Origin: Verrucomicrobiia bacterium | GTDB taxonomy: Bacteria > Verrucomicrobiota > Verrucomicrobiia > Limisphaerales > UBA1319 | Direction: 5' to 3' | Assembly: GCA_963664225.1 (NCBI GenBank) | Contig: OY760937.1 | Coordinates: 3,168,001 to 3,232,000, forward strand | Length of the DNA: 64,000 bases | In this document: one piece after another, positions 1 to 64,000 of the stretch | Layout: each line of letters opens with the position of its first letter | How positions within the stretch are numbered: the stretch's first letter is position 1 | Position numbers and translations under genes: made by a program | Notes under the pieces: generated by a model | What the model saw: the letters and a program-made list of their open reading frames with translations, nothing else | What the model was told of the DNA's origin: nothing | Databases searched by the model: none

Positions 1-3000
1 GCGGTCTTTCCGATATTTGTGACGCTATTTGGGATGTTAACACCCGTCAGGTTTGAGCAGTTTCGAAATGTGTCATATCCAATGCTTGTCACGCTATCCG
101 GGAGCGTGATGTTGCCAAGGCCGCTGCAATCAGAGAACATCGAATCCATGATGTTTGTGATCCCGTTGGAAAGCGTGACATTCGTCAGCCCATAGCAATA
201 ACCAAACGCGCCTGATCCAAGACTCGTGACGCTGTTGGGGATTACGACCTCCGTCAAACGCCCGCAATCGAAAAACACATACGCACCAATGTTGGTAACG
301 CTATTGGGAATCGTGATCCCTGTCAGATTGGTACAATTTCTAAACGCGTTATTCCCGATAATCGTCACTGGTTTACCTCCAATCGCATCCGGGATGGTCA
401 CGTTGCCGCCGGGGCCGGTGTATCCGGTGATGGTGGCGGAAACGTCGTTGGTGGTGTAGGTGAAATCGGTAATTGGGGATTGTTCGACCCACAACGCGGT
501 CGGGCGTCCCGCATATTTCGTTCCCCAGCCGGTGGTGCCCGCGCGGTAATAGACGGTGACGTTGGGGGCGGTATCAAACAGACCCTGTGCGACGTTTGTC
601 GGCGCATTGCCGTTAAAGTAAACCCCTGTCAGACGGGTGCAGCCATAGAACGCAAACCCATCGATCAGGGTGGCGCTGTTGGAGATCGTGACACTCGTCA
701 AATTGGAACAACCCGCAAAGGCCCCGCCAATTATGTTGGTCACGCTTCCAGGGATGATGACGCTTGTCAGATTGGTGCGGTCGGCGAACGCCAAATCTCC
801 AATGGCCGCGACCGGGAGTCCGAGAATTGTAAGTGGGATGGTCAAGGCACCCCCGGAACCTACGTAGCCGGTGATCGTGGTGGTGGTTGCATTTTGCTTA
901 AAGGCGAAACCACGAACACCAGGATCAGAAATTGGCGCGGTAGGCACGCCGCCATAGCTGGAGCCCCAGCCGGTGATTCCCGCGTTGTAATATACCGTTT
1001 TTTCCCTGATATTAATATTCAAATAGTTTGGAGGCCCTGGAAACCTGGGCGGATTCCCTTCAAAATAAAGGTCCGTCAGGTTCGAGCAACCACTGAAGGA
1101 ATTGCCATCCAGCCAGAGGACACTATTGGGGAGTTTAATGCTGCTCAAACTGGTGCAACTGCCGAACGCATACTTATCCAGCTTCGTGACGCTTGAGGGT
1201 ATTGCTACATTCGTTAATGAAGCACAGCCGGAGAATGCCCCCTGCCCAATGGTTGTGATTCCGTAGGGGATGGCAAGATCGGCCAGGCGTGAACAGTTGG
1301 CGAATACATTGCTTTGGAGCGTTGTTACATGGCCTGAAATCAGCACGTTGGTCAGATTGGTGCAACCGTAAAACGACGTGGTTCCGAGTGCCGTGACGCT
1401 TCCCGGCATTTTAACGCTTTCCAATCTGGTGGAACCGAGAAATGCTGATCCCCAGATTTGCGCGACGCTGTCCGGGATTATGTAATTGGCTGTGTTGGCC
1501 GCTGGAAATTGATAGAGGACAGTCTGGTCCTTATTAAACAGAACGCCATCGATGCTGCTGTAGGCTGTGTTAAGAGGATCCACTGAAATGGTGATTAAAC
1601 TCGAACATCCACTGAACGTATTAATGCCGAGGTTGATAACGCTGGCCGGAATGTCAACATTCGTCAGGCTGGAGCAGTCGGCAAACATGGAAAAGCCGAG
1701 GTTCCGGATGCCATTGGGAATGGAGACACTCAGCAAGCTGGAGCACCCGACAAACTCATACGAGCCAATGTTCGTAACGCTATTGGGGATGTAAATATTC
1801 GTCAGACCCGCGCACCCGGCAAAGGCTCCGTTCATAATAGCGGAAATACCGTCGGGTATCGAATAATCTCCAGCCACGCCAAGCGGGTACTGAACCAAGT
1901 TCTGGCTCTTGTCGAACAATACGCCGTCCTTGCTGAAGTAAACGGGATTTGAATTATCCACGGTGATAGACATCAGATCGGTGCATTTATAGAACACATA
2001 ACCGTCAATGTTCGTGACGCTGGCTGGGATATTTAAATAGGTCAGACCAGTGCAATCACTAAATGCATTACGCAAAATGCCAACAACGCCATTGGGGATC
2101 GTTGCATTGGTCAGACCCCTGCATGCTTCAAATGCAGATTCACCAATCGTGATAACGCTGGTGGGCATCGTAATCCCTGTCAGGTTCGTGGAATACCTAA
2201 ACGCCGAATTCCCTATGCTGGTCACAGGTTTGCCCTCAATGATGTCCGGGATGATCACATTGCCGCCGGGGCCGGTGTATCCGGTGATGGTGGCCGACGT
2301 GGCGTTGGTCGTGTAGGTGAAATCAGTAATAGGGGATTGCTCGACCCACAACGCGGTCGGCCTTCCTCCGTAGGTGGATCCCCAACCTTTGGCACCCGCA
2401 CGATAATACACCGTCACCTGGTCAGACCCCAAAAACACACTGCTATTATAGGACAAGGGATATGAATTGCCTTCGAAATAAACCGCCTGCAAAGCGGCAC
2501 AGTGTGAGAACGCAGAATCTCCGATCTTGATGACGCTTTTAGGAATGGTGAGGCGCGTCAGATTGGCACAACCCGAGAAGGCAGCAGTTAGAATATTTGT
2601 AACGCTCGAGGAAATCGTTACGTTCGTGAGACTGGCGCAACCGTAGAAAGATGAACTGTTGAGGATGGTGACGCCTTCTGGAACTGTAAAGTTGCCAGCC
2701 TTGCCCGCCGGACAACAAATGAGCAAAGTGTGGCTCTTGTTGAACAATACACCATCAACACTGGAATAGGCCGTGTTGAGGGAGTCCACAGTAATTGCCG
2801 ATAGACTGGAACAGTTCATGAATGCGGTATTTCCAATGCTCGTGACGGCTTTGGGAATCGTTACATTCGTAAGGCTATTACACGAGAAAAATGCCTGCAT
2901 TCCGATATTCGTGACACCATTGGGAATTCTTACATGCGCCAGGTTGGAACAGCAAAAGAAAGCGTAATTCCCAATATAGTTCAGGCTGCCAGGCAGCGTA

Positions 3001-3344
3001 ACTTCCGTCAAGCCACTGCAAGAGTAAAACGCTTCAATTCCGATCACCGAAACACTGTCGGGAATTGTGACATTCGTCACACCAATACAACCAAAAAATG
3101 CCCCAGCCCCTATACTGGTGACTTTCTTGCCGAGAATGGAGTCTGGAATGATAATGTTGCCGCCTGGGCCGTTGTATTTGGTTATACCGGCGGTTGAACC
3201 ATTGGCAAAATAAGTGAAATCGCCAAAGGTGTCGGCTCGCCCCAAGGTGAGCAGGCCGGATAAAACAAGGAGGATGGGGATGGCAAGCCACTGCGTGACG
3301 GTCATGGTTTGGAGAACACTTCCGTTGCTCATCGTTTTTCTCAT
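1..3344 (-). CDS. BspA-type (LRR_5) leucine-rich repeat surface protein, multi-module; 3' end runs off the window
   Basis: Absent from the ORF track, presumably because it has no stop in the window. Manual translation of the N-terminus: MRKTMSNGSVLQTMTVTQWLAIPILLVLSGLLTLGRADTFGDFTY..ITKYNGPGGNIIIPDSILGKKVTSIGAGAFFGC. Many 'LTxVTIPxSVTxIGxxAFxxC' repeats. The same frame is seen at position 1. Start could be 3344, 3332 or 3305. Confidence 0.9.
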   Translation of the reverse strand, partial: MRKTMSNGSVLQTMTVTQWLAIPILLVLSGLLTLGRADTFGDFTYFANGSTAGITKYNGPGGNIIIPDSILGKKVTSIGAGAFFGCIGVTNVTIPDSVSVIGIEAFYSCSGLTEVTLPGSLNYIGNYAFFCCSNLAHVRIPNGVTNIGMQAFFSCNSLTNVTIPKAVTSIGNTAFMNCSSLSAITVDSLNTAYSSVDGVLFNKSHTLLICCPAGKAGNFTVPEGVTILNSSSFYGCASLTNVTISSSVTNILTAAFSGCANLTRLTIPKSVIKIGDSAFSHCAALQAVYFEGNSYPLSYNSSVFLGSDQVTVYYRAGAKGWGSTYGGRPTALWVEQSPITDFTYTTNATSATITGYTGPGGNVIIPDIIEGKPVTSIGNSAFRYSTNLTGITMPTSVITIGESAFEACRGLTNATIPNGVVGILRNAFSDCTGLTYLNIPASVTNIDGYVFYKCTDLMSITVDNSNPVYFSKDGVLFDKSQNLVQYPLGVAGDYSIPDGISAIMNGAFAGCAGLTNIYIPNSVTNIGSYEFVGCSSLLSVSIPNGIRNLGFSMFADCSSLTNVDIPASVINLGINTFSGCSSLITISVDPLNTAYSSIDGVLFNKDQTVLYQFPAANTANYIIPDSVAQIWGSAFLGSTRLESVKMPGSVTALGTTSFYGCTNLTNVLISGHVTTLQSNVFANCSRLADLAIPYGITTIGQGAFSGCASLTNVAIPSSVTKLDKYAFGSCTSLSSIKLPNSVLWLDGNSFSGCSNLTDLYFEGNPPRFPGPPNYLNINIREKTVYYNAGITGWGSSYGGVPTAPISDPGVRGFAFKQNATTTTITGYVGSGGALTIPLTILGLPVAAIGDLAFADRTNLTSVIIPGSVTNIIGGAFAGCSNLTSVTISNSATLIDGFAFYGCTRLTGVYFNGNAPTNVAQGLFDTAPNVTVYYRAGTTGWGTKYAGRPTALWVEQSPITDFTYTTNDVSATITGYTGPGGNVTIPDAIGGKPVTIIGNNAFRNCTNLTGITIPNSVTNIGAYVFFDCGRLTEVVIPNSVTSLGSGAFGYCYGLTNVTLSNGITNIMDSMFSDCSGLGNITLPDSVTSIGYDTFRNCSNLTGVNIPNSVTNIGKT

Positions 3345-3398
3345 GCAAGCGTTGTATCACGCAATGAGACGCTTGCAATAACTGTTTTGCCCTGCCTG

Positions 3399-3549
3399 AG
3401 GTGCAGGAAAAAATTCTTCGGCAAGCGAGAAAGTCCTTATGAAGGGCATGTGAGTCTATACGAAACAAATATAGCAAGAGTTTCGGGATTGGCCGGGCGC
3501 CGATTGAGGGTCCGGCAAAAGTCAGATCTGAAAGGACGACCGCCCTCAT
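3399..3549 (+). mobile_element. Left end of MITE family (degenerate TIR AGGTGCAGGAAAAAATTC)
   Basis: Near-identical to 16071-16220; matching right end not found. Confidence 0.6.
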
Positions 3550-4078
3550 GGAATGACGACCGCCCTCCCCATGAACCCAAAGTGGGGTGTCTTTCGTTAC
3601 AAGTTACATGGAAAGAAGTGGGTGAAGAAACATCAACATGGATAGGCAGGATGAGCAGGATATTTGACCACTGATATCACGGACGAGAAAGGAAATGGAT
3701 AATTGAGAATTTTAAAAAAAGACAAACATCCAATGGATGGGGATAGGCAGGGGAAAATCCGCAGATGAAACTGAGAAACGCAGATTAGGAGAACGAGAAG
3801 AGGGTGGATTTTGAAACCGCGAATGAACGTCAATAATTGGGGATCGGGAAAAAGGAATTGAACCACGAAATATGCGAAATGGAAAAAAGGATTGACGCAC
3901 GCCCTCATCCCGACCTTCTCCCCCAGGAGAAGGAGTAGTGTTGCGAGCCCTGGATTTATTGAACGGTTTGGAGGATGCCGCCGCGTGGGGTTGGTATAGG
4001 AGGAAAATATTAGTTGGTATGGAAAAAAGGATTGACGCACGCCCTCATCCCGACCTTCTCCCCCAGGAGCAACGGTAT

Positions 4079-5002
4079 TTAATTTGAGAGTGCAAAATCT
4101 GCGTTTTTGAGGATTTGGTTCATCAGGACAATGAGTTTGCGCATGACGGCGGTGAGCGCGACTTTGGCGGGCTTGCCCGCCAATCGGAGTCGTTCGTAGA
4201 ACTCCTTGAGTTGGCGATTGCAGCGCGCAGCCACCAGGGCGGCCATGTAGAGGGCACGTCTAACGGCGGCTCTTCCGCCACCGATGGAGCGGCGGCCTTG
4301 CCACTGGCCGCTTTCTCGAGGATGTGGAGCCAGTCCGGCCAAGGCGGCGGCCTGCCCCCGATTGAGCGTGCCCAACTCGGGCAGCTCAGCCAAAACCCCC
4401 AAGGCGGTAATCGCGCCCACCCCGGTGATGGCTTCGAGTTTTTTTGCGCGTTCATCCAGTTCTGTGGTTTTCTGGCGCAGCGCTTTGAGTTGGGTCTCGA
4501 TATGCTCCAGATCCCGTTCCAATCGACGCAGCAGGCTCTGGGCCTGGCGGCGCAACTTGGGCAGCGTGAGGCGTTCGATCTGATGGCGCTGGCTAATAAG
4601 CAGATCAAGGATCTGAGTGCGGCGGCGAACCAGTTCGGTCAACTGCTCCTCCACCTCGGAACGCGCGGGCGTGGGTTTGGGGGCGAAGGCCTGCCCATAG
4701 GCGGAGAGGACGGCGGCATCTATACGGTCGGTTTTGGCCCGTTGTCCCTGGGCGCGGGCGGGATTGATGATGCTGACAGGAATGCTGGCATGATGGAGGG
4801 CGTCAGCCACCTCACGCTCGTAGCCGCCGGTGGCTTCACAGATGACGTGAGCGCCGGGATGCTGCGCCAGGAGTTTGACGAGCTGGCGATGACCGGCGGC
4901 GGTATTGGGCAGATGGTGGGAACGACCGGCCAGTTGGAGATCAAGACTCAGCTTGGCAATATCCAAACCAGCGTAGATAGTGGTCATAGTGTTCTGGCTC
5001 AT
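4079..5002 (-). CDS. IS110 transposase/bridge recombinase (DEDD RuvC-like + Tnp domain)
   Basis: Motifs GLDIAK, CEATGGYE, AKTDRID, GLAPHPRESG, GGRAAVRRALYM. Confidence 0.93.
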   Translation of the reverse strand: MSQNTMTTIYAGLDIAKLSLDLQLAGRSHHLPNTAAGHRQLVKLLAQHPGAHVICEATGGYEREVADALHHASIPVSIINPARAQGQRAKTDRIDAAVLSAYGQAFAPKPTPARSEVEEQLTELVRRRTQILDLLISQRHQIERLTLPKLRRQAQSLLRRLERDLEHIETQLKALRQKTTELDERAKKLEAITGVGAITALGVLAELPELGTLNRGQAAALAGLAPHPRESGQWQGRRSIGGGRAAVRRALYMAALVAARCNRQLKEFYERLRLAGKPAKVALTAVMRKLIVLMNQILKNADFALSN

Positions 5003-5222
5003 TCTTGTAAATACGAGCAGGCCTTGGTGGGCCGCTCAAGCAACGGTTCGAGTTTAGGACACAGGCACGAACGGCTCTGGCTCCTCGCGCATTTGGTTAA
5101 AAACCAATGCAAGAAGGAAACGAGCTCGTCCGCGCCACTGTCCTGCCGCCTGCAGGCGGCAGGACAGTTCCATCTATTCCGTCTTTTCAAACAAAACAAG
5201 AATAGATGGAAAATCAGATACA
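5003..5222 (-). ncRNA. Putative bridge RNA of IS110 #1
   Basis: Hairpins at 5138-5167 and 5168-5211; target and donor guide segments match the junction sequences (see findings). Confidence 0.8.
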
Positions 5223-5624
5223 AGAAGGAGGAGTATTGGGAGATGTCGGTGTGTTTGGATGGTTTGGGAGGTGCCGCCGCGTGGGTTTGGTATAGGAGGA
5301 AAATATCAGTTGGTATGGAAAAAAGGAATGACGCACGCCATCATCACGGCTAAGCGCTGGCATCCCTGCCAGGATGCTTGAAGGGAATTGTTTGAATGGG
5401 AGAAGGGAAGAATGTGGGTTTTACGAATTAGAGCAGGCCATCGGATTATCGAGAGGGCTAGAAATATTCAAGCTTCCCTCCATTTGAATGGTGCGCCGTC
5501 TAAAGACGGGACTCCATACCCCGGAACGCCGCGCGCCGAGAATGACGTCACCCATGGCATTACACTTTTGGCTGCAGGATCGTTGGTTTCCAGACCAGGG
5601 GATTAGAGTGGGTTTGAGACGGTG

Positions 5625-5670
5625 AGCGGATTGGAAATCCGCGATACGGCAGGTTTGAAACCTGCGCTAC
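5625..5670 (-). repeat. GTAG-type REP-like double hairpin
   Basis: Minus strand reads GTAGCGCAGGTTTCAAACCTGCCGTATCGCGGATTTCCAATCCGCT. Confidence 0.65.
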
Positions 5671-5761
5671 GGGTTGCGGTGTGGACGCGCGGGGGATTGA
5701 TTAAGTGTATGGCATGCCGTTGCGCTTTTTGGCCGAAAAGGTTCGTTAAACAGGTTCCAAC

Positions 5762-5793
5762 AAAAAAGGGGCTGCCGTTGTGGTGGCAGCCCC
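5762..5793 (-). terminator. Intrinsic terminator of the beta-CASP gene
   Basis: GGGGCTGCC..GGCAGCCCC stem followed by a T-tract on the minus strand. Confidence 0.8.
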
Positions 5794-5816
5794 ATGCGTC
5801 ATGTTTCAGAAGAGGA

Positions 5817-7193
5817 TCAGATCTCCACGGTCTGGCCGGGAGTCGGCTCGAGAATCTTGATCCGCGGATGACGGGCGTGAATCTCCTGCTTGAACCATGC
5901 GATGGATTCGTCCTGGCCGTGGCCGAGGACAATGGTGCGCGGGTTCACCTGCGCGACAAAATCCATCATGTCATTGCGGTTGGCATGGGCGGTAAGATCG
6001 AAAATATCCATTTCGCATTTGCGGGTGAGTTCACCGGCTGATTTGCTAAAGAGGAAGGTATCGCCCGGTTTGGTGATTTTGAGGTGACCGCCGGGGGTGT
6101 CGGGATCCGCGTAGCCCACGAAGAAAATGGCGTGCTTTTCATCGCTCATGATCCGCACCGCCAGGTCGTGCGCGGCGGTGTTCTCGCTCATCATTCCCGA
6201 GGTCACCACAAAGATGCGGCCGCCGGTAAGGCGCATTTTCTGGGCCTGACCGGATTCGAGCACCTGCAGATCGAGGGCTTCATTGAGCATCAACGCGCTG
6301 TGCTGGCGGCAGGTGCGGTGGGCCTCCAGGTCGTAGATTTCCGTAAAGACGCGTCCCAGGCCGCCAATATAGATGGGTTGGCGCTTGAGTTTGCCCTCCC
6401 GCATCATCAATGCCAGCATGGCCAATACTTCCTGTGTCCGCCCCAGGGCGAATGAAGGAATCAGCACGCTGCCCTTGCGCTTGAGAACCTTTTGAATGGA
6501 CTCGGCGAGGCGCTGGACCTCGTTATCCCGGGAAAATCCGGGCGGCAACGCGCGGCTGCCCCGGGTGGTTTCCATGAGGAGGACATCCGCCTGAACTTCC
6601 TGGCACCGGGCGCCGCGGAGCAGGGTCTGGTCATGGAAACAGATATCGCCGGTGTAGAAAAACGTCTCTTTGCTGCCGCGAACCATGACTCCGGCGGAGC
6701 CGAGGGTGTGGCCGGCGTCGAAGAATTCGAGCGTGGGCGAGGTGAGGCCGGCGCGGGATTTGTGAAACGCGGCCCATTCGATTTCGCGATTGTAGCGGAA
6801 CCCCTGGAACCGGGCCGAGAGTTCGTCCACCTCGTCATGGTCATAGAGCGGATAATCGGGGATGCCCAGCTCGGTGCGCTGGCGGGTCATGACATTGACC
6901 GAGTTATGCAAAATCCGTTCGACCACGTAATAGCTCAAGTCGGTCATCAGGACGTGCGCGCGGGGAAACTGACGCATGGCCAGCGGCAGGGAGCCGACAT
7001 GATCGTGGTGGCAATGGGATATGGCGATGGCGTCCACATCCTCTTTTTTGATCTGACCGTAGAGCGGCAGGCTGTCTGTGCCTTCGCGTTTGGGGTGGGT
7101 TCCGGCATCCAGGAGCAGTCGATTGTCCTGAATATTCAACAACCACGCGCTGGCGCCAATCTCCTTTGCGGGGTTTAAATTCGTAATTCGCAT
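5817..7193 (-). CDS. MBL-fold beta-CASP ribonuclease (YSH1/CPSF73-like)
   Basis: Motifs SHCHHDHVG, AGHTLGS, YTGD, PSFALGRTQE, TAHAN, GHG. Confidence 0.9.
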   Translation of the reverse strand: MRITNLNPAKEIGASAWLLNIQDNRLLLDAGTHPKREGTDSLPLYGQIKKEDVDAIAISHCHHDHVGSLPLAMRQFPRAHVLMTDLSYYVVERILHNSVNVMTRQRTELGIPDYPLYDHDEVDELSARFQGFRYNREIEWAAFHKSRAGLTSPTLEFFDAGHTLGSAGVMVRGSKETFFYTGDICFHDQTLLRGARCQEVQADVLLMETTRGSRALPPGFSRDNEVQRLAESIQKVLKRKGSVLIPSFALGRTQEVLAMLALMMREGKLKRQPIYIGGLGRVFTEIYDLEAHRTCRQHSALMLNEALDLQVLESGQAQKMRLTGGRIFVVTSGMMSENTAAHDLAVRIMSDEKHAIFFVGYADPDTPGGHLKITKPGDTFLFSKSAGELTRKCEMDIFDLTAHANRNDMMDFVAQVNPRTIVLGHGQDESIAWFKQEIHARHPRIKILEPTPGQTVEI

Positions 7194-7373
7194 TTTTAAT
7201 TCATACCAAGGGCGCAGCGGAAAGTTTCATCACAACAGAGGAATGAAGCGGATCGACCGGGCTCTTGGTTACAAGATTCCAATAAAACAACGGCCTACTC
7301 TAAGCGCATAAGCGCCTCTGCGCAATGGAAAACAAAATCGCAAACGGTTCGGGTCGCCTGAAATGCCGCGCCA

Positions 7374-8231
7374 GGGCGCAGGACACGATTCAGGATTGTG
7401 GAAGACTGCCATGGCAGTGCGCTGTTTTAAATCGGTTTTGCGGCAACGGCAGAACCGGCTTGCGGGGATCGCGGCGAAATTGAAACCGCCCGATTCAATA
7501 ACACCGTAAGCCGGTCAGGAGACCGGCGCTCGTGTGTCTGGCAGGTATTGGATCTATTGGGATGAAAGGAGCCCAACGGGGGCGGTGACGCCAACCGTAG
7601 CGGTAGGCCAGGTTCGATCCGCGAGGGTCGGACGCGAAAGGGCCGAGAGCAAAGGCGCGACCGTAGGAACACGAACGGGCAGTGAGGCCGGGTGCGTGGG
7701 TTAGCTGGCGAGTAACGGCGAAACCCAAAGGTCATCCAAACGCATCAGGTAGAGCCCGGCGGCGCGCGCCGACAGAGTCAATACCGACCCAGAGAGATCT
7801 GTCCCGTGAGAGCGGGACAGAAGTCAGCAGAGGCCATAGTAGTGATGAGGCCCGGTGAAAGCCGGGAGGAGCGAAGGGCCGAAGGAACAAACGGAGCCAA
7901 CCAAGGCGTTGGACATGAGGACGAGTGATGGAATGAAGCAACAGGACGCAACAATTACGGTTACCATCCTGGCACTGGCAAACGGCGGGCCCAACGCTGG
8001 AAGCGCCCAACCCGTCGAAGTATTCCGGGGTCACATGTCTGCACGACTGGGAAGGAAGAACTCTGAATGTTCCAACCGCCGGATGCGAGAAAACCGCACG
8101 TCCGGTGGTGTGGGAGGGTGCCGGGGCGAAATCCCTGGCACCCGACCCGATCGAAGTCACCTGGCGCCCTATATAGTTATAGGACGTTTCAAGGCCTTTT
8201 TCCATTTCCTGAAGAATTTTGTCACGCACCC
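7374..8231. mobile_element. MITE-family copy containing the group II intron
   Basis: Left GGGCGCAGGACACGATTC; right GAAGAATTTTGTCACGCACCC. 238 bp without the intron, versus 235 bp for the 11237 copy without its IS110. TSD not conserved. Confidence 0.6.
7532..8151 (+). mobile_element. ORF-less group IIC intron (620 nt)
   Basis: 5' GTGTG; IIC-typical AAGTCAGCAGAGGCCATAGTA and GAAGGGCCGAA. D5 ACCGCCGGATGCG..CGCACGTCCGGTGGT at 8075-8109 with CGC triad; D6 with bulged A (~8145); ends CCCGAT. No RT ORF. Confidence 0.88.
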
Positions 8232-8294
8232 TTCGCCATTTTGGCATGCGTTGACACCTGGGGGGTGGGCTGTTAGCGTAATTGTCTTATAAAA

Positions 8295-11120
8295 ATGGCA
8301 ATGGACTATAAAAATTCGTTGAATTTGCCCAAGACGGACTTCCCCATGAAGGCCGATCTGGTGTCCCGGGAACCCCAGCGTCTGGAAAAGTGGGAGTCGG
8401 GCCAACTGTATGAAAAAATCCTGGCCCGGCGGGCGGCGGCCTCGCGGTTTATTTTGCATGACGGGCCGCCGTTCGCCAATGGGGATGTGCACATCGGCAC
8501 GGCGCTGAACAAGATTCTCAAGGATTTCATCATCAAGTACCACACGTTGCGCGGGCAGAACGCCCCCTATGTGCCGGGCTGGGATTGCCATGGGCTGCCC
8601 ATCGAATTCAAAGTGGTGCAGGAGCTTCGCAAAAAGGCCGGGGAAGCCGCCGCGGGGGCCGATGCCGCCACGATTCGCAAGGAATGCGCGGCGTATGCGC
8701 GCAAGTATATCGATTTGCAGCGGACGCAATTCAAGCGCCTGGGTGTGCTCGGGGATTGGGAGCATCCCTACCTGACGTTGGACCCCGCGTATGAAGCCGC
8801 GGAGCTGGGAATGTTCGCGGATATCGTGGACAAGGGCTTCGTTTACCGGGGCAAGAAACCGGTGTATTGGAGCATCCCGTGCCGCACCGCGCTGGCCGAG
8901 GCCGAGGTGGAATACCAGGACCATGTGAGCCAGAGCGTGTTTGTGAAATTCCCGGTGATCGGCCGGCCCAACACCTTTGTGGTGATCTGGACGACGACGC
9001 CGTGGACGCTGCCCGCGAACCTGGCCATCGCCTTTAATTCGACCCTGAGCTACACGATCGTGCATACCGGCGATGCGAGCTACATCGTCGCTGTGTCGCT
9101 TTTAAGTTCCGTGGCGGAGAAATGCGGCTGGGAGAATTACCAGATCATGCGCAGCCTCACCGGCGAGGAACTGGCGACCTATGTCTGCCAGCATCCGTTC
9201 TGCAACCGGCCCGCGCCGTTGCTGGCGGGAGACGCCTTCGTGGAGAGCACCACCGGTTCGGGCTTTGTGCATATCGCCCCGGGCCACGGTCTGGAGGATT
9301 ATCAACTGGGCCGTCAGAATGGCTTGCCCATCTACTCCCCGGTGGACGACAACGGCTGCCTGTGTTACACGCAAGACCTGCCCGTGGAGCAGCAGATGCC
9401 CGCGTCGCTGATCGGCAAAAGCATTCTGGAGAAGAATCACAAGAGCGATGCCAACGAGGCCGTTCTGGAGATCCTGCGCGAGGGCCAGATGCTTCTGCGC
9501 CAGGAGCCTTACACGCACAGCTACCCGCATTGCTGGCGGAGCAAGACCCCGGTGATCTTCCGCGCCATGGACCAATGGTTCATCCGCATCGACCATCAGG
9601 ATTTCCGCAACCAGGCCTTGAAGGCCATCGACCAGGTGAAATGGATTCCCGACTGGGGCAAGAGCCGCATCGAGGGGGCCGTGAAATCCCGCCCGGACTG
9701 GTGCATCTCGCGCCAGCGCTGCTGGGGCGTGCCAATCCCGGCCTTTTACGACGCCGAGCGCACTCCCATCCTGGACGCGCGCATCGTGCGCAACGCCGCC
9801 GCGTTATTCGAGAAATCCGGCTCCAATGTGTGGTTCGAGAAAACCGCGGAGGAATTATGGGCGCTGCTCCGGCCCGCGGATTGGAACGGTCCCGAGGCCA
9901 CCGCGAAATCGACCGACACGCTGGACGTGTGGATCGATTCCGGTTCCTCCTCGCGCAGCGTTTTGCAGAAGCGGCCTGAGCTGGCCCATCACCTGGCGGG
10001 TGTGGACGACTGGCAGGCGGATATCTACCTCGAGGGCAGCGACCAGCATCGCGGATGGTTCCAGTCCTCGCTGTTGCTCTCCCTCGCCGGGAATGGCGCG
10101 CCTCCCTATAAGACGGTGCTCACGCACGGGTTCATGGTGGATGCGGATCGCGAGAAAATTTCCAAGAGCAAGCAGGGCCAGGGCGGTTACGAGAAACCGC
10201 AGACCTCGGAGGCCTATGTCAAAAAATATGGCGCGGACGTGGTCCGGCTCTGGGTGGCCTCGCAGGATTATCGCAACGACATCATCGTGAGCGAGGAGCG
10301 CATCAGCAAGGTGGGCGAGACCTACCGCGTGATCCGGAACTCCCTGCGCTTCCAGCTCTCGAATCTCTTTGATTTCGATCCCGCGAAGCATCTGGTCGCG
10401 CCGGAGAAGATGACCGCGCTGGACCGCTGGATTCTGGACGCCTTTGCCGTGCTGGAGACGGAAATTGCCGCCGCCTACGAGGCGAGCGAGTTCCATGTGG
10501 TCTATCAGAAGATCAGCCAGTTCGTGGCGGTGGAGCTTTCCTCCGTCTATCACGATGTGGTGAAAGACCGCCTCTACACCGACGCGGCGAATTCGAACCG
10601 CCGGCGTTCCACGCAAACCGCCCTTTACTTGCTGGCGCGGGGCCTTTGCCAGGCGCTCTCGCCCATCCTGACCTTCACTGCGGACGAGGCCTGGGAATAT
10701 CTCCCCGGCGTTCAGCCAGGCGAATCGGTCCATGCCACGGATTGGACATTATTGGCGACCCGGCGTACTGAAGAGGAGCAGGAGACCTGGAAAAAGCTGA
10801 TGCACCTGCGGGACCTCGCGCTGCCGGAGCTGGAGAAGGCGCGCCAGGCCAAGCTCATCGGCAAATCGCTTGAGGCCAAAATAACGCTGACCGGACGGGC
10901 GGCCGAATTGCCCGCAGCGGATGCCGCAAAGGAAACGCTGCGCGAGTTGCTCAACGTGTCGCAACTGGAATTGATCCTGGACGAGGCGGACGTGGTCGTT
11001 TCCGTGGCGCGCTCCGGGGGTCAGAAGTGCGAGCGCTGCTGGCGCTGGGAATTGACGGTGGGCAGCCACACAGACCACCCGACCATCTGCGGGCGCTGTG
11101 TCGAGGCCGTGACGGCGTAA
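8295..11120 (+). CDS. ileS: Isoleucine--tRNA ligase (type 1)
   Basis: HDGPPFANGDVHIG, GWDCHGLP, WCISRQR, EGSDQHRGWF, KISKS, C-terminal CERC..CGRC zinc finger. Confidence 0.97.
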   Translation: MAMDYKNSLNLPKTDFPMKADLVSREPQRLEKWESGQLYEKILARRAAASRFILHDGPPFANGDVHIGTALNKILKDFIIKYHTLRGQNAPYVPGWDCHGLPIEFKVVQELRKKAGEAAAGADAATIRKECAAYARKYIDLQRTQFKRLGVLGDWEHPYLTLDPAYEAAELGMFADIVDKGFVYRGKKPVYWSIPCRTALAEAEVEYQDHVSQSVFVKFPVIGRPNTFVVIWTTTPWTLPANLAIAFNSTLSYTIVHTGDASYIVAVSLLSSVAEKCGWENYQIMRSLTGEELATYVCQHPFCNRPAPLLAGDAFVESTTGSGFVHIAPGHGLEDYQLGRQNGLPIYSPVDDNGCLCYTQDLPVEQQMPASLIGKSILEKNHKSDANEAVLEILREGQMLLRQEPYTHSYPHCWRSKTPVIFRAMDQWFIRIDHQDFRNQALKAIDQVKWIPDWGKSRIEGAVKSRPDWCISRQRCWGVPIPAFYDAERTPILDARIVRNAAALFEKSGSNVWFEKTAEELWALLRPADWNGPEATAKSTDTLDVWIDSGSSSRSVLQKRPELAHHLAGVDDWQADIYLEGSDQHRGWFQSSLLLSLAGNGAPPYKTVLTHGFMVDADREKISKSKQGQGGYEKPQTSEAYVKKYGADVVRLWVASQDYRNDIIVSEERISKVGETYRVIRNSLRFQLSNLFDFDPAKHLVAPEKMTALDRWILDAFAVLETEIAAAYEASEFHVVYQKISQFVAVELSSVYHDVVKDRLYTDAANSNRRRSTQTALYLLARGLCQALSPILTFTADEAWEYLPGVQPGESVHATDWTLLATRRTEEEQETWKKLMHLRDLALPELEKARQAKLIGKSLEAKITLTGRAAELPAADAAKETLRELLNVSQLELILDEADVVVSVARSGGQKCERCWRWELTVGSHTDHPTICGRCVEAVTA

Positions 11121-11148
11121 GGCCGCATTAACCATTTCCGTGTGTGAG

Positions 11149-11191
11149 ACCGGGGGACAGGTCCAGGAAAACCTGCTCCCCGGTTTTTTTT
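11149..11191 (+). terminator. ileS intrinsic terminator
   Basis: ACCGGGG..CCCCGGT stem plus T-run. Confidence 0.8.
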
Positions 11192-11289
11192 ATTTGAACC
11201 CGATCCCCGGTATGGGTCGCAGACGGGTCAGTGCGCGGGTGCGGGACAAAATTCTTCTGGGAGGATCTTTATGGAACCCCTGATACGGT

Positions 11290-11590
11290 TTCCACAGGTA
11301 ATCATCCGTTGGCGAGGAGAGCCCCGGGAAGCTCCCCGTAGCCAACGGTGAATAACTGTGCCGCCGCCAAAAAATCGAGCGGTGAAAAACTTTTGTCGCC
11401 GGGGTATAATGCTTCTGGCGGCATCGCCCCGGATGGATCACGGTCATACACCCCTTGTCTTAAGAAGACTGAGGAGAGTTTACCGGCCCGTCCGACGGCG
11501 CCTGTCAAAAAGTCTGAGAGAACTATTGCCCGCGAGGCTTCCTGTATCAGGTTGACTGACGACAGCGCTCCGATGCCCCGTAACGGAGGA
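11290..11590 (+). ncRNA. Putative bridge RNA region of IS110 #2 (bounds approximate)
   Basis: Non-coding hairpin-rich leader with segments matching donor and target flanks at 11471-11480, 11517-11523 and 11544-11551. Confidence 0.65.
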
Positions 11591-11593
11591 TCT

Positions 11594-12844
11594 ATGAAAT
11601 CATGGTTGGAGATATCCTGTTTTGCCGGATTGGATTGGGCCCGGGATCATCACGATGTGGTCATCGTCGATCGAGAGGGCAAGATCGTGGAACAGTTCCG
11701 CTTCGAGCATTCCCAGGAAGGCTGGGAGCAATGGCGGAAAAAGACGGCGCCCTTCGCCCCTTTGGCGGTGGCCATTGAGACGAGCTTCGGCACGGCTGTG
11801 GACCAGCTCCTGAGGGGGGAGGCAACGGTCTATCCGGTCAATCCCAAGAGCGCCCAGCGGTATCGGGATCGCAAGGTGCCCAGCGGCAGCAAGACCGATT
11901 TTCTGGATGCCTGGTCTCTGGCCGATGCCTTGCGGATCGACGGGCACGGTTGGAAAGCGCTGGTCCCAACGGACGCGCTGACCAGCCAGTTGCAGATGCT
12001 CTGCCGGGATGAGGTTCATCTCATCGGTCAGCGCACGCTGTTCGTAAATCAATTGCAACAAGCTCTCTTGGAATACTATCCGGCGGCCCTGGAGGCCTTT
12101 GAGGATTGGACCATGGCCTCGGCGTGGGATTTCATCATTGAGTTTCCAACGCCTCGTGCGCTGGTCAAAGCCGGCAAGCGACGGTGGGAAAAGTTCCTGC
12201 ACGTTCATAAGCTCTGGCGGCCGGAAACCGCTGAAAAACGGATGGGCATTTTTGCACGGGCCGATCAGTTTTGCGGCTCGGCGGCCCTGACGGCGGCCAA
12301 GGGCACCCTGGCGGTGAGCCTGGCCAAAATGTTACGCACGTTGCAGCAGCAACTGGATGTTTATCACGCGCAAATCCAGGCCTTGTTTGCACAGCACCCC
12401 GACCATGACTTGTTCGGTTCGCTGCCCGGAGCGGGCTCGTTTTTGGCTCCACGGCTGCTGGGAGAAATCGGCGGCGGGTCGGGCCGGTTTGAAAGCGCAC
12501 AGCATCTGCAGGGCATTGCGGGCACGGCTCCTGTGAGTTATCAATCGGGACAAATCGACAAGGTCCGCATCCGCCACCACTGCGACAAGTTCCTCCGCCA
12601 TGCCGTGCATCTGTGGAGCGATTGCAGTCGCAAGAAATGTCTTTGGGCACAGGTTTACTACCAGAAAAAACGGGAAGAGGGCAAAAGCCATGCCTGCGCC
12701 TTGCGATGTCTGGGCCAGCGGTGGCTCAAAATCATCTGGAAAATGCTCCAAACCCACGCGCCCTACGATCCGGAAATACATGCCAAAAACCAGCAGCTGC
12801 ATGGTTCGTGGGTGCTGAGTCTGCAGACCAAAACCGCCAGGTAA
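11594..12844 (+). CDS. IS110 transposase (long type, 416 aa)
   Basis: GLDWARDHHD, AIETS, SKTDFLDA, GTAPVSYQSG; GGAGGA RBS before ATG 11594. Confidence 0.92.
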   Translation: MKSWLEISCFAGLDWARDHHDVVIVDREGKIVEQFRFEHSQEGWEQWRKKTAPFAPLAVAIETSFGTAVDQLLRGEATVYPVNPKSAQRYRDRKVPSGSKTDFLDAWSLADALRIDGHGWKALVPTDALTSQLQMLCRDEVHLIGQRTLFVNQLQQALLEYYPAALEAFEDWTMASAWDFIIEFPTPRALVKAGKRRWEKFLHVHKLWRPETAEKRMGIFARADQFCGSAALTAAKGTLAVSLAKMLRTLQQQLDVYHAQIQALFAQHPDHDLFGSLPGAGSFLAPRLLGEIGGGSGRFESAQHLQGIAGTAPVSYQSGQIDKVRIRHHCDKFLRHAVHLWSDCSRKKCLWAQVYYQKKREEGKSHACALRCLGQRWLKIIWKMLQTHAPYDPEIHAKNQQLHGSWVLSLQTKTAR

Positions 12845-13142
12845 TATTGGTGAATAACTTTTATGAAAAACCATTTTACAACACAGAGAACAACTCTCCT
12901 CGGTCCTCTCCCCGTTCGTGCCTCACGGGGCGAGGAGGTGGAATGCGCGATTCGCAAGGTTTTGGCTTTTGGACGCATGGAAGCAGAAAAGATCGCTGAT
13001 GGCGCACAGCGGACTAACAGCCCTATATACTTCCATGTCGTTTTAAAGCCTTTTTCGGCATGCTGAAGAATTTTGTCGCGCGCCCTCAGTGCGCGCATTT
13101 AGAAAACACGGCTTGCACTTCAAATGAAGTCTGTTTCTATAG

Positions 13143-13700
13143 TTACTTCTCGTTTAAGTCTTTAATCATTTTCGCAAAATCTGTATTACAAAGTCTTTTC
13201 ATCGCAGGGTAACCTCCTTTAAAGAAAGGACAGAGCATGACTGTTAGCTCTTTATCAGTAAACAGGCCTTCTCTATCCGTGATGAATACCACCGCTGACA
13301 CCCATGCACAAAATGCACCACATCCCGGAGCAATTATTGAAATAGCCGTATTTACATCCGAATACTGATTATACTCGCACTTGAACAGTATAAGAGGCAA
13401 AGCGGTTTCGATTAAACACAGCCCCGCGATTATTCTCGTTGCAAATCGAAGCCAGGCGGTTGGATTAATATCCGGAGTGAAGGAGCAGGAGCCATCTTTG
13501 AAATAAAAACTGCAAATAATAAAGCACGCCATTGAAGGGACAAATAATATGCATAATATTTCATCGCTTAAATGACATACATTGGTTATTTGCAATATAT
13601 ACAATACTTGATTTAACAAAAAGCATACCACAGACACCAACGCAAGCATTCTGCGGAAATGTTTCAATATCATAAAGTTTGTTTGCTCCAAAAAGGTCAC
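13143..13700 (-). CDS. AT-rich hypothetical membrane protein (~4 TM)
   Basis: Hydrophobic ORF with markedly lower GC than its flanks; start uncertain. Confidence 0.5.
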   Translation of the reverse strand: MTFLEQTNFMILKHFRRMLALVSVVCFLLNQVLYILQITNVCHLSDEILCILFVPSMACFIICSFYFKDGSCSFTPDINPTAWLRFATRIIAGLCLIETALPLILFKCEYNQYSDVNTAISIIAPGCGAFCAWVSAVVFITDREGLFTDKELTVMLCPFFKGGYPAMKRLCNTDFAKMIKDLNEK

Positions 13701-14066
13701 CTATAAGATGCTTCGTCCTTGTTAAAGTGATGCGTTGGCTCTTGAGGAGTCACGGCCTTATTCCTTGGTTTCCATTCATTTCGCTATGTTCCCGAGGACC
13801 ACAGTTCTCGTCATGTTTCCCCCGAATGGCCACGTCCCTCCGGCCCATGACATGGCAAATCACTCCCGGATACCCGACTCTCAACTTGGGTGGCATGGCC
13901 ATATCCTGCCGGATTCACCCAAAAAATCAACAATGAGAGCGCCGAACCAAATCTGCCCCCGGTTTCTTTTGACTCAATGCTGGACGCGCCTTTTTTCGTC
14001 AAAAAGGGAGGGTGCGCTTGGCGCTTGCGGGACGGAGCGTCTCACGTCAACATGTGTGAATCGGAT

Positions 14067-15977
14067 ATGTTGACTATTTCGGATGTTACAAAGGCTTTTG
14101 GCGGGCGGACGTTGTTTGCAAATGCGACGGTGCAGGTGGATCGCGGGGACCGGATTGGACTGGTCGGGGCGAACGGCGCGGGCAAATCGACGCTGTTTTC
14201 GCTGATCCTGCGCGCGCAAACGCCTGATGAGGGCAAAATCATCCTGGAGCGGCGCGCCAATATCGGCTGGCTGCCCCAGGAGAGCGAGCCTGCGGGCCAG
14301 GAGACTGTGCTGCAATTGGCGATCGGCACCGGGGCGTCGATCATCGGATCGGACCAGGGGGAGGAAGAGGATGCCGAGGACGAAGGGCTGGCCTATCACG
14401 AGGAGATGGCGGCCGCGGAATTGGAGCCCAAGGCGAAAAAGATCCTGCGCGGATTGGGTTTTCGCGAGAAGGACTTTGACCGTCCGGCACGGGAGATGAG
14501 CGGCGGCTGGGTGATGCGGGCGCGGCTGGCGAATCTGCTGGTGCGCGGGCCCGATCTGCTGCTGCTGGACGAGCCGACCAACCATCTGGACCTCGACGCG
14601 CTGTTGTGGTTCCAAAGTTATTTGATCAATTACCCGGGGGCGATTCTGCTCATTTCCCACGATCGCGAGTTTCTCAACCAGATTGTCGGGTCGATCGTCG
14701 AAATTCATCAGGGCAAGCTCATGCGCTACCAGGGCAATTACGAAAGCTACCTGGAGCAACGCCAGGCGCGGCTGGAGCAAATGGAGGCGGCTTACAAAAA
14801 CCAGCAGCGCGAGATCAACCGGCTCATGGATTTTGTGAACCGGTTCCGCGCCAAGAACACCAAGGCCGCCCAGGCCCAGAGCAAGCTCAAGCAGATCGAG
14901 CGGATGGAAAAGCTCGCCGCGCCGGACGCCGATGAGCGCGAGTTCGAATTCCGGTTTCCGCAGCCGGAGCGCAGCGGGTTGAAGGCCATCAAGCTGGAGC
15001 ATGTGACCTTCTCCTACGGGACCACGCCGGTCTATACGGATTTGAATTTCGTGGCGGAACGCGGCGAACGGACCGTGCTGGTGGGGCCGAACGGCGCGGG
15101 CAAGTCCACCCTGCTCAAACTCCTGGCCGGTGTGCTGCCGGTTAATTCCGGTCTGCGCGAGCCGGGGTTCCGCGTGAAGGTCGGCTACTATTCGCAATAC
15201 CGCATCGAGATGCTGCATGCGGACCGGACCATTCTCGAGGAGGCCATGGACACGCCGCAGCGTGTGACGGAGACCTTTGTGCGCACGGTTCTGGGGTCGT
15301 TTGGTTTCTGCGGCGACGATGTGTTCAAGGAGGTGAAGGTGTTGAGCGGCGGGGAAAAAAGCCGGCTCGCGCTCGTCAAGTTCCTGCTCGATCCGCCCAA
15401 CCTCCTGCTGATGGACGAACCGACCACGCATTTGGACATGGACGGTGTGGAGGCGCTGATTTTTGCGCTCGCGAAATTTGAAGGCACGCTGATTTTCATC
15501 AGCCATGATGTCTTCTTCATTCGCGAGCTGGCCGATCATGTGGTGCATGTGAAGGATGGTGTCCTGCGGCATTTCACCGGCGGTTATGCCTACTACCTGG
15601 ACCGCATGGCGATGGAGGCGGCGGCGGCCGAACAGGCCCTGGCGGCACGGCAAAGCGTGCGCAAACCCGTGGTCGAAACCCCCACGGTTTCGTCGCGCGA
15701 GCAGCGTCGTCTGCTGGCACAACAGCAGGACGCGCGGGCGAAGGTCCGGCGCGAGCAGCGCAAGCATGTCCAGGAGCTCGAGAAGGAAATTCACCGGCTC
15801 GAAGATCTCACGGTGAAGCTGACCGCGGAGCTTGAAGACCCGGCGACCTACGAGAAAAAGGACGGACGTGCCGCCGCGGTCAATCGTGAGCTGGCGGGCA
15901 TCAGCGATCGAATGCCCCACCTCATGAAGGATTGGGAGGCGGCTGCCGAAAAGCTCCAAGTCATGGAAGCGGATTGA
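14067..15977 (+). CDS. ABC-F family ATPase (YheS/Uup-like)
   Basis: Two NBDs (GANGAGKST/MSGGW/LLLDEPTNHLD and GPNGAGKST/LSGGEK/DEPTTHLD), no TM segments, C-terminal coiled coil. Confidence 0.92.
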   Translation: MLTISDVTKAFGGRTLFANATVQVDRGDRIGLVGANGAGKSTLFSLILRAQTPDEGKIILERRANIGWLPQESEPAGQETVLQLAIGTGASIIGSDQGEEEDAEDEGLAYHEEMAAAELEPKAKKILRGLGFREKDFDRPAREMSGGWVMRARLANLLVRGPDLLLLDEPTNHLDLDALLWFQSYLINYPGAILLISHDREFLNQIVGSIVEIHQGKLMRYQGNYESYLEQRQARLEQMEAAYKNQQREINRLMDFVNRFRAKNTKAAQAQSKLKQIERMEKLAAPDADEREFEFRFPQPERSGLKAIKLEHVTFSYGTTPVYTDLNFVAERGERTVLVGPNGAGKSTLLKLLAGVLPVNSGLREPGFRVKVGYYSQYRIEMLHADRTILEEAMDTPQRVTETFVRTVLGSFGFCGDDVFKEVKVLSGGEKSRLALVKFLLDPPNLLLMDEPTTHLDMDGVEALIFALAKFEGTLIFISHDVFFIRELADHVVHVKDGVLRHFTGGYAYYLDRMAMEAAAAEQALAARQSVRKPVVETPTVSSREQRRLLAQQQDARAKVRREQRKHVQELEKEIHRLEDLTVKLTAELEDPATYEKKDGRAAAVNRELAGISDRMPHLMKDWEAAAEKLQVMEAD

Positions 15978-16070
15978 GAGTCCGCAGGTAAGGTGTTTAA
16001 TTCACATGGATGTGCAGGATGCACAGGATTGAGGAAAAACAGGACGTTTGCGTGAGCATCCATTTGTGAC

Positions 16071-16391
16071 GGGTGCATCACAATATTCTTCGGCAAGCGA
16101 AAAAGTCCTTAAAAAGGGCATGCGAGTATATACGAAACAAATATAGCAAGAGTTTCGGGAATGGCCGGGCGCCGATCGAGGGTCCGGCAAAAGTCAGATA
16201 TGAAAGGACGACCGCCCTCATCCCGGCCTTCTCCCCCAGGAGAAGGAGGAGTATTGCGAGCCCTGGGTTTATTGCACGGTTTGGAGGATGCCACCGCGCC
16301 GGACTACATGCCCCACACCGCCGACTGGCGTCCTGGCTGGGTTCATACGGTTTAGGCTTTTTACCAGCTTCCTGAATTTTGTCGTGCGTAC
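16071..16391. mobile_element. MITE (321 bp) with 9-bp TSD ATTTGTGAC and internal REP
   Basis: Degenerate TIRs GGGTGCATCACAATATTC / GAATTTTGTCGTGCGTAC; TSD at 16062-16070 and 16392-16400. Confidence 0.8.
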
Positions 16392-16457
16392 ATTTGTGAC
16401 ACGCACTGCGACACACACTTGCATTTGAATCTCCGCGCGCTAGGCTGTTTTGCAGCC

Positions 16458-16907
16458 ATGAACGAGGGAAAAATCCAGGCGGAGGATCGCCCCATGTTGA
16501 TCGCCATTTTCCAGCAGAACTGGGAAAACGTGCGGCACATCAAGAACGAGCGGCTGACCTTCGCCAATTTTTACGCCGTCATCAACGCGGGCGCGCTGTC
16601 CCTGCTCAACACCGTCAAGGGCCAGGGTCGGGCCGAGATTTTCCTGCTGCTGTTCCTCTGGTTTTTTTCGATGCTGGGCCTGTTGACGAGCCTGCGCCTG
16701 AAGGCCGAACTGGAGGAGTGCCTCGAGAATATCGACGCCCTGCTCATCACCACGGGATTGGAATCGTTCATGGCGATGGGAGTCACAAACAAGGAACGGA
16801 TGCGCTATCCCAAGTTCCGGTGGATGTTCCCCGCCTTCTACTCGTTCACCACAACCGCCTTTACGGCGCTCCTGCTCTACAATTTGTTCGCCGGGCGGCT
16901 GCCATAA
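16458..16907 (+). CDS. Small 3-TM hypothetical membrane protein
   Basis: Host-like codon usage; QQNWENVRHIKNER followed by hydrophobic helices. Confidence 0.7.
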   Translation: MNEGKIQAEDRPMLIAIFQQNWENVRHIKNERLTFANFYAVINAGALSLLNTVKGQGRAEIFLLLFLWFFSMLGLLTSLRLKAELEECLENIDALLITTGLESFMAMGVTNKERMRYPKFRWMFPAFYSFTTTAFTALLLYNLFAGRLP

Positions 16908-16942
16908 AAAAAGCGCGCGGAATTTTGGAAAATCCCGCGCGC
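16906..16942 (-). terminator. Terminator between convergent genes
   Basis: GCGCGCGG..CCGCGCGC stem with an A-run on the plus strand. Confidence 0.65.
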
Positions 16943-16987
16943 CCAGTAATGCAAAGATCGCCGTCAGCGGCCTGCAACTTCTCCGAT

Positions 16988-17866
16988 TTATTTCGCGTTC
17001 AGAAGCGTCTGGTAAAATTCAAAGGCTTCCTTGGGGGTGCGCTTGTCATGGACCACGGCGCGAATGGCCTTGAGCATGGCAATGGGGTTCCCGGCCTGGA
17101 AGACATTGCGTCCCATATCGACACCAGCAGCGCCCTGTTGGATGGCATTGTAGGCCATCACGAGCGCCTCGTTCTCGGGGAGTTTCTTGCCACCCGCCAC
17201 CACGATCGGCACCGGGCAGGAGGCAGCGACTAGGTCAAATCCAGTGTCGCAAAAATAGGTCTTCACGAAGGTCGCGCCGTTTTCAGCGCAAACACGGCTG
17301 GCCAGGGCCAGATAGCGCGAGTCGCGCACGAGTTCCTTGCCCACGGCGGTGACGCCCAGCGTCGGAATGCCGTATTTATTACCGAGGTCGGCCGTCTTGA
17401 CCATGTTCGAGATGGTTTTCGCCTCGAACTTGCTGCCCACAGCCACCATGACCGCCAGGGCCGAGGCGTTGACGCGAATGGCATCCTCGATATCGAGCAC
17501 GCATTCATCGTTGAGGTCGGTGAGCACGGTGGTTCCCGCCGAATAGCGCAGCGACACCGGCTTGGCGCAGGTGGGCGGCACGATGGAGCGCAGCGCGCCC
17601 CGGGTACACATGATGCAATCGGCATGCTCGATCAGCGGCGTGATCGTGAGGTCCATGCGCTCGAGTCCCGAGGTGGGCCCCATGATGTAGCCGTGGTCGA
17701 AGGCGAGCATCACGGTGTGGCCGGAGGCGGGATTAAAAATCCGGCTCAGGCGGTCTTTCATTCCCCAATCGACATGGTCGAGTCCCTTGAGGAAAAATCC
17801 GTGACGTTGAACAGGAATACCGATGCCGTAATCCGCGGCATCCTTGTTGGAATCATTATCTGCCAT
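16988..17866 (-). CDS. lsrF: LsrF-like thiolase/class I aldolase
   Basis: DWGMKDRLSRIFNPASGHTVMLAFDHG, VKTYFC, AGGKKLPE, GVDMGRNVFQ. Confidence 0.9.
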   Translation of the reverse strand: MADNDSNKDAADYGIGIPVQRHGFFLKGLDHVDWGMKDRLSRIFNPASGHTVMLAFDHGYIMGPTSGLERMDLTITPLIEHADCIMCTRGALRSIVPPTCAKPVSLRYSAGTTVLTDLNDECVLDIEDAIRVNASALAVMVAVGSKFEAKTISNMVKTADLGNKYGIPTLGVTAVGKELVRDSRYLALASRVCAENGATFVKTYFCDTGFDLVAASCPVPIVVAGGKKLPENEALVMAYNAIQQGAAGVDMGRNVFQAGNPIAMLKAIRAVVHDKRTPKEAFEFYQTLLNAK

Positions 17867-17905
17867 AAGTGGTTTATTTTAATTACTAATAATTGGTGCG
17901 ACGCT

Positions 17906-18541
17906 TCAGACTGCTTCGCTGAAGCCTTTAAAAATCAGGGAAACGGAGACGGCGCCTGGATCGGGATGGCCGATCACGCGGTCGCCGAGATTACGTGCGC
18001 GGCCGAATTTGGCGCGCATGGCGCGGGTGGCTTCCGCTCCGGCGGCGGCGGCCAGGGCGGCGTGCTCCAGGGCGGACTTGATGCCCTGGGCGGGATCGGC
18101 TGTTTTCAAAGCATCCAGCGCGGGCAGGAAGGCGTCCATCATGGTTTTATCCCCCACGGCGGCCTTGCTCTGCTTTTGAAGTTTGGCCACGCCCGAGGTC
18201 ATCAGGGCGACAAACCCGGCGCAGTCCAGCGTATCCCTGCCGCCGGTGCCTTCGCTCAGTCCCATGAAAAAGGAGCCCAGCAACGGGCCGGTGGATCCCC
18301 CATCGCAGGACATGACATCCCAGGCCACCTTCGAAAAGAATGCTTTCAGGTCGCCGCCCGGAGCTTCATGCGAGGCCTTGTCCACGGCCTCCATGGTGCG
18401 CAGGATCGTGGTTCCGTGGTCGCCATCGCCCACGGCGGCGTCGAGCCGCGAGAGCATTTCGTGATGCGTGCGGATTTGCGCCACGGCGCCCTGGAGCATG
18501 GAGCAGATTCCGGAGTATCCAATGGTATCGGTATCGGTCAT
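17906..18541 (-). CDS. dhaL: Dihydroxyacetone-kinase-like L subunit (DAK2)
   Basis: LDAAVGDGDHG, GGSTGPLLG, GDKTMMD, GRA, DPGA. Confidence 0.9.
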   Translation of the reverse strand: MTDTDTIGYSGICSMLQGAVAQIRTHHEMLSRLDAAVGDGDHGTTILRTMEAVDKASHEAPGGDLKAFFSKVAWDVMSCDGGSTGPLLGSFFMGLSEGTGGRDTLDCAGFVALMTSGVAKLQKQSKAAVGDKTMMDAFLPALDALKTADPAQGIKSALEHAALAAAAGAEATRAMRAKFGRARNLGDRVIGHPDPGAVSVSLIFKGFSEAV

Positions 18542-18565
18542 GATCGGAAAAAAATTGGTGTTAAA

Positions 18566-18727
18566 CCCGAAATCCGAAATAGGAACGGCCCATCTGACGC
18601 AATCATTTGGCCATCCATGGTTTGAAACCGGCTGTGGAGTATTGATTTAATACACCTTCGCCGATTGCAAATCATGGCTGTCTCAAAGCATTGCATCATC
18701 TTGACCATTCTTATTTCGGATTACGGG
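18566..18727. mobile_element. 162-bp MITE with IS1380-like ends
   Basis: Inverted ends CCCGAAATCCGAAATAGGAACGGCC and (rc) CCCGTAATCCGAAATAAGAATGGTC, with TTAA-type flanks. Resembles the IS1380 end at 63266. Confidence 0.7.
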
Positions 18728-18795
18728 TTAAGCGGGACGGGGCGGTCCGCCACGAAGGGCAAAGAGCCGTCCCCGTCCCGCAGGTGTTGGGAGTA

Positions 18796-19797
18796 TTATT
18801 TAACCGTCAGCGCGGGTGTGTCGCACGGGGCCTTCCAGTATTTCAATAATTCGTCATCCATCTTCGCGACGAACATCTGGAACCCGGCCATTTCCTGCAC
18901 GGTCAGGATTTCGGCGCATTTGGCGGCGGCAATATGGATGCCCTGGGCATCGAGATGTTTTTTGCAGCCGCGCAGCACAATGTACATTTCCATGAGCGTG
19001 GTCGCGCCGCTGCCATTGATGATGAGCAGCAGACGATCGCCCCGGGCGGCATTGACGGCCATGGCCAGCCGCGAAACCATCATTTCGGCGGTGCGATCCG
19101 CCGTCATGATCTTGCTGGGACCGGTGCCGGCCTCGCCGTGCTGGCCCATGCCGATTTCCATCTCGTCATCGGGCAGGTCGAAAATGGCCTGACCGGTGGA
19201 GGGATGGGTGGCGGTTTTCATGGCGACGGCGAGCGTGGCCATGCTGTTGTTGAAACGTTCCGCAATGGCGTAAACCTCATCCAGACTTTTGCCCGCTTCA
19301 GCCGCCGCGCCGGCAACCTTGAACAAGGGAACGCAGCCGACCAATCCGCGGCGATCCTCGATCGGCGTGTTGGCCCCGGGGGCAATGTCCTCATGGGTGA
19401 GCAGCATCTTAAAGGGAATGCCCTCCTTGGCGGCCATCTCGGCGGCCATGTTCGCGCTCATCACATCGCCCGCGTGGTTGAGCACCACAAAGAGAATGCC
19501 TGCCGGACGGTTGGCCAGGCGCAACGCCTCCAGAACCTTCGGTGGTCCAGGCGCGGCAAAAATATCGCCGACCACGCTGTAATCGAGCATGCCTTCGCCC
19601 ACGAAACCGCTCAGGGCGGGTTCATGACCGGCGCCGCCCAGGGTGACAATGGCCACCTTGTCCCTGGATTTGGGCCGGGCGCGGCAAACGATTTTGTCCG
19701 ACTGAATGCTGATCACATCGCTGTGGGCGATGGCGAATCCCTCGAGCAGCTCGCGGGTGAGTTGCGTGGGATCGTTAATGAATTTTTTCATCGTCAT
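18796..19797 (-). CDS. dhaK: Dihydroxyacetone-kinase-like K subunit (DAK1)
   Basis: MKKFIND, GGAGHEP, GDIFAAP, DRRGLVG, GMGQHGEAG. Confidence 0.9.
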   Translation of the reverse strand: MTMKKFINDPTQLTRELLEGFAIAHSDVISIQSDKIVCRARPKSRDKVAIVTLGGAGHEPALSGFVGEGMLDYSVVGDIFAAPGPPKVLEALRLANRPAGILFVVLNHAGDVMSANMAAEMAAKEGIPFKMLLTHEDIAPGANTPIEDRRGLVGCVPLFKVAGAAAEAGKSLDEVYAIAERFNNSMATLAVAMKTATHPSTGQAIFDLPDDEMEIGMGQHGEAGTGPSKIMTADRTAEMMVSRLAMAVNAARGDRLLLIINGSGATTLMEMYIVLRGCKKHLDAQGIHIAAAKCAEILTVQEMAGFQMFVAKMDDELLKYWKAPCDTPALTVK

Positions 19798-19816
19798 GGC
19801 GGTGTTCTCCCTGGGT

Positions 19817-20137
19817 TTACTTCGTGAACTGCATGTATTCAATCGGTGCGTCGCCGTCCTGAATGAATGCCACGCGCAAGCCGTCCATGGGAACGAACGG
19901 CTCCACAATGACCTTCTTGCCGGCGAGGGCCGCATCCAGATCATCCACGGTATAGGCGACGTGGGCGGTTTTCTTCAGCAGGTAATACATGGGGCTGCCG
20001 GCCTCGAACCGCAGCCACTCGATCTTGTGTTCGCTCTTGTTGGCGTCCGTGACGTAAAGCTTCGCCCCCTCGAGATAAATCTCGTTGGGCTGCTGCTGGG
20101 TGGTTGGGATTCCGATGTGGTGAAATTCCATTTTCAT
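19817..20137 (-). CDS. VOC/glyoxalase-like protein
   Basis: FHHIGIPT..HVAYTVDDL..IEYMQ. Confidence 0.75.
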   Translation of the reverse strand: MKMEFHHIGIPTTQQQPNEIYLEGAKLYVTDANKSEHKIEWLRFEAGSPMYYLLKKTAHVAYTVDDLDAALAGKKVIVEPFVPMDGLRVAFIQDGDAPIEYMQFTK

Positions 20138-20173
20138 ACGGTTATTCCAGTGAATGATGGGTTCGCGGGAGAA

Positions 20174-20860
20174 TTAGAATTTGACGTCGGGATTCGTGAA
20201 CCGGAGTCCGTCGCCATCGTGGAAGCTGCCGTATTCGCTGACGATCGCGCCATTGGGTCCGCCCATCATGAAATGCTTGGCGGTGAGACGATTGAGGGTG
20301 GCGATGTCACCGGGCTGCATTTCGTGGTATTTGGAGACGGTGATGAACTTCTCCTGGCTCTTGGGCAATTTGAATCCGGCAGGCAGAGGGCTGCCTTCTT
20401 CGCCGAGGGTGAAAATGCTGCCGTTGCGGACATGCCAGCTCTCCATCTTGGCCTTGCCCTTGGCGGTGGCCGCATGGGCATGCTCCACGATCATCTGACC
20501 GGGCAGCAGGTAAATCTCATGCGCGAAATAGCCGGCCTCCTGGGAATTAATCCAGAAAATGCCGCCCATGCCCACGTTCGCAAAATCGCCCAGACCAAAA
20601 TCCGTGGCCCACATATTCGTGCGGAGCGATTCGGGCACGGGATAGCCATAAGCGCCCATCATGTCGAAATAGGCCTGCTTGGCCTTCTCCACCTGGAATT
20701 TTCCGTCCTTGTAGAAGTCCTCGTTCTTCATTTTCGCAATTTTCACTTTCTTCACAGTCTTATTATCATTGTCTTTGGCCATGTTATTAATGCACAGCGC
20801 GGATGTCGTAACGACAAATGCGGCGAGCAATAGCAGGCGTCCGAATGTTCCTCGTTTCAT
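20174..20860 (-). CDS. Cupin sugar isomerase (D-lyxose isomerase-like) with signal peptide
   Basis: TDFGLGDF, LLPGQMIVEHAH..KMESW, H..VSEY. Confidence 0.7.
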   Translation of the reverse strand: MKRGTFGRLLLLAAFVVTTSALCINNMAKDNDNKTVKKVKIAKMKNEDFYKDGKFQVEKAKQAYFDMMGAYGYPVPESLRTNMWATDFGLGDFANVGMGGIFWINSQEAGYFAHEIYLLPGQMIVEHAHAATAKGKAKMESWHVRNGSIFTLGEEGSPLPAGFKLPKSQEKFITVSKYHEMQPGDIATLNRLTAKHFMMGGPNGAIVSEYGSFHDGDGLRFTNPDVKF

Positions 20861-20920
20861 TATATTCCTTTGGTTGTTGTGGTTGTTAAAAAATGGCCGG
20901 TGACCCGGCCTCTCATTGAA

Positions 20921-21853
20921 TCATCGCTGGCAGGGGCCCGGCAAAGGTTTCCCCTCTTTGGAAAGCATTTCCACCGGCATCATGGTGCTGTCGCCCGTGG
21001 GATTCGAATAATGCCAGACGGCTTTTTTCTCGCGGGTGATTTCGACCAATCCGCATCCCGCCCCATCCTGATAGGCCCGGTAACAGCCCATGACCAGGTT
21101 CTCATTGGCCAGCAGGTGCATTCCCGTCAGGTTCTGCAGCTTCAATTCCGGCAGATCGCGACAGGCAAATTCCCACACCTTCCCCCCTTTGGCGTCATAC
21201 TCTGTGACCTGGTCGAGGCTTGTGACAAGGGTGGTGCCTTTGGGCGTGCGCAAGGCGGAGAAGGCCACGCCACCGGCCACTTGCACCTCCCAGACCACAC
21301 GTCCGTCGGGCGTGTATTCCTTCACCTGGCGCAGGCCGGAATGGCAGACGAGATAGTTCCCGTTGTCCAGCTTGCGCGCCATGCGCATGTTATGATGTTC
21401 CCCCAGCTTGGACGGTGTCGTTTGCAGTGTGAAAACGATCTGTCCCGCGGCGTCCAACTCGAGCACGCGACCCGTGGAGTTCTCCCCCACAAGGGTTCTG
21501 CCATTGGCCAGCCTTTGACACGAGAACGCCCCGCCGCCTTTTTGCTCCGCGGGCTTGTATTGAAAAACGGTCTTATGCTCCGGGGTCACTTCGGTCACGG
21601 TCGCCCCGTCGGCGAAGAGCACGTTTCCGTTGGTCAGCATCCAGACGTCATGTGTCAACTGGGCGGGCTGCTGCCAGAGCACCTGGCCCGCCGGATCGAG
21701 GATCAACACCCGGTTATCGCCCGCAGCCAGAATGCGTCCCGAGGGCGAACCGACGATCAGGGGCGTTTCCGCCCGCAAACCGCCCGCACCGATCAGGAGC
21801 GCCAGCAGACCGATGACTGCTGGCGCGTTCGTAAACAGGGATGTGCCGCGCAT
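20921..21853 (-). CDS. Secreted beta-propeller protein (PQQ-like repeats)
   Basis: Signal peptide; repeated 'LxNGNxL..VxExxxxGxVVW' blades. Confidence 0.75.
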   Translation of the reverse strand: MRGTSLFTNAPAVIGLLALLIGAGGLRAETPLIVGSPSGRILAAGDNRVLILDPAGQVLWQQPAQLTHDVWMLTNGNVLFADGATVTEVTPEHKTVFQYKPAEQKGGGAFSCQRLANGRTLVGENSTGRVLELDAAGQIVFTLQTTPSKLGEHHNMRMARKLDNGNYLVCHSGLRQVKEYTPDGRVVWEVQVAGGVAFSALRTPKGTTLVTSLDQVTEYDAKGGKVWEFACRDLPELKLQNLTGMHLLANENLVMGCYRAYQDGAGCGLVEITREKKAVWHYSNPTGDSTMMPVEMLSKEGKPLPGPCQR

Positions 21854-21876
21854 GTTGTTTGGGTTTTGAATCCGGG

Positions 21877-24800
21877 TTAATCGGTCACGACGACGCGGAA
21901 CCCGACGTTGTAAACATGCTGCCAGGCCGGATAATCCAGTCGGGCGGAAACGGTGGATTCACGCGGCCTTTCGGACCATGAACCTCCACGCACCACTTTG
22001 GAGACGTCGGAGCCCGCCTTTGATGGCGCCGTATCCTTGTACGGATATGGCCGGTAATCATCCAGCGTCCATTCGGCCACATTGCCGATCATGTTTTGCA
22101 GACCCCACGGATTGGCCTTGTAATGGGAAACCTCGGCGAGCATCAGCACACCGTCGTTGAACCGGGCTTCCTTGGGAACATAGTCCCAGAACTTGTCGGG
22201 GTTGGAGATTGGCTGAGGATCGACCCCGGAGACGGCCAGCTTTGAAATCGAGGCGTCGGAGAGATTCGCAAACGTTGAGAAATCCGAGTTCAGATCCCCA
22301 TAGAACATCGGCGTGGAGGAACCGGTCCGACAGGCCCATTCCCATTGCGCCTCGGTGGGCAGTGTCACCTTCTTGCCGGTGCGCGCGGAGAGCCATTTGC
22401 AGAAGGCCATCGCCTGGTTCCAGTTCACACGAATGACCGGCAGGTTCGGGGCATCCATCAAGTAGCCCGGACGCACCTGATCCTTGTAGTGCTGATCATA
22501 GTATCCGTTGCGATGGTTGGGATCGAACTGCTGATACTGCTGCAGACTGATCTCCGTCGTGGCCATCCAGAAGGGCCTGGCGATTTTCACCGCAGTCATG
22601 GGGAATTCATTGAGCGCGCCATCCACGGCGCCCATCGCGAACTGGCCGGCGGGGATTTTCTTGAGCGCAATCGCCTGGCTGTTGCCCAGGTCCAGGGCCA
22701 TGGCGTTTTCGCCCAGGTCGGCCTGCAATTTTTGGGCGGCGTCGGGACTCAGCGGCCAGCCGTCCACGGATACCGCCGCAGGACGCGCCGCCATCGGCTC
22801 GGGTTTGACAAACTCCACCTTCGCGGTGCTCACTGCGGGAATGGCCTCGATGTCTTCATCGACATTGGAGTACTTCTTTCTGGAATCATAACGCCGTTGC
22901 TCGAAGTTGGAGGGAATTTTCGCAACCTCATGATACGTGCCGTAGGCGGGAACGTTGATGTCGATCCAGGTCAACAGACGGTCCCAGCCCTCGGCGTTCA
23001 ACTTCACATTGTAATGACCCTTGCGCAGCATCTGAATCAAGAGGCTGGTGTTGGCGTGGAATTCCAGAGGCGTTAGAACGTGGTAATCGCCTTCCGGTCC
23101 GTTGCGACGGATGTATGGATGCAGGTTCAGGTAGGAAACCGGCAGATCCGAAATGCCGCCGCTGGTCGGGATGATGCGTGTGTCGGCGAAGTTGGGGCGT
23201 CCTTCCTTGCTGCCGTTATGGCAACCCACGCAATACTGATCCAGCACAGGCTGAACCTCGCGCAGGAAGCTGAAGCCGCGTTTGGGCCCGTGCCATGGCG
23301 TGGGTTCAATCGGCGCTTTGCGGGCGGCAAGGCCCAGCTTTGGCGCGGCGGCGGAGTTCTGGCGCTCATGACAGCCCACGCAGGAAACGACTTCACCGGG
23401 CATTCCCACAAACCAACTGCGCATCAGTTGGAGGGCCTTGCCTTCCTGATCGAGCGGCTGGAGAGCCACCGGCGTGTTGGCCGGGATTTTGAACATGGCC
23501 GAGCCATCGGATTCCACCGGCACGGTGCCGATCATGCGGCGAACGTCCCATCCGCCTTCCATGCCGACAAAATAATGACCGCCCTGGTTGCGATAGGAAT
23601 ACTCGTATTGGAACAGGCGGAGGTTTTTCACGGAACCGCGCGGCACGTCCTTGAGGCCGGGACCGGCGTAAATATCATGCACGTAAACCGTGGCATTCGT
23701 ATCGGCCAGTTTCACCTTGTCTGGAATGACCGGGGGACGGACGGTTTTGCGGAAGGGCAGCGGCTCGAACAAGGCGTAGCCCGGCTGCTCCTTTAGAAGC
23801 AGCATGTTGTCGAAAGTATCCACCAGGTACAGGCCCCATGCAGCCGAGGGAGTCGGCTTGGCGGAAACCAAAAAGTACTTATCGCTCAAGGGATAGGGAT
23901 GCAGGAATTTCGGCCAGGAATCCGCCACCAGCTCGTCCTTGATGACGTCCGGAACCGGTTTGCCGCGACCGGGAATGCGCTGGATCGCGCCGGTGTTTTC
24001 CTGACGGCCTTTGGAGACGTCGAACAACACCATTTCGCCCATGCGCGCCACGCCGTGATGGCCGGAGACGATGCCGACCAGCTTGGTCGAACTGCCCGGC
24101 AGGGGCCGCGCGTAAAAGAGCGAGTTGGGCCAGTAGGAATTGCTGCCGTAAAGCTCCATCTGGCCGGTGCCATCGGGATTCATGGACATCATGATCCGGC
24201 TGAAATAGTGGGCTGAATCGGTGTATTCCCAGCGCAGATACATGATGCGGCCGCTGGGCATCACCACGGGATACCAGTCGTTGTCCTGGTCGAAGCACAA
24301 ACGGCGGATGGTCTTTCCCTCCGCGTCCATCAGGTGAAGATTGGCCACATAATCCGAACCGCCCACGCATGGCACGCCCTGGAAGGTGCTGGTGGAATCG
24401 AACATGATCCGGCCATCGGGCAGATACACGGAATCGTAGCTGTCGATATCGGTTTCATCGGCGGGTGTCACCTGGCGCAGGCCGGTCTTGTCCGCCTTGA
24501 TTTCAAACACCTGCCACTTGTTGTGGGTGCCAATGGAGGAAAACATCAGCTTGTCCGCGTCGAAATTCAGATCGACATCGCCGACATAGTAATTCTTTTC
24601 GGGCTTGTAGAAGGTCTCCAGGGCCGCGCCGCCTTTCTTGTATTCCAAAGTGGCGATTTCGTTTTCCGTCTGGGGATTGATGCTCGAGTTACCCTGCCAA
24701 TTCTGCGGCAGACAGAGGTTGCCCTCGGAGCGTTTGACGAGCAGGACCTTGTCGAAATCCAGCAATGGATTGGCCAGAAGCGCCTGACGCCGAACTTCCT

Positions 24801-25860
24801 TGAAGCTGGAAAGGGCGGCCAGGGACTTGTTTTCCCCATTTTCGAGCCCGGCCTTGATGGTCGGCAGATCTTTTTCAAAGGCCAGCACCGCCTTCAAGGA
24901 TTCGGGTCCGCCGACGTACTTGCCGGGGAACGAGGCGTTGAGGTCTTCAACCGCCAGGCGCAGCGCCGTCAGGTCCAGCCCGGCCAACTCAGCCCGGGCT
25001 TGTTCAAATGTGGTCGCCTGCCCGGCCAGCGAAAGCACGAGCTGGATCCACTCGGGGCTGGTGGGGGCCGTTTTGGCCTGAACCAATGCCGCGAGTTTCT
25101 CACGATCGGCTGTGGCGTCCTTGAGATTCTTCAGCAAAGCCTCCGCCGCCTGCTGCTCGATCTGGGTGTTTTCCGGATGCGCGAACCACTGTTCCGCATT
25201 CACATACTTCGAGAAAAGGCCCGATGGCCCCGGAAAATTATGCGCCACAGACCCAATGGCGCCCACCGTCGAGGCGTCCGTGCTAAAGTAAATGCCGGAA
25301 TCGCCGGTGCGATTGAAGATTTTAACCAGGACCGTGTTGGTGCCTTCGTGCAATTTGGCCTGGATCACGTCCGCGTCCGGGGTGGTTCCGCGTGGAACGT
25401 CATTGGACAAAAGTTTTTCACCGTTCACCCAGCATTCCACGCCGTCGTCGCTGCCCAGCCCGATTTTCAGCGGACGCGCCTCTTTGACGGTAATGGTGCG
25501 GTAAAAGTAGTTGGCCGTGGACGCTCCCGCCTGGAGCGAATGCACCACGCCATCGGGAATCTCGACCGCCTTCCAGACGGGCTTGTCGTTTTTAACCGCC
25601 TTCAGGTCAACGCCTTGCTCGGGAAACAACGCATCGGAAAACGACTGCGCTTTCAATCCCCCCGTTGTGACCCACGGGGATTCGACCAGGTCGGGTCCGG
25701 ACTGCAGCGCCGCGCGCCGGGCCAGCATCGCCGCCGCCCAATCGCCGCTTTCAGCCGCCACGGCCATCCATGCCGATCCGATCAGCAGGCCCGCTGCCGC
25801 CAATGTCCCCAGCCTTCTCCCTGCTCCACAACCCGCGATACCATTAATCAGTGATTTCAT
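21877..25860 (-). CDS. HzsA-related beta-propeller/heme c protein with C-terminal FGE-sulfatase (SUMF1) domain
   Basis: Signal peptide; GSDDG jelly-roll; YLRWEYTD; VPVESDGSA..MRSW; two CVGCH heme motifs; LPTEAQWEWACR, NPWGLQNMIGNVAEW, RGGSW, GFRVV. Confidence 0.8.
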   Translation of the reverse strand: MKSLINGIAGCGAGRRLGTLAAAGLLIGSAWMAVAAESGDWAAAMLARRAALQSGPDLVESPWVTTGGLKAQSFSDALFPEQGVDLKAVKNDKPVWKAVEIPDGVVHSLQAGASTANYFYRTITVKEARPLKIGLGSDDGVECWVNGEKLLSNDVPRGTTPDADVIQAKLHEGTNTVLVKIFNRTGDSGIYFSTDASTVGAIGSVAHNFPGPSGLFSKYVNAEQWFAHPENTQIEQQAAEALLKNLKDATADREKLAALVQAKTAPTSPEWIQLVLSLAGQATTFEQARAELAGLDLTALRLAVEDLNASFPGKYVGGPESLKAVLAFEKDLPTIKAGLENGENKSLAALSSFKEVRRQALLANPLLDFDKVLLVKRSEGNLCLPQNWQGNSSINPQTENEIATLEYKKGGAALETFYKPEKNYYVGDVDLNFDADKLMFSSIGTHNKWQVFEIKADKTGLRQVTPADETDIDSYDSVYLPDGRIMFDSTSTFQGVPCVGGSDYVANLHLMDAEGKTIRRLCFDQDNDWYPVVMPSGRIMYLRWEYTDSAHYFSRIMMSMNPDGTGQMELYGSNSYWPNSLFYARPLPGSSTKLVGIVSGHHGVARMGEMVLFDVSKGRQENTGAIQRIPGRGKPVPDVIKDELVADSWPKFLHPYPLSDKYFLVSAKPTPSAAWGLYLVDTFDNMLLLKEQPGYALFEPLPFRKTVRPPVIPDKVKLADTNATVYVHDIYAGPGLKDVPRGSVKNLRLFQYEYSYRNQGGHYFVGMEGGWDVRRMIGTVPVESDGSAMFKIPANTPVALQPLDQEGKALQLMRSWFVGMPGEVVSCVGCHERQNSAAAPKLGLAARKAPIEPTPWHGPKRGFSFLREVQPVLDQYCVGCHNGSKEGRPNFADTRIIPTSGGISDLPVSYLNLHPYIRRNGPEGDYHVLTPLEFHANTSLLIQMLRKGHYNVKLNAEGWDRLLTWIDINVPAYGTYHEVAKIPSNFEQRRYDSRKKYSNVDEDIEAIPAVSTAKVEFVKPEPMAARPAAVSVDGWPLSPDAAQKLQADLGENAMALDLGNSQAIALKKIPAGQFAMGAVDGALNEFPMTAVKIARPFWMATTEISLQQYQQFDPNHRNGYYDQHYKDQVRPGYLMDAPNLPVIRVNWNQAMAFCKWLSARTGKKVTLPTEAQWEWACRTGSSTPMFYGDLNSDFSTFANLSDASISKLAVSGVDPQPISNPDKFWDYVPKEARFNDGVLMLAEVSHYKANPWGLQNMIGNVAEWTLDDYRPYPYKDTAPSKAGSDVSKVVRGGSWSERPRESTVSARLDYPAWQHVYNVGFRVVVTD

Positions 25861-26711
25861 GCGTCATCTGTTCCCGTTTTAAGTTGTTTTTGACCGTTGG
25901 AGTCCAACAGCCCATATCCCAGCCGTCCGGAAATTATTCTGGCGTGTTCCATGACCGTCGCGCCCACCCTGGCCAGATCCTCCAGGCGCATGCGTTCCAT
26001 CGGTCCCGTCGTCCAGATCGACGCGATGGGATAGCCATGCCGGTTAAAGACCGGCGCGGCCACGCAGTGAATGCCCGCCATTTGCTCGCCCCGGTCCAGG
26101 GCATAGCCCTGCGCCGCCACTTCATTCAATTCATGGATGTAAGTTTGGACGTCGCCAATGGTGCGTTCATTGAATCGTTTGAAAGAAATTTTCTTGAGGA
26201 CGGCCTCGCTCTCGGCGGAGGGCATCCAGGCGAGGATGGCCTTGCCCGGCGCAGCCACGTGCAGCGGCAGGCGCGCGCCCAGATCGACCGAGAATTTAAA
26301 GGGATGAGACCCCAGCACCTGCCCCAGCACCACCAGTTCGCTTTCGACAATGGTGCCAATAAGGACCGTTTCCCTGAGTTGGTCGCGCAGTTTCTTGAGG
26401 ATATCCACGGAGAGGGACATCAGGTCCTCCTCGGCAAGTGTCCGGCTGCCCATGGCCACCAGCTTGCGGCTCAGGCGCAGGGTCTTGGTTTCCTCGTCGC
26501 GCACCAGGTAGCCATATTCGACGAGGGTCATGGCAATGCGGTAAACACTGGTCTTGGCGCAATGCAGGAGGGCGGCGATTTCGGATTGCTGGAGGCCATC
26601 CGGGTAATCGAGCAAAAGCTCCATGAGCTTGAGGCCGCGCTCGAGATTGGGGACCTTATAACGGGATGCGGGCTCTTTATTGACTGGTTTTATGAGAGAC
26701 AGGGCGCGCAT
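25857..26711 (-). CDS. IclR-family transcriptional regulator
   Basis: VPNLERGLKLMELL HTH; GARLPLHVAAPGKAILA; GYALDRGE..GIHCVAAPV. Confidence 0.92.
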   Translation of the reverse strand: MRALSLIKPVNKEPASRYKVPNLERGLKLMELLLDYPDGLQQSEIAALLHCAKTSVYRIAMTLVEYGYLVRDEETKTLRLSRKLVAMGSRTLAEEDLMSLSVDILKKLRDQLRETVLIGTIVESELVVLGQVLGSHPFKFSVDLGARLPLHVAAPGKAILAWMPSAESEAVLKKISFKRFNERTIGDVQTYIHELNEVAAQGYALDRGEQMAGIHCVAAPVFNRHGYPIASIWTTGPMERMRLEDLARVGATVMEHARIISGRLGYGLLDSNGQKQLKTGTDDA

Positions 26712-26714
26712 TAG

Positions 26715-26745
26715 TTCACTGGTAAAAAATAGTTTTGCCAGTGAA
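26715..26745. promoter_or_regulatory. Putative IclR operator (13-5-13 inverted repeat)
   Basis: TTCACTGGTAAAA-N5-TTTTGCCAGTGAA in the divergent intergenic region; extra half-site near 26777. Confidence 0.55.
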
Positions 26746-26883
26746 ACTGAATTGCCCTACGTTTTCTGTCAAGCGTGTTCCAGTGATTCTGCGCAAAAAT
26801 TGTTTTTTTGCCGCGTGAATCGAATCCTCTCGCGATTCGTCCTCTCATGAGGCACCATGACCGCTCACAACATTCATTGAATT

Positions 26884-28785
26884 ATGCGATTGCCCGCTTT
26901 GCAAAAGCTCCATTGGAGCCTGTTGTTCATCGCCATTTTGGCGATTCAAAAGGTTGACTCGGCGGTTGACTCCTCCGCAAAAACCGGCCCGGCGGACTGG
27001 AACGCGCCGGTGGCGCTGGCTGCGGGACCCGGTGGCGGCGAGCTTTTTGTGGCCTGCGCAAAGGCCAGTCGTGTGAGCGTGCTGGAAACCAGGGGATTCA
27101 CGGAGACGCGCTCAATCGCCCTTCCTGGGAATCCCTCCGGCCTGGCGCTATCCACGGATGGCAAAACGCTTTACGTCACCTGCTCGGGACCGGTGAGCGA
27201 GCTGGTGGTCATCGATGTTTCCGCCAATAAAATCCTGCGCGCCATCAAGGTAGGGCATACGGCGCAAAGCCCGGTGATTGCGCCCGACGGCGCTCTCGTT
27301 TATGTGTGCAACCGCTTTAATAACAGCGTTTCTGTGGTCGATCCCGCTGCGGGAAAGGAGCTTGCGCGCATTCCCGTGGAACGGGAACCGGTGTCGGCAG
27401 CGGTCACGCCGGATGGCAAATACCTCCTGGTCGCCAATCACCTGCATAATGGACGCTCGGACGAGGGAGTGGTGGCGGCCAAGATCAGCATCATCGACAC
27501 GGCCACCCGCAAGGTGACGAAGGAGCTGCAGTTGCCCAACGGCAGCGGTTTGCTGCATGACATCCGGATTTCGCCCGATGGCCATTATGCCTGCGTGGCG
27601 CATGTGCTGGCGCATTATCAGCTTCCCACCACGCAGCTCGAACGCGGCTGGATGAACAGCAATGCGATGACGCTGATCGATTTGTCGAACCTGACTCTCG
27701 TGAATACGGTGCTGCTGGATAATGTGGACAGCGGCGCGGCCAATCCCTGGGCGGTTGGCTGGTTGGCCGACGGCAAGACGTTGTTTGTGACGCACGCGGG
27801 AACGCATGAGCTGAGCCTCATCGATTTCCCGGCGGTGCTGGCCAAGCTGGCGAAACTGCCTGAGGCGCTGGTGAATCAGGATGCCGTGCAGGATGGGGAG
27901 GTTTCGCGAATCCAGTCCGATGTGCCCTCGGATCTGTCCTTCCTGGCGGGCGTGAGAATCCGGGTGCCGCTCAAGGGCAAAGGGGCGCGCTCGGCGGTGG
28001 TTTGCGGGGACCGCATCGTGGTGGCGGATTATTTTACCGATACGCTCGAAAGCATCGATCCCCGGAAGGACCAGGCGACGAGTCTTGTTCAATATCCGCT
28101 GGGAACCGGTCAGGCCATGTCGATCACCCGCAAGGGGGAATCGCTGTTCAACGATGCCACGCTCTGTTTTCAAGGCTGGCAGACGTGCGCCAGTTGCCAC
28201 ACGGACGATGCGCGCACGGACGCGCTGAACTGGGATTTGATCAACGACGGCATTGGCAATCCCAAGAACAGCAAGAGTCTGCTCTACTCGCACGCGACCC
28301 CGCCGGTGATGAGTTTGGGCATCCGCGAAAATGCCGAGGCCGCGGTGCGTTCCGGCATCCGCTATATTCAATTCACCACGCAGCCCGCCGAAGTTCCCGA
28401 GGCCATGGATGCCTGGCTGAAAACGATCAAAGCCACACCCAGCCCGCATCTTGAGAATGGTCATCTCTCCGCAGCGGCCCAGCGCGGGCAAAAAGTGTTC
28501 GAGAGCACTGAGGCCCGATGCGCCACCTGTCATAAGGGGACCTACATGACCGATCTGCAGCATCATGAAGTGGGCACGGCCTGCGCCACGGATAAACCGG
28601 GCGAACCGTTCGATACGCCCACGCTGCTGGAAATCTGGCGCACGGCTCCCTACCTGCATGATGGTTCCGCCGTCACGCTGCGGGAGATTTTGACTACGAA
28701 GAATCCCCAGGACCGCCATGGCCGGACTTCGCACCTGACACCCAAGCAGATCGACGATCTGGTGGAATACCTGCTCTCACTCTGA
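26884..28785 (+). CDS. YVTN beta-propeller fused to a di-heme CcP/MauG-like domain
   Basis: Signal peptide; YVTN-like repeats; CASCH and CATCH; FDTPTL..TAPYLHDGS; LVEYLLSL. Confidence 0.85.
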   Translation: MRLPALQKLHWSLLFIAILAIQKVDSAVDSSAKTGPADWNAPVALAAGPGGGELFVACAKASRVSVLETRGFTETRSIALPGNPSGLALSTDGKTLYVTCSGPVSELVVIDVSANKILRAIKVGHTAQSPVIAPDGALVYVCNRFNNSVSVVDPAAGKELARIPVEREPVSAAVTPDGKYLLVANHLHNGRSDEGVVAAKISIIDTATRKVTKELQLPNGSGLLHDIRISPDGHYACVAHVLAHYQLPTTQLERGWMNSNAMTLIDLSNLTLVNTVLLDNVDSGAANPWAVGWLADGKTLFVTHAGTHELSLIDFPAVLAKLAKLPEALVNQDAVQDGEVSRIQSDVPSDLSFLAGVRIRVPLKGKGARSAVVCGDRIVVADYFTDTLESIDPRKDQATSLVQYPLGTGQAMSITRKGESLFNDATLCFQGWQTCASCHTDDARTDALNWDLINDGIGNPKNSKSLLYSHATPPVMSLGIRENAEAAVRSGIRYIQFTTQPAEVPEAMDAWLKTIKATPSPHLENGHLSAAAQRGQKVFESTEARCATCHKGTYMTDLQHHEVGTACATDKPGEPFDTPTLLEIWRTAPYLHDGSAVTLREILTTKNPQDRHGRTSHLTPKQIDDLVEYLLSL

Positions 28786-28812
28786 AGATCCGCCGCGCCC
28801 GGGAGCGGTCCG

Positions 28813-29487
28813 TTGACCATGCCAAACGCGATTCCAACTCCAGCCCCCACGCTGGTCTGCTTTGCCGTGCCCGAGGAGGCCCGGCCGTTCCAGAGGCTTC
28901 TGGGTTTGGGTCAGGCTCAAAGCCCTGCCGTACGCGTTGCCGTCTCGGGAATGGGTCGTCGGAATGCGCAGGCGATGATCGACGCGGAATTCAAAAAAGA
29001 ACGCCCCGGCCTGGTCCTGACCTGCGGTTACGCCGGGGCCTTGAATCCGGAGCTTGCCTTGGGTCAGATCGTTTTCTACGCGGATTCAAAAGTGCCGAAT
29101 GCCTCGCGCCTCGAAGCCTTGGGCGGGCGCGCCGTCCGGTTTCTGCACTCGGATACAATCGTGGTTACTGCGACCGATAAGGCACGGCTGCGCGCGGAAT
29201 CTGGTGCGGACGCGGTGGAGATGGAGTCCTCGATCATCCGCGCCGCGTGTCGCGATCAGGGCATTCCCAGCGCGACGGTGCGCGTCATTTCAGACACGGC
29301 CCTGGAGGACATGCCGCTGGACTTCAACGCCCTGCTGACCCCGGACCTGAAAATGAATTACCTGCGGTTGAGCGGGATGATTCTGAGTCATCCGCAGCGC
29401 ATTCCCGCGTTGTGGAAGTTCGGCAAGGAAACACGGAAGGCGGCGGAGGCCCTGGGGAATTTTCTGGTGAGGTTTATTGGAGCGTGA
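28813..29487 (+). CDS. Nucleoside phosphorylase family protein (HpnG/MTAN-like)
   Basis: SGMG, CGYAGAL, AVEMES, VRVISD. Confidence 0.8.
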   Translation: MTMPNAIPTPAPTLVCFAVPEEARPFQRLLGLGQAQSPAVRVAVSGMGRRNAQAMIDAEFKKERPGLVLTCGYAGALNPELALGQIVFYADSKVPNASRLEALGGRAVRFLHSDTIVVTATDKARLRAESGADAVEMESSIIRAACRDQGIPSATVRVISDTALEDMPLDFNALLTPDLKMNYLRLSGMILSHPQRIPALWKFGKETRKAAEALGNFLVRFIGA

Positions 29488-29504
29488 CGGAGGCGTTGTG
29501 GGGG

Positions 29505-29585
29505 AGGCGGGGAAATAACCACAGAGGCAAAGAGGCACGGAGAGACAAAGAACGGGTTATAAACATGGATAGACAGGATGGGCAG
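29505..29585 (+). repeat. ~80-bp direct repeat, copy 1 (left of R-M cassette)
   Basis: AGGCGGGGAAA..CC(A/G)CAGAGGCAAAGAGGCA(C/T)GGAGAGAC..TATAAACATGGAT..CAGGATG; copy 2 at 33989-34071. Confidence 0.8.
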
Positions 29586-29647
29586 ATTTTTAACCACGGA
29601 TTAGACGGATGGCACGGATAGGGACTTTAATTTCGAGACGGGATTAT

Positions 29648-31078
29648 TTACTCAGCGTATTCGAACCTCAAATCCAAAGTCACGGCTACTGGCTGTTGGA
29701 GATCCGATTTCTCTATGGCTTCAAAGAATTTGTAGATCAATGCGACCGCTGACGAGTCCGATAATAAATGCGTTTGAATCAACTTTAGGACGTAGGGAAC
29801 GCCGTAAGCCCTAAGTTCTGTGTCTCCCATTCTTTTAATAATCTGCAACTCTCCATTGATACCAGCTTCGATTTCGATTCCGCCGCGACGAAGGTCATCA
29901 ATTAAAAATACCGGGTTGTAGAGTGTCATTACGGCGAATTCCCTAAACAGCAAGGCTTCTATGACTTCAGCCTCCATCGGCCACCAAAAAAGCGGCCTCA
30001 TCCCCAGCAGCAAACTGTAGCGGCCGTTTGTAGGATATGGCAGCCAATCGAATCTAGGTCTGTAGTCTTTTAGAGAACGGTCCGTTATTCTGCGAATAAA
30101 TTGCGTGTTGTATAAGCGATCAACCACTCGTTTCTTTGACAACTTTGAGGTTAGGCGTGAATAAAGCGTATTTCCCTTGAGCCTAATCCCGACGAGGAGC
30201 AACCCTCTGTCAGCTTTGATCGAACCAATGGCTACCCGGACAGTTTGTCGGTAAAGATCGGCAACTTTTGAATGGAGGTAATCAGCCCCCATTTGCACAG
30301 GTGCGACTCCACTATTGAAGACAAGAGGCTTGAGTGCATCCTGAATCCCAACAATTTGGCGCTTGAGCCGCTCGAGCATCTGTGGCGGTAACGGCTGATA
30401 ACTGTGCTGCGTGGTCTGGTCTGAAGCTGTTTTGGGTAACCGCGATTTATTAAGCTTCGGCCCAACTAAATTTATGGTGACGACCAGCTCACTATCACCT
30501 ACAGCGCGGGTCTTGAGTTCCCCAATGCCAGCAACTATTCCTTCCGATAGATCGAAGAGGCTCACATCACCAATACGTAAAAATGTGGTAATTGAGTGGG
30601 CCAAAACAAAGTAATCCCCAAACATCGGGCATCCCCGAATAAAATGAATTTCGCCTCTACCGCCAATTCCAGTTGGTAGATGAGGATTTGCTTCGTGATT
30701 AGCGTGGTTCCGAAGCAACTCGTGTTCGTTTCGGTAAAATATCCACGCAAAAGAGTCTCCCATTACTTTACCCACATCCATAGCTTTGGTAATGAGTTTT
30801 CTATAACCACTGAGAATGTGAAGTCGATAACCAAACCATTTCTGATTCAAACCTGATTTGCGCGATATCAAATCTCTTTCCTCCTCACAAACTTCTTTGT
30901 AGAGCATCTCAAGGAAATATAGAGTGTTTCCGAGAGTTGGTTGAAAAGTGATGACAGCAACAAACACCTCTGCTTTAATGTCCACGCACCTGCGAATCGT
31001 TAACAATTTCAACCAACAATCTTTGAACGATTGTTCAGCCTCATCGAGCGCACCCTCTATTTGTTTCTGAGTTAGCAT
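29648..31078 (-). CDS. Low-GC hypothetical protein with possible PD-(D/E)xK nuclease motif
   Basis: GDVSLFD..GIGELKT. An alternative GTG start at 31129 overlaps the stop of the upstream R-M gene. Confidence 0.65.
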   Translation of the reverse strand: MLTQKQIEGALDEAEQSFKDCWLKLLTIRRCVDIKAEVFVAVITFQPTLGNTLYFLEMLYKEVCEEERDLISRKSGLNQKWFGYRLHILSGYRKLITKAMDVGKVMGDSFAWIFYRNEHELLRNHANHEANPHLPTGIGGRGEIHFIRGCPMFGDYFVLAHSITTFLRIGDVSLFDLSEGIVAGIGELKTRAVGDSELVVTINLVGPKLNKSRLPKTASDQTTQHSYQPLPPQMLERLKRQIVGIQDALKPLVFNSGVAPVQMGADYLHSKVADLYRQTVRVAIGSIKADRGLLLVGIRLKGNTLYSRLTSKLSKKRVVDRLYNTQFIRRITDRSLKDYRPRFDWLPYPTNGRYSLLLGMRPLFWWPMEAEVIEALLFREFAVMTLYNPVFLIDDLRRGGIEIEAGINGELQIIKRMGDTELRAYGVPYVLKLIQTHLLSDSSAVALIYKFFEAIEKSDLQQPVAVTLDLRFEYAE

Positions 31079-31128
31079 ACTGTTGTGCCTCTTGCGCCCA
31101 GCCCACCTACACCAGATGGGTTCACCCA

Positions 31129-33930
31129 CTAATCAGCGTGCAAAGCTTTCTTATTTTGTACTTTCTTTGCGGTGATCAATGGGGCGGTGATTTTCTCGTA
31201 AAGGGCAAAGAGAAATTCAACGCGCTTGCGGTCGTTTTCAAAAGGCTCGGGGCGATAACATTTATCGACGGCCTTGTCCAAAGCAGCGTGGGCCGTCACC
31301 AGTTCCGGGGGCATGGTCAATGGATCGTAGAGATCGGCGAGCGTTGAACCGGGATATTGTGCGCGAGCGTCCAAGACACCTTGAGCCGCCGCTTCGACGG
31401 CCTTTTTCTGTTTTTCGGAAACATCCTGTGGCCATGGAAAGTTGTTATAGACAAGCCCGGCCGAGTAACGATATCGGCTTTCTAGGCGACCTGCCACGTA
31501 CCTCATCCATGCCATGTGCATTTGGGATGTGGTTACCCCGAAGGTATAAAGGCTCGCTTCGGGAATCGTGTAAAGAAGGTTTGAAGCGATAATGTCTTTT
31601 GTAAGGTATCCAATCGGAATATATCTTCGCGTTTCAGAGGAAACCTCAGGAACGGCCAGATAATCTGAATTGGGCTGGCGAAGCTCTGCAAAGATTGCCG
31701 GGGTTTCCGCCTGTTCGCGCGTCTTGGCCTTTGGGCTCTTTAGCCGGAAACTACGAACAGCTTCAACCCTTTCGAGTATACAAGAGTTATGTCGCCAAAC
31801 GCTCGGCGAGGCCCCCAAAAGCCACAGACAATACCTCTCGCCTCCATTGATTAATTCTTCGGAGCCTAACAAGCGGCGCACCAACGGTGTTACTTCAGGG
31901 TGATCGTTAAGGAGTTTTAAGCGCTCTTCCGGAGTTAGCATCAAGTTCCCACCGTCCACAGGTTTACTCCCATAGACCATTGGCTGGGCATTACATAGGG
32001 GAGACGTACGCTTTTGCATACACAAGTCACTACCCTCGACCAGGTATGGATTGATATTTTTAACTTCAAGAGCCGATGGGCTATGCGGGTCACTGTCGTA
32101 GTCCCATATCTTCTTTAGGGATATCTCGCCTTTGCCAAAGCCAATAATGACAACATGGACATGGGCCTTGCCTCTTGCTTCGCTTGTCCATGCAAATGTG
32201 CGGTGGGCGAAGTGAATCTTTATATGATACCGCCCGAATAGTTCTCCCCAAAGAATTCCCGGTTGCTCACCTTGGCTAATACTGTTCGTGGAAACAAAGG
32301 CGCATCGTGGGCATGCCGTTCCGAGGTATTCGGCCGTCTTGAAATACCAGGCGGTGACATAATCGAGCACGCCAGCCCCTTTAACCCTTCCCCAGATATG
32401 ATCCATATCCTCTTTCTGAGAGGAGGTCATCAAATGTTTCCCCACAAACGGGGGATTGCCGAGAATGAAGGCACACTTTTCCGGGGCGATCACGGTTTTC
32501 CAGTCGATGCGGAGGGCGTTTCCGCAAACGATGGTGGGGGATTTCTTGAGTGGCAGACGCTGGTAGAGCTGGCCGAAGGCTTCCGAGACCTCCAGATTCA
32601 TGAGATGGTCCATGAGCCAGAGGGCGACTTCGGCGATGCGGGCGGGCCATTCCTGAATTTCGATGCCGAACATCTGGTCCACGTCCACCCGGGAAAGGCG
32701 GTTGACGTCGTCCAGTGTCATTTCCGTTTGTTTGCCAAAAAGCTCCTTCAACAGGGCCAGTTCCAGACGCCGCAACTCGCGATAGGTGATGATGAGGAAA
32801 TTTCCGCAGCCGCAGGCGGGATCGAAAAAGCGCAGGGAGCAAATCTTCTCGTGAAATTCCTCGAGGCGAACGCGGCGGCGATTGGAACGGTCCAGCCTGA
32901 TGGTTTCGAATTCGGCCCAGAGGTCGTCCAGAAAGAGGGACCGGACCACCTTCAAAATATCGCGTTCCGAGGTGTAATGGCCGCCGATCTGGCGCCGGGC
33001 TCTGGGCTCCATCACCGCCTGGAATAGAGAGCCGAAGATGGCGGGGGATATCCGGGACCAATCGAAATCCGTGCATTTCAACAGGGCGTCCCGCATGGCC
33101 GAGTTGAAATCGGCAAACCCGAGGTCTTCCGAATAGAGGTCCCCGTTCACGTAGGGGAACGCGGCGAGGGTTTCGTCGAGATTCTTTTGGCGCTGCTCCG
33201 GTTTTTGGTTCAGCACGGCAAAGAGCCTGGCGAGGTGCATGCCCAGATCGGAGCCGTCCGCGCTGGTCCGGTTTTCGAGGTAGAGGCTGAAGGCTTCCCT
33301 CTCGAAGAGGCCGGTATCCTCGGCAAACAGGCAAAAGAGAATGCGGACCAGGAAGCGTTCCAAATCGTGACCGGTGTAGCCGCCGCTGGCCAAGGCGTCG
33401 TGCAAATCACCCATTTTTTCAACGGCCTTGACGTTGATGGGGTCCTGTTCCTCGTATTTGTGCTGTTTGTAACCGGGGATGAACGCGAAGTGGTGAATGT
33501 TTTTGTGGAATTCGGTCAGAGGAAACTCAATCGGCTGGTAAGTTTTCGGGTCCTCCGGCTCGAGGTCGTGGATGGCGATTCTGGCGAAGTCCGAGACGAT
33601 GACGTAGCGGGGGATTTCATTCTGCCGACCGGAATTGGCGAGTTCCTGAATGTATTGGAAGGCCTGCGAACCCGCCCGGCCAAGATCCTTCCCGGCGGAT
33701 TTGTGTTCGGCCAGGAGCATTTTCTTCCAAAAGAGATCGATGTAGCTGAAAGAGCCTTTGAGATTCTTTACGGGTTCCTCGAAGGTGGCGACCAGACGGC
33801 GCTTGAGGCCGAATACGTTGAAAAAATCATCCCAGAAACTTTTGGCTTCGGCGTCCTCCCTGGTTTCAGCCTTCCAATCCTTCGAAAAGACAATGGCACG
33901 TTGTTTTATCTCGTTCCAACTTAAAGGCAT
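31129..33930 (-). CDS. MmeI-like type IIL restriction-modification enzyme
   Basis: MPLSWNEIK; YIDLFWKKMLLAEHKS nuclease; FDPACGCGNF (motif I); GNPPF (motif IV); LADLYDPLTMP C-terminus. Confidence 0.93.
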   Translation of the reverse strand: MPLSWNEIKQRAIVFSKDWKAETREDAEAKSFWDDFFNVFGLKRRLVATFEEPVKNLKGSFSYIDLFWKKMLLAEHKSAGKDLGRAGSQAFQYIQELANSGRQNEIPRYVIVSDFARIAIHDLEPEDPKTYQPIEFPLTEFHKNIHHFAFIPGYKQHKYEEQDPINVKAVEKMGDLHDALASGGYTGHDLERFLVRILFCLFAEDTGLFEREAFSLYLENRTSADGSDLGMHLARLFAVLNQKPEQRQKNLDETLAAFPYVNGDLYSEDLGFADFNSAMRDALLKCTDFDWSRISPAIFGSLFQAVMEPRARRQIGGHYTSERDILKVVRSLFLDDLWAEFETIRLDRSNRRRVRLEEFHEKICSLRFFDPACGCGNFLIITYRELRRLELALLKELFGKQTEMTLDDVNRLSRVDVDQMFGIEIQEWPARIAEVALWLMDHLMNLEVSEAFGQLYQRLPLKKSPTIVCGNALRIDWKTVIAPEKCAFILGNPPFVGKHLMTSSQKEDMDHIWGRVKGAGVLDYVTAWYFKTAEYLGTACPRCAFVSTNSISQGEQPGILWGELFGRYHIKIHFAHRTFAWTSEARGKAHVHVVIIGFGKGEISLKKIWDYDSDPHSPSALEVKNINPYLVEGSDLCMQKRTSPLCNAQPMVYGSKPVDGGNLMLTPEERLKLLNDHPEVTPLVRRLLGSEELINGGERYCLWLLGASPSVWRHNSCILERVEAVRSFRLKSPKAKTREQAETPAIFAELRQPNSDYLAVPEVSSETRRYIPIGYLTKDIIASNLLYTIPEASLYTFGVTTSQMHMAWMRYVAGRLESRYRYSAGLVYNNFPWPQDVSEKQKKAVEAAAQGVLDARAQYPGSTLADLYDPLTMPPELVTAHAALDKAVDKCYRPEPFENDRKRVEFLFALYEKITAPLITAKKVQNKKALHAD

Positions 33931-33988
33931 AACGGTGCTCTTATAGGGGTTAATTTGTTTTTGAGCAAAACATATTCGACCGGTCCCA

Positions 33989-34071
33989 AGGCGGGGAAAA
34001 TGACCGCAGAGGCAAAGAGGCATGGAGAGACCAAAAAACGGAATATAAACATGGATGGGCAGGATGAGCAG
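33989..34071 (+). repeat. ~80-bp direct repeat, copy 2 (right of R-M cassette)
   Basis: Homologous to 29505-29585. Confidence 0.8.
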
Positions 34072-34100
34072 GATTGGGGGATGGGATTTGATTCAACGCT

Positions 34101-35121
34101 TACAGCGTTGGGATTTCAGGGGACGGGGACCCCGGGTAGCCCTCGGCGGGCAACCCGGGTCTGAATGATTTAATCCCTTCGGGATAATGAGATGCAAATC
34201 CCGCGCCGCAGTGGTTGATTGGAGATTAAGCGCCACCATATCTGCCAGACTGGAACAGGTCGCGCCACGATTCGGCAATCGTCCCACCCACGCAACCCTC
34301 ATTGGAATGCAATCATCCAACCCCGATCAACCAACCTCAACCGCATTCCGTAATCGCCCCATCCGCGCAATCCTGTAGGGATTGCAATCACTCAGCCCCG
34401 GGTCGCGAGGAACGAGCCACCCGGGGTCATCGTCCACCCTCCATAATTTCCCCAACGCTGTAGGCGTTGAAGCAAATTCGTGAATCGTAAATCCTCGGAG
34501 CATGCCTAAATCCCTTGCAAAGATTCTCGTGCATACGGTTTTCTCAACCAAAGACCGCCGCCCATTTCTTCGTGACAAATTGCTCCGGCAGGAACTGCAT
34601 TGTTACCTTGGAGGCATCCTGGCCCAACTCGAATGCCAGCCCATCCTTTTTGGCGGCGCGGAAGACCATGTGCATCTGCTCTGCGCCTTGTCGCGCACCT
34701 GCGAGGCGTCCGCGATGGTCAGGGAAGTCAAACGCGGATCAACGTTGTGGTTGAAATCAAAAGATCAGACCCTGAACGATTTTTCATGGCAAAACGGCTA
34801 CGGCATTTTTTCAATCGGTTTTTCACAAATTGCAGCAGCGCGCAAATACATCACAGAACAGGAGTGCCATCATCGCAAAATCTCCTTTCAAGACGAATAC
34901 CGCGAATTCTTAAAACGATACGAAATTGAATGGGACGAACGCCATGTATGGGACTGATCCAACTCCTACAGCGTTGGGATTTCAGGGGGGGCGGGGACCC
35001 CGGGTAGCCCTCGGCGGGCAACCCGGGTCTGAATGATTTAATCCCTTCGGGATAATGAGGTGCCAACCTGGGCAGCGCTTTCCCCGGCAACCTGGGCTGA
35101 ATGATTGCAGTCCGTTCCGGG
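34101..35121. repeat. REP/REPIN-like palindromic units flanking tnpA
   Basis: 34101-34191 and 34967-35059 are near-identical direct copies; divergent inverted copy ~34369-34469; partial copy ~35066-35121. Confidence 0.85.
34502..34957 (+). CDS. tnpA: IS200/IS605-family Y1 (HUH) transposase, REP-associated
   Basis: HTVFSTKDR, EDHVHLL, WQNGYG, YITEQ. Confidence 0.9.
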   Translation: MPKSLAKILVHTVFSTKDRRPFLRDKLLRQELHCYLGGILAQLECQPILFGGAEDHVHLLCALSRTCEASAMVREVKRGSTLWLKSKDQTLNDFSWQNGYGIFSIGFSQIAAARKYITEQECHHRKISFQDEYREFLKRYEIEWDERHVWD

Positions 35122-35516
35122 TTGCACGGAGGATGGGCGGTCACGTGCAGTGCAGGGGGAATTTTGAATTTTGAAGAGATGTCCGACTTTAAATGCCTCT
35201 GCCATACGATGTCCGAACCGGCTGAAGCCGGGACTCCATGCCCCGGAACGCCGGGTCGGGGGACCCGGCCTACAAGCTGATGCGCCTGAATATGTTGTAC
35301 GCCACGCGCCTTCGTGCGGCATTATATAATGCTGTGCCGCAGGGTTTTATAGAATGGCTGTATGGAAGGATCAAAGGCACAGAGGCGAATGGAAAGCCGC
35401 AGTTGAGGCAAGGACGGTGATTCAAACCGGTGAATGGGTGTGAATAAACGCCTATCATGAGAAAATTCGGGGAAATCCCAAAATATTCCATTTTTCTTTC
35501 AAAATTTGCATAAAAA

Positions 35517-35681
35517 ATGAACTTTTCGCCCGCAGGTTCGTCGAACGTGTGGTAATTATACGGGGTATAGGTTGTTTAGAACCGGCGGTTGCTCCAACAA
35601 CAGTCGGGATTAGACATTGGTTAACGGAACAGGTTGTTTGGGTTAAGCGGGCGTCGCAAGGCGTCCGCTTTCCTTTTTTTT
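35517..35681 (+). ncRNA. Putative sRNA unit 1 (ECF-like promoter + hairpin + conserved block + terminator)
   Basis: ATGAAC-N16-CGTCGA; hairpin 35573-35616; GGTTAACGGAACAGGTTGTT at 35619; terminator to 35681. Confidence 0.65.
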
Positions 35682-35698
35682 CAGGGGTAAAAGATTTT

Positions 35699-35839
35699 TG
35701 TAACCGAACTGGCTGTGTCGTGTCACTTATTATGGAATGTTTGGTGCTGGCTGTCCTTGTGACATCTGGTTGCAAGCATTGGTTAACGGAACGGGTTGTT
35801 AAGGCTGAGCGGACGTCTTGTGGCGTCCGCTCTTTTTTT
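35699..35839 (+). ncRNA. Putative sRNA unit 2
   Basis: TGTAAC-N16-TGTCAC; hairpin 35736-35780; GGTTAACGGAACGGGTTGTT at 35781; terminator to 35839. Confidence 0.65.
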
Positions 35840-35850
35840 GGTGTGGGATT

Positions 35851-36010
35851 TGTAACCTGTCAGGGGGTTGGTGCGTCAAAGAAGGGTGTACAGTGGTTGT
35901 ACAGGGCAGTTTTCTGCCGGCAGTCCAATTATGACGGCCGGGATTAAACAGAGGTTAACGGAACAGGTTGTTTGGGTTGAGCGGACGTCGCAAGGCGTCC
36001 GCTTTTTTTT
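35851..36010 (+). ncRNA. Putative sRNA unit 3
   Basis: TGTAAC-N17-CGTCAA; hairpin ~35909-35949; GGTTAACGGAACAGGTTGTT at 35953; terminator to 36010. Confidence 0.65.
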
Positions 36011-36051
36011 GAGGTTGAACCCCGCCCGAACCTGCCACACACTGGACCCAT

Positions 36052-36774
36052 ATGGGCGCACAATGGAAACAAGCCGGACGTGAAGCAAATGCGCAGAAGC
36101 GCGGCCAGATGGTCGTGAAGCTCGTGCGCGAAATTGTCGTGGCCGCCAAATTGGGCGGCGCGGATCCTGAGACCAACGCGCGCCTGGCGGCGGCCCTGGA
36201 AAAGGCCCGCAAGAGTTCGGTGACTCGGGACACCATCGAACGCGCCATTAAAAAAGGGTCGGGGCAGACGGATGAAAAGGTGGTTTACGAGCTGGTCACT
36301 TACGAGGGCTTTGGCCCGCACAAGGTGCCCGTGGTTGTGGAATGCCTGACCGATAACCGGAACCGCACCGCGCCGGAGATTCGTAATTTGTTCAAGGGCG
36401 GTTCCATGGGCCAGCCCGGCAGTGTCGCCTTTTTCTTTAATCACACCGGTGTGATTGAGGGGACGCACACCGATACCACCCGAGACGCGGAGACGGACGC
36501 CATCGAGGCGGGCGCGCAGGAGGTGGAGCCATTGGAGGCCGATGAAGTGCCCGAAGGCCAGAAGGGCGCGCGGTTCATGGTGGATGCGCGCGAACTGGAC
36601 CATGTGACCAAGGCCCTGAAGGCGGCGGGGTGGAAGATTCTGGCGTCGGAAATCCGCTATGTGGCCAAGAGTTTCCCCGAGCTTTCTGAATCGGCGCACA
36701 AGGAAGTCGCCGCGTTTTTGAATGGATTGGACGATCACGACGACGTTCACCGGGTCTATGCCGCGATGCGGTAG
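36052..36774 (+). CDS. yebC: YebC/PmpR family protein
   Basis: GADPETNARL, YEGFGP, VECLTDNRNRT, LDDHDDVHRVY. Confidence 0.93.
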   Translation: MGAQWKQAGREANAQKRGQMVVKLVREIVVAAKLGGADPETNARLAAALEKARKSSVTRDTIERAIKKGSGQTDEKVVYELVTYEGFGPHKVPVVVECLTDNRNRTAPEIRNLFKGGSMGQPGSVAFFFNHTGVIEGTHTDTTRDAETDAIEAGAQEVEPLEADEVPEGQKGARFMVDARELDHVTKALKAAGWKILASEIRYVAKSFPELSESAHKEVAAFLNGLDDHDDVHRVYAAMR

Positions 36775-37084
36775 GTTTTGTCCCTGCTGGGAAAAGTGGG
36801 TTTGAGGTCGGTGGACTGTTCCCCTCGATCCGGTCGATCGGGCCGGGGCTGCGCGTGATGCCGCGGTCGCTTCGTTTCCAATGAGTTAAATCCCCGGACT
36901 CAACATGCAATAATGCGGGAGGCCCCTCCCCCCAACAAGGGGCGCGTTACATTAAGTTTGATAATGCGCCGACAGCGGTTATAAATGCCGGTCATAAGAC
37001 CGGGTTTAAAACTGTGTGCGCTGGCATTGCATTCAGGATTCCTGATCGTTCAGGAATGGTTCGCCCGGAACAGGATTAGTAATT

Positions 37085-38365
37085 GTGACAACCAGAGCTT
37101 TGAGTTCAGACGAACCCCGCCGGCGCGCGGTCATTACCGGCATCGGCGTAGTGGCCCCCAACGGACAGGATGTGGATACCTTCTGGCGTTCCGTTCGCGA
37201 TGGGCAAAGCGCGGCGGATTGGATCACGCAGTTCGATACAACGGCTTTTGCGAACAAGATCGGGGCGGAGATACGGGATTTCGATTGCACCTGGTTTCTG
37301 GACGCGAAGAAGACGCGGCGCTACGACAAATGCATTAAGTACGCCATTATTGCGGCCGCCAAAGCGGTGAAAGATTCCGGCGTGGACATCGCCGCCATCG
37401 ATGCCGACCGGCTGGGGGTCGTGGAAGGCACAACGGCCAGCGGGTTGGACAGTGTGTTCAAAGCGCACAGGCCGTGGGTTCTGGGCAATCTCAAGAATGT
37501 GAATCCCATTCTTGTCATCAATGGGTTTGTGGGAGAGGGGAGCAGCGCCGTGGCCCTTGAACTGGGACTGCATGCCCATGCGATCACGTTATGCAGCGGG
37601 TGCTGTTCGAGCAATGACGCCATCGGGTACGCATTGGACATGATCCAGGATGACGAAGCCGATGTGATGATCGCGGGCGGGGCGGACGCGCACGTCATGT
37701 CGGAGTTGTGGGCTTGCTTCTCCTCGTTGGGGGTGATGACGGAGCAGAAGGAGAATCCGAAGGGGTCCATGCGGCCCTTTAACCGGCAGCGGGATGGATT
37801 CGTGCTGGCGGAAGGCTCGGTTTTCCTGGTGGTGGAGGAACTGTCGCACGCACTGGCCCGGGGCGCGCGCATTTACGCGGAATTGCTGGCGCATGGACGG
37901 AGTTGCGAGGCGCATCATTCGGTGGATCTGCACCCGGAGGGAGTAGGCACGGTGCGGGCGATGGAGAAAGCGATGAAGAAAGCGCGCCTTGAGCGCGAGC
38001 AGATACAATATATCAATGCGCACGGAACGGCCACCAAGACCAATGACCCGATCGAAACGAAGGCGATCAAGAAATTCTTTGGGGCTCACGCTTATCGCCT
38101 GGCGGTCAGTTCCACCAAACCGATCACCGGCCACATGATGGGTTCGGTGGCTGCAGCGGAAACGGCGATCTGCGCCTTAAGCCTTTTCCACGAGGTTATT
38201 CCGGCGACGATCAACCTTACAGAACCGGCGGCCGGTTGCGATCTGGATTACGTGCCCAATGTGAGCCGGCCTTATCCAATCAAGTATGCCCTGAATCTGA
38301 GCAGCGGGTTTGGAGGGAAAAATTCCTGCCTGGTTCTGGGGTGTTATACCCCGGGCGCAGAATGA
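37085..38365 (+). CDS. FabF-like beta-ketoacyl-ACP synthase
   Basis: VITGIGVVAPNG, CSGCCSS (catalytic Cys region), RDGFVLAEG, YINAHGTAT, GHMMG, GFGGKN. Confidence 0.88.
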   Translation: MTTRALSSDEPRRRAVITGIGVVAPNGQDVDTFWRSVRDGQSAADWITQFDTTAFANKIGAEIRDFDCTWFLDAKKTRRYDKCIKYAIIAAAKAVKDSGVDIAAIDADRLGVVEGTTASGLDSVFKAHRPWVLGNLKNVNPILVINGFVGEGSSAVALELGLHAHAITLCSGCCSSNDAIGYALDMIQDDEADVMIAGGADAHVMSELWACFSSLGVMTEQKENPKGSMRPFNRQRDGFVLAEGSVFLVVEELSHALARGARIYAELLAHGRSCEAHHSVDLHPEGVGTVRAMEKAMKKARLEREQIQYINAHGTATKTNDPIETKAIKKFFGAHAYRLAVSSTKPITGHMMGSVAAAETAICALSLFHEVIPATINLTEPAAGCDLDYVPNVSRPYPIKYALNLSSGFGGKNSCLVLGCYTPGAE

Positions 38366-40527
38366 ATTTTTACGTAATCACCACGATCACGGCGGCGATT
38401 TTTCATCTGCTGCTGGTTGGATTCGTCCTCAGTCAGAATCTTCGTTCGAGCGTCAACCGCGTTTACGCCTTTTGGGGCGGGACATTGACGCTGTGGAATC
38501 TGGTCTGCTACATGAAGTACCAGGCCTATGTGAACCACAACGAACATTCGGGCCGGATATGGCTTCAATTCGTGCATCTGAGTGTCATAATGTTGCCCCT
38601 CGCATTTTACCACCTCTACTTCCTGATCGCTCGCGTCAAAAAACCGATGGTGCTGGGCGCGTTTTATTTCGTGACCGCATGTTTTGCGGTCAGTGTCTTT
38701 ACCCCTTATTATATTCGCAGCATTTATGGAACGCCGTTTGGCTATGTCGTCAAGGGAGGTCCGGCGTTCTATTTGTTCATGGTGGCCTATTTCATCGTCG
38801 GAATTGTCACGATTCCGGTTCTTTATTTCCATCAAAAGAGACTCGCGCCCATGCACCGCAACCGGCTGCGTGCCCTGCTTTTGGCTTTCACCATGTTCGT
38901 CCTGTCAGGAATGCACGACATGGTGCTGGTCCTGGGCAAGACAAAATACCCGTTGTTGGGATTCCAGATTTATCCGGTGGGAAACCTGACAGCGATTTTT
39001 TTAGGCCTGGTGGTGGCGTATAGCGTGCTTCAACATCAAATGTTGAACGTTCATGTGACCTTGAGCCGGTTTGCGGCGCAATTAGTGCGGGTGATGTTCA
39101 TCTTCTTATTGGGCCTTCTTTGCCTCATGATTATGTATCTCATTGCGCCGGCCAAATTCTCACCGTTCTCCTTATTCAGCGGGTTGTTTGTCCTGCTCGT
39201 TTCAGCAACGTTAACGTCGGTTTTGTTTCCGCGTTTTTTTGGCAAGGGTGAGGAGACGCTGGAACGCCGGATTTTGGGCGACCGCTTCGAATATCAGGAT
39301 CGGGTGCGCGGATTTATTCAGACGATTCCGCTATACGCCGATTCGGAGCTGCTGATTTCCGACCTGCACGGTCTGTTGGTCAACACCATGGGGGTGAAGA
39401 CCTACCAGATCATTCTCCTGGATGAGGCCAGGCGGGAGTTCTCGATGTTCCGGGCCGAACCGCCCGCGTTGCACGATAAAATCCCGGGACTGAGCCTCAA
39501 TTCGCCCATTTTCCACTTTTTCCAGAGCTCCAATGCCGATTTTCTGGCCTATAAACTCGCCTATGCGCTGCCGGGGGAGACGGAGGTCGAGCGGAACGCG
39601 CGCAAAGTGCTCGTGGAATACGATCCGGAATTCTGTTTTCCACTCACCGCCGAGGGCATGCCTTTCGGCCTTTTGCTGATTGGCGAAAAAACGTCCAGCG
39701 AACCTTATACCACCCAGGACATCAAACTCCTGGTCGAAATGGTTAAGAACCTGGGTCTGGTGCTCAACCAGATCCGGCTCAAGAAGCAGATTCTTCTCAG
39801 TGAGGAAATGGAATTGATGGGCACGATGTCCCGGGGGATCGCCCATGATTTGAACAACCTCCTCACTCCCGTATTCACCTATCTGCAACTGGCCGAGTCG
39901 GGTTTCCAATCCGAGGAAATGCGCACGGATTTGCTTCCCTCAGCCATGCGCAACACCCAGGCGATCCGCAATTACGTGTCCGAGGCGCTGTTTTTCTCCA
40001 AGACGCAGAGGCTCCAACTGCAACTTGTGCCATTGGACAAAGTGGTTCAGGCGGCGGTGGCGCTGGCGCAAAGGAGCTTGAAGGAAAAGGGGATCGCCCT
40101 ATCTGCGGAGACTCAGCCGGGGATCGAATTGGAAATTGACGAAGTGCTGATTCAGCGGCTGATTGGGAATTTGATCAGCAACGCCATTGACGCCTCCGCT
40201 GAAGGAACGAGAATCACAGTCCAGGTGCTGCGGCTGGGAAAAACGGAGGCCGCGCGGGATTGGTATCGGCTCTGCGTTTCCGATCAAGGCGAGGGGATCA
40301 GCCCGGAGAATCTAAAGAAAGTGATCACTCCCTACTTCACAACCAAGGACTTGGGGAGCCAGACGCGGGGCTTTGGATTGGGGCTTGCCATTTGCCGTAA
40401 AATCGTGCATCTCCATGGAGGACAATTAACTATCGAGAGCGAGTTGCACATTGGCACCAAAGTAAATGTGGATTTACCAAGTCGGCAAATGATCCAACCC
40501 GATGTGGCTGTTGCCGCTAAAGCATGA
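38362..40527 (+). CDS. Membrane sensor histidine kinase (multi-TM N-terminus, GAF, HisKA, HATPase)
   Basis: ATGA overlap with the KAS gene; AHDLNNLL, NLISNAIDA, DQGEGI, FTTK, GFGLGL. Confidence 0.9.
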   Translation: MNFYVITTITAAIFHLLLVGFVLSQNLRSSVNRVYAFWGGTLTLWNLVCYMKYQAYVNHNEHSGRIWLQFVHLSVIMLPLAFYHLYFLIARVKKPMVLGAFYFVTACFAVSVFTPYYIRSIYGTPFGYVVKGGPAFYLFMVAYFIVGIVTIPVLYFHQKRLAPMHRNRLRALLLAFTMFVLSGMHDMVLVLGKTKYPLLGFQIYPVGNLTAIFLGLVVAYSVLQHQMLNVHVTLSRFAAQLVRVMFIFLLGLLCLMIMYLIAPAKFSPFSLFSGLFVLLVSATLTSVLFPRFFGKGEETLERRILGDRFEYQDRVRGFIQTIPLYADSELLISDLHGLLVNTMGVKTYQIILLDEARREFSMFRAEPPALHDKIPGLSLNSPIFHFFQSSNADFLAYKLAYALPGETEVERNARKVLVEYDPEFCFPLTAEGMPFGLLLIGEKTSSEPYTTQDIKLLVEMVKNLGLVLNQIRLKKQILLSEEMELMGTMSRGIAHDLNNLLTPVFTYLQLAESGFQSEEMRTDLLPSAMRNTQAIRNYVSEALFFSKTQRLQLQLVPLDKVVQAAVALAQRSLKEKGIALSAETQPGIELEIDEVLIQRLIGNLISNAIDASAEGTRITVQVLRLGKTEAARDWYRLCVSDQGEGISPENLKKVITPYFTTKDLGSQTRGFGLGLAICRKIVHLHGGQLTIESELHIGTKVNVDLPSRQMIQPDVAVAAKA

Positions 40528-42527
40528 AAACGTTGCTGGTCCTGGGGAAAAACCCCGCGCTTGCCGCCTCCTTAAGGACGGTGCTGGACCCGCAAGCTTA
40601 TCGTGTTCTGGCCAAAGGCGAGGTGTGGGAGGCGGAGCCGCTTTTACGTCCCGGATTGATCGATGCCTTCGTGTTGGACGCCGACCAATCCTCGATGCAG
40701 CCCCTGCACATGGTCCAGAGGTTGCGCCGGGCGATCACCGGCTGCCCGATTTTTATTTTCACCGAGTCCCAGCCGTGGACCTGGGAGGAGGAAGCGTATC
40801 TCGAAGGTGTCAATCAGGTGCTGACCAAACCGCTGAGGGGCCGACTCTTTAACGCCATCCTTGAGCGACTTTGGGCAGCGACGCCGCCCCCCGTGAGCGG
40901 CGCCCTTCCGACGGTGAAAGCCCCCGAACGGGCGGAGAGCGATCCGGCCCAGAGCATGAGCCACACGCTGGGTGTGTTGCGGGATTTCTCCGCGGTATTA
41001 AGCCACAGCCTCTGTTCGGAAGCGCTGCTCAAGCAGTTCCTGCTGATGCTGCGGGAGATCATGGGGGTGAATCGGGCGGCGATATTCCTGCGCCAGCCGC
41101 CCCCCTCGCTTAATCCCACAGGGGATCCGGGCGAGGACCGCCAGATGCCTTCGGCGTGCGCGATCGGCATTGCGCCCGAATTTCTGCAGCACTTTGCGTT
41201 ATCCCTTGAGGCGGGCATTGGCGGCTATGTGTTCCGCAGGGGGCGCATTTTAAAGAGTCAAAGCGAGGATGCCCTGCGGGATGTGGAACTGCAAAAGGAG
41301 TTTGAATTGCTGGGGGCGCAGGTGGCGATTCCGATCCTGGACCGCGAATCGCTCATTGGGGTGGCGGTGTTCGACAGCCCGCTCACGGGAGAGCCGTTCA
41401 CCAACGAAGTGCTGGCGCTGGCTTTTCATTTGCTGGAGCAATTGGGCCTGGCCATCAAGAATAGCTGGCTTTACGACCAGCTTTCCGCCAATCACGAGAT
41501 GATGACGGACATCCTCAGCCAGCTGGCCAGCGGCTGTGTGGTGGTGGGCCGCAATCTCGAGATCCTCCATGCCAATCGCATGGCCCGCTCCCTTTTCTCG
41601 CAACGGGAAGGCTACGTGCTGGCGCTGGACTTTTGCGAATTGCCCCAGACGCTGGGAAGCAAGGTTTTCGAGGTGCTCAAAACCGGCAAGGCCGCCCCTT
41701 CGTTCAAGTATCGTCAAAATCAAGGGGGCGAGAAAATTTTCGAGATTCTCATCAGTCCTTTCCACCGGCGCAATGCCAACTCGCCAAGCGCCGCATTGGT
41801 GCTGATCGAAGATGTCACGCAGATCGAGCGCACGAAGGAGCTGGAGATCGAGTCGGCCAATCTGCGTCTGATGGCCGGCATGTCCGAACATCTGGCCCAC
41901 GAAATAGGCAATGCCCTGGTGCCCGTTTCCACGCATCAGCAGCTCCTCAACGAACGTTGGTCCGATCCCGAGTTTCGCGACAGCCTCAACCTTGCCATGG
42001 GCGACAGTGTTCATCGCATTGGGCGCCTGGCCCGGCAAATGTTGTATCTGTCCCGGGACAAGTTTGAAAAGATGGAGTCGATTCCTCTCGAATCGCTCAT
42101 TTCCGAGGCCTTTGCGGTGGCCCAAAACAACCAGAGCGCCAGGCAGGCGAAATTGGTGTTTGAGAAGAGAGAGTCCTTCACTCTGGCCGGGGATAAAGCC
42201 GCGTTAAGGCACGCGCTATCGGAAATCTTGCTCAATGCCATTCAGGCCAGCCCGGAAGCTCCCGAGGCCCGCATTCGCATTCACCGGGGCACCAACGGCC
42301 ACAGCCAGCTCGTCCAGATCGAGGTCCGGGATGGCGGTCCGGGATTCACCGCGGACGCGATGCGCTGCGCCCAGCAACCCTTCTTCTCAACCCGCAATGT
42401 TGGAGTCGGCCTGGGGTTGACTGTCAGCCGCAAGATCATCGAGGGCCACCACGGGATACTCGATGTGGGCAGTGGAGAAACAGGCGCCAATGGCATCGTA
42501 TGCGTGTCCCTGCCCGTCAAAATCTGA
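40524..42527 (+). CDS. Cytoplasmic histidine kinase (receiver-like, GAF, PAS, HisKA, HATPase)
   Basis: ATGA overlap; AHEIGNAL, LLNAIQA, DGGPG, GVGLGL. Confidence 0.87.
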   Translation: MKTLLVLGKNPALAASLRTVLDPQAYRVLAKGEVWEAEPLLRPGLIDAFVLDADQSSMQPLHMVQRLRRAITGCPIFIFTESQPWTWEEEAYLEGVNQVLTKPLRGRLFNAILERLWAATPPPVSGALPTVKAPERAESDPAQSMSHTLGVLRDFSAVLSHSLCSEALLKQFLLMLREIMGVNRAAIFLRQPPPSLNPTGDPGEDRQMPSACAIGIAPEFLQHFALSLEAGIGGYVFRRGRILKSQSEDALRDVELQKEFELLGAQVAIPILDRESLIGVAVFDSPLTGEPFTNEVLALAFHLLEQLGLAIKNSWLYDQLSANHEMMTDILSQLASGCVVVGRNLEILHANRMARSLFSQREGYVLALDFCELPQTLGSKVFEVLKTGKAAPSFKYRQNQGGEKIFEILISPFHRRNANSPSAALVLIEDVTQIERTKELEIESANLRLMAGMSEHLAHEIGNALVPVSTHQQLLNERWSDPEFRDSLNLAMGDSVHRIGRLARQMLYLSRDKFEKMESIPLESLISEAFAVAQNNQSARQAKLVFEKRESFTLAGDKAALRHALSEILLNAIQASPEAPEARIRIHRGTNGHSQLVQIEVRDGGPGFTADAMRCAQQPFFSTRNVGVGLGLTVSRKIIEGHHGILDVGSGETGANGIVCVSLPVKI

Positions 42528-42651
42528 GTGGAAGGCCGAAATCCGCCCAGGCTCCAGCGAACGGTGAATCTGCCGGGGGCGAAAGAAGCCGTTCCTCCAG
42601 CCGCCAGCGGTTGAGACCGTGGTTCACCCGTGTCGGTTCCAACTTCGACTT

Positions 42652-43866
42652 ATGAAAAACCTTGTTTTCGCCTTTTTAATGGGGACCTTTGCTGTTGGCG
42701 CCGCCGATTCGGCCACGCCGCAATTGGAAGTGCCAAAGAATCTTTATTCCCAGTGGTCCAATGGGCCTTCGGCAGCCCCATCCTTTTTCCCGATTGCCGT
42801 CTGGCTCCAATCCCCGGCCAACGCGCCCCAGTATTTGAAAGCGGGGTTCAACACTTTCGTCGGCTTGTGGAACGGCCCGACCGAGGAGCAACTGGCCACG
42901 CTCAAGAAGCACGGGATGAAAGTCATTTGCGACCAGAACGAAGTGGGTCTGAAGCATCTGGACGATCCCATCATCATCGGCTGGATGCATGGGGATGAGC
43001 CGGATAACGCGCAATCCCTGGGGTCGGATCACGGTTATGGACCGCCCATCCCGCCCTCCAAGATCATCGCCAATTACCAACGGATACGTGCGGCCGATCC
43101 GTCACGGCCGGTGATGCTCAACCTGGGGCAGGGTGTGGCGTGGGATGGCTATTACGGACGGGGCGTGCGCACCAACCATCCGGAGGATTACCCCGAATAC
43201 ATCAAGGGCTGCGACCTGGTTTCGTTCGATATTTATCCCGTGACGCACGAATCCCCCCAGGTGGCGGGCAAGCTCTGGTATGTTCCGCAGGGCGTGGAGC
43301 GCCTGAACGGCTGGAGCCGGGGAACGAAAGTCGTCTGGAATTGCCTGGAATGCACGGCGATTGAAAGCACCACCCACAGGCCCACACCACAAAATCTGCG
43401 TTCCGAGGCCTGGATGTCCCTGATTCGCGGTTCCCGGGGGCTCATTTATTTTGCGCATGAATTCAAACCGAAATTCGTGGAGGCGGGATTGCTGAAGGAT
43501 CCCGAAATGCTGGCTGCGGCCACCGCCCTGAATCATCAAATCACCTCGCTAGCCCCCGTTCTCAACAGCCCGTCACTGCCGGGGGCGGTCACCGTTCAGT
43601 CGCGCAATGCGGAGGTGCCCATTGCCGCAATGATCCGACGCCTGGATGGGGTGACTTATGTATTCGCAGTTGGCATGAGGGATGGCCGCACCGAGGCGGA
43701 ATTTCAGTTACGGGACCGTACCGGCGAAACGCCTGTGGAAGTCCTGGGAGAAAACCGCAGTCTTACCTCCAGGGACGGACGGTTCACCGACGCCTTCGGC
43801 CCATGGGATGTGCGGATTTACAGGCTTGGGGACCGCAGCGCGTCCGCAGGGTCTGGAACAAAGTAA
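42652..43866 (+). CDS. Secreted glycoside-hydrolase-like (TIM barrel) protein
   Basis: Signal peptide; GWMHGDEPDN, SFDIYP, WMSLIRGSRGLIYF. Confidence 0.65.
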   Translation: MKNLVFAFLMGTFAVGAADSATPQLEVPKNLYSQWSNGPSAAPSFFPIAVWLQSPANAPQYLKAGFNTFVGLWNGPTEEQLATLKKHGMKVICDQNEVGLKHLDDPIIIGWMHGDEPDNAQSLGSDHGYGPPIPPSKIIANYQRIRAADPSRPVMLNLGQGVAWDGYYGRGVRTNHPEDYPEYIKGCDLVSFDIYPVTHESPQVAGKLWYVPQGVERLNGWSRGTKVVWNCLECTAIESTTHRPTPQNLRSEAWMSLIRGSRGLIYFAHEFKPKFVEAGLLKDPEMLAAATALNHQITSLAPVLNSPSLPGAVTVQSRNAEVPIAAMIRRLDGVTYVFAVGMRDGRTEAEFQLRDRTGETPVEVLGENRSLTSRDGRFTDAFGPWDVRIYRLGDRSASAGSGTK

Positions 43867-43938
43867 TCGGAACATGGAGAGTTTCCGCGTCGAAACTTCC
43901 CGCTTGTCCGTTGTTCGCGCATCGGCACAATAACGGGC

Positions 43939-44244
43939 ATGGCACAGATGGATTGCATTGCGGCGTTAAAGGCATTGGGCGAGGCCAATCGCCTGCGTAT
44001 CCTGCGCCTGCTGCTTAAAAGCGAGCTTGACGTTAACGGTATCGCCGAGACGCTGGCCATTTCCCAATACAACGTCTCCAAACATTTGCGCGTGTTGCGT
44101 GAAGCCGGATTTCTCGAAATGAAGAAACAGGGCCAGCAACGCCTCTATTCCCTCACCCCATCCTTGCGGGCGCATCTGGCGCACAACCGCAATGTATTGC
44201 GGCTGGATTGTTGCACGTTCGATTTTGACAAGCTGCCGCAGTAG
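43939..44244 (+). CDS. ArsR/SmtB family regulator
   Basis: LKALGEANRLRIL..VSKHLRVLREAG. Confidence 0.9.
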   Translation: MAQMDCIAALKALGEANRLRILRLLLKSELDVNGIAETLAISQYNVSKHLRVLREAGFLEMKKQGQQRLYSLTPSLRAHLAHNRNVLRLDCCTFDFDKLPQ

Positions 44245-44252
44245 CCGATTCA

Positions 44253-44283
44253 AGCTATTGCAAATAAGTTGGTTGCAATAGCT
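44253..44283. promoter_or_regulatory. Perfect 11-9-11 inverted repeat (possible operator)
   Basis: AGCTATTGCAA-N9-TTGCAATAGCT. Confidence 0.45.
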
Positions 44284-44435
44284 CCACCCTCCGGGTTCCT
44301 CCGTGGCTAACTTTACAAACCGGGCATCATGGATTACTGTGAGCGTGGCAGTTAATTGAGATCGATCGTGCCTCCGGCGGTTTTCCCGCCTTTGGAATGA
44401 ATTCCGGTTTCGTTGGGATTGGAAATGGAAATATT

Positions 44436-44843
44436 ATGAAGACAATGGCTCCAGTGAACCCTGCAAAGAAAGCGGCTCCGAAATTAGGGGTAAAGCCTGC
44501 GGCATCGGTTGCGGCGGCTCACCTGAAAAACCGCGGCATAACCCCGCTACTCGGGAAGAAATTGATCCCTGTGGTCAAAAGCCATGTCAAGATCGCCAAA
44601 CCTCAGCCTCCCCAGATCGAAGACCGCGAGGAACCCAAGCCATTGCTCCAGTGGCCTGCGGACGCTCTTTTGCGCGAGACGACCCGTAACCTGATGGCCA
44701 TTAAGAATGCCGGGGTCGAATACGAGAGTATTGGAGATTATTTTAACAGCGGCGATCTCGCCTACCAATTGCAGGAAATCCTGCGCAATATCCAGGAGCT
44801 GAGCCGCAAGACTCAGCGGATTCGCGAAGCAAAGAATTCTTAA
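44436..44843 (+). CDS. Hypothetical protein with basic N-terminus
   Basis: Plausible ORF; no recognised motif; start uncertain. Confidence 0.55.
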   Translation: MKTMAPVNPAKKAAPKLGVKPAASVAAAHLKNRGITPLLGKKLIPVVKSHVKIAKPQPPQIEDREEPKPLLQWPADALLRETTRNLMAIKNAGVEYESIGDYFNSGDLAYQLQEILRNIQELSRKTQRIREAKNS

Positions 44844-44937
44844 CAGCCGCTTGGAGTAGGATTTTCAGGAGTGATTCAATGCTTGGCCTGTTCTTGGATG
44901 GGCCGATGTGTTTATGCCCATCGTAACAGCCACCACT

Positions 44938-45351
44938 TCATTCCCCTGAAACCTGTTTGCGGAGTTTCTTTTTGAACGAATTGTGGGATTTGTTCGCAAG
45001 AATGCGCTCCTTGGCGCTGCGGCTGCGGCCACGTTTTTGGCGACGTAGTTTCTCCTTTTCAGAGCGTGCAGCGTCGGCCCGTTCGCGTCGGATCGCCTCG
45101 ATTTTATCAAGGAGCAGACTGCGCGCAAGCAGGCGGTTCAATCCCTGCTGGCGGGTGGTTTGACACTTCACCTGCAGACCCGTCGGCAGGTGGGTCAACA
45201 TGACGCAGGTGGAGGTCTTGTTCACGTTTTGGCCGCCGTGGCCGCTGGATCTCACAAACGTCTGCCGCACGTCGGATTCCGACACCCCCAAAGTTTCCAT
45301 GCGGTGCAGGATCTGCGCCTCCTTGTCTGGAATGGTTTTTGCGTCGTTCAT
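44938..45351 (-). CDS. Short GGQ peptidyl-tRNA hydrolase (ArfB/C12orf65-like)
   Basis: RSSGHGGQNVNKTST, HLPTG, basic tail RRQKRGRSRSAKERIL..KKKLRK. Confidence 0.85.
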   Translation of the reverse strand: MNDAKTIPDKEAQILHRMETLGVSESDVRQTFVRSSGHGGQNVNKTSTCVMLTHLPTGLQVKCQTTRQQGLNRLLARSLLLDKIEAIRRERADAARSEKEKLRRQKRGRSRSAKERILANKSHNSFKKKLRKQVSGE

Positions 45352-46481
45352 GATTGCTCCCCATATTTTGGCTGGCGGACTTTGTAGGTCAGCAGTGGAC
45401 AGAGCGTGGCCACCACCTCGATCAATCCGGCATCCACCAGCGCGCCAATGACGGTCTCGATCTTCTTATACGCCACCGGCGCTTCCTCATACAGCAAATC
45501 GCGATCCTCACAGATCACCCGGCTGCCCAACTCGGTTTGCACCAACTGTTCCGGGCGAAACCGGTCGCGCACCCGGGCACGCGTATCACCCCGGGTCCAC
45601 TTGCGTCCAGCCCCATGGGCCAGCGACCAGCCATGGGCGGCGCCATCGCCCAGCGGCTTCACCAGATAGCTCAGGGTTCCACGGGAACCGGCAATGACCA
45701 GCACCGGAGCTTCGGAAGGGGTCGCGCCCTTGCGATGAACGCACAAGGTCCGGTCTCCCTCGCGCCGGAGTGTCAGGCTGTTATGGCAACTGTCGCAAAC
45801 CAGTTTGTGGCCGCCACCCATCTGCTCCATCCAGCGCCGGGCAATCAGGGACCGGTTGCCTCGCGCCCAACGCACCGCCTGATCATGCTGTTCCAAATAG
45901 GTCCGGGCATCCCCGGAATCCAGGGGAACGCCTGCCGCCGCATGCTTCTCCACATAGCCGCGCAAAATGGATTCCCCTAAACCGCGCGAACCGCTGTGCA
46001 CCAGCAAACATATTCGATCCTTGTCCAATCCCAATTGTTGCCACACCCCGGGCGAATCCACCGATTCGATGCGCTGCAATTCAGCAAAATGGTTCCCGCC
46101 GCCGATGGTGCCCAGGCTCGCGTCAAAAGGGGTTTCCGTGATGCCTTCATCCTGACGCCACTGGTCCAACAACCCTTCCCAGGGGGATTCCAATCCGCTC
46201 AAGCGTCCGGCCCATCGGTCGAGTTTGACTTTGCGCAAAGGGATATCGGTCTGCCAGAAACCCATGCCGCAGCCGATGTCGTTGCCGATCAGGTAGGGAT
46301 AAATCCGGTCCGCCGCCACAAATGCCGCGCCCACCGGGTGGCCTTTGCCGGGATGCAAGTCAGGCAGTCCAACGGCCAGCACCATTCCCTCCAGCAGTGC
46401 GGTTTGTTCGAGTTGTCTGACGGCTTCGCCTTCCATCCAGACCTTGGAGGAGGCGATGAGACGCACGTGATTAGTTTGCAT
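45348..46481 (-). CDS. rtcB: RtcB2-type RNA ligase
   Basis: WMEGEAVRQL, GLPDLHPGKG, GNDIGCGM, GTIGGGNHFAE, VHSGSRG, HRKGATP, SLAHGAGR, EEAP. Confidence 0.92.
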   Translation of the reverse strand: MQTNHVRLIASSKVWMEGEAVRQLEQTALLEGMVLAVGLPDLHPGKGHPVGAAFVAADRIYPYLIGNDIGCGMGFWQTDIPLRKVKLDRWAGRLSGLESPWEGLLDQWRQDEGITETPFDASLGTIGGGNHFAELQRIESVDSPGVWQQLGLDKDRICLLVHSGSRGLGESILRGYVEKHAAAGVPLDSGDARTYLEQHDQAVRWARGNRSLIARRWMEQMGGGHKLVCDSCHNSLTLRREGDRTLCVHRKGATPSEAPVLVIAGSRGTLSYLVKPLGDGAAHGWSLAHGAGRKWTRGDTRARVRDRFRPEQLVQTELGSRVICEDRDLLYEEAPVAYKKIETVIGALVDAGLIEVVATLCPLLTYKVRQPKYGEQS

Positions 46482-46660
46482 GAGAAAATTGAAATTGATT
46501 GTCGGGAAATGGAAAAACGAAAGGGTCACAAACTGCGAACGCAGTTGTTTCCTGAAGAACCAAACTTAAATTACTATCACCGAAAATGGATGTATTGCGC
46601 CCTCAATGTGAGACGACGGCACCCACTTTGCAAGCCAATATTTGACAGGCATTGAAATTG

Positions 46661-46705
46661 GGGCGCAGGACAAAATTCTTCCTGGAGGATCTTTGTCGAA
46701 CAACT
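46661..46705 (+). mobile_element. Solo left end of the 9-bp-TSD MITE family
   Basis: GGGCGCAGGACAAAATTCTTCCTGGAGGATCTTT matches 11237 onward. Confidence 0.65.
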
Positions 46706-46818
46706 CACTCCAACTCCCCGCTCGTGCCATGTTCAGATGTCAGGGCGAGGGAGAGGACGTGCGCGGTTGGTTGATTCGGTGGCGGCCTGTTATGGAAAGG
46801 GGCGACGCGTCATCGGGT

Positions 46819-47859
46819 TCATTGTTGTGCGGCGCGCGCCTTCACCAGGTCGAGAACAAAGATGCCGTGGCCGACACCAGCGGCCTCGCGCGAGTTGGCC
46901 ATCTGAAAGGCAATGAACCGGCCATCGTCGCTCACGACGGGATTCGACGCCTTGTACCCGGGATAGTCGCTGAAATAAGTGAGCCGTTCATAAGCGCCGC
47001 TCCCGTCGAGTTTGAGCTTCCACAAGTCAACACAACCCGGACCCTTGAGGTTTTGTTTGTCGCATTCGACGAGCGTGTATTCACCGTCCGGGAAAATGCC
47101 CTCGGGCTCGTCATATTGGCGGAGGGCATTGGAATAATTGATGACTTTCTTCGTCACCAAGTCGATCCCGGCGACCTCCGTGGCTTGGTAACCGTAAGCG
47201 CTGAAGGTCAGTTCGCGTTCTTCGGGCGGCCGGTAGTTCTGCGTCTCCAGTGTGCATTTGAAGGGAAGATCGCGGCTGTCAATGATGAGTCGCTGGTTTG
47301 CCAGTTGGGGCGTGCCGTCCTTGTAAACGATGTCCGCCTCCTGCATGCGTGAGCTTCCTGCCGGCATCTCGTCCGGATATTCGTCGGCGACGTGCGTCCA
47401 TGCGATGTGCTGACGTTTGCGGGAGACTGCCGGGCCTTCCGAGCATTTGGTGCCCAGCGGAACAGCGGGTTTCGTCCCGGTCTTTTCAAGAACGTAAAGC
47501 CAGCACTGCACCCGCGCGTCGCCCGATTTTTTTGGTTCAAAATTCTCGGGGCCGGAAAGCAGGATGTCGCCGTTGGCGAGGTAGAGGGCGCGTGTGTAGC
47601 CGTGGTGCGGGTAGTGGGCGGTGCGGTTGCGAATCCGCATCGTCGCGAGGTCAAGCTCCATGGCGTCGCCGAAAGTTTTCGACAAGAACAGGATGTGCTG
47701 TCCGTCGTGCGACCAATCGGCCCGTTCGCCAAACCAGGTCACCTGGCGGATGTGCGGCGGCAAATGGTCGGCGGGGCTATCGCCCGGCGCAGGATCGGCG
47801 GCGAACAGAACGGGAAGGACACCCAGCCAGGCGGTGAGGGCCAGATACAGTGGTTTCAT
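46819..47859 (-). CDS. Secreted TolB-like beta-propeller
   Basis: Signal peptide; WSHDGQHILF, FPDGEY, SDDGRFIAF. Confidence 0.75.
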   Translation of the reverse strand: MKPLYLALTAWLGVLPVLFAADPAPGDSPADHLPPHIRQVTWFGERADWSHDGQHILFLSKTFGDAMELDLATMRIRNRTAHYPHHGYTRALYLANGDILLSGPENFEPKKSGDARVQCWLYVLEKTGTKPAVPLGTKCSEGPAVSRKRQHIAWTHVADEYPDEMPAGSSRMQEADIVYKDGTPQLANQRLIIDSRDLPFKCTLETQNYRPPEERELTFSAYGYQATEVAGIDLVTKKVINYSNALRQYDEPEGIFPDGEYTLVECDKQNLKGPGCVDLWKLKLDGSGAYERLTYFSDYPGYKASNPVVSDDGRFIAFQMANSREAAGVGHGIFVLDLVKARAAQQ

Positions 47860-47906
47860 ACTTTGTTTTCAGGTGATAAAGGTTCAATGAAATCGCGGCG
47901 AACGGT

Positions 47907-50096
47907 TCACAGGTCAATGGCCACGACCTCATGGTCCAGAATGGCCGGCACCGTGACGCACAGGTATTCGCCAGAGTGCCCGGCACGAACACTTTTCCCG
48001 GCGGCCAGAAGCTGGACCTTTTTGGCCCGCGTTCCGTCGGGCAGACGCACGCGGACCTTCTGTTCGCCGATGGGAATGAGTTCGCGCACCGGTCCCTTCA
48101 TCATCATCGGGTTTGTGAGGTTGACCAGATGAACGGTGAGGGAGTTCTTTTGCCGCCACAGGGTGACGTCCAGGACACCGGGGCCGGTGACGGTGACGGG
48201 GGGCGGTTCGTTCGTGGCCCAGGTCACTGCGTTGCGAAGGAGCTTTAAGTGATCCACCGAAAGGACTTCCCAAAACGTGCGGTCGATATCCCACGGAAAA
48301 TAGGCCACCCGCCCTGCGCCCAGCTCACGGAGATAGACTTGCGGCACGTCGGTCTTGAGCACGCGCGGATAGACCTGCTCCATCGGGAGGTCGGGGTACG
48401 AGGGGATCAGCGTGAGCGGGGGATTTGGAAAGGGCCGGGCGGCCTGGACCTCGACGCAGCGCACGCCATTGATGATACGGGTAGCGTCCTCCAACCCGGC
48501 CAGAAGCGGATGGCGCCGGCCCGTCGCGGGATCGGATTCGAGCCGCAGATAGGAATTCTGCATCGGGCCAGTGATACTGCCTTTGAAGTTGACTCCAAAG
48601 AGGTCGGCCAGGCCGAAGTCTTTTCGCTTCACCCCCCATTCGTCGTAAAGGCTCGTTTCATAGGTGGCGATGAGGCCGCCGCCCCGTTCAACAAACGCGT
48701 GGAGCTGCGCGCATTGCGATTCGGAAAGGGCGGCAATGTCCGGCAGAATGAGCGTCTTGAACGGGCTGATGTGCGCCTGGTTGAGCAACCGGTCATGCAC
48801 CATTTCGAACGGTATGCGCGACTCGATGAGCGCCTGATACCAGCCCAGCGCGTGATCCTCGGCACGGCCACCGTGAAACCATGCGGTTTGCTGCGAATAA
48901 ACGAGGCCGACGCGCGCGAGGGGACGCTCGTTGCGCAGGTATTTCTCCCAGCGGGCGTAGCGGCGGTAAAGATCCTCCACCGGTTTCAGCCAGCGTTCGT
49001 CATGGAGAACGCCGGAAAACTTGGTGAACCACGGGCGCAGGTCATTGGCGACACCGTCCGCCACCCAGAGACGAATCTCCGCTTCGTTCTGCACGCTATC
49101 CTTCCAGCGGTAGGGTTCCTCGACGCCCACGCTGAAGATGCCGACGATGGGTTTGCGGCCCATGGTGGCGCGGAATTCCTTCCCGTTTTTACCGTTGAGC
49201 CACGGGGCCGCGAGACCCCGGCGGGCCTGTCGGTCCGCAATCAGGGTGGGTGCGATTTCGCCGATGCGTTGCATGTCGAGCGCACTGGTCGCGCCGCCGC
49301 CGGTGTTCGGGATGACGCACGAGTCGGGATTGATTTTGCGGACCTCGGAGTCCCACAGGCGCCACAAGTCAAAGAGCCTTTGCTGGTTCCAGAGAATGTA
49401 GGCCCGCCGCGCTGGATCCTGTGGATCACTGGTGCGGGGCAGCTTGTGCCCCGATGCGGTTTGGAAGTTCTTCTGGCAATGCTCGCAATAGCACATCCCG
49501 GAGCCGTCCCAGCGGTTGATGAATATGGCGTCCACGCGGTAGCGGGACATGATCTCCTTATGCACATCGGTCATGAACTCGAAGTTGTAGGGGCCGAGTC
49601 CGCAGGTCACCCACATCTCTGGAGAGGCCCAGTGCCGGCGTGGCCTGCCCGCCGCGTCCACCGCGATCCAATCCGGGTGGGCCGCCTGCACCTCGTTGTA
49701 GGTCGCGTGGGGGTCGGTGCGGGCGATGACAACCATGCCCAGCTTCCGGCAGCCGGCGACGAGATCGCCAAAAACGTCGCGGTCGCCCAGCCATGCGCTG
49801 CGATGATGGAACGGCACCTTTGTTGGATAATAGGCGACACATCCGCCCGCGCTGAGGCAGACGGCGTCGGAGCGGGTTCGCTTGAAATAGTCGAGCCAGA
49901 ACTGGATGTCGAACTTGCCCGGGTCATCTTCGACGAGGGTCAGCTGTGCCCAGCGCATGGGCTTGTCCACCCAACCCGGTGTGGGCGCGGCTGCGGCGAT
50001 CATTTCCGCGCCGCTGAGCCGGGTCCACGACAGTTCTCCCAGGGCGACTGTTGCGCCAGCGACACTGACGGTTTTCAAGAAGCTTCGACGATTCAT
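47907..50096 (-). CDS. Tat-exported GHL6/GH42-like glycoside hydrolase with trimerization-like domain
   Basis: MNRRSFLK; GGCVAYYPT; HPDW; CYCEHC; GGGLIATYETSLYDE. Confidence 0.75.
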   Translation of the reverse strand: MNRRSFLKTVSVAGATVALGELSWTRLSGAEMIAAAAPTPGWVDKPMRWAQLTLVEDDPGKFDIQFWLDYFKRTRSDAVCLSAGGCVAYYPTKVPFHHRSAWLGDRDVFGDLVAGCRKLGMVVIARTDPHATYNEVQAAHPDWIAVDAAGRPRRHWASPEMWVTCGLGPYNFEFMTDVHKEIMSRYRVDAIFINRWDGSGMCYCEHCQKNFQTASGHKLPRTSDPQDPARRAYILWNQQRLFDLWRLWDSEVRKINPDSCVIPNTGGGATSALDMQRIGEIAPTLIADRQARRGLAAPWLNGKNGKEFRATMGRKPIVGIFSVGVEEPYRWKDSVQNEAEIRLWVADGVANDLRPWFTKFSGVLHDERWLKPVEDLYRRYARWEKYLRNERPLARVGLVYSQQTAWFHGGRAEDHALGWYQALIESRIPFEMVHDRLLNQAHISPFKTLILPDIAALSESQCAQLHAFVERGGGLIATYETSLYDEWGVKRKDFGLADLFGVNFKGSITGPMQNSYLRLESDPATGRRHPLLAGLEDATRIINGVRCVEVQAARPFPNPPLTLIPSYPDLPMEQVYPRVLKTDVPQVYLRELGAGRVAYFPWDIDRTFWEVLSVDHLKLLRNAVTWATNEPPPVTVTGPGVLDVTLWRQKNSLTVHLVNLTNPMMMKGPVRELIPIGEQKVRVRLPDGTRAKKVQLLAAGKSVRAGHSGEYLCVTVPAILDHEVVAIDL

Positions 50097-50102
50097 ATGT
50101 GT

Positions 50103-51389
50103 TTACGCCGTCACCGGTCGGTGTTTCTTAATGAATTCAGGATCGATTTCCACGCCCAGTCCGGGGCCGGTCGGCACCTTGATCTTTCCGCCCACGATCT
50201 TCAGCGGCGAGGTCTTGCACTCAAAAGGCACGTTGGTGCCCAGCCCCTTGAACTCATGATGGGCACCGGCATTGGGCAGCACGGAGACGAGGTGACTGTT
50301 GTACAGGAAGCCCAGGCCGCCTCCGGACATGTGTGGGACGATCGATTTGCCGAACGCCGCCGCCATGCGCCCGACCTTCACGGATCGGATGAGGCCGCCG
50401 AAGTAGTAGCTGTCCGGCTGCACAATCTCGATGGCGTCATTGGCGATCAGCCAGCGGAAGTTGACAAAGCCCTGGTCCTGCTCGCCGTTGGCGATCGGAA
50501 TGGTCAGGGCGTCGGCCACCTTCTTGATGGCTTCGAAGTCATCGTACATCACAGGCTCTTCAAAATAGGCATACTTGTTTTCCTCGAGCAGCTTGCCCAC
50601 ACGGATCGCCTCGTCCACCTCATAATAGCCATTCGCGTCGGCATAGAGCGCCATGTCGCTCCCGAAAGTCTCCCGGAGCAGGGGGATCAAACGTTCGCTC
50701 TTTCCCACGGGACCCGTGGCGCGCATGTCGGTGGTCATGAACATCAGGCAGCCCACCTTGATCTTGAGTGCCTTGGCGTCGTATTCCGCCACGGCCTTCC
50801 TGATCCGATCGAAGGTTTCCTCCAGGGGGCGCTCCCGCCATTCGGTCGCCACATAGACGGCGACTTCCGGATGATGAATCTGACCGATCAACTGGCCGAG
50901 CGATCGTCCGGCCATGCGCCCGAGCATATCGAGAATGGCGAACTCGAGGGTCGCCAGCGGCAGCCCGAGGGAGATTCCATTGTAGCGGAAGTTGAACCCG
51001 TAGATGTAAACCTTCTCCAGAATCAGATCCAATTCGCGGGCATCCTTGCCCAGGAAAAATGGGCGCAGGTTCTGAAGAAATATCGGATAGAGCAGGCTCA
51101 TGCCGCTGTGCGCGACCGAAATGCCCTCAGCGCCGTCAGCCGACCGGACGCGGCACAGGTAGCTGTTTTCCGACCGGAGCAGTTCGACGCTTTGAATGAT
51201 GACGGGGCTGGTGAACAGCTCCTTTTTCAGCACAGGCTGACGAAGGATTTCGAGAAGCCTGGCCTGCCTCGCTTCGACGTCCTGCAGGCGGACGCGGCCC
51301 GCACTATCCGCCCCGCGCGAGGACAGGGAAACCAGTGGCGAGGCCAGCCCTGCGGCTGCTGCCGTTGAGAGGAATTTTCGTCGGTTCAT
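50103..51389 (-). CDS. Tat-exported mandelate racemase/enolase-superfamily enzyme
   Basis: [43 protein letters not shown]. Confidence 0.85.
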
Positions 51390-51409
51390 AAATCGGGTTC
51401 TGCGTTTTA

Positions 51410-54073
51410 TCAGCGCTGCAGCTTCACCACTACGTAAGGCGTCTCCTGGTTCAGGTCGGGATGGATGCCGCCGTTGCCATCGTTGTCCATCGCCTCGATG
51501 AAATACATGATGTCCCAGGTCGGAGGGAGATCAGCCAGGGGGATGACCGCTTGATACCGGCCTTCCACACCAGTGGGAAGCATGGACACGGTGCGGTAGT
51601 CCTGATGCTGGTTGACGCTGCGAAAACGGAGACGCACCCACTTGACCCCGGCTGGATCGCGCACTTCGGCGGTAATGGTGAGTGGCATGCCGGCCGGGGC
51701 GGCAAGGACGGGCTGGTGCAATACCTGAGGCGGCGTCCCGTCACCCGCGATGGTGGAAGGCTGAAAGCGAGGCGCGGACCTGGCTGCGGGATTGGGCTTC
51801 AAATCGCGCCGCATTCGATCCAAAGTGGCCAGGCCCTTTTCGAGCGCCGCCAGCTCATCCTTCCAATGTCCGCAAAGGTCGGCGCCGCGCACGCCCATCA
51901 TGAGGTCATTGGTGTAAAAGTCTCCCGCGGCCGCCACGAGTTGCCGCCACGCTTCGATGGCGTTCCGCTCCTCCGCGATCGCTTCATCGAGAGCCTTCGC
52001 GTCCTTGCTCCGCTCGAACAGGCGGAAGTTGACGGCGGCGGTGATTCTGCGCGAGTGATAGAGCGCCAGGTTGGCAAGAATCTTAAGATCCGTGAGCGTG
52101 GACTCGAGTTCCCTGCCACCGCGGGCGTCCTTGTGTTGCCCGGCCCCGGCCACTGCGGAGGTGATTTCGGCCGCGGTCTGCGCGAACCAACGGCTGTTCG
52201 CGCCGGGCCGTATCTTCGCCGTTTCACCGCCATCGAGGAGCAATTGCGCCTCCTCGTCGAAGCTGGCGAACTGCTGAATGTCACTGCCCTCGGCGCGCGC
52301 GTAGGCAGGCAGGTCGCCGAGCCGCTGTTTCTCCGCCCAACCGCGGGTCATGGGGAAGCTACCATACGGGTAGCACGAAGCGACAATGCGGGGCAGCACC
52401 TTGCTGGCCTGGTGCAGACCTTGCTCGATGAAGGGGGCGGATGCCTGGCCAAAGCGCCTTTCGAACTCCCGCTGCCAGATTTCCGACGGTGAGTCGGGGT
52501 TGTAGCCCAACCGGCCGAACACCTGGAAGAAGTGCCAGTAGCGCTCGAACTCGTATTGGTAGTAACGGTGCGGCGGCGTCAGCAAGTCGAACGGTTTTGC
52601 GTCGTGCGGCTGGGCCTCCATCTTGGTGCAGAGCGGTTCGTTCACCTCGAAACCGGCGCCGTCGTAGAGGCGGGTGCTTTCGACAAAACGGCGCGCGTAA
52701 TCGGGATCCCCCCACAACAACACGCGCGCGGTGCCGCCGTTCCACAGGCGCCACAGCATCTGGTAGCGTTGCGGGTAACGCAGCATGTCCGCGTAAGAGT
52801 GGCGGCGGTCAAACTGGTTCTCGCGGTTGACGTGGGTGGGATGAAACGGCAGCCCCATTTGTTCCATCCAATACTTGGTGGTGATGCGAAACGGCACACC
52901 CACCGCCAGGGCGCTCTCGATGACTGAGTCGGGCAGCCCCTTGGCCCGCAAATCGAGTCGCAGGTTTGGAGCCTCTTTTTTCATCATCTGGAACACGTCG
53001 CGCCAAAAAACCTCCTGCTCGCCGGCTTTCAGGCCGGATTCGTCATGCATGCGGAATTGAATGGCATCGAGCGCCGGGACCTGCTTCACAAACCGGGCGA
53101 GCGCGGCCTGGGTATAAGGGACGAGATTCTCCGCCGTTACGCCCCAAACCAGGCCGGGCGTGGGCTGTCTGGTGGCTGCATCCGCTCCGGGAATGCCACC
53201 GCCCTGCACACCGCCGCGATAGATGTGGTCCCAAATCCCCACGGTGAACTTCACGCCGCGGTCGTGCGCCATCTGGATGAGCCGGTTCAGCGCCCCGAGG
53301 TTGCGCTGTTGCTGTTCCGGCGTCAGGCCCACCATCCGCACGCCGGGGAATCCTTCCACGTCGAAGAAGTAAGGGTAGCACGGCGCCAGAAAGCCGCCGT
53401 TTTCATAACCGAAAATCACCACCAGCGAATTGAACCGGTTTTGCGCCAGCACATTGAGATACCGCGCCCAGTAGGCTTCGTCGAAAAACCGGCTTTCCCA
53501 ATACGCCCGGTTAAAGGTGTAGATGGAGAGCGCCCGCTCGGACGCGCAGGGCTTTTCCTCCACGTCCCGGACCTCGCTAAACGGTTGCTCCGCCGACGCC
53601 GCCCAGCCAACCCGGTCTGCGACGTCCAGCAGCGCATACATTAACCCGCGTGGGTCGGCCCCGACGATCAGGAGGACGGTTTGGTCGTTCCGGCTGAACT
53701 TGCGGATTAATAGCGACTCCGGTGTCTTTGGAAACGGGAGCTTCAATTCGGTCAGGAGGGTCGCCGTTTCTCCGATGTCCGATGTGAGGCTGGCGATGAC
53801 CACGAATCGGCCATTGGCGCGTTGGAACGAGGCGGCTTCCGCCAGCGATACCCCTTTCGCCTGTAGGGCTTCCTTGAGCTTGCTCAGGCCATGCTGGATG
53901 GGCTTCGCGGTATCGGCACGGATGACCAAGGAGACCAGCGGAGCGTCGGCGGCAAATGTTGCAGGTGGAAAAATGGCCAGAAGAGAGAGCACACCAAAAG
54001 CGACGGGCAAGATGCGTTTCAAGATGGCTGCAATGGGAGTCACAGCCGGATTCAAGCAGGGGCTGGAAAACAT
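51410..54073 (-). CDS. Large secreted hypothetical carbohydrate-active protein
   Basis: [14 protein letters not shown]-terminal domain, RMHDESG, C-terminal Ig-like domain; start uncertain. Confidence 0.65.
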
Positions 54074-54287
54074 GGCAACTGTTTTGAAGGACGGGCGGAC
54101 GGCGAAGCGCGCGGCCTTTTTTGGTCTTTTCCCAATACAGATGAAACCACATCCCGATTTCATGCCTTTTGCCAGCTTTTCGATCGGCAAAATGCGGGAT
54201 TTTGAAGCTGTAGGGGTACGCAAAAGCGGCGCCGTTTCCAGCGCCGCATCTGAGGATGGGTTTTTTTTATATGCGATACTAATTCGC

Positions 54288-55301
54288 TTATTTCAAAATC
54301 GGACGAAGAACAATGTTCCGATATTCAATTCCAGCGTGATCTCCCTGCAAATAAATTGGACCCGGCTTGAACTCATCAGACCAGAGGGCGCCGCCTGTGC
54401 AGCCCAGGAGGGGTTGGTTATCGATGATTTTTTTGCCGTTCAGGATCACCGTGGCATGACGGTCGCAGAGGGTGATTTGCACGGTCTGCCGCTCGCCTGC
54501 GGGCTTTTCAGCCGCCTCAGTGGGGGTTAAACGGCTGTAAATGGCGCCCATATTATGGGAATCGACCGCATGGCCGTAAGTATCGGCCACCTGGCACTCA
54601 TAGATGCCGCGCAGGTAAATGCCGCTGTTGCCGTTCTTGGGAACTCGGGCCTCGATATTGAGCTGGAAATCCTCAAATTCCTTTTCCGTGCGCAAATTGC
54701 CGTAGTTTTTGTGGGGTTTACCCTCTTCCTGGGCGGGATCGTTGATCAAAATGCCGTCTTTGACGCTCCATCCATTGGCCTGATTTTCATCGGTTAACTT
54801 CCAACCTGAAAGGTCTTTATCGTTAAATAACTTAATCGGGTCGCCGAATTTCACATTATTCAGGTCCGGAGCGGGCGGAACGGCCGGAATCCGTTTGCCG
54901 GTGAATTCCTCCCGGGTGATGCCTTCGCCGTTTTCGTTGAGGTGGAGGATAACGAGATTGATTTGGTCACCATCGACTTTTCCGGTGATCAAATCGGTGA
55001 ATTGCTGGGTGCGGACCACTTTGCCGCTTTCATCTTTGCGCTGCACCTGCCGGGTGCGGGAAACGTAAATGGCGTCACGATCGAAGACGACACTGGAGGC
55101 GGGTTCCACGCTGCCGCCGCCCCAGAGAACGCCGGCATCGTACCAGCCTTTTTCCTGGGTGACGCCCAGCCAGCCGGCGCCGCCGCCCGGGATGGTCAGG
55201 GCCCAGCGCCCGATGAAGGGGTTTGAATTATCCGCGGCGAGAACTGCGCCACCGGCAAGCAGCAATGCGCCCGCGATCGAAGCAAGGTGTTTCATAGACA
55301 T
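54288..55301 (-). CDS. DUF1080 (3-keto-disaccharide hydrolase-like) protein
   Basis: LFNDKDLSGW, NSGIYLRG, IYLQGDH, YRNI. Confidence 0.85.
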   Translation of the reverse strand: MSMKHLASIAGALLLAGGAVLAADNSNPFIGRWALTIPGGGAGWLGVTQEKGWYDAGVLWGGGSVEPASSVVFDRDAIYVSRTRQVQRKDESGKVVRTQQFTDLITGKVDGDQINLVILHLNENGEGITREEFTGKRIPAVPPAPDLNNVKFGDPIKLFNDKDLSGWKLTDENQANGWSVKDGILINDPAQEEGKPHKNYGNLRTEKEFEDFQLNIEARVPKNGNSGIYLRGIYECQVADTYGHAVDSHNMGAIYSRLTPTEAAEKPAGERQTVQITLCDRHATVILNGKKIIDNQPLLGCTGGALWSDEFKPGPIYLQGDHAGIEYRNIVLRPILK

Positions 55302-55464
55302 GATGGAGTTTGTTATTGCGGATTATTAATGCCACAGGTTCCGGGATTGGGCAAGGAAGGAAGCGGGTGCATGAAATTCACATGGATGGACAGGATGCAC
55401 AGGATGCACAGGATAAAAAGGGATGTTGGTTCGCAAAAACATCCATGCTTGAATTCCTTCCGAT

Positions 55465-58400
55465 TCAGAGCGCCAGCAGGAGCTTTTTGATCTCTTTTAG
55501 GCGCGCAGAGGCGGTTTTCTTGGTCATGCGCGGAAATTTTCCGGACATCATGATGTAATCCTTGTTGCGCTTGAGCATCAATTTATCGAGGCGCGTTTCA
55601 ATTTCAGAAACGCCCTTCCCGGCGGCCAGGATTTTAAGTTCGGCAATGCTCAGCAGCAGTTCCAGCGATTCGGGCAATGGACCGAAACGATCACGGCACT
55701 CGTTTTTGAGGGCGGACAGGGATTCCTGATCGTTGGCCTGGGCGAGTTTGCGATAGATTTCCACGCGCTGGCGGTCGTCGGGCACGTAGTCATACGGCAC
55801 GAATGCCGCCGCATGGCGGACGGGCACCGGAGTGTCGATGGCGCGGGCGGAGGGTTCGGAATGCCAGGTGGCCACCTCGCGCGGAATCGAGATTTGGTCT
55901 TTGGACTGAACAGCCGGTTTCTCAGCTTCTTCCAGAGCCGGGATGCCCGGTTGGAGGTGGATGAAATCGATGCGAACGGAGACATCGATTCGTTTCTTGA
56001 CCGGCTCGCCTTTCAGGGCGCTGACGCTTTGCTTGAGAAGCTGGCAATAGAGCTCGAAGCCCACGGCGGTGATGTGACCGCTTTGCTGGGGGCCCAGGAG
56101 GTTGCCCGCGCCGCGAATTTCCAGGTCGCGCATGGCGATCTTAAATCCGCTGCCCAGGCTCGAGTATTGCTTGATGGCGCTGAGGCGTTTCCGGGCGTCC
56201 GAGAGCAATCCGGCATGTCGGGGCAGGAGCAGGTAAGCGTAGGCCTGATGTTTATAGCGGCCCACGCGCCCGCGCAATTGGTAAAGGTCGCTCAGGCCGA
56301 AGCGGTCGGCGCGGTCGATGATGATGGTGTTTGCGTTGGGAATATCCAGGCCGCTCTCGATGATCGTGGTGGAGACGAGCACATCAGCCTGGCCATTGAT
56401 GAACTGGGACATGATGTCCTCAAGTTCGTCGCTTTCCATCTGGCCGTGGCCCACAACCAGTCGCGCCTGCGGAACCAGCGCGCGAATGCGGTCGGCAACA
56501 ATGCCGATGGTGGCGACTCGATTGTGCAGGAAAAAGACCTGACCCTGGCGGTTGATCTCGCGCAGGATGGCGTCCCGAATCACGCGCTCGTCGTAGGCAA
56601 TGACCTGGGTTTCCACCGGGAGGCGGTCATGCGGCGGCGTCTCGATGGTGCTCATGTCACGCGCTCCGGTCAGGGCCAGATAGAGCGTGCGCGGAATGGG
56701 CGTCGCGCTCAGGGTCAACACATCCACGAGATGGCGCAGACGCTTGAAACGTTCCTTGTGGAGCACGCCGAAGCGCTGTTCCTCGTCGATCACCACCAAT
56801 CCGAGGTCCTTGAAAGTGATGTCGTCCTGAATGAGTCGGTGTGTGCCGATGACCACGTCCACCGCGCCGCTGGCCAGGTCCTGGACCGCGCGCTTTTGCT
56901 GGGCGCGGCTGCGATAGCGGGAGAGCAGTTCGATGCGCACCGGGTAATCGGCCATGCGCTCGCGAAAGGTGTTGAAATGTTGTTGCGCGAGAACCGTGGT
57001 GGGAACCAGCACCGCGGCTTGTTTTCCACTCATCACGGCCTTGAACACGGCGCGCAGGGCCACCTCCGTTTTGCCGAAACCGACATCGCCGCAGATGAGC
57101 CGGTCCATCGGCTTGGGATTCTCCATGTCGGTCTTGGCATCGAGAATGGCTTTGTGCTGGCCGGGGGTTTCCTCGTAGAGAAAGGAGCTTTCGAATTCCC
57201 GCTGCCAGGGGGTGTCGGGAGGAAATGAATGGCCCATTTGCGCGGCGCGCGCCGCTTGAATGGAGAGAAGCTCCGAGGCCAGATCGCGAACGGCGTGCTC
57301 GGCCTGAGCCCGGGCCTTGGCCCAACGCGCGCCCCCGAGCGTGTTCAGCGGCGGACGGACCTTGCCCGCGCCCACGTATTTGCCGACGAGGTGGGCTTCC
57401 GTCACCGGGACATAGAGCTTGGGCGGCTCCTGATCGGGGCTGCTCGCGGCGTATTCGATTACCAGGCATTCCTGGCCCTGGCCCGGTTCCTTGCGGAGGT
57501 TGACATCCTCACCGCGCCGCCGCGTGGCGTTGAAGGGCATGACCTGTAGGCCGCAATACCGCCCAATGCCATGCTGCAAATGCACGACATAGTCGCCTTC
57601 CTCGAGTTCTGTAAAATCGATTTCCAGGGCGGATCGGGTGACCCGGGCCTGCGGCGACTTGAGCCTCCGGGCCGAGGGTACCCGGTAGCGTCCGAACACC
57701 TCGGCATCCGTCACCACCACCAGCCGGGTGTCGTCAAGCAGAAAACCCCGGGAGAGCGTTCCAATGAACGTCTCCATGGGTTCCATCTCGGGCGACGACT
57801 CGGGGTTGCCCAGACCGCATTCCGCCCAGACTTCCTTGAAGCGCTGCAGTTCTCCGGCATTGTTGCAGAAGACGCGCACCGCATACCCCTGGCGGCTCCA
57901 CCGATGAAGTTGCGCGAAGAATTCGAGGCGCTGCGCCTCGGCCACTTGCGGATCCGGCGCTTGCACATCCATGGGTCGATAGGCATCGAGGCTGGTCATG
58001 GCCATGTCCTCGTTTTCCATAGCCAGTTCGCTCAATTCAACCGCGGTCGATCCATTGGCCTCGAAGCGTTCGCGCGTCTGGCTCCAGGGAATGTAAAAAG
58101 CATCCTTCACCGGAATCTGGGCCTCGTACAGCGCGGCCTGTTCCTCCAGCAAATCCGGTTCGAGCAACAGAATAATCGAATTCGCGGGCAGGTAGTCCGT
58201 GAACGCACCAAGGCCCTCGATGGGACGCCCCTGTTCGCGGGCCTGGATTTCCACCTGGCGCAGCAGGCCCAGTTCGCCGCCGGGCGGGAGGAGGATTTGT
58301 TCAAGAGGCCCAATGGACATCTGCGTGGAGGGATCGAACCAGCGCAGGGATTCCAATTCGTCCCCGAAGAATTCGAGGCGCACGGGTTGCGCGGCCGTGA

Positions 58401-59064
58401 TGGGATAAATATCCAGAATGCCCCCGCGCAGGGAAAATTCGCCCGGCTGGGTGACCTTGGCCTCCGGCTCATAACCCTGTTCCTCGAGCCAGACCGCCAG
58501 TGTCCCCGGCTCGATGTGTTCCGCGCGCGCGACGGCCCGGGTGCGATCACGCAAGGCCCCGGGTGAAAACGTACTCTGCATCAGGGCGGAAATCGTGGTG
58601 ACGATCACGGGCGCGGATGTCGATGGCGCGGTCAAATCCACAGGGGATTGAAGACTCAACAATGCCGTGAGTGTGTTGAGGCGGTCGCTGATGACATCGA
58701 TGTGGGGCAGCTTGCCTTCATGCGGCAGGTTTTCCCACGCGGGATAAAAAAAGGCGGCGTGTGAGGAAGCGGCGTTCGCGGCGGTGACTTCTGCAGGGGA
58801 CGAATCGAGAAACCGGAGCCAGTTTTCAACGTCCTGCTGGAGGATTTCCTGGGTCTTGCGGCCGGTGGTCACGGCCATGATGGCGCGGTCCGGAAATTGG
58901 TGACGCAACACGGCGCACAAAAACGGCTGGGCTCCCGTGCTGACTCCGCCCAGGGACAAAAGTCCCCCATTCTCCATGCGCCGCAGCAAATCCTGCACAG
59001 CGGGAGATTTCAATGCGCGTTCGATCAAAGCGGCGCCATCCGCGTTTGGACGGTTCTGCGCCAA
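55465..59064 (-). CDS. mfd: Transcription-repair coupling factor
   Basis: RGGILDIYP, GDYVVHLQHGIG, GDVGFGKTE, DEEQRFG, QLRGRVGR, RDLEIRGAG. Confidence 0.96.
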   Translation of the reverse strand: MAQNRPNADGAALIERALKSPAVQDLLRRMENGGLLSLGGVSTGAQPFLCAVLRHQFPDRAIMAVTTGRKTQEILQQDVENWLRFLDSSPAEVTAANAASSHAAFFYPAWENLPHEGKLPHIDVISDRLNTLTALLSLQSPVDLTAPSTSAPVIVTTISALMQSTFSPGALRDRTRAVARAEHIEPGTLAVWLEEQGYEPEAKVTQPGEFSLRGGILDIYPITAAQPVRLEFFGDELESLRWFDPSTQMSIGPLEQILLPPGGELGLLRQVEIQAREQGRPIEGLGAFTDYLPANSIILLLEPDLLEEQAALYEAQIPVKDAFYIPWSQTRERFEANGSTAVELSELAMENEDMAMTSLDAYRPMDVQAPDPQVAEAQRLEFFAQLHRWSRQGYAVRVFCNNAGELQRFKEVWAECGLGNPESSPEMEPMETFIGTLSRGFLLDDTRLVVVTDAEVFGRYRVPSARRLKSPQARVTRSALEIDFTELEEGDYVVHLQHGIGRYCGLQVMPFNATRRRGEDVNLRKEPGQGQECLVIEYAASSPDQEPPKLYVPVTEAHLVGKYVGAGKVRPPLNTLGGARWAKARAQAEHAVRDLASELLSIQAARAAQMGHSFPPDTPWQREFESSFLYEETPGQHKAILDAKTDMENPKPMDRLICGDVGFGKTEVALRAVFKAVMSGKQAAVLVPTTVLAQQHFNTFRERMADYPVRIELLSRYRSRAQQKRAVQDLASGAVDVVIGTHRLIQDDITFKDLGLVVIDEEQRFGVLHKERFKRLRHLVDVLTLSATPIPRTLYLALTGARDMSTIETPPHDRLPVETQVIAYDERVIRDAILREINRQGQVFFLHNRVATIGIVADRIRALVPQARLVVGHGQMESDELEDIMSQFINGQADVLVSTTIIESGLDIPNANTIIIDRADRFGLSDLYQLRGRVGRYKHQAYAYLLLPRHAGLLSDARKRLSAIKQYSSLGSGFKIAMRDLEIRGAGNLLGPQQSGHITAVGFELYCQLLKQSVSALKGEPVKKRIDVSVRIDFIHLQPGIPALEEAEKPAVQSKDQISIPREVATWHSEPSARAIDTPVPVRHAAAFVPYDYVPDDRQRVEIYRKLAQANDQESLSALKNECRDRFGPLPESLELLLSIAELKILAAGKGVSEIETRLDKLMLKRNKDYIMMSGKFPRMTKKTASARLKEIKKLLLAL

Positions 59065-59383
59065 GCGGGTTCAAACTCGCACGGAGACGGCGGATTCGTC
59101 AAGCGGGGTTGCAGGAAGGCAAAAGTGGCAAACCGCACTTTGAAAAACACGTCTCCGGCACAGTGCGGCCCGGACGACTTTTTCTCCCTGACTCTTCTAT
59201 CTGGTTGAATGAAACGGGATTGGGGTTAGGATGGATTGTCGAAATCGATATGAATTGGCGGGTGGCAGATTGGCGAACCTGGATCGCCGGGAATGGGTAT
59301 GGCGTCGAACGCGTCCCTTATGCAAGAGATGCAACAGATGCAGCAGTGAGAAATGGCGCGACCGAAACGCGTCTTGTAGTTTC

Positions 59384-60283
59384 ATGACATCGGAAAATCC
59401 ATTTGTGCCTGTTGAAAAAGCCCCGGAATCTCATTCCCCGGCCTCATCGAATGTCGCGCCCAAGCCCGACGAACCGCAGGCCTGGCAGCCGCTGACCTTC
59501 GGGGGCGTGGCGCGTTTTGCGCGGGCTCATCTCGCGCGCATTTACCTGATGCAGATTCTGTTTGCCGCAATCAGCGGCGGGGTGTGCATCTGGTTTTTTG
59601 CCACGGCATGGTCCCCGGTGATCGGAGAGGCCATCCGGCAACTGCCCGAACAGGGCGCGTTAAATCGGGGCGTCCTGGAGTGGAAGGGTCATTTCCCTGT
59701 GCGTTTGGCGGCCTCCGCCCATGTGAGCATTGCCGTGGATCTGGACGTTTCGATGCCGGACGCGGAGGTGGGGGATTGGGTGTTTGTCTTCAACCGCAAG
59801 GAGATTCTGGCCTCTTCAATTTTCGGTGTCTTCGCCGCATCGTATCCAAGGGAATGGAGTTTTCCCGTGAACCGGCCATATCTCGAGCCCTGGTGGGGCG
59901 CGCATAAGCCCTTCCTTCTTGCGGGCATTGGCGTGGCGGTGGGTGTGGCACTGCTGGTGTGCTGGATGATCATGAGCCTGGTCTATGCGCCGGTGGTGCG
60001 CCTGGGGGCATTCATTCTGGACCGAAAACTTTCCATGTCCGGCGCGTGGCGACTGGCCATGATGGCGTTGATGCCCGGATCGCTTTGGGTCTGTGTCAGC
60101 CTGATTCTGTATGAGACGCGCACCCTCGAGATCATCGGCTTTCTCGCCGCTTACATCCTCCATTTTATCGTGGGCTGGGTGTATGTGACCGGCGCGCTCT
60201 ACAACCTCCCGAGCTCGATTTCCAGCGCTGAGGCTAATCCATTTGACGCCAGTGCGTCACCGCCGGCCGAGCAGAACCTTTAA
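59384..60283 (+). CDS. Hypothetical membrane protein (DUF1189-like topology)
   Basis: One N-terminal TM, soluble loop, about three C-terminal TMs. Confidence 0.7.
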   Translation: MTSENPFVPVEKAPESHSPASSNVAPKPDEPQAWQPLTFGGVARFARAHLARIYLMQILFAAISGGVCIWFFATAWSPVIGEAIRQLPEQGALNRGVLEWKGHFPVRLAASAHVSIAVDLDVSMPDAEVGDWVFVFNRKEILASSIFGVFAASYPREWSFPVNRPYLEPWWGAHKPFLLAGIGVAVGVALLVCWMIMSLVYAPVVRLGAFILDRKLSMSGAWRLAMMALMPGSLWVCVSLILYETRTLEIIGFLAAYILHFIVGWVYVTGALYNLPSSISSAEANPFDASASPPAEQNL

Positions 60284-62083
60284 GTTCATGAACGCCGTGG
60301 TCATGGCCTCGCGGTCCGCCTCCCGATATTTCTCGGGCAGATAGCGCCGGTCCGAGCACGACAGAACCGCGGCCAGTTCCTGAAGCGCCAGAAGATTCGG
60401 GTCCAGTGGATCGATGAACGATCCGGCGGCCGCTTCAAAGTCCTCCAATTGCACGTCCGTGTCCCGCTTTGCGAGAACGGCGCGTTCCTGCGCGCGGACG
60501 AGCACCGCTTCCGTGTCCGAGCCGGTCAGCGGGCGGGTGCCCAGTTGCGCGCGTATGAAATCCTTCACCGGATCGGACAGGGCGATTTTTCGGGAACGCG
60601 CCACCGTGGAGAATAGTTCCAGCACCTCGTCCGGCGTTTGCGCGGGAAACAGCGGGATGCTCAAGCCGAAACGACCCTGGCGTTTCATGTCGATGGCCAG
60701 CAGGTCCGGGCGCGAAGTCATGGCGATCCACAGCTCGCGGCCCCGCAGCGAGGAATCGCCGATGTGCGCCGCGAACGTGGCGAAGACCCGCCCCGAAATG
60801 CCGCTGTCGTCGCTGCCTCCCTCGCGGGTGCCGAACACCGCGTCCGCCTCGTCCACCACCACAATGACAGGCCCCAGCGCGCGGATGGTCATGAGGATGC
60901 GCATTTGCTGGAGCTCCGTATCGCCCACCCATTTGGAGCGAAACTCGCCCAATTCCATCACCGGCAACCCGCATTCCGCCGCAAAACAATCCACAATGAA
61001 CGACTTGCCCACACCCACGCGTCCGGGCAGCAGCGCGCCGCGTTCGAGCACCTCGCGTTTGCCGTTTTTGATCAGCCATGCCAACTCGCGCAACTTAATC
61101 TTCGCCGCCGCGTGCGTGGCCACGGAATCCAGATTAATGCCGGGCTTGGGATTCTTGAACCGCACCAATCCCTGGCAGAATTCCTCGATCAGCCGCTTTT
61201 TGCCCGACGCCACCTGAGCGGAGGTAACCCGCACGCCGTTGCGCACCGCTTCGGCCAGCAAATGTTCGATTCGCAGCAGGTTCAAGCCGGACAACTGCAC
61301 GGCCAGTTCCTCCAGCGTGTAGTCCGACCATTCCGCCGCTGGCTTGCCATCGACCAACCCCTTGATCGTGTCAGATTGGAGGAATCCCGTGCGCTCCTCG
61401 GCGTCCGGCATGTCGATGTCGATCTGGGCCACATGCGGATTTTGAAGCAGGTCGGCGTTGAGTTTTCCGGCGGATTCGGCCACCAGGAACACCCCCACGT
61501 CCAGCCGGCGCATCTCCGGGGATGCCGCCCATTTGAGCAGCGTGACCAGCGCCATGCGTTCGTCGTTGCTCGCATAGGCGTCCGTGGCCGACGGGATGAT
61601 TTTCTCCGCAAAATCGATCACCAGCGTGACGCCGCCGTCCTTTTCCTCGGCCATGCGCATGAAAAACCGGCGCAGCACCGGGGCCAGCTTGATGAACTCG
61701 CGCGGCGGTCCCTGCGACCGAAAGCTCGTATTCTCCACCTGGTCATAGATTTCCAGCCACGCGAAAAAGCGCTTCTGCATCGCGGCAGAGCCGAACGTCA
61801 ACCCGTCACCGATATCGTAGAATAAAAGAAACTCGCGCTCGGGAAATATCCGTCGCGCCAGAAAAGTCTTCAGCGGGACATAGGTGGGGCCATTGCCATC
61901 CTGAACGGGAAACACATCATAGATGTTCCCATGCAGCACGAAGAGGGAATAAGTCCCGGCGTTCCAGCGTCGGGCCAGTTCGAGAGCCCAGCCCCGCAAC
62001 GGCAGCCGCGTGGGAGCAATGGCTGTCGGCGCGGGTTCAATCTTGACTGGCGCGACGGTCTTTGCGGAATTTTCCTGTGTCAT
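60257..62083 (-). CDS. AAA+ ATPase (degenerate N-terminal + classical AAA domain)
   Basis: GRVGVGKS, RSKWVGDTE, VVVDEAD, TSRPDLL, RQGRF. Confidence 0.88.
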   Translation of the reverse strand: MTQENSAKTVAPVKIEPAPTAIAPTRLPLRGWALELARRWNAGTYSLFVLHGNIYDVFPVQDGNGPTYVPLKTFLARRIFPEREFLLFYDIGDGLTFGSAAMQKRFFAWLEIYDQVENTSFRSQGPPREFIKLAPVLRRFFMRMAEEKDGGVTLVIDFAEKIIPSATDAYASNDERMALVTLLKWAASPEMRRLDVGVFLVAESAGKLNADLLQNPHVAQIDIDMPDAEERTGFLQSDTIKGLVDGKPAAEWSDYTLEELAVQLSGLNLLRIEHLLAEAVRNGVRVTSAQVASGKKRLIEEFCQGLVRFKNPKPGINLDSVATHAAAKIKLRELAWLIKNGKREVLERGALLPGRVGVGKSFIVDCFAAECGLPVMELGEFRSKWVGDTELQQMRILMTIRALGPVIVVVDEADAVFGTREGGSDDSGISGRVFATFAAHIGDSSLRGRELWIAMTSRPDLLAIDMKRQGRFGLSIPLFPAQTPDEVLELFSTVARSRKIALSDPVKDFIRAQLGTRPLTGSDTEAVLVRAQERAVLAKRDTDVQLEDFEAAAGSFIDPLDPNLLALQELAAVLSCSDRRYLPEKYREADREAMTTAFMNLKVLLGRR

Positions 62084-62123
62084 GGTTTCGTGCTTTGTTG
62101 CCCTTTGCGAACTCGATCCTCCA

Positions 62124-63083
62124 TCAGCGTCCGCCTTGCGCCGTGCGCGAACGCGCGCTGGCGGCATTTGGAATGGGTTTTGCGATCACCGGCGGCACCA
62201 CGGTCTGGTAGCCAATTCGCACATCCGTGGCGGGCATGTCCCCGGCCAGATCCTTGAACTCGTCCAGCTCGGTCAGCCACTTGTTGGTCTGGTCCAGGTG
62301 CTCCACCGTGGCATCAATGCGCGCGGTCAGGCTCTCGGCGTTCCGGGTGGCCACGGCGTCGGCGCGAATGAGCTTGATCTGCTGGTCCAGACGCTCCTGT
62401 TCGGAAACGGCGAGATCGAGATTTTCGTGAGCCTGTTGCACCCGTTGCAGACGCTTGTGCAGGACTTCGAGACGTTCCATCCGGGATTCAAGCAGACGCT
62501 GGCGCGAGTCCACGGCCGGACCGCCACCCTTGGCCTTGAGGGCATCGACCTCGGCGCATAGGGTTTTGGCCTCCGCCTCGGCCGCGGTGACCAGTGCGGG
62601 CACGTCGTCACGACGTTCGGTTTCCAGAAAACGCTCCAGGGATTCCTCGATGCACAGCAGCCGCAGATAGGTCCACATCAATTCATCGAGCTTGCGCAGG
62701 CGCGGATCGGTGTTGGGATCGCTGGATAGGGGATTATCCGCGCTGGCCTCCTCGATGTCTCGGCACACCCCGGCGAGCGCATTGTAGCGTTCCCGTCCGG
62801 ATTGGCCTAGCGCACCCAGCAACGCCTCGCGCTTTTGAACAAAGACGGCAATCTGGGCCATGGCCTCGGCGCGTTTTTGCTGTTCGTCGCGGCGGTTCAC
62901 CCACCCCTTGAAGAAGGGCATCTCCGGCAGGTAAATCCATCCCAGGGCGTAAATGGTGGCCCCGGCGATCAATCCCAGCGCGCTCGCACTCAAAAAGCCA
63001 GCCCCCAGCGTCACCAATCCCAGCCAGACATGGTGCGGGCTTTTTAAAAACTCACCGTGGTAATTGGGCGGTTGTTCGTCCAT
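62124..63083 (-). CDS. 2-TM anchored coiled-coil hypothetical protein
   Basis: N-terminal TM hairpin followed by a long heptad helical region; directly upstream of the AAA gene. Confidence 0.75.
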   Translation of the reverse strand: MDEQPPNYHGEFLKSPHHVWLGLVTLGAGFLSASALGLIAGATIYALGWIYLPEMPFFKGWVNRRDEQQKRAEAMAQIAVFVQKREALLGALGQSGRERYNALAGVCRDIEEASADNPLSSDPNTDPRLRKLDELMWTYLRLLCIEESLERFLETERRDDVPALVTAAEAEAKTLCAEVDALKAKGGGPAVDSRQRLLESRMERLEVLHKRLQRVQQAHENLDLAVSEQERLDQQIKLIRADAVATRNAESLTARIDATVEHLDQTNKWLTELDEFKDLAGDMPATDVRIGYQTVVPPVIAKPIPNAASARSRTAQGGR

Positions 63084-63265
63084 GCGTTGTTAACGCAAGA
63101 TAATTTACAAGAAAAGGCGGCCTGTGGCCATGCTTTTTCTCACTGGCCTGAATCTAAGCCGGAGCGGGGCCGGGCGCGACTACAGCCTGAGGGCCGTTTT
63201 GTAACGGGCTCGGAGTGCTGGAAAGGGATGTCACGCGAAGCGGCGAAGGCGCGAAGTGGATTAAA

Positions 63266-64000
63266 CCCGAACTCCGAAGTTAGGTCGGTTTTTTTAGGGA
63301 ACCGCTAACCCCTCCGGTCATATTCCGCCCCCTCCGAAAGCTTGCCGGGCTTCCGGTGGCACCAACTTCGGCGACGCGCTTTTCAACCAGTTCAACGTGG
63401 TTTCTATCAACGGCTTGTGTTTAGCCAGTCCACCCCAGGCCGCCGAGAGCCTCACCACCACATCACGCCCCATCGTTCCCAAGAGGGCTCCCGCCAGAAA
63501 AACCGTCGTCCGCAATGTTCCTGGCTGGCGGTATGGCTGGGTTGGAGTGGTCTGATGCTGGTAAAGACTCAGCAGGTTGAATGTGAAGAGCACCGCCAGA
63601 AACGCCGACTCGGTGGCGAAAAACGATTTCAGGCAAAAACCGTTGGCAGCCAGATCATTCTTCAGCTCCTCGATCCGCTGCTCGATGGTGGCCCTTCCGT
63701 TGTAGTCCCTCCACAGTTCCAGCGCGCCTTCACTTCGGTTGGTGACGCACACTCGAAAGGTGTAACCGGGCACATCAATGAGCTTGCGACCCAGAGCCTC
63801 CTTGTCTTCCCTGATCCGCTCCCGCAGCACCACGAATCGCCGGGCAGTGGACCAGCCAAAGAGTTGGGCTCTAAACTCCCCCACGGCATGATTTTCATCG
63901 ATGGCTTTCCAGTTCTGGATTCCCACGCAATGGTATTTGATCGTGGAGGTCATGCGCGCCACCACAATGTAGGTTAATTTGCGCATTTCCAAAAACGTCA
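63266..64000 (-). mobile_element. IS1380-family element (partial)
   Basis: End CCCGAACTCCGAAGT preceded by TTAAA; contains the transposase C-terminus. Confidence 0.75.
63318..64000 (-). CDS. IS1380 transposase, C-terminal part (5' end off window)
   Basis: RRFVVLRE, VTN, YNGRATIEQRIEELKND, FNL. Confidence 0.85.
   Translation of the reverse strand, partial: TFLEMRKLTYIVVARMTSTIKYHCVGIQNWKAIDENHAVGEFRAQLFGWSTARRFVVLRERIREDKEALGRKLIDVPGYTFRVCVTNRSEGALELWRDYNGRATIEQRIEELKNDLAANGFCLKSFFATESAFLAVLFTFNLLSLYQHQTTPTQPYRQPGTLRTTVFLAGALLGTMGRDVVVRLSAAWGGLAKHKPLIETTLNWLKSASPKLVPPEARQAFGGGGI

Follow-up and report, generated by a model that had tools for sequence, protein, structure and literature searches.

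An IS110-group insertion sequence with a predicted bridge RNA in a host repeat of a Verrucomicrobia genome, and its natural variants with other target loops

Introduction

How does an insertion sequence come to lie within one unit of a many-copy host repeat, and does its own non-coding end specify that site? The question arises from a locus on the minus strand of the window (the whole 64,000-nucleotide stretch of DNA that was analyzed), which a first-pass annotation, made from the letters alone, had described as an IS110 element with a readable bridge RNA directed to a REP-like repeat.

According to the accessible text of the sources cited here, the non-coding left end is much longer than the right one in the IS110 group, and the reverse holds for the IS1111 group (PMC11208160). 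For 85.7% of IS110-group elements, Durrant et al. predicted a bridge RNA, and they reported natural concordance between the LTG and RTG guides and the target (PMC11208160). The bridge RNA of IS621, an IS110-group element of E. coli, is 177 nt long and comprises a 5' stem-loop, the TBL (nt 34–98), and the DBL (nt 110–177), and "handshake" guides, dinucleotides located 3' of RTG and RDG, pair with positions 6–7 of the non-cognate DNA (PMC11208158). Insertion of IS110-family elements into repetitive extragenic palindromes has been described for IS621 (PMC11208160), for ISPpu10, all insertions of which fall in copies of a conserved intergenic stem-loop repeat and for which the hairpin is reported to contribute (bioRxiv 10.64898/2026.03.19.712850), and for the REP-targeting ISPpu9 of Pseudomonas putida (PMC12288879).

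Results

Boundaries of the element and its target repeat

The insertion sequence is 1,155 bp long and occupies positions 5222..4068 of the minus strand. It consists of a DEDD/Tnp_20 recombinase gene, a left end of 235 nt (5222-4988, up to the conserved ATG), a right end of 11 nt past the stop codon, core included, and a CT core at each junction; the proportion of the two ends (235 versus 11 nt) is that of the IS110 group. Read on the minus strand, the left junction consists of the left target half (LT) CCTCCTT (5231-5225), the core CT (5224-5223), and the left-end terminus, which begins with TGTATC at 5222, represents the right donor half, and together with an upstream hairpin (approximately 5210-5169, helices 1 and 2) spans 5169..5222. 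The right end (4068..4078) comprises the left donor half ACCGTTG (to 4070) and the right CT core (4069-4068). It is followed by the flank CCTGG (4067-4063); positions 4030..4067 hold the right half of the target, CCT..., and, from the palindrome of the host repeat, the 3' arm (CCTGGGGGAGAAGG...). A minus-strand reading of 3700-5500 agreed base for base with the donor junction ACCGTTG-CT-TGTAT and the target CCTCCTT-CT-CCTGG proposed in the first-pass annotation.

The interrupted sequence is a host repeat of about 110 nt present in at least 31 copies, sometimes in tandem (e.g., at 157.7–158.4 kb). It contains an 8-bp palindrome, CCTTCTCC-TGGG-GGAGAAGG, and the CT core is located in the 5' arm, two bases off the loop. 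The description of the target as "REP-like" was therefore apt, since the target is one arm of this palindrome in a repeat found at least 31 times. The 16-mer around the site, CTCCTTCTCCTGGGGG, has 31 unoccupied occurrences in the genome. Two of them lie on the minus strand of the window, one in the next repeat unit (3920..3935, core 3929-3928) and one with an LT identical to that of the occupied site (16233..16248, core 16242-16241); these are the empty targets that had been predicted at 3928 and 16241. At 16150-16232 (minus strand) and at least 10 other sites of the genome, the host repeat is followed by a conserved unit of about 70 nt (...GGTCGTCCTTTCA.ATCTGAC.TTTGCCGGACCCTCAATCGG...CCATTCCCGAAACTC...); other copies of the repeat continue differently, and the repeat therefore appears to be modular or to adjoin another small mobile element.

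Copies of the element in the genome and relatives elsewhere

The genome, a single contig of 5.78 Mb with 56% GC, contains five full copies of the element. The window copy (A) and copies B and C are 98–100% identical and share the same target loop, while D and E are 92% identical to A. The sequence common to both junctions was CT only in 5/5 copies, with no other target-site duplication, and the rejoined flanks of copy A gave exactly the sequence of an empty repeat. Copies A and C occupy an identical position of the same host repeat (...AATACTCCTCCTT-CT-CCTGGGGG...), and the LT is identical in copy A, in the flank of copy C, and in empty repeat copies. Copy B lies outside the repeat in a pyrimidine-rich look-alike site, TTCCTTC-CT-CCTCCCC, and copies D (GAGTTCC-CT-CCCTGC) and E (CAGCTCC-CT-CCCCGC) occupy sites unrelated in sequence to the A/C repeat. 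The expectation that the other copies would map to the same REP position thus held for A and C; B is at a look-alike site and D and E are elsewhere, but the target loop of the latter two fits their own flanks.

A second IS110 element, designated IS-2, has 55% protein identity to the first and is present in five near-identical copies (L026–L030, G000:C1: 2332272-2333186(-), 1761753-1762661(-), 2568941-2569849(-), 2578176-2579084(-), and 3487387-3488295(+)), with CT at all junctions. All of them interrupt a different host repeat, ...GTAGCGCAG(A/G)(C/T)TTCCA(A/G)(C/T)-CT-GCCGT.... A close relative at E ≤ 1e-40 was found in 0/9 other genomes of the same family, and the comparative data therefore came from more distant contigs of metagenome-assembled genomes (MAGs). 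They provided nine outside loci, mostly from Verrucomicrobia MAGs, the proteins of which are 60–89% identical to that of copy B over the best segment; these relatives also have the CT core at both junctions. One relative, L035, comes from a contig labelled as a Bifidobacteriaceae MAG, and its left end is missing 11 nt, namely RTG together with some of the 3' strand of the stem in the target module, and it therefore represents a degenerate copy; since its label is at odds with the other relatives, which belong to Verrucomicrobia, the contig may be mis-binned.

Recombinase gene and state of the window copy

The open reading frame at 4079-5002 (minus strand) matched PF01548 (DEDD_Tnp_IS110), with a score of 56.9 bits versus 70.5 bits for copy B, and PF02371 (Transposase_20), with 70.7 bits. 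The intact 308-aa protein of copy B aligned over residues 5–301 with the ISCro4 recombinase (PDB 9t56, E = 5.6e-39), which was the best solved-structure match and was compared by protein only, and with IS621 (8wt6, E = 7.6e-39). Together with the two Pfam matches, these alignments at E of about 1e-39 settled the IS110 identity. The motifs GLD, CEAT, KTDRIDA, and RESG of copy B align with the corresponding motifs of ISCro4 and, judged by eye from this alignment, would be equivalent to D11, E60, D102, D105, and S241 of IS621. In the first-pass annotation, RDG was placed just before the ATG of the gene; its position was correct, but at the ATG meant there (5002-5000), copies D and E as well as L033–L035 read AAG or AGG. 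Because this codon is not conserved, the start codon is likely the conserved ATG at 4987-4985 (MTTIYAGLD...), and the gene then extends over 4079..4987 (minus strand) and encodes 302 aa comprising both domains.

Copy A alone is missing 18 bp near 4752, between two CGCCCGCG repeats. This in-frame deletion removes six residues within PARVRHFARA, 9–14 residues N-terminal of KTDRIDA (the KTDxxDA aspartates) in the RuvC domain, and the ISCro4 alignment is gap-free across this segment. The metagenome contigs X4 and X5 retain the 18 bases at 4752/4754. Having lost six codons of a conserved region, the window copy is probably not autonomous and probably needs the recombinase of a sister copy, which would come from copy B, with the same bridge RNA, or from copies D and E. 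In copy C (G000:C1:1738410-1739596, locus L003/L022), a TAC-to-TAG change ends the protein at 269 aa. The deletion in A and the truncation in C leave B, D, and E as the copies with intact genes. Copy C has an A-type left end, yet a run of mid-gene substitutions is common to it and to D and E; it looks like a mosaic that arose by recombination between the two variants.

These defects bear on whether the window copy is a dead relic of a bridge-RNA-guided family, immobile even with help and with its RNA no longer made. We consider this rather unlikely. It would fit the private 18-bp deletion in the RuvC domain and the premature TAG in copy C, which indicates that decay of the copies is under way. 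It would also fit the result of a promoter search, in which no sigma-70-like promoter (≥8/12 matches) was recognized in the integrated left end on the minus strand or in the computed junction of the right and left ends (RE-LE); this negative evidence is weak because the scan was limited to the E. coli-type consensus. On the other side, the deletion is in frame and the remaining reading frame is open, while copy A is 100% identical to copy B, the gene of which is intact, in its left end, its two termini, and its core, and the bridge RNA and recombinase of IS621 are able to act in trans, as stated in the accessible text of PMC11208160. A window copy that is probably not autonomous and would still be mobilizable by a sister recombinase remains our preferred reading.

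A junction promoter noticed by eye, TTGCTT + 17 nt + TATTCT, was rejected, as it has only 7/12 matches and is not conserved in relatives. Public runs (24 listed, all Logan contigs) were represented in the comparison by X1, X2, X4, and X5, which were fragmentary; neither an RE-LE junction nor a contig cleanly spanning an empty site was among them, and they were thus silent on excision and expression. Contig joints such as that from 3994 to 5233 in X4 are explained by likeness among the repeat units.

Predicted fold of the left end

Folding with RNAalifold gave a 5' stem-loop followed by two modules, each composed of a stem, an internal loop, and a hairpin, over approximately 5168..4989, about 180 nt; the single-sequence fold of the left end alone had z = -9.9. 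All parts are on the minus strand. The predicted 5' stem-loop has 14 bp (5137..5168, helix 3). The target-binding module (5064..5136) has a base stem 5136-5122/5077-5064 with a bulged A5126, and its loop carries LTG (5120-5112), a hairpin (5110-5089), RTG (5085-5081), and the candidate handshake dinucleotide CC (5080-5079). The donor-binding module (4989..5063) has a base stem 5063-5050/5000-4989 and carries LDG (5047-5037), a hairpin (5038-5014 in this fold, 5037-5015 in the first-pass annotation), RDG (5009-5004), and the candidate handshake dinucleotide AA (5003-5002). All four guides are located in the two internal loops, on strands left unpaired.

The comparative alignment included nine left ends, those of copies A and D and of IS-2, plus six from the nine loci in other genomes. 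Copies B, C, and E were omitted as near-identical to A or D, L035 because of the deleted RTG strand, and L037 and L039 because they have no left end. The LTG:RTG and LDG:RDG pairs, which are trivial, were taken out before counting, leaving 65 pairs. Over the nine left ends, 95.0% of these were paired, and 28/65 had changes on both sides. None of 500 shuffles reached either value (0/500), and slid alignments had 35–43% of cells paired and 2–7 compensated pairs. The 5' stem-loop (helix 3) showed compensatory changes at 10/14 pairs with 99% of cells paired, and the 11 pairs of the upstream hairpin (helices 1 and 2) had changes on both sides in 6. The stems of the donor module (helices 6–8) are mostly invariant, and the support from covariation is weaker for this module because its stems hardly vary. 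The left end thus folds into a bridge-RNA architecture with the guides inside internal loops, as the first-pass annotation had anticipated, and covariation in nine left ends agrees with it.

The hairpin at 5169-5210 (minus strand), which separates the left-end terminus from the 5' stem-loop, is likewise conserved with compensatory changes. Such a part is absent from the accessible text of the IS621 descriptions (PMC11208160, PMC11208158); it could be part of the transcript, a promoter, or a site of end recognition. A scan of 3500-5800 against Rfam found no match to a bridge-RNA family. Matches to mir-4433 and mir-4773 at 5136-5169 fell on the perfect hairpin at chance level and were discarded. 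Elsewhere in the window, at 3532-3567 (minus strand), a G+C-rich hairpin matched the Rfam family toga_FSE with 26.7 bits versus a gathering score of 40, almost certainly by chance.

Guide sequences of the window copy and its variants

In the window copy, LTG reads UUUCCUUCU and is identical to the target at 7/9 positions; the other two are a guide U opposite a top-strand C and are U:G-compatible. RTG, AGGAG, is the reverse complement of CT+CCT. On the donor side, LDG (ACCGUUGCUUG) matches the RE-core-LE junction at 11/11 positions, and RDG, UACAAG, is the reverse complement of CT+TGTA (6/6). Within the 64-kb window, the 11-mer of LDG is found a single time, versus 0.05 expected over both strands, and the 11/11 and 6/6 matches are preserved in all five copies. 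Each guide and both module hairpins were found where the first-pass annotation had located them, with the matches it had claimed.

The candidate handshake of the target loop reads CC or CA, and in every element its first C is able to pair with the G at donor position 7. The AA of the donor loop can pair with target positions 6–7 (TT) of A and C and not with those of B, D, and E; it is unchanged in D and E, the targets of which read CC at these positions.

Copies D and E carry another target loop, with LTG CCAUUCCCU and RTG GGGAG. The flanks follow this difference, being CT+CCT in A, B, and C versus CT+CCC in D and E, in agreement with AGGAG and GGGAG, respectively. The left ends of A and D differ at 19/234 positions, 11/19 of which fall within the 22 positions of the target loop. 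All seven non-core positions of LTG are changed and three positions differ in the RTG-side loop strand, while the LDG strand is unchanged (0/11). The first 86 nt, including the terminus, the upstream hairpin, and the 5' stem-loop, are also identical, and there are few changes elsewhere.

IS-2 has the same left-end architecture as the window element and a different target loop, with LTG UUCCAAUCU and the RTG-side strand GUACGGCAG (RTG ..ACGGCAG). Its sites, TTCCAAC or TTCCAGT-CT-GCCGT..., match on the right target side at 7–9/9 positions. The LDG of IS-2 (ACCGUUACCAG) fits its junction over the first 6 nt only. In L038, RTG CCCGUAG fits CT+ACGGG at 7/7 positions. The sites of IS-2 and of seven relatives from MAGs likewise fit their own guides. 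In all seven relatives, L031–L036 and L038, the LDG base expected to be the C that begins the core is A (U in L038), and RDG (UGCAAG versus CTTGTA) forms a G:T wobble; the five copies of the window element are fully complementary.

Fit of guides to insertion sites

Fourteen insertion sites were scored against eight guide types, omitting L033, L036 (flank cut by the contig end), and L035. Identity between guides and their cognate sites averaged 7.9/10 non-core positions versus 4.3 for the 98 non-cognate pairings, and the highest non-cognate score, 9, was reached by two pairings. With a small number of sites, some of them related, these scores serve as corroboration and not as a formal statistic. 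The three positions to the right of the core (RT positions 10–12) match in 14/14 sites. LTG pairing is imperfect, with 3–6/7 Watson–Crick pairs per site over the 14 sites. The LT of A and C has five Watson–Crick and two U:G pairs of 7, that of B four Watson–Crick pairs, two wobbles, and one mismatch, that of D four Watson–Crick pairs and three mismatches, and that of E four Watson–Crick pairs, one wobble, and two mismatches. The genome contains no perfect Watson–Crick site for the A-type loop; with wobbles allowed, there are 143 sites, and the actual 12-mer target has 19 copies. Two perfect D-type sites exist in the genome, both unoccupied.

It is highly improbable that the left-end structure is a mere 5' UTR or protein-binding end, with the protein picking the site and the guide-like matches simply reflecting the terminal sequence and a target rich in pyrimidines. 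In favor of this reading, part of the complementarity arises trivially within the element, since LTG is able to pair with RTG, and the left-end terminus with RDG; LTG also matches imperfectly, and the 3' stem of the donor module adjoins the start codon. Against it, eight target loops fit their own flanks better than those of others by the margin given above, the A–D changes are concentrated in loop strands while the stems still pair, and the RTGs of L038 and IS-2 match very different flanks.

Discussion

We are confident that positions 5222..4068 of the minus strand represent an IS110-group insertion sequence that encodes, in its left end, an approximately 180-nt bridge RNA; the element would act in an IS621-like manner and would depend on a recombinase provided in trans. 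For transcription of the bridge RNA, the catalytic steps, and activity, we infer from the analogy with IS621 the following course. The element would be excised as a circle with its right and left ends joined at the CT core. In the recombinase-bound bridge RNA, base pairs would form between the donor loop (LDG/RDG) and the RE-LE junction, and likewise between the site CCTCCTT-CT-CCT and the target loop (LTG/RTG), and strands would be exchanged at the core via a serine-linked intermediate. The target is located in the 5' palindrome arm of a many-copy host repeat, so the genome would offer many harmless landing sites. Membership in the family and the natural covariation of guides with flanks suggest that the recombinase is programmable, as the first-pass annotation had stated outright.

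The element resembles IS621 in its DEDD RuvC-like and Tnp recombinase, the CT core, and the long RNA-bearing left end. According to the accessible text of PMC11208160 and PMC11208158, the likeness extends to the order of parts (5' stem-loop; target module with stem, LTG, hairpin, and RTG; donor module with stem, LDG, hairpin, and RDG), to a 9-nt LTG that includes the core, and to the use of a repetitive extragenic palindrome as a target. The module sizes, about 32 + 73 + 75 nt, also resemble those in IS621's bridge RNA. Differences from IS621 are a distant protein from another phylum (the relatives here are of Verrucomicrobia type), an RTG that pairs over 5 nt (core + 3) versus 4 in the accessible IS621 description, the extra conserved hairpin between the terminus and the 5' stem-loop, a junction in which no promoter of the E. 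coli-type consensus was recognized, and a different repeat as the target. Insertion into copies of a conserved intergenic stem-loop repeat is shared with ISPpu10 and ISPpu9 of P. putida, as far as the accessible text of their descriptions goes; here, in contrast, the core falls within the palindrome's 5' arm, and copy B is outside the repeat.

The architecture is already well described, and the window element leaves knowledge of the mechanism unchanged. Its additions are a panel of three guide programmes, a target loop that differs between A and D in a block-like manner, and a warning of the deletion in the window recombinase; for cloning, copy B, D, or E should be chosen and not the window copy. 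The distribution of A–D differences allows the idea, which we regard as a long shot, that the target loop was replaced as a block within one genome, by cassette-like exchange between IS110 relatives or by templated rewriting, and not by drift through point mutations. If so, bridge-RNA elements would change their targets in jumps.

The locus provides a natural bridge-RNA element, annotated in full, from a phylum that lies beyond the usual model organisms, and its natural insertions tolerate U:G pairs and mismatches at the 5' end of LTG. The three guide programmes present in one complete genome (A-type, D-type, and IS-2), each with sites of its own, constitute a natural specificity panel for bridge recombinases.

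Follow-up and report, generated by a model that had tools for sequence, protein, structure and literature searches.

A canonical IS110-group insertion sequence from Verrucomicrobiia whose left end very probably encodes a two-loop bridge RNA

The 64,000-nt stretch of a Verrucomicrobiia genome analyzed here (the window) very probably contains, at positions 11280 to 12895, a canonical and recently active insertion sequence (IS) of the IS110 group, the left end of which appears from its sequence to encode a two-loop bridge RNA as in IS621. With the properties of a normal IS110-family element and a bridge RNA of the standard two-loop type, it extends the known family by one member without pointing to any new mechanism. 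The case was built computationally, from protein domains, genomic copies, element boundaries, covariation within the RNA fold and covariation between guides and DNA. An initial annotation of the window had already proposed that an IS110 element here encodes a bridge RNA in its leader, and domain profiles, the fold and guide covariation all back that proposal. The main parts of the element are as follows.

11280..12895, plus strand: whole IS110-group element, both copies of the CT core included (from genome copies and flanks)
11280..11281, plus strand: left copy of the CT core dinucleotide (homologue left flanks match the left target guide right up to C(T)GATAC)
12894..12895, plus strand: right copy of the CT core dinucleotide (from homologue right ends)
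11594..12844, plus strand: transposase/recombinase gene, 416 aa; its ATG is preceded at 5 nt by GGAGG (domain profiles)
12845..12893, plus strand: short right end, 49 nt, with the -35-like hexamer TTTACA (12875-80), LD AGAGAAC (12885-91) and AA (12892-93)

The net insertion size is 1,614 bp, with the RNA carried by a left end of 312 nt. Four near-identical copies of equal length are present in the genome; compared with the window copy, 8-9 positions differ, none of which lies in a guide segment. These copies suggest recent activity of the element. An inverted-repeat scan returned no pair linking the two IS termini, and terminal inverted repeats are absent. The homologue set comprised 36 loci, the closest of them returned at 68% protein identity. 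Left ends of the homologues measured 298-376 nt by a count that runs 1 nt longer (313 nt for the window copy by that count). These relatives, a clade of ~410-aa IS110 recombinases, occur mainly in Verrucomicrobiota and Planctomycetota, and the clade may already be listed in the supplements of Durrant et al. 2024.

The transposase matched the full PF01548 profile (positions 1-155 of 155) at 4e-30, and its C-terminal Tnp domain matched PF02371 at 6.5e-14. The equivalog model NF033542, "IS110 family RNA-guided transposase," scored 176.7 bits against a cut-off of 140. Residues D14, E62, D102, D105 and S318 were invariant in 12/12 aligned proteins, S318 being located in the motif AGTAPVSYQSG. By analogy with the published D11, E60, D102 and D105 of IS621, the four acidic residues would take the corresponding roles.

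CT is the sole sequence shared by the left and right junctions, in each of the four copies and throughout the homologues. All extracted homologue right ends read ...GAAC-NN-CT followed by variable sequence, and alignment of the paralogous repeat copies to the window starts only at 12894. One paralogous site without the IS has the sequence TTGAACCC-CT-CTCCTC, and the host hairpin repeat shows CCCCTCTC in 6/7 of its unoccupied copies. Both the right target guide and the right donor guide carry an invariant AG, the complement of CT (26/26 sequences). A circle junction formed under a CT core would read ...AGAGAACAA-CT-GATACGG....

Every string named in the initial annotation sits where it was said to sit, but the junctions had been placed 2-4 nt off, at GAAC. 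This tetranucleotide is indeed present at 11274-77 and 12888-91, yet it is not a junction repeat: its left occurrence is found in two of the four copies and is replaced by CAC in the other two, with CT shared instead. We had ourselves first considered an AC/GAAC core and dropped it once the homologues were aligned. The window target reads GAAC-CC-CT and the element's own end GAAC-AA-CT; because the target happens to resemble that end, the boundaries of an IS110 element can be misplaced by a few bases when only one sequence is read. GAAC-AA-CT occurs in two repeat copies, which alone would fit an AC/GAAC junction; conceivably, though improbably, they record imprecise losses in which the last two bases of the element stayed behind.

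Among the contigs of X1, X2, X4 and X5 aligned to 10900-13300, none joined across the IS or contained a circle junction; they broke at 11276-79 and 12894-96, as expected for a repeat. One loose end of X5 at 11279 (2 records, agreement 0.87) had a different flank up to 11278, a weak hint.

RNAalifold run on 26 sequences folded the left end into two internal-loop modules, with compensatory changes in 25/31 pairs. Paired cells made up 91.2% of the alignment fold as opposed to 74.6% in shuffles (0/500 reached the observed value) and 26-45% with slid partners. The alignment fold served for the model, and minimum free energy (MFE) folds of the single sequence were not used: a 180-nt fold did not surpass shuffles (z = -0.98), and the MFE fold of the full leader paired the left IS end with the right donor guide. 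An Rfam scan of 10800-13400 on both strands gave no matches at E<=1, and Rfam 15 may hold no bridge RNA model. The upstream module and the DNA that it would read are listed below.

11431..11493, plus strand: target-binding loop module; outer stem 11431-44/11482-93, inner hairpin 11457-60/11466-69 (alignment fold)
11447..11455, plus strand: left target guide (LTG) UACACCC plus core CU (covariation)
11471..11478, plus strand: right target guide (RTG) GAGGAG plus core AG (covariation)
11479..11480, plus strand: target-loop handshake guide UU, complementary to AA (12892-93), the final IS bases ahead of the core
11273..11279, plus strand: left target half LT (GGAACCC; flanks compared by hand with the guide)
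12896..12900, plus strand: right target half RT (CTCCT; from flanks, family-wide extent 5 nt)

Helices 1 and 2, which form the target loop, showed both-sided changes in 12/15 pairs. The guides were evaluated by permutation among homologues, a control that takes the homologues as unrelated; three near-duplicates had been removed, and n was 21-24. The LTG has the sense of the top strand of LT plus core and is predicted to pair with the bottom strand. It matched its cognate flank at a mean of 6.67/8 positions versus 3.95 for non-cognate flanks (0/20,000 permutations, n=21); the core C was matched throughout, and the core U in the window copy and, by eye, in about half of the homologues. The RTG is complementary to the top strand of core plus RT (4.96/7 versus 2.16; 0/20,000 permutations, n=24). 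For the target-loop handshake, the values were 1.67/2 versus 1.25 (0/20,000 permutations, n=24), and its first position likewise exceeded every permutation. The signal per position covered RT 1-5 (0.83-0.91 versus 0.24-0.42) and LT -1 to -7, giving family-wide guide lengths of 7 for LT, 2 for the core and 5 for RT.

The initial annotation had found no convincing left-target guide, and from one sequence a left guide is indeed invisible: matches of 6 nt to the left junction in the same sense arose in 3,689/5,000 shuffles. The LTG at 11447-55 nevertheless exists. On the right, GAGGAGAGTT (11471-80) had been noted as the reverse complement of AACTCTCCTC (12892-12901) and taken for a long guide. 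The match belongs to a real RTG, but the 10-mer consists of 2 handshake nt (complementary to the last two bases of the IS), 2 core nt and 6 target nt. In the window copy, complementarity to 12892-12909 extends over 18 nt of the RNA, 11463-80 (89%). We rejected this longer stretch as a guide, since it involves a copy-specific flank and the family has no signal past RT position 5; it is treated as a by-product of purine-rich RNA meeting a pyrimidine-rich repeat.

The second module carries the guides for the ends of the element itself.

11501..11566, plus strand: donor-binding loop module; outer stem 11501-06/11561-66 and 11511-14/11554-57, inner hairpin 11528-30/11536-38 (helices 3, 4 and 6 of the alignment fold)
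11517..11523, plus strand: left donor guide (LDG) AGAGAAC, in the sense of the right IS end (12885-91)
11544..11551, plus strand: right donor guide (RDG) GUAUC plus core AG plus handshake base G (covariation)
11282..11286, plus strand: right donor half RD (GATAC), the first IS bases after the core

The LDG matched its own right end at 6.96/7 positions versus 6.28 (0/20,000 permutations, n=24), and the variants AUAGAAC, AGAGGGC and ...GAAU were each matched by the right end of the same element. The match ends 2 nt before the core, with AA between; the core C is unpaired by the LDG of the window copy, and C is present there in 14/24 elements with an extracted right end (by hand). The RDG was complementary to RD at 5/5 positions in 21/21 homologues, a value reached by 10/20,000 permutations, and its variants were compensated in L024 (GGTAC/GUACC) and in L018 and L028 (GATAT/AUAUC). 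The donor-loop handshake G complements C at 11279, the final base of the target. This first handshake base paired in 17/21 homologues versus 0.31 expected (0/20,000 permutations); the second gave no signal (1/21 homologues).

Both donor-side matches that the initial annotation had pointed out, AGAGAAC at 11517-23 and 12885-91 and GTATCAGG (11544-51) as the reverse complement of CCTGATAC (11279-86), thus proved to be real guide segments, the LDG and the RDG, and the covariation of leader guides with flanks that it had set as its test came out in favor (n=21-24). A chance control based on a single sequence, 5,000 dinucleotide-preserving shuffles of leader 11300-11593, reached the 10-mer match in 8 cases, the 8-mer in 124 and the 7-mer AGAGAAC in 692, so that the last was not significant alone.

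By analogy with the IS621 literature, the element would be transcribed, an RNA-protein complex and a circle would form, and strand-exchange chemistry would follow. The target loop (11431-11493), which comes first, would read the target. The element's joined ends would be recognized by the donor loop (11501-11566), with AGAGAAC directed at the right end and GUAUC-AG at the left. Strand exchange at the CT core would be carried out by the DEDD/Ser recombinase (11594-12844), and the handshake guides (2 bases after the RTG, 1 after the RDG) could pair only with partner DNA after top-strand exchange. With exchange at a CT core read by these guides, the target would therefore be the 14-bp site LT7-CT-RT5. 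In the genome, this would correspond to nnn(A/C)ACCC-CT-CnCCn, which has a MITE/REP-like repeat among its places.

Scored by hand against the guides, the four occupied sites reached 10, 9, 9 and 9 of 13, and scores of at least 9/13 were found at only 6.7e-4 of 538,889 genomic CT sites. The genome holds no perfect 13/13 target site. The left-target match in this genome is partial: LT agrees with the LTG at 4/7 positions in the window copy and at 5/7 in the three other copies. RT complementarity to the RTG was 5/5 in the window copy and 4, 4 and 3 of 5 in the others. In the window, the element interrupts the following repeat.

11237..11279, no strand assigned: left part of the MITE-like host repeat hit by the IS; terminal inverted repeat 11237-57
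12896..13085, no strand assigned: right part of the same host repeat; REP-like hairpin CTCTCCCCG...CGGGGCGAG; terminal repeat 13065-85

The terminal repeats of this host element (11237-57 with 13065-85) are 21 nt long and match at 90%. Two of the four IS copies were inserted 17 nt upstream from the hairpin CTCTCCCCG...CGGGGCGAG. The other two occupy sites without a hairpin, so a structural gate is not required by the element.

Could the leader instead be a non-canonical bridge RNA, as initially annotated, with a GAAC or AC core, an IS at 11278-12891, a 10-nt right guide excluding the core and no LTG? Such an element would give the circle junction ...AGAGAAC-CCCTGATAC.... GAAC stands at both places in 2/4 copies and AC in 4/4, two repeat copies read ...GAAC-AACTC..., like empty sites, and the 10-mer match is rare by chance, as given above. 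We nevertheless consider this reading very improbable. Homologue left flanks match the guide up to the C(T) of CTGATAC, the AG at the 3' end of both right-hand guides is invariant, the unoccupied hairpin-repeat copies carry CC-CT and not AA-CT in the same 6/7 cases, and a degenerate left-end fragment (L005) has AT where a GAAC/AC junction requires AC. Right-flank pairing that ends at RT position 5 throughout the family speaks against a 10-nt guide, and the LTG at 11447-55 against its absence. It is scarcely credible, too, that the leader is a mere structured 5' untranslated region regulating the transposase, with end matches that reflect conserved protein-bound termini rather than RNA guidance. 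A hairpin at 11568-72/11584-88 could mask the ribosome-binding site, and donor-side AGAGAAC and GUAUCAG are nearly invariant, which makes their match alone little informative. However, the LTG and RTG segments vary together with host flanks unique to each homologue, a pattern that conservation of IS ends cannot produce, and the rare donor-side variants are compensated as well (L024, L018, L028 and the AUAGAAC group).

Two candidate promoter sites and two hairpins of the left end are listed next.

11284..11289, plus strand: -10-like hexamer TACGGT (3/6) of a putative circle-junction promoter
11382..11410, plus strand: internal sigma-70-like site GTGAAA-17-TATAAT (10/12; promoter scan)
11293..11360, plus strand: long hairpin, conserved in the family, in the left end's 5' part; arms CACAG.GUAAUCA and UGAAUAAC.CUGUG
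11417..11428, plus strand: small 5' hairpin GGCG-GCAU-CGCC directly before the target-binding loop (similar small hairpins in homologues, by eye)

The junction promoter proposed initially, TTTACA (12875-80) facing TACGGT (11284-89), keeps its 17-nt spacer over the joined ends with the corrected boundaries (13 + 2 + 2 nt). It matches 5/6 plus 3/6, or 8/12, consensus positions, which is under the 9/12 criterion of the scanning tool, applied here by hand as the scan is blind to junctions. A -35-like hexamer with at least 4/6 matches was present in 26/31 right ends and a -10-like hexamer with 3/6 in 19/24 left ends, where its TA also belongs to the donor site. The junction promoter is plausible but weak, and promoters of this kind have already been described for the IS110 family (PMC11208160; PMC11208158).

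Alternatively, the RNA of the window copy might be made mainly in integrated copies, from the internal promoter at 11382-11410 rather than from the circle, a possibility that we regard as doubtful. The internal site outscores the junction site and is the only promoter-like site found by the scan in 11100-13100. Its predicted start, ~11417, coincides with the opening base of the small hairpin preceding the target loop, and the resulting RNA of ~150-180 nt would be near the 177 nt reported for IS621 (PMC11208160; PMC11208158). One promoter-like site per 2 kb is, however, the level of shuffled sequence (mean 0.8), and only 2/26 family members have a site there that passes these criteria, for which reason we rejected the internal promoter as a family feature. 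The frequency of the right-end -35-like hexamer also argues against this alternative, as does conservation of the long 5' hairpin, which suggests transcription or some other use of the upstream left end.

We compared the element with IS621 of E. coli by published description. The bridge RNA of IS621 is described with the layout LTG-RTG-LDG-RDG, a CT core and handshakes (Durrant 2024, PMC11208160; Hiraizumi 2024, PMC11208158). As far as these descriptions go, the two elements share a DEDD RuvC-like domain with a Ser-bearing Tnp domain, an RNA in a long left end opposite a short right end, and a target loop before the donor loop. In both, each loop's 5' side has top-strand sense and the 3' side is complementary to the top strand; the LTG has 9 nt (7+2), RT is read over 5 nt, and handshake bases lie directly 3' of the RTG and RDG. 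Insertion into repeat elements is likewise common to the two, and the putative right-end -35 facing a putative left-end -10 would be a further shared feature. The geometry had initially been called different and unlike IS621; order, strand logic, CT core, 7+2 LTG, 5+2 RTG and handshakes all agree. The bridge-RNA rules established for IS621 are thus confirmed, position by position, for a distant clade whose recombinase and left end are longer.

Several differences from the IS621 descriptions were found. The protein has 416 aa, and the left end is 312 nt rather than 191 nt, the extra ~130 nt holding the conserved long hairpin. The LDG of IS621 reaches the first core base, whereas the 7-nt LDG here ends short of the core; the RDG is discontiguous in IS621 and contiguous here. 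Unlike in IS621, only the first donor-loop handshake base covaries, and the window copy has an internal near-consensus promoter. It is conceivable, though improbable in our estimate, that the clade carries control modules absent in IS621, namely the ~130-nt hairpin extension, a lineage-specific internal promoter and the GAAC-AA-CT loss footprints.

ISPpu9 and ISPpu10 of Pseudomonas putida are IS110 elements reported to insert into REP-type repeats (bioRxiv 10.64898/2026.03.19.712850; PMC12288879). Compared by insertion site only, they resemble the present element in its insertion beside the GC-rich stem-loop of a repeated intergenic element (2/4 copies) and differ from it in the 2/4 copies at sites without a hairpin. 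Elements of the IS1111 group have a recombinase of the same family and also share a sub-terminal repeated motif. They are described as carrying the RNA in a long right end; here both loops lie in the left end, and the right end is without a structured RNA module, which places the element outside that group. The practical value is modest: annotated guides, core and handshake bases, a 14-bp target and at least 25 natural guide/target pairs. The element could serve as a candidate orthogonal bridge recombinase.

The long hairpin of the left end has arm ends CA(N)AG and CT(N)TG, the third base of which changes in a compensating manner between homologues. When RNAalifold was applied to the left end's first 150 nt, it found just 9 pairs at near-zero energy, so that the case for the hairpin comes mainly from inspecting the alignment by eye. 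The arm motif GGUGAAUAACU of this hairpin appears again in the right end, immediately upstream of the junction -35. The right end contains the repeated motif GGTGAATAACT.

The element is a well-behaved IS110-group insertion sequence, and its bridge RNA is canonical. Its 416-aa open reading frame matched PF01548 (4e-30) and PF02371 (6.5e-14) in a profile search and scored 176.7 bits against the NCBIfam equivalog NF033542, "IS110 family RNA-guided transposase" (cut-off, 140). The source genome (G000), a single contig (C1) of 5.78 Mb, holds four full copies of equal length, with 8-9 differences from the window copy, all of them outside the guide segments.

Features in window coordinates (guides as RNA)
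11237-11279 and 12896-13085: host MITE-like element of ~230 bp, bounded by 21-nt terminal inverted repeats (GGGTGCGGGACAAAATTCTTC), with a REP-like hairpin inside
11382-11410: internal promoter-like site GTGAAA-17-TATAAT, 10/12
11447-55: left target guide (LTG), UACACCC + CU
11471-78: right target guide (RTG), GAGGAG + AG
11479-80: target-loop handshake, UU
11517-23: left donor guide (LDG), AGAGAAC
11544-50: right donor guide (RDG), GUAUC + AG
11551: donor-loop handshake, G
11594-12844 (+): transposase, 416 aa, with GGAGG 5 nt before the ATG

Two degenerate fragments in the same genome, L005 (G000:C1:5568848-5569005) and L007 (G000:C1:3260801-3260860), are solo left ends of related elements (87-88% identity); neither extends as far as the bridge RNA modules, and both look like remnants of earlier insertions. 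Genome-wide, PF01548, the IS110 DEDD domain, had 14 matches of several types, those other than the four studied copies being open frames of 285-345 aa. A type with a single copy falls within the window, at 4571-4969 (-), and is presumably the "first" IS110 of the initial annotation.

The sequence common to the four copies has AC-CC-CTGATAC... as its left limit and ...AGAGAACAA-CT-C as its right limit. Because the copies share the sequence of both ends, the source genome alone cannot separate an AC core from a CT core. The AC core (IS 11278-12891), which was considered first, was rejected for CT (IS 11282-12895) on five lines of sequence evidence. In 36 related loci, mostly from MAGs of Verrucomicrobiota and Planctomycetota and with protein identities of 30-68% (53-68% for 33 loci), the element starts with CTGATAC and ends with ...GAAC-NN-CT, and locus-specific host sequence adjoins those CTs. 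The RTG and the RDG both finish in AG, the complement of CT, which is invariant in 26/26 sequences. A strict host hairpin repeat occurs nine times in the genome, two copies being occupied by the element; six of the seven unoccupied copies read CCCCTCTC (one of these six, at G000 position 797221, is TTGAACCC-CT-CTCCTC) and the seventh reads GAAC-AA-CTC. The diverged fragment L005 keeps the CT and reads AT at the place of the supposed AC core. Finally, the alignment of paralogous repeats to the window begins only at 12894. GAAC, previously read as the junction repeat, is found on the left side in only two of the four copies. Its presence at both junctions is a coincidence: the left half of the target (GAAC-CC-CT) resembles the right end of the element (GAAC-AA-CT).

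The leader, the left-end DNA upstream of the transposase gene, does encode a bridge RNA, as originally proposed, judging by its fold and its covariation in homologues. It was aligned for the 28 of 36 loci with enough upstream sequence; L023, L030, L031, L037, L043, L044, L046 and L047, truncated or 30-34% identical, were left out. From a conserved ACGG to a conserved CAG the leader measures 110-112 nt in every member. For 26 sequences (the window and 25 others, with near-duplicates L020, L026 and L038 removed), RNAalifold returned two modules, in each of which an outer stem is followed by an internal loop and capped by an inner hairpin. Compensatory changes were present in 25 of the 31 pairs, and 91.2% of cells were paired, as opposed to 74.6% in shuffles (0/500 reach the observed value) and 26-45% when partners were slid by 1-3 columns. 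A two-pair "helix" inside the donor guides (alignment columns 111-112 with 138-139) is probably not real.

Guide segments of every homologue were taken by anchors and compared both with the flank or end of the same locus and with the corresponding DNA of the other loci, using 20,000 permutations of the pairing per test and dropping the same near-duplicates. The guides covaried with DNA on all four arms and at the handshake positions, including the leader-flank covariation that the initial annotation had suggested checking.

Covariation of guides with DNA (LT and RT, left and right target halves): n; cognate; non-cognate; permutations reaching the observed value
LTG with LT7+C: 21; 6.67/8; 3.95; 0/20,000
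RTG with RT7: 24; 4.96/7; 2.16; 0/20,000
Target-loop handshake with last two IS bases: 24; 1.67/2; 1.25; 0/20,000
Donor-loop handshake, first base, with last target base: 21; 17/21; 0.31; 0/20,000
Donor-loop handshake, second base: 21; 1/21; 0.10; 19,571/20,000 (no signal)
LDG with right end: 24; 6.96/7; 6.28; 0/20,000
RDG with left end: 21; 5.00/5; 4.72; 10/20,000

The LTG test took the best of six registers for cognate and non-cognate pairs alike and kept L033 (score 3) and L040 (score 4), whose doubtful left end or anchor lowers its signal. By position, right-flank pairing was 0.83-0.91 versus 0.24-0.42 at RT 1-5 and at background from position 6; left-flank identity spanned -1 to -7, with values inflated by choosing the register on the cognate pair only (L033 and L040 left out). 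Donor-side guides were near-invariant and their rare variants compensated: GGTAC/GUACC and AGAGGGC/AGAGGGC in L024, GATAT/AUAUC in L018 and L028, and an AUAGAAC group whose own right ends match the LDG variant. The permutations treat the remaining loci as if they were unrelated; this matters little for the target-side tests because the flanks are unrelated host DNA. The left flanks of L017 and L013 fit the LTG only with one extra core-adjacent C skipped, and L020, from the same MAG as L017, has GT in place of CT; these oddities may reflect either homopolymer errors in MAGs built from long reads or genuine insertion off register.

All strings named in the initial annotation are present at the coordinates it gave. 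Among 5,000 dinucleotide-preserving shuffles of the leader, its 10-nt reverse-complement match to the right junction was rare (8 shuffles) and its 8-nt match to the left end uncommon (124), but its 7-nt same-sense match to the right end was unremarkable alone (692). Same-sense agreement with the left junction over 6 nt was at chance level (3,689). Given these rates, a single sequence shows three of the four guides and the fourth is invisible. That fourth guide, for which the initial annotation had found no convincing candidate, is the LTG at 11447-55, and the supposed long right-hand guide is a 10-mer of two handshake, two core and six target bases.

In IS621, the target loop precedes the donor loop, the CT core takes part in the pairings, two handshake bases lie directly 3' of the RTG and RDG and pair after exchange with positions 6-7 of the other DNA, and some orthologues have longer RTGs (Durrant et al. 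2024, PMC11208160; Hiraizumi et al. 2024, PMC11208158). The element follows every one of these rules, with a 14-bp site LT7-CT-RT5, contrary to the geometry first suggested. The differences are of degree. Unlike in IS621, the LDG match stops two bases short of the core, these two being the bases read by the target-loop handshake; a C able to pair with the first core base was counted by hand in 14/24 extracted right ends but is lacking in the window copy. The RDG is contiguous, signal is found in only one donor-loop handshake base, and the left end measures 312 nt, as opposed to the 191 nt stated for IS621.

Combining the computed domains, copies, boundaries, fold and covariation with mechanistic steps taken from IS621, we propose that the bridge RNA would be transcribed and bound by a recombinase tetramer, its donor loop holding the circle junction ...AGAGAACAA-CT-GATAC... 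and its target loop nnnnACCC-CT-CTCCT. Ser318 would cut the top strands after CT, the exchanged strands would be captured by the handshake bases UU and G, and the Holliday junction would be resolved on the bottom strands.

The guides imply the target TACACCC-CT-CTCCT(C). No perfect site was found among the 538,889 CT sites scored in the genome; the best reach 11/13, and 361 (6.7e-4) score at least 9. Reconstructed by hand from their flanks, the four sites that carry the element score 10, 9, 9 and 9, with mismatches at LT positions 1-3 and RT position 2. Two lie in the MITE-like repeat with 21-nt terminal inverted repeats, the core being 17 nt before the REP-like hairpin, and two are in sequence without this hairpin. 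Several copies of the host repeat occur elsewhere, including a cluster near G000 position 3,529,500-3,531,200. Two copies (L006, G000:C1:445656-445773, and window ~46700-46740) read GAAC-AA-CT-C, as opposed to CC-CT-C in six others that are unoccupied; the IS itself ends in exactly these four bases, AA-CT. The two may be footprints of IS loss by crossover within GAAC, the 4 nt that the left half of the target has in common with the right end of the IS, or the repeat may vary naturally at this point.

The putative circle-junction promoter, TTTACA-17-TACGGT, has the proposed hexamers and spacing and matches 8/12 consensus positions. Its -35-like hexamer matches at least 4/6 in 26/31 right ends and its -10-like hexamer, whose TA overlaps the donor site, 3/6 in 19/24 left ends. 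A promoter scan of 11100-13100 found GTGAAA-17-TATAAT as the sole site (one versus a mean of 0.8 in shuffles); it is predicted to start RNA at a small hairpin just before the target loop and is present in only 2/26 family members.

The 11-nt motif GGTGAATAACT occurs twice: at 11347-11357, where it forms the 3' arm of a long, conserved hairpin (11293-11360), and at 12849-12859, immediately past the stop codon of the transposase and ahead of the junction -35. In most homologues the 5' arm, AAAGTTATTCA, repeats the motif in inverted form with good agreement, and thus the ends carry an ~11-nt sub-terminal inverted repeat at unequal distances from the core. Directly upstream of the element, a 941-aa open reading frame (8295-11120, +), which by eye we take to resemble isoleucyl-tRNA synthetase, ends ~160 nt before it; a hairpin resembling a terminator, with a T-run, occupies 11150-11180. 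In the MFE fold, CUCCG (11568-11572) pairs with CGGAG (11584-11588) and would cover the ribosome-binding site GGAGG, a pairing that could provide translational control of the transposase.

Follow-up and report, generated by a model that had tools for sequence, protein, structure and literature searches.

The ECF/sigma-E-dependent trans-acting small RNAs (sRNAs), such as MicA, RybB, and MicL in enterobacteria, VrrA in Vibrio, and FoxI in Fusobacterium, are among the described RNAs to which the locus discussed here compares most closely. Other sRNAs occur as siblings in several copies (e.g., Qrr1-5, OmrA/OmrB, PrrF1/2, and AbcR1/2), while CsrB, RsmY, and RsmZ act as protein-sponge RNAs. Verrucomicrobiota are abundant in soils and fresh waters and have few cultured members. 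The literature searched describes no small regulatory RNA for the part of this phylum considered here, nor does it describe the RNA family presented below. FoxJ in Fusobacterium is reported to be a further ECF-dependent sRNA (PMC11005410).

The window is the whole 64,000-nucleotide (64-kb) stretch of DNA that was analysed. On its + strand, between positions 35517 and 36012, three sRNA units lie in tandem, spaced 162 and 172 nt apart. Each unit consists of an AAC-N16/17-(C/T)GTC promoter-like site, a three-tier hairpin, a common GU-rich block, and a strong terminator. An earlier note, made from the sequence alone, had proposed this four-part layout, and the repeat, fold, and terminator analyses confirm it at the same places. 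The repeat family (D1) comprises three 77-nt copies (35600-35676, 35762-35838, and 35934-36010), the second and third being 71% and 88% identical to the first, with the same start-to-start distances of 162 and 172 nt. Both BLAST and a covariance model (R1) find only these three copies in the source genome, which argues against a dispersed repeat; a fourth R1 match (E 0.001) spans only the terminator half of the model. A REP or MITE element was ruled out in view of the three adjoining copies and of the single clear copy that most relatives carry at a syntenic place. A mobile or viral origin was likewise rejected, given zero matches in viral contigs and three genomic copies only.

Each unit is probably read from its own ECF-type (AAC ... 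C/TGTC) alternative-sigma promoter, as judged from the following motifs. In unit 1, the promoter-like site read from the sequence is ATGAAC (35517-35522)-N16-CGTCGA (35517-35544), with an A-rich run 5′ of it. The corresponding sites are TGTAAC (35699-35704)-N16-TGTCAC in unit 2 (35699-35724) and TGTAAC (35851-35856)-N17-CGTCAA in unit 3 (35851-35877). Transcription would then start near 35549-35551, 35731-35733, and 35884-35886, respectively. Unit 1 thus has TGAAC as its -35 element and the other two units have GTAAC, and the -10 element of unit 2 is TGTC rather than CGTC, as in the same-genus copy (AAC-N16-TGTC). TGWAAC-N16-YGTC and TGWAAC-N17-YGTC each occur once in the window, at units 2 and 3, against 0.27 and 0.34 matches expected in shuffled windows. 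Since 24 and 27 of 100 shuffled windows, respectively, have at least one match, a single site is insignificant by itself.

Among 95 distinct homolog loci, 58 have GAA[CG]-N16-17-CGTC 90-140 nt upstream of the conserved core described below, compared with 1/95 for the reverse complement and a mean of 0.3 (maximum 3) for shuffles. The consensus of these 58 promoters is aAAaaatTTTGAAcA-N16-gCGTCtgA, and the canonical promoter of one relative reads TTTGAACA-N16-CGTCTGA. At the equivalent place, units 1 and 3 have AAC-N16/17-CGTC and unit 2 has AAC-N16-TGTC. The three ECF-type promoter-like sites that the earlier note pointed out are present, and their motif recurs at the homologous place across the family. 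The remaining 37 of the 95 loci lack the ECF-type motif, and some of these have a sigma-70-like TTGAAG-N17-TAGAAT instead. The rRNA promoters of the source genome (TTGACA-N16/17-TAGAGT) are unlike the family motif.

The motif points to an alternative (ECF-type) sigma regulon, and a cognate sigma gene was sought by its own promoter. Upstream of the 38 sigma-70-family (Sigma70_r2) genes of the source genome, no convincing AAC-N16-17-CGT was found at a plausible autoregulatory distance, and 30 of the 36 sigma loci of genome G144 gave one weak candidate only (GAGAACC-N16-CGTC). Genome-wide, intergenic [TG][GT]AAC-N16-17-CGTC is barely enriched (65 sites versus 45-57 at other spacings). A position matrix built from the 58 family promoters has 44 matches in the source genome, in mixed contexts, and none of them precedes a sigma gene as would be expected. 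The top sites reached a score of 23, and the window's own promoters fall below the listing threshold of this matrix (score 14).

Downstream of the promoter-like sites, the minimum-energy folds contain a three-tier hairpin in each unit, of 7 + 5 + 4 bp in unit 1 (35573-35616), 8 + 5 + 4 bp in unit 2 (35736-35780), and 4 + 1 + 5 + 3 bp in unit 3 (35909-35949). Units 1 and 3 have an additional small 6-bp hairpin 5′ of the main one (35556-35570 and 35887-35903). The predicted folding energies are -42.3 kcal/mol for unit 1 (35550-35680; z -2.65 versus shuffles), -40.8 kcal/mol for unit 2 (35733-35842; z -3.63), and -45.3 kcal/mol for unit 3 (35885-36012; z -3.47); for units 2 and 3, none of 200 shuffles was equally stable. 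Pairing is kept while the sequence varies, as had been claimed for the outer, middle, and apical helices, all of which appear in each fold. In the apical helix (GUUG/CAAC, UGUC/GACA, and GUC/GAC), both sides differ among the units at 4/4 positions, and in the middle helix (CCGGC/GUCGG, GCUGG/CUGGU, and CCGGC/GCCGG) they do so at 3/5 positions.

In the window, the hairpins stop 2-3 nt 5′ of the common block in the minimum-energy folds. Structure in the wider family was assessed by pair counts for the terminator helix and by position for the proximal hairpin. In 77/95 loci, a helix of 4 bp or more ends no further than 2 nt from the conserved purine block (see below), while the controls gave 32.5% for shuffles and 28/95 when the searched interval was shifted by 12 nt. 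The arms of this proximal helix comprise 83 distinct sequences.

The hairpins are followed by a predicted single-stranded block at 35619-35644 (unit 1), 35781-35806 (unit 2), and 35953-35978 (unit 3). The block is GGTTAACGGAACAGGTTGTTTGGGTT in units 1 and 3 and GGTTAACGGAACGGGTTGTTAAGGCT in unit 2. It includes the family core GGTTGTTTGGGTT in unit 1, where it aligns to the core of a second covariance model (R2), and the core is altered to UUAAGGCU in unit 2. All three units share GGTTAACGGAAC(A/G)GGTTGTT starting at 35619, 35781, and 35953. The earlier note had called this block near-invariant, which is correct for its presence at the three positions, but the invariance holds only among the units, and it does so because these are recent paralogs; only the 3′ half of the block, GGTTGTTTGGGTT, is conserved beyond the source species. 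The seed of unit 2 is itself changed, as are the -35 elements between copies.

In the family as a whole, the 3′ module consists of the GU-rich core GGUUGUUUGGGUU, 13-17 nt in length, and, 1-5 nt further on, a terminator whose arms read GCGGGC.../...GCCCGC. The three units have this module. Across 88 aligned homologs, a purine block, RAAGGRGG, and the core GUUUGGUUGUUUGGGUU are invariant or nearly so. The purine block sits 3-5 nt before GUUUGG, a feature that is absent from the window units, and most family members have a perfect Shine-Dalgarno look-alike (RAAGGAGGU) 5′ of the core. According to the R2 alignment, the window units have AACGGAAC in place of AAGGAGG, and their first GUUU has been lost through a 6-nt deletion. 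On this alignment, the window units are divergent members of the family.

Each unit ends in an intrinsic terminator with an 11-bp stem, a tetraloop, and a T run, as the earlier note had noticed. These are located at 35645-35680 (unit 1, GCAA loop), 35807-35842 (unit 2, TTGT loop), and 35979-36012 (unit 3, GCAA loop), and their stems have 7-8 G-C pairs. Overall, the scan reported 4 terminator-like sites in 1.3 kb versus 2.1 expected. When 91 family sequences were aligned, both-sided changes were seen in 7/10 pairs of the terminator helix, and the CGG/CCG positions of the arms are invariant or conserved in 90/91.

The earlier note had proposed a covariance-model search for relatives, and two such models established how far the family extends. 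For R2, 43 homologs from other genomes were used and the window was left out; the model nevertheless matches all three units with 51.5, 45.4, and 32.9 bits (E 1.3e-13, 8.2e-12, and 3.8e-08). The best of these matches is unit 3 (51.5 bits) and the weakest unit 2 (32.9 bits); the next + strand match in the 64 kb has an E-value of 0.24. With R1 at E ≤ 0.01, 104 of the 151 genomes of the order (roughly two thirds of the sample) are matched, mostly by one full-length match each. The sRNA is a concrete and testable candidate. An exact-pattern scan of public genomes gave at least 120 loci, nearly all titled Verrucomicrobia, the homolog records being named Verrucomicrobia, Pedosphaera, and Limisphaerales. 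Same-genus and same-family genomes that were searched have one clear copy each, lacking the GGTTAACGGAAC part. The best explanation of the sequence comparisons is that the three units are paralogs and that an sRNA gene present once in relatives was triplicated recently, at the level of the species. A sample of the phylum outside the order contained only terminator look-alikes 3′ of stop codons. The same 3′ module is present in two small genomes of another phylum (CPR) under a sigma-70-type promoter, and 120 relatives of the CPR genome have generic terminators only.

The statement that the units belong to no known family also stands. At the gathering score, Rfam 15 matches only group II intron parts elsewhere in the window and nothing at the units, and it returned nothing relevant for 15 canonical homolog loci. 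In a permissive search of 35200-36200 (E ≤ 10), every match was far below its gathering score. The L20 leader was rejected as identity at 18-23 bits against a gathering score of 58.7, which is chance level. Together with the conservation just described, these data support the view that the units are genes for small RNAs and that their family, not catalogued so far, belongs to a PVC phylum, within one order of Verrucomicrobiota. As to kind, the family is new but the type of sRNA is already known.

The similarity to the sigma-E sRNAs includes a length of ~100-135 nt, a promoter of their own with AAC in the -35 and CGT in the -10 element, a conserved single-stranded segment, a Rho-independent terminator, and conservation at the level of a bacterial order. 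The family differs in having no sequence or structure match in Rfam 15, in lacking the ECF-type motif at the 37 loci noted above, and in the location of its conserved segment, which directly precedes the terminator rather than lying at the 5′ end. Moreover, a search of the complete source genome detected its controls but no Hfq gene, and so the analogy to MicA and RybB drawn in the earlier note cannot extend to Hfq. What stands of the note's interpretation is the conserved, uncatalogued sRNA family with an ECF-type promoter; the invariance of the block does not, and a link to envelope stress, with each copy possibly read by a different ECF sigma, is a conjecture of the note.

With the sibling sRNAs the units share the arrangement as tandem or nearby paralogs, each with its own promoter and terminator, a common seed, and an otherwise diverged sequence. 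Here, in contrast, the multiplication is limited to one species, the seed of unit 2 is changed, and the -35 elements differ. Bacteroidetes FopS (RF04319) is likewise a multi-copy sRNA family outside Proteobacteria. Identity with FopS was rejected, as its model scores 16.8 bits over unit 3 against a gathering score of 56 (E = 10), a chance-level match to essentially the terminator. Like CsrB, RsmY, and RsmZ, the RNAs combine GGA motifs (AAGGAGG in the family; ACGGAAC in the window) with a terminator. A CsrA/RsmA sponge was nonetheless dismissed: each RNA has a single conserved GGA, which is not part of a hairpin loop, and the search of the complete source genome yielded no CsrA gene.

With moderate confidence, we favour the explanation that the units are separate sRNA genes with their own ECF-type promoters, whose GU-rich segment pairs in trans with mRNAs. 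Each unit would be transcribed separately and ended by its own Rho-independent terminator, giving RNAs of ~107-131 nt. Such an RNA would consist of a 5′ hairpin domain of variable sequence, in which compensatory changes preserve the pairing, followed by a single-stranded segment and the terminator. The single-stranded segment would be the functional part, and its nearly invariant core would pair with C/A-rich stretches of target mRNAs. Since neither Hfq nor CsrA, nor a ProQ gene, was found in the source genome, sRNA regulation there would have to do without these proteins. Dependence on an ECF-type sigma is probable, and a role in stress may be envisaged.

Several searches bear on the pairing step. 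When the seeds of the three units were run against 4616 start regions with RNAduplex, the tails of the energies equalled those of five shuffled seeds. Exact 11-mer complements gave anecdotal matches only. Anecdotal target candidates are a TAT-signal Gfo/Idh/MocA oxidoreductase gene (G000 4551690-4552955), which has a 13-nt complement at -22 to -10, and the group II intron copies. In five genomes a 14-mer complement of the core (≤1 mismatch) is as rare as a backwards control. The 13-17-nt core is open to mutation. Few pairing seeds are as invariant as the 17-nt core and the conserved GCGGGC...GCCCGC terminator arms, a degree of conservation that would also be compatible with a protein or the ribosome as partner.

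One alternative is accordingly that the RNA acts via a protein or the ribosome and not via mRNAs, either as a 30S/anti-Shine-Dalgarno decoy or by titrating an RNA-binding protein. We consider this unlikely, but it has several points in its favour. The 3′ end of the 16S rRNA in the source genome, GGATCACCTCCTTTCT, is complementary to the purine block; the look-alike precedes the core in most members, and block and core are nearly invariant in the 88 homologs. Moreover, the terminator arms are conserved in sequence as well as in pairing, the module in the two CPR genomes fits a self-contained function, and neither the duplex energies nor the core-complement counts gave an mRNA target signal. However, all three window copies have lost the Shine-Dalgarno look-alike, which makes it dispensable in the source genome. 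In the family, 25 of 51 minimum-energy folds have the purine block paired, with partners that vary, and the other 26 leave it free, an outcome that also disposes of the idea of a closing helix that sequesters the block. For pairing of the unit seeds with the rRNA operon, the value obtained (-32.3) is inside the shuffle range (mean -27.5, sd 2.1, best shuffle -32.8), and CsrA, Hfq, and ProQ were not found in the source genome.

A related and quite improbable reading is that of a stress-sigma-induced RNA that, instead of being an ordinary mRNA-pairing regulator, docks on a universal partner with a unit made up of the Shine-Dalgarno look-alike, GUUUGGUUGUUUGGGUU, and the GNRA-loop terminator. The partner could be the 30S subunit, via the 16S anti-Shine-Dalgarno tail, or a neighbouring beta-CASP RNase guided or regulated by the RNA. 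Docking would explain why the RNA is nearly invariant across the order, why no known sRNA chaperone was found, why the RNA keeps its place beside the RNase gene, and why the module has survived in two tiny genomes of an unrelated phylum. Should either the link to the RNase or the Shine-Dalgarno look-alike prove functional, the family would go beyond the usual seed-pairing type of sRNA.

The RNase gene in question, a housekeeping gene, encodes MBL, Beta-Casp, and RMMBL domains, as determined with Pfam and NCBIfam on the protein of locus L021. In the source genome it lies at 5817-7193 on the - strand (tblastn, 70% identity to the L021 neighbour), 28 kb from the array, while elsewhere in the order it is the usual divergent neighbour. 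The sRNA is divergent to this gene at a distance of 65-417 nt in 49 genomes. These include 8 weak sRNA matches (E > 1e-5), which were validated by virtue of adjoining the RNase gene.

It is very doubtful that the sRNA owes its role to this neighbour, be it as a divergent regulatory transcript (acting by promoter interference, or antisense to a long leader of the RNase mRNA) or by serving the enzyme as substrate, cofactor, or guide, with the array as a displaced, duplicated remnant. Such a role would be in keeping with the divergent, tightly spaced arrangement (~40 of 103 loci) and with the short distance, tens of nucleotides only, that separates the family promoter from the start codon of the RNase (core-to-ATG distance 156-305 nt). 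It would also fit the nearest NCBIfam models of the enzyme, those for the type VII CRISPR nuclease Cas14 and for aCPSF1, neither of which reaches its cut-off. Yet the RNase is near-universal (143 of the 151 genomes of the order) and is present in some genomes in which the sRNA was not found, so that there is no co-occurrence signal. Because 19 strong matches (E ≤ 1e-8) lie elsewhere, adjacency is frequent but not defining; all copies in the source genome, its genus, and its family likewise lie away from the RNase gene. The sRNA has its own promoter and terminator and is oriented away from the RNase gene. Pairing of the purine block with the RNase leader was rejected, as an anti-Shine-Dalgarno-like motif is found in only 2 of 38 leaders, which otherwise have no conserved complement to the sRNA.

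The surroundings of the array might suggest another origin, i.e., decaying, functionless duplicates (terminator repeats near mobile DNA) or a leader of yebC. Genes for an IS200-type transposase and an MmeI-type restriction enzyme adjoin the array, the core of unit 2 is altered and its R2 score is the lowest, and yebC (36052-36774) begins ~40 nt after the end of the third terminator. This possibility is nevertheless highly doubtful. Both helices of the 5′ hairpin are kept via two-sided changes in all three units, and every unit retains a promoter-like site and a strong terminator. Furthermore, the conserved family occupies other loci across the order, away from yebC, and three strong terminators would block read-through into this gene.

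That the units encode a small peptide, started by a TTG after the Shine-Dalgarno look-alike in canonical members (AAGGAGG, 5-6 nt, then TTG in most homologs) and reading MVVWV..., is extremely improbable, given that the frame passes through the terminator without a stop, indels of 1-3 bases between core and terminator shift it among close relatives, the terminator arms vary by compensatory and not synonymous changes, and the window copies have neither the look-alike nor a Pfam match. In line with the earlier claim that there is no conserved ORF, no Pfam match was found for a 132-aa ORF overlapping the units (35549-35947, + strand) or for three further overlapping ORFs, and the 172-nt spacing breaks any common reading frame across the units. 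No Pfam family was found for the ORF cluster of the downstream neighbour either, which is probably a shadow ORF.

In public metatranscriptomes, one 186-nt contig, ~92% identical to the window, covers 35581-35713 (two runs, with small shares of the stretch covered). It crosses terminator 1 into unit-2-like sequence and could represent DNA carry-over or read-through; it proves presence rather than a transcript and is a weak hint of expression, and uncovered parts of the stretch in these runs are uninformative. Finally, the array offers a natural experiment, in that the gene was triplicated in one species and both its promoters and its seed have diversified there.

The earlier note had proposed an uncatalogued small RNA (sRNA) family with ECF-type promoters, represented here by three siblings, and this reading is largely right; its envelope-stress role and its separate sigma for each copy are putative, as are any mRNA targets. 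Three head-to-tail units lie on the + strand at window positions 35517–36012. In a repeat search, three copies of 77 nt formed a single family, at 35600, 35762, and 35934 (spacing 162 and 172 nt); relative to copy 1, copies 2 and 3 have 71% and 88% identity. At its 3′ end, every copy has a G+C-rich hairpin of 11 bp with a T run after it. Located 5′ of each copy are an AAC and a GTC element set at promoter spacing. Read from the sequence, the promoter-like sites, all on the + strand, are ATGAAC-N16-CGTCGA in unit 1 (starting at 35517), TGTAAC-N16-TGTCAC in unit 2 (35699), and TGTAAC-N17-CGTCAA in unit 3 (35851). The pattern TGWAAC-N16/17-YGTC has no further occurrence in the 64-kb window beyond the array; at least one match is present in 24–27 of 100 shuffles, hence a lone site is not significant. 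Folded at 131, 110, and 128 nt (units 1, 2, and 3), the predicted RNAs share a three-tier hairpin followed by a single-stranded stretch and the terminator, with fold z-scores of −2.65, −3.63, and −3.47, respectively. The apical helix is GUUG/CAAC, UGUC/GACA, and GUC/GAC, and the middle helix CCGGC/GUCGG, GCUGG/CUGGU, and CCGGC/GCCGG, in the same order; pairing in the hairpin is kept despite two-sided sequence change, i.e., the change is compensatory. Since promoter-like sites, folds, and compensatory helices match, as do repeat and terminator, the units had been described accurately in every part. Unit 1 also has an A/T-rich imperfect inverted repeat (35482–35526; arms of 22 nt with 73% complementarity) that overlaps its −35 region.

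The complete 5.78-Mb genome holds these three copies only, and the element is thus not a dispersed repeat. A 132-aa ORF spans units 1–3 and three further ORFs overlap them; none of these has a match in Pfam, and the 172-nt spacing disrupts any reading frame common to the units, which argues against a protein-coding reading. As the earlier note had anticipated, no known family in Rfam 15 reaches its gathering score in the array region, and a permissive Rfam search of that region gave chance-level matches only, mostly driven by the terminators. Full-text literature searches on Verrucomicrobia/Pedosphaera sRNAs returned no such RNA; supplementary motif catalogues might list it.

A BLAST search with unit 3 as the query partially matched loci from four further families of the order; these are single-copy genes with the layout of the window units. 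R1, a covariance model that covers the 65 nt at the 3′ end and has the window units among its sequences, matched 104 of 151 sampled genomes of the order at E ≤ 0.01, mostly with one full-length match per genome. Since R1 contained the window units, a second model, R2, was built from 43 of 86 distinct homologs, all from other genomes. R2 recovers all three units (51.5, 45.4, and 32.9 bits; E = 1.3e-13, 8.2e-12, and 3.8e-08), and apart from these nothing on the + strand of the window scored below E = 0.24. Family membership of the units is therefore not circular. An exact-pattern scan covering one genome per prokaryote species gave at least 120 loci, and among the matches listed nearly all are labelled Verrucomicrobia, Verrucomicrobiota, Pedosphaera, or Limisphaerales. 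From elsewhere in the phylum, 150 sampled genomes yielded false positives only, terminators directly after stop codons. The family is thus in essence spread across the order and confined to it, and is notable for its breadth and conservation.

GC-rich, Verrucomicrobia-like copies also occur in records labelled Cyanophyceae, Limnocylindria, Methylomirabilota, Kapaibacterium, and Chromulinivoraceae (loci L048, L050, L053, L059, L064, and L124), which are probably mis-binned contigs; the promoter region of L053 is the same as in L037, a member of the order. Two genomes of 0.6–0.7 Mb and 39% GC labelled candidate-phyla-radiation (CPR; G309 and G308) carry the same 3′ module, consisting of a purine block (RAAGGRGG, a Shine-Dalgarno [SD] look-alike), the core (the GU-rich single-stranded segment before the terminator), and the terminator, at ~360–456 of L055 and ~370–466 of L057 (− strand of L057). 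The two flanking genes are the same in both, with the module just upstream of the one that reads as frr in translation and behind a sigma-70-type promoter; one contig has a length of 186 kb. Matches in 120 further genomes of the CPR order were generic terminators alone. The CPR occurrence looks like a rare transfer.

An A/T-rich stretch that leads into TTTGAACA-N16-CGTC(T/A)GA is the first part of a canonical member. Next come two or three hairpins free in sequence, then the single-stranded segment made up of RAAGGAGGU, a gap of 3–4 nt, and GUUUGGUUGUUUGGGUU, and last a terminator having GCGGGC…/…GCCCGC arms, a loop mostly of GNRA type, and a U run. The predicted canonical RNA is 119–156 nt long (median 136). 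At 77 of 95 loci, the purine block has a helix of at least 4 bp ending no more than 2 nt from it, compared with 32.5% of shuffles and 28/95 when the search window was shifted by 12 nt, and this proximal hairpin has 83 distinct arm sequences among the loci. The terminator has two-sided change at seven of its ten predicted pairs (91 sequences). A subgroup of homologs with non-ECF promoters (L126, L059, L080, L093, L095, L119, L048, L099, and L125) has a 5′ domain conserved in sequence, which begins with GUUGGUUC and includes ACACCGCGGUUGCAACG. The family therefore comprises no fewer than two structural subtypes.

AAC in the −35 element and CGTC in the −10 element, separated by 16–17 nt, is the textbook pattern of promoters for group 4 (ECF) sigma factors. 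The motif GAA(C/G)-N16-17-CGTC is positioned 90–140 nt upstream of the core at 58 of 95 distinct loci (1/95 on the reverse complement; mean 0.3 and maximum 3 in 200 shuffles). The remaining 37 loci have other promoter types, some clearly sigma-70-like (TTGAAG-N17-TAGAAT), others TTGCRG…CGTCAAT. Both rRNA promoters of the source genome, TTGACA-N16/17-TAGAGT with A-rich upstream elements, are unlike the family motif. A sigma gene tied to the motif was not found among the sigma genes of the source genome, where none of the 38 Sigma70_r2 matches has the motif at the autoregulatory place, or at 30 of the 36 sigma loci of another genome (G144), which gave one weak candidate. A matrix of the family promoter has 44 matches of mixed context in the source genome (the window's own promoters fall below its listing threshold of 14), and the loose motif is slightly enriched in intergenic regions (65 vs 45–57 at other spacings). 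We consider ECF dependence somewhat probable, with the motif keeping a fixed position across the family. High-scoring intergenic matrix matches in the source genome at 3367449 (−), 2560425 (−), 861524 (−), and 4350796 (+) have no ORF within 400 nt downstream by rough gene calls and are possible additional sRNA genes in the same regulon.

Elsewhere in the order, the RNA usually neighbours a divergent gene that encodes a beta-CASP ribonuclease (domains MBL, Beta-Casp, and RMMBL), whose nearest NCBIfam models, aCPSF1 and Cas14, are both far below cut-off. Among the 96 full-length R1 matches listed, 49 (in 49 genomes) are divergent to the RNase ORF at a distance of 65–417 nt; eight of these are weak (E > 1e-5) and validated by position. 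The RNase gene is near-universal in the order (143/151 genomes), and 19 strong R1 matches (E ≤ 1e-8) are located away from it. The link is positional, because the RNase is present with or without the RNA. Complementarity to the RNA is not conserved in the RNase leader, and 2 of 38 leaders have an anti-SD-like motif. In the window, the RNase ortholog (70% identical) is encoded at 5817–7193 (−), 28 kb upstream of the array. Between them are group II intron RNA domains (7615–8151, +; Rfam RF02001 and RF00029) and, directly upstream of the array, a complete gene for an MmeI-type restriction-modification enzyme with all five MmeI domains (31129–34023, −) and an IS200-like Y1 transposase gene (34502–34957, +). 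These elements fill part of the 28 kb, which suggests that foreign DNA was inserted between the array and its usual neighbour gene.

In the R2 alignment, the units carry AACGGAAC in place of the family AAGGAGG and lack six nucleotides, among them the first GUUU of the core; in unit 2 the core itself is altered (GGUUGUUAAGGCU). A same-genus genome has one clear copy, which adjoins cheW and is without the GGTTAACGGAAC block (a second, weak match is a terminator that directly follows the stop codon of a gene), and the same-family genome searched also has one. The triplication must therefore be recent. The "near-invariant" block of the earlier note is present in the three units; its deep conservation is limited to GGUUGUUUGGGUU, and the invariance of the rest mainly reflects the youth of the copies. 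A metatranscriptome contig ~92% identical to 35581–35713 runs on into unit-2-like sequence, so that the tandem form is also present in a close relative. Of the three units, only unit 2 has 12 nt (CGGAACGGGTTG) that match exactly, directly or as the complement, a palindromic repeat of the source genome. This repeat (~90 nt or more, palindrome CAACCCGTTCCGGGTT; exact core 27 times, including six tandem copies at ~614-nt spacing) is located outside the window at 619438–622511 and at ~20 other places; many copies are upstream of small ORFs.

As a seed for pairing with C/A-rich stretches of mRNA, the core just before the terminator is the natural candidate. Over 4616 start regions, seed duplex energies are the same as for shuffled seeds, and near-perfect core complements in five genomes are no commoner than those of the backwards control. 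Genes for Hfq, CsrA, and ProQ were not found in the complete source genome (they were detected in control genomes); that none of these three classical sRNA-binding proteins was found makes the family notable, as do the SD look-alike and the RNase neighbourhood, both unexplained. Core and terminator arms are conserved unusually strongly, so that a protein or the ribosome stays a candidate partner. The canonical SD look-alike matches the 16S tail of the source genome; against such a partner, it is lost in the window's copies, and minimum-energy folds pair it in 25 of 51 RNAs, with no consistent partner. With respect to pairing, anecdotal complements to the core are one of 13 nt at −22 to −10 of a gene for a TAT-signal Gfo/Idh/MocA oxidoreductase and one of 12–13 nt (ACCCAAACAACC), to units 1 and 3, in four identical group II intron copies outside the window (1676576–1678500 of the source genome and three more; RF02005 and RF00029 at the copy examined). 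There, ACCCAAACAACC is positioned just after the D1–D4 match on the sense strand of the intron.
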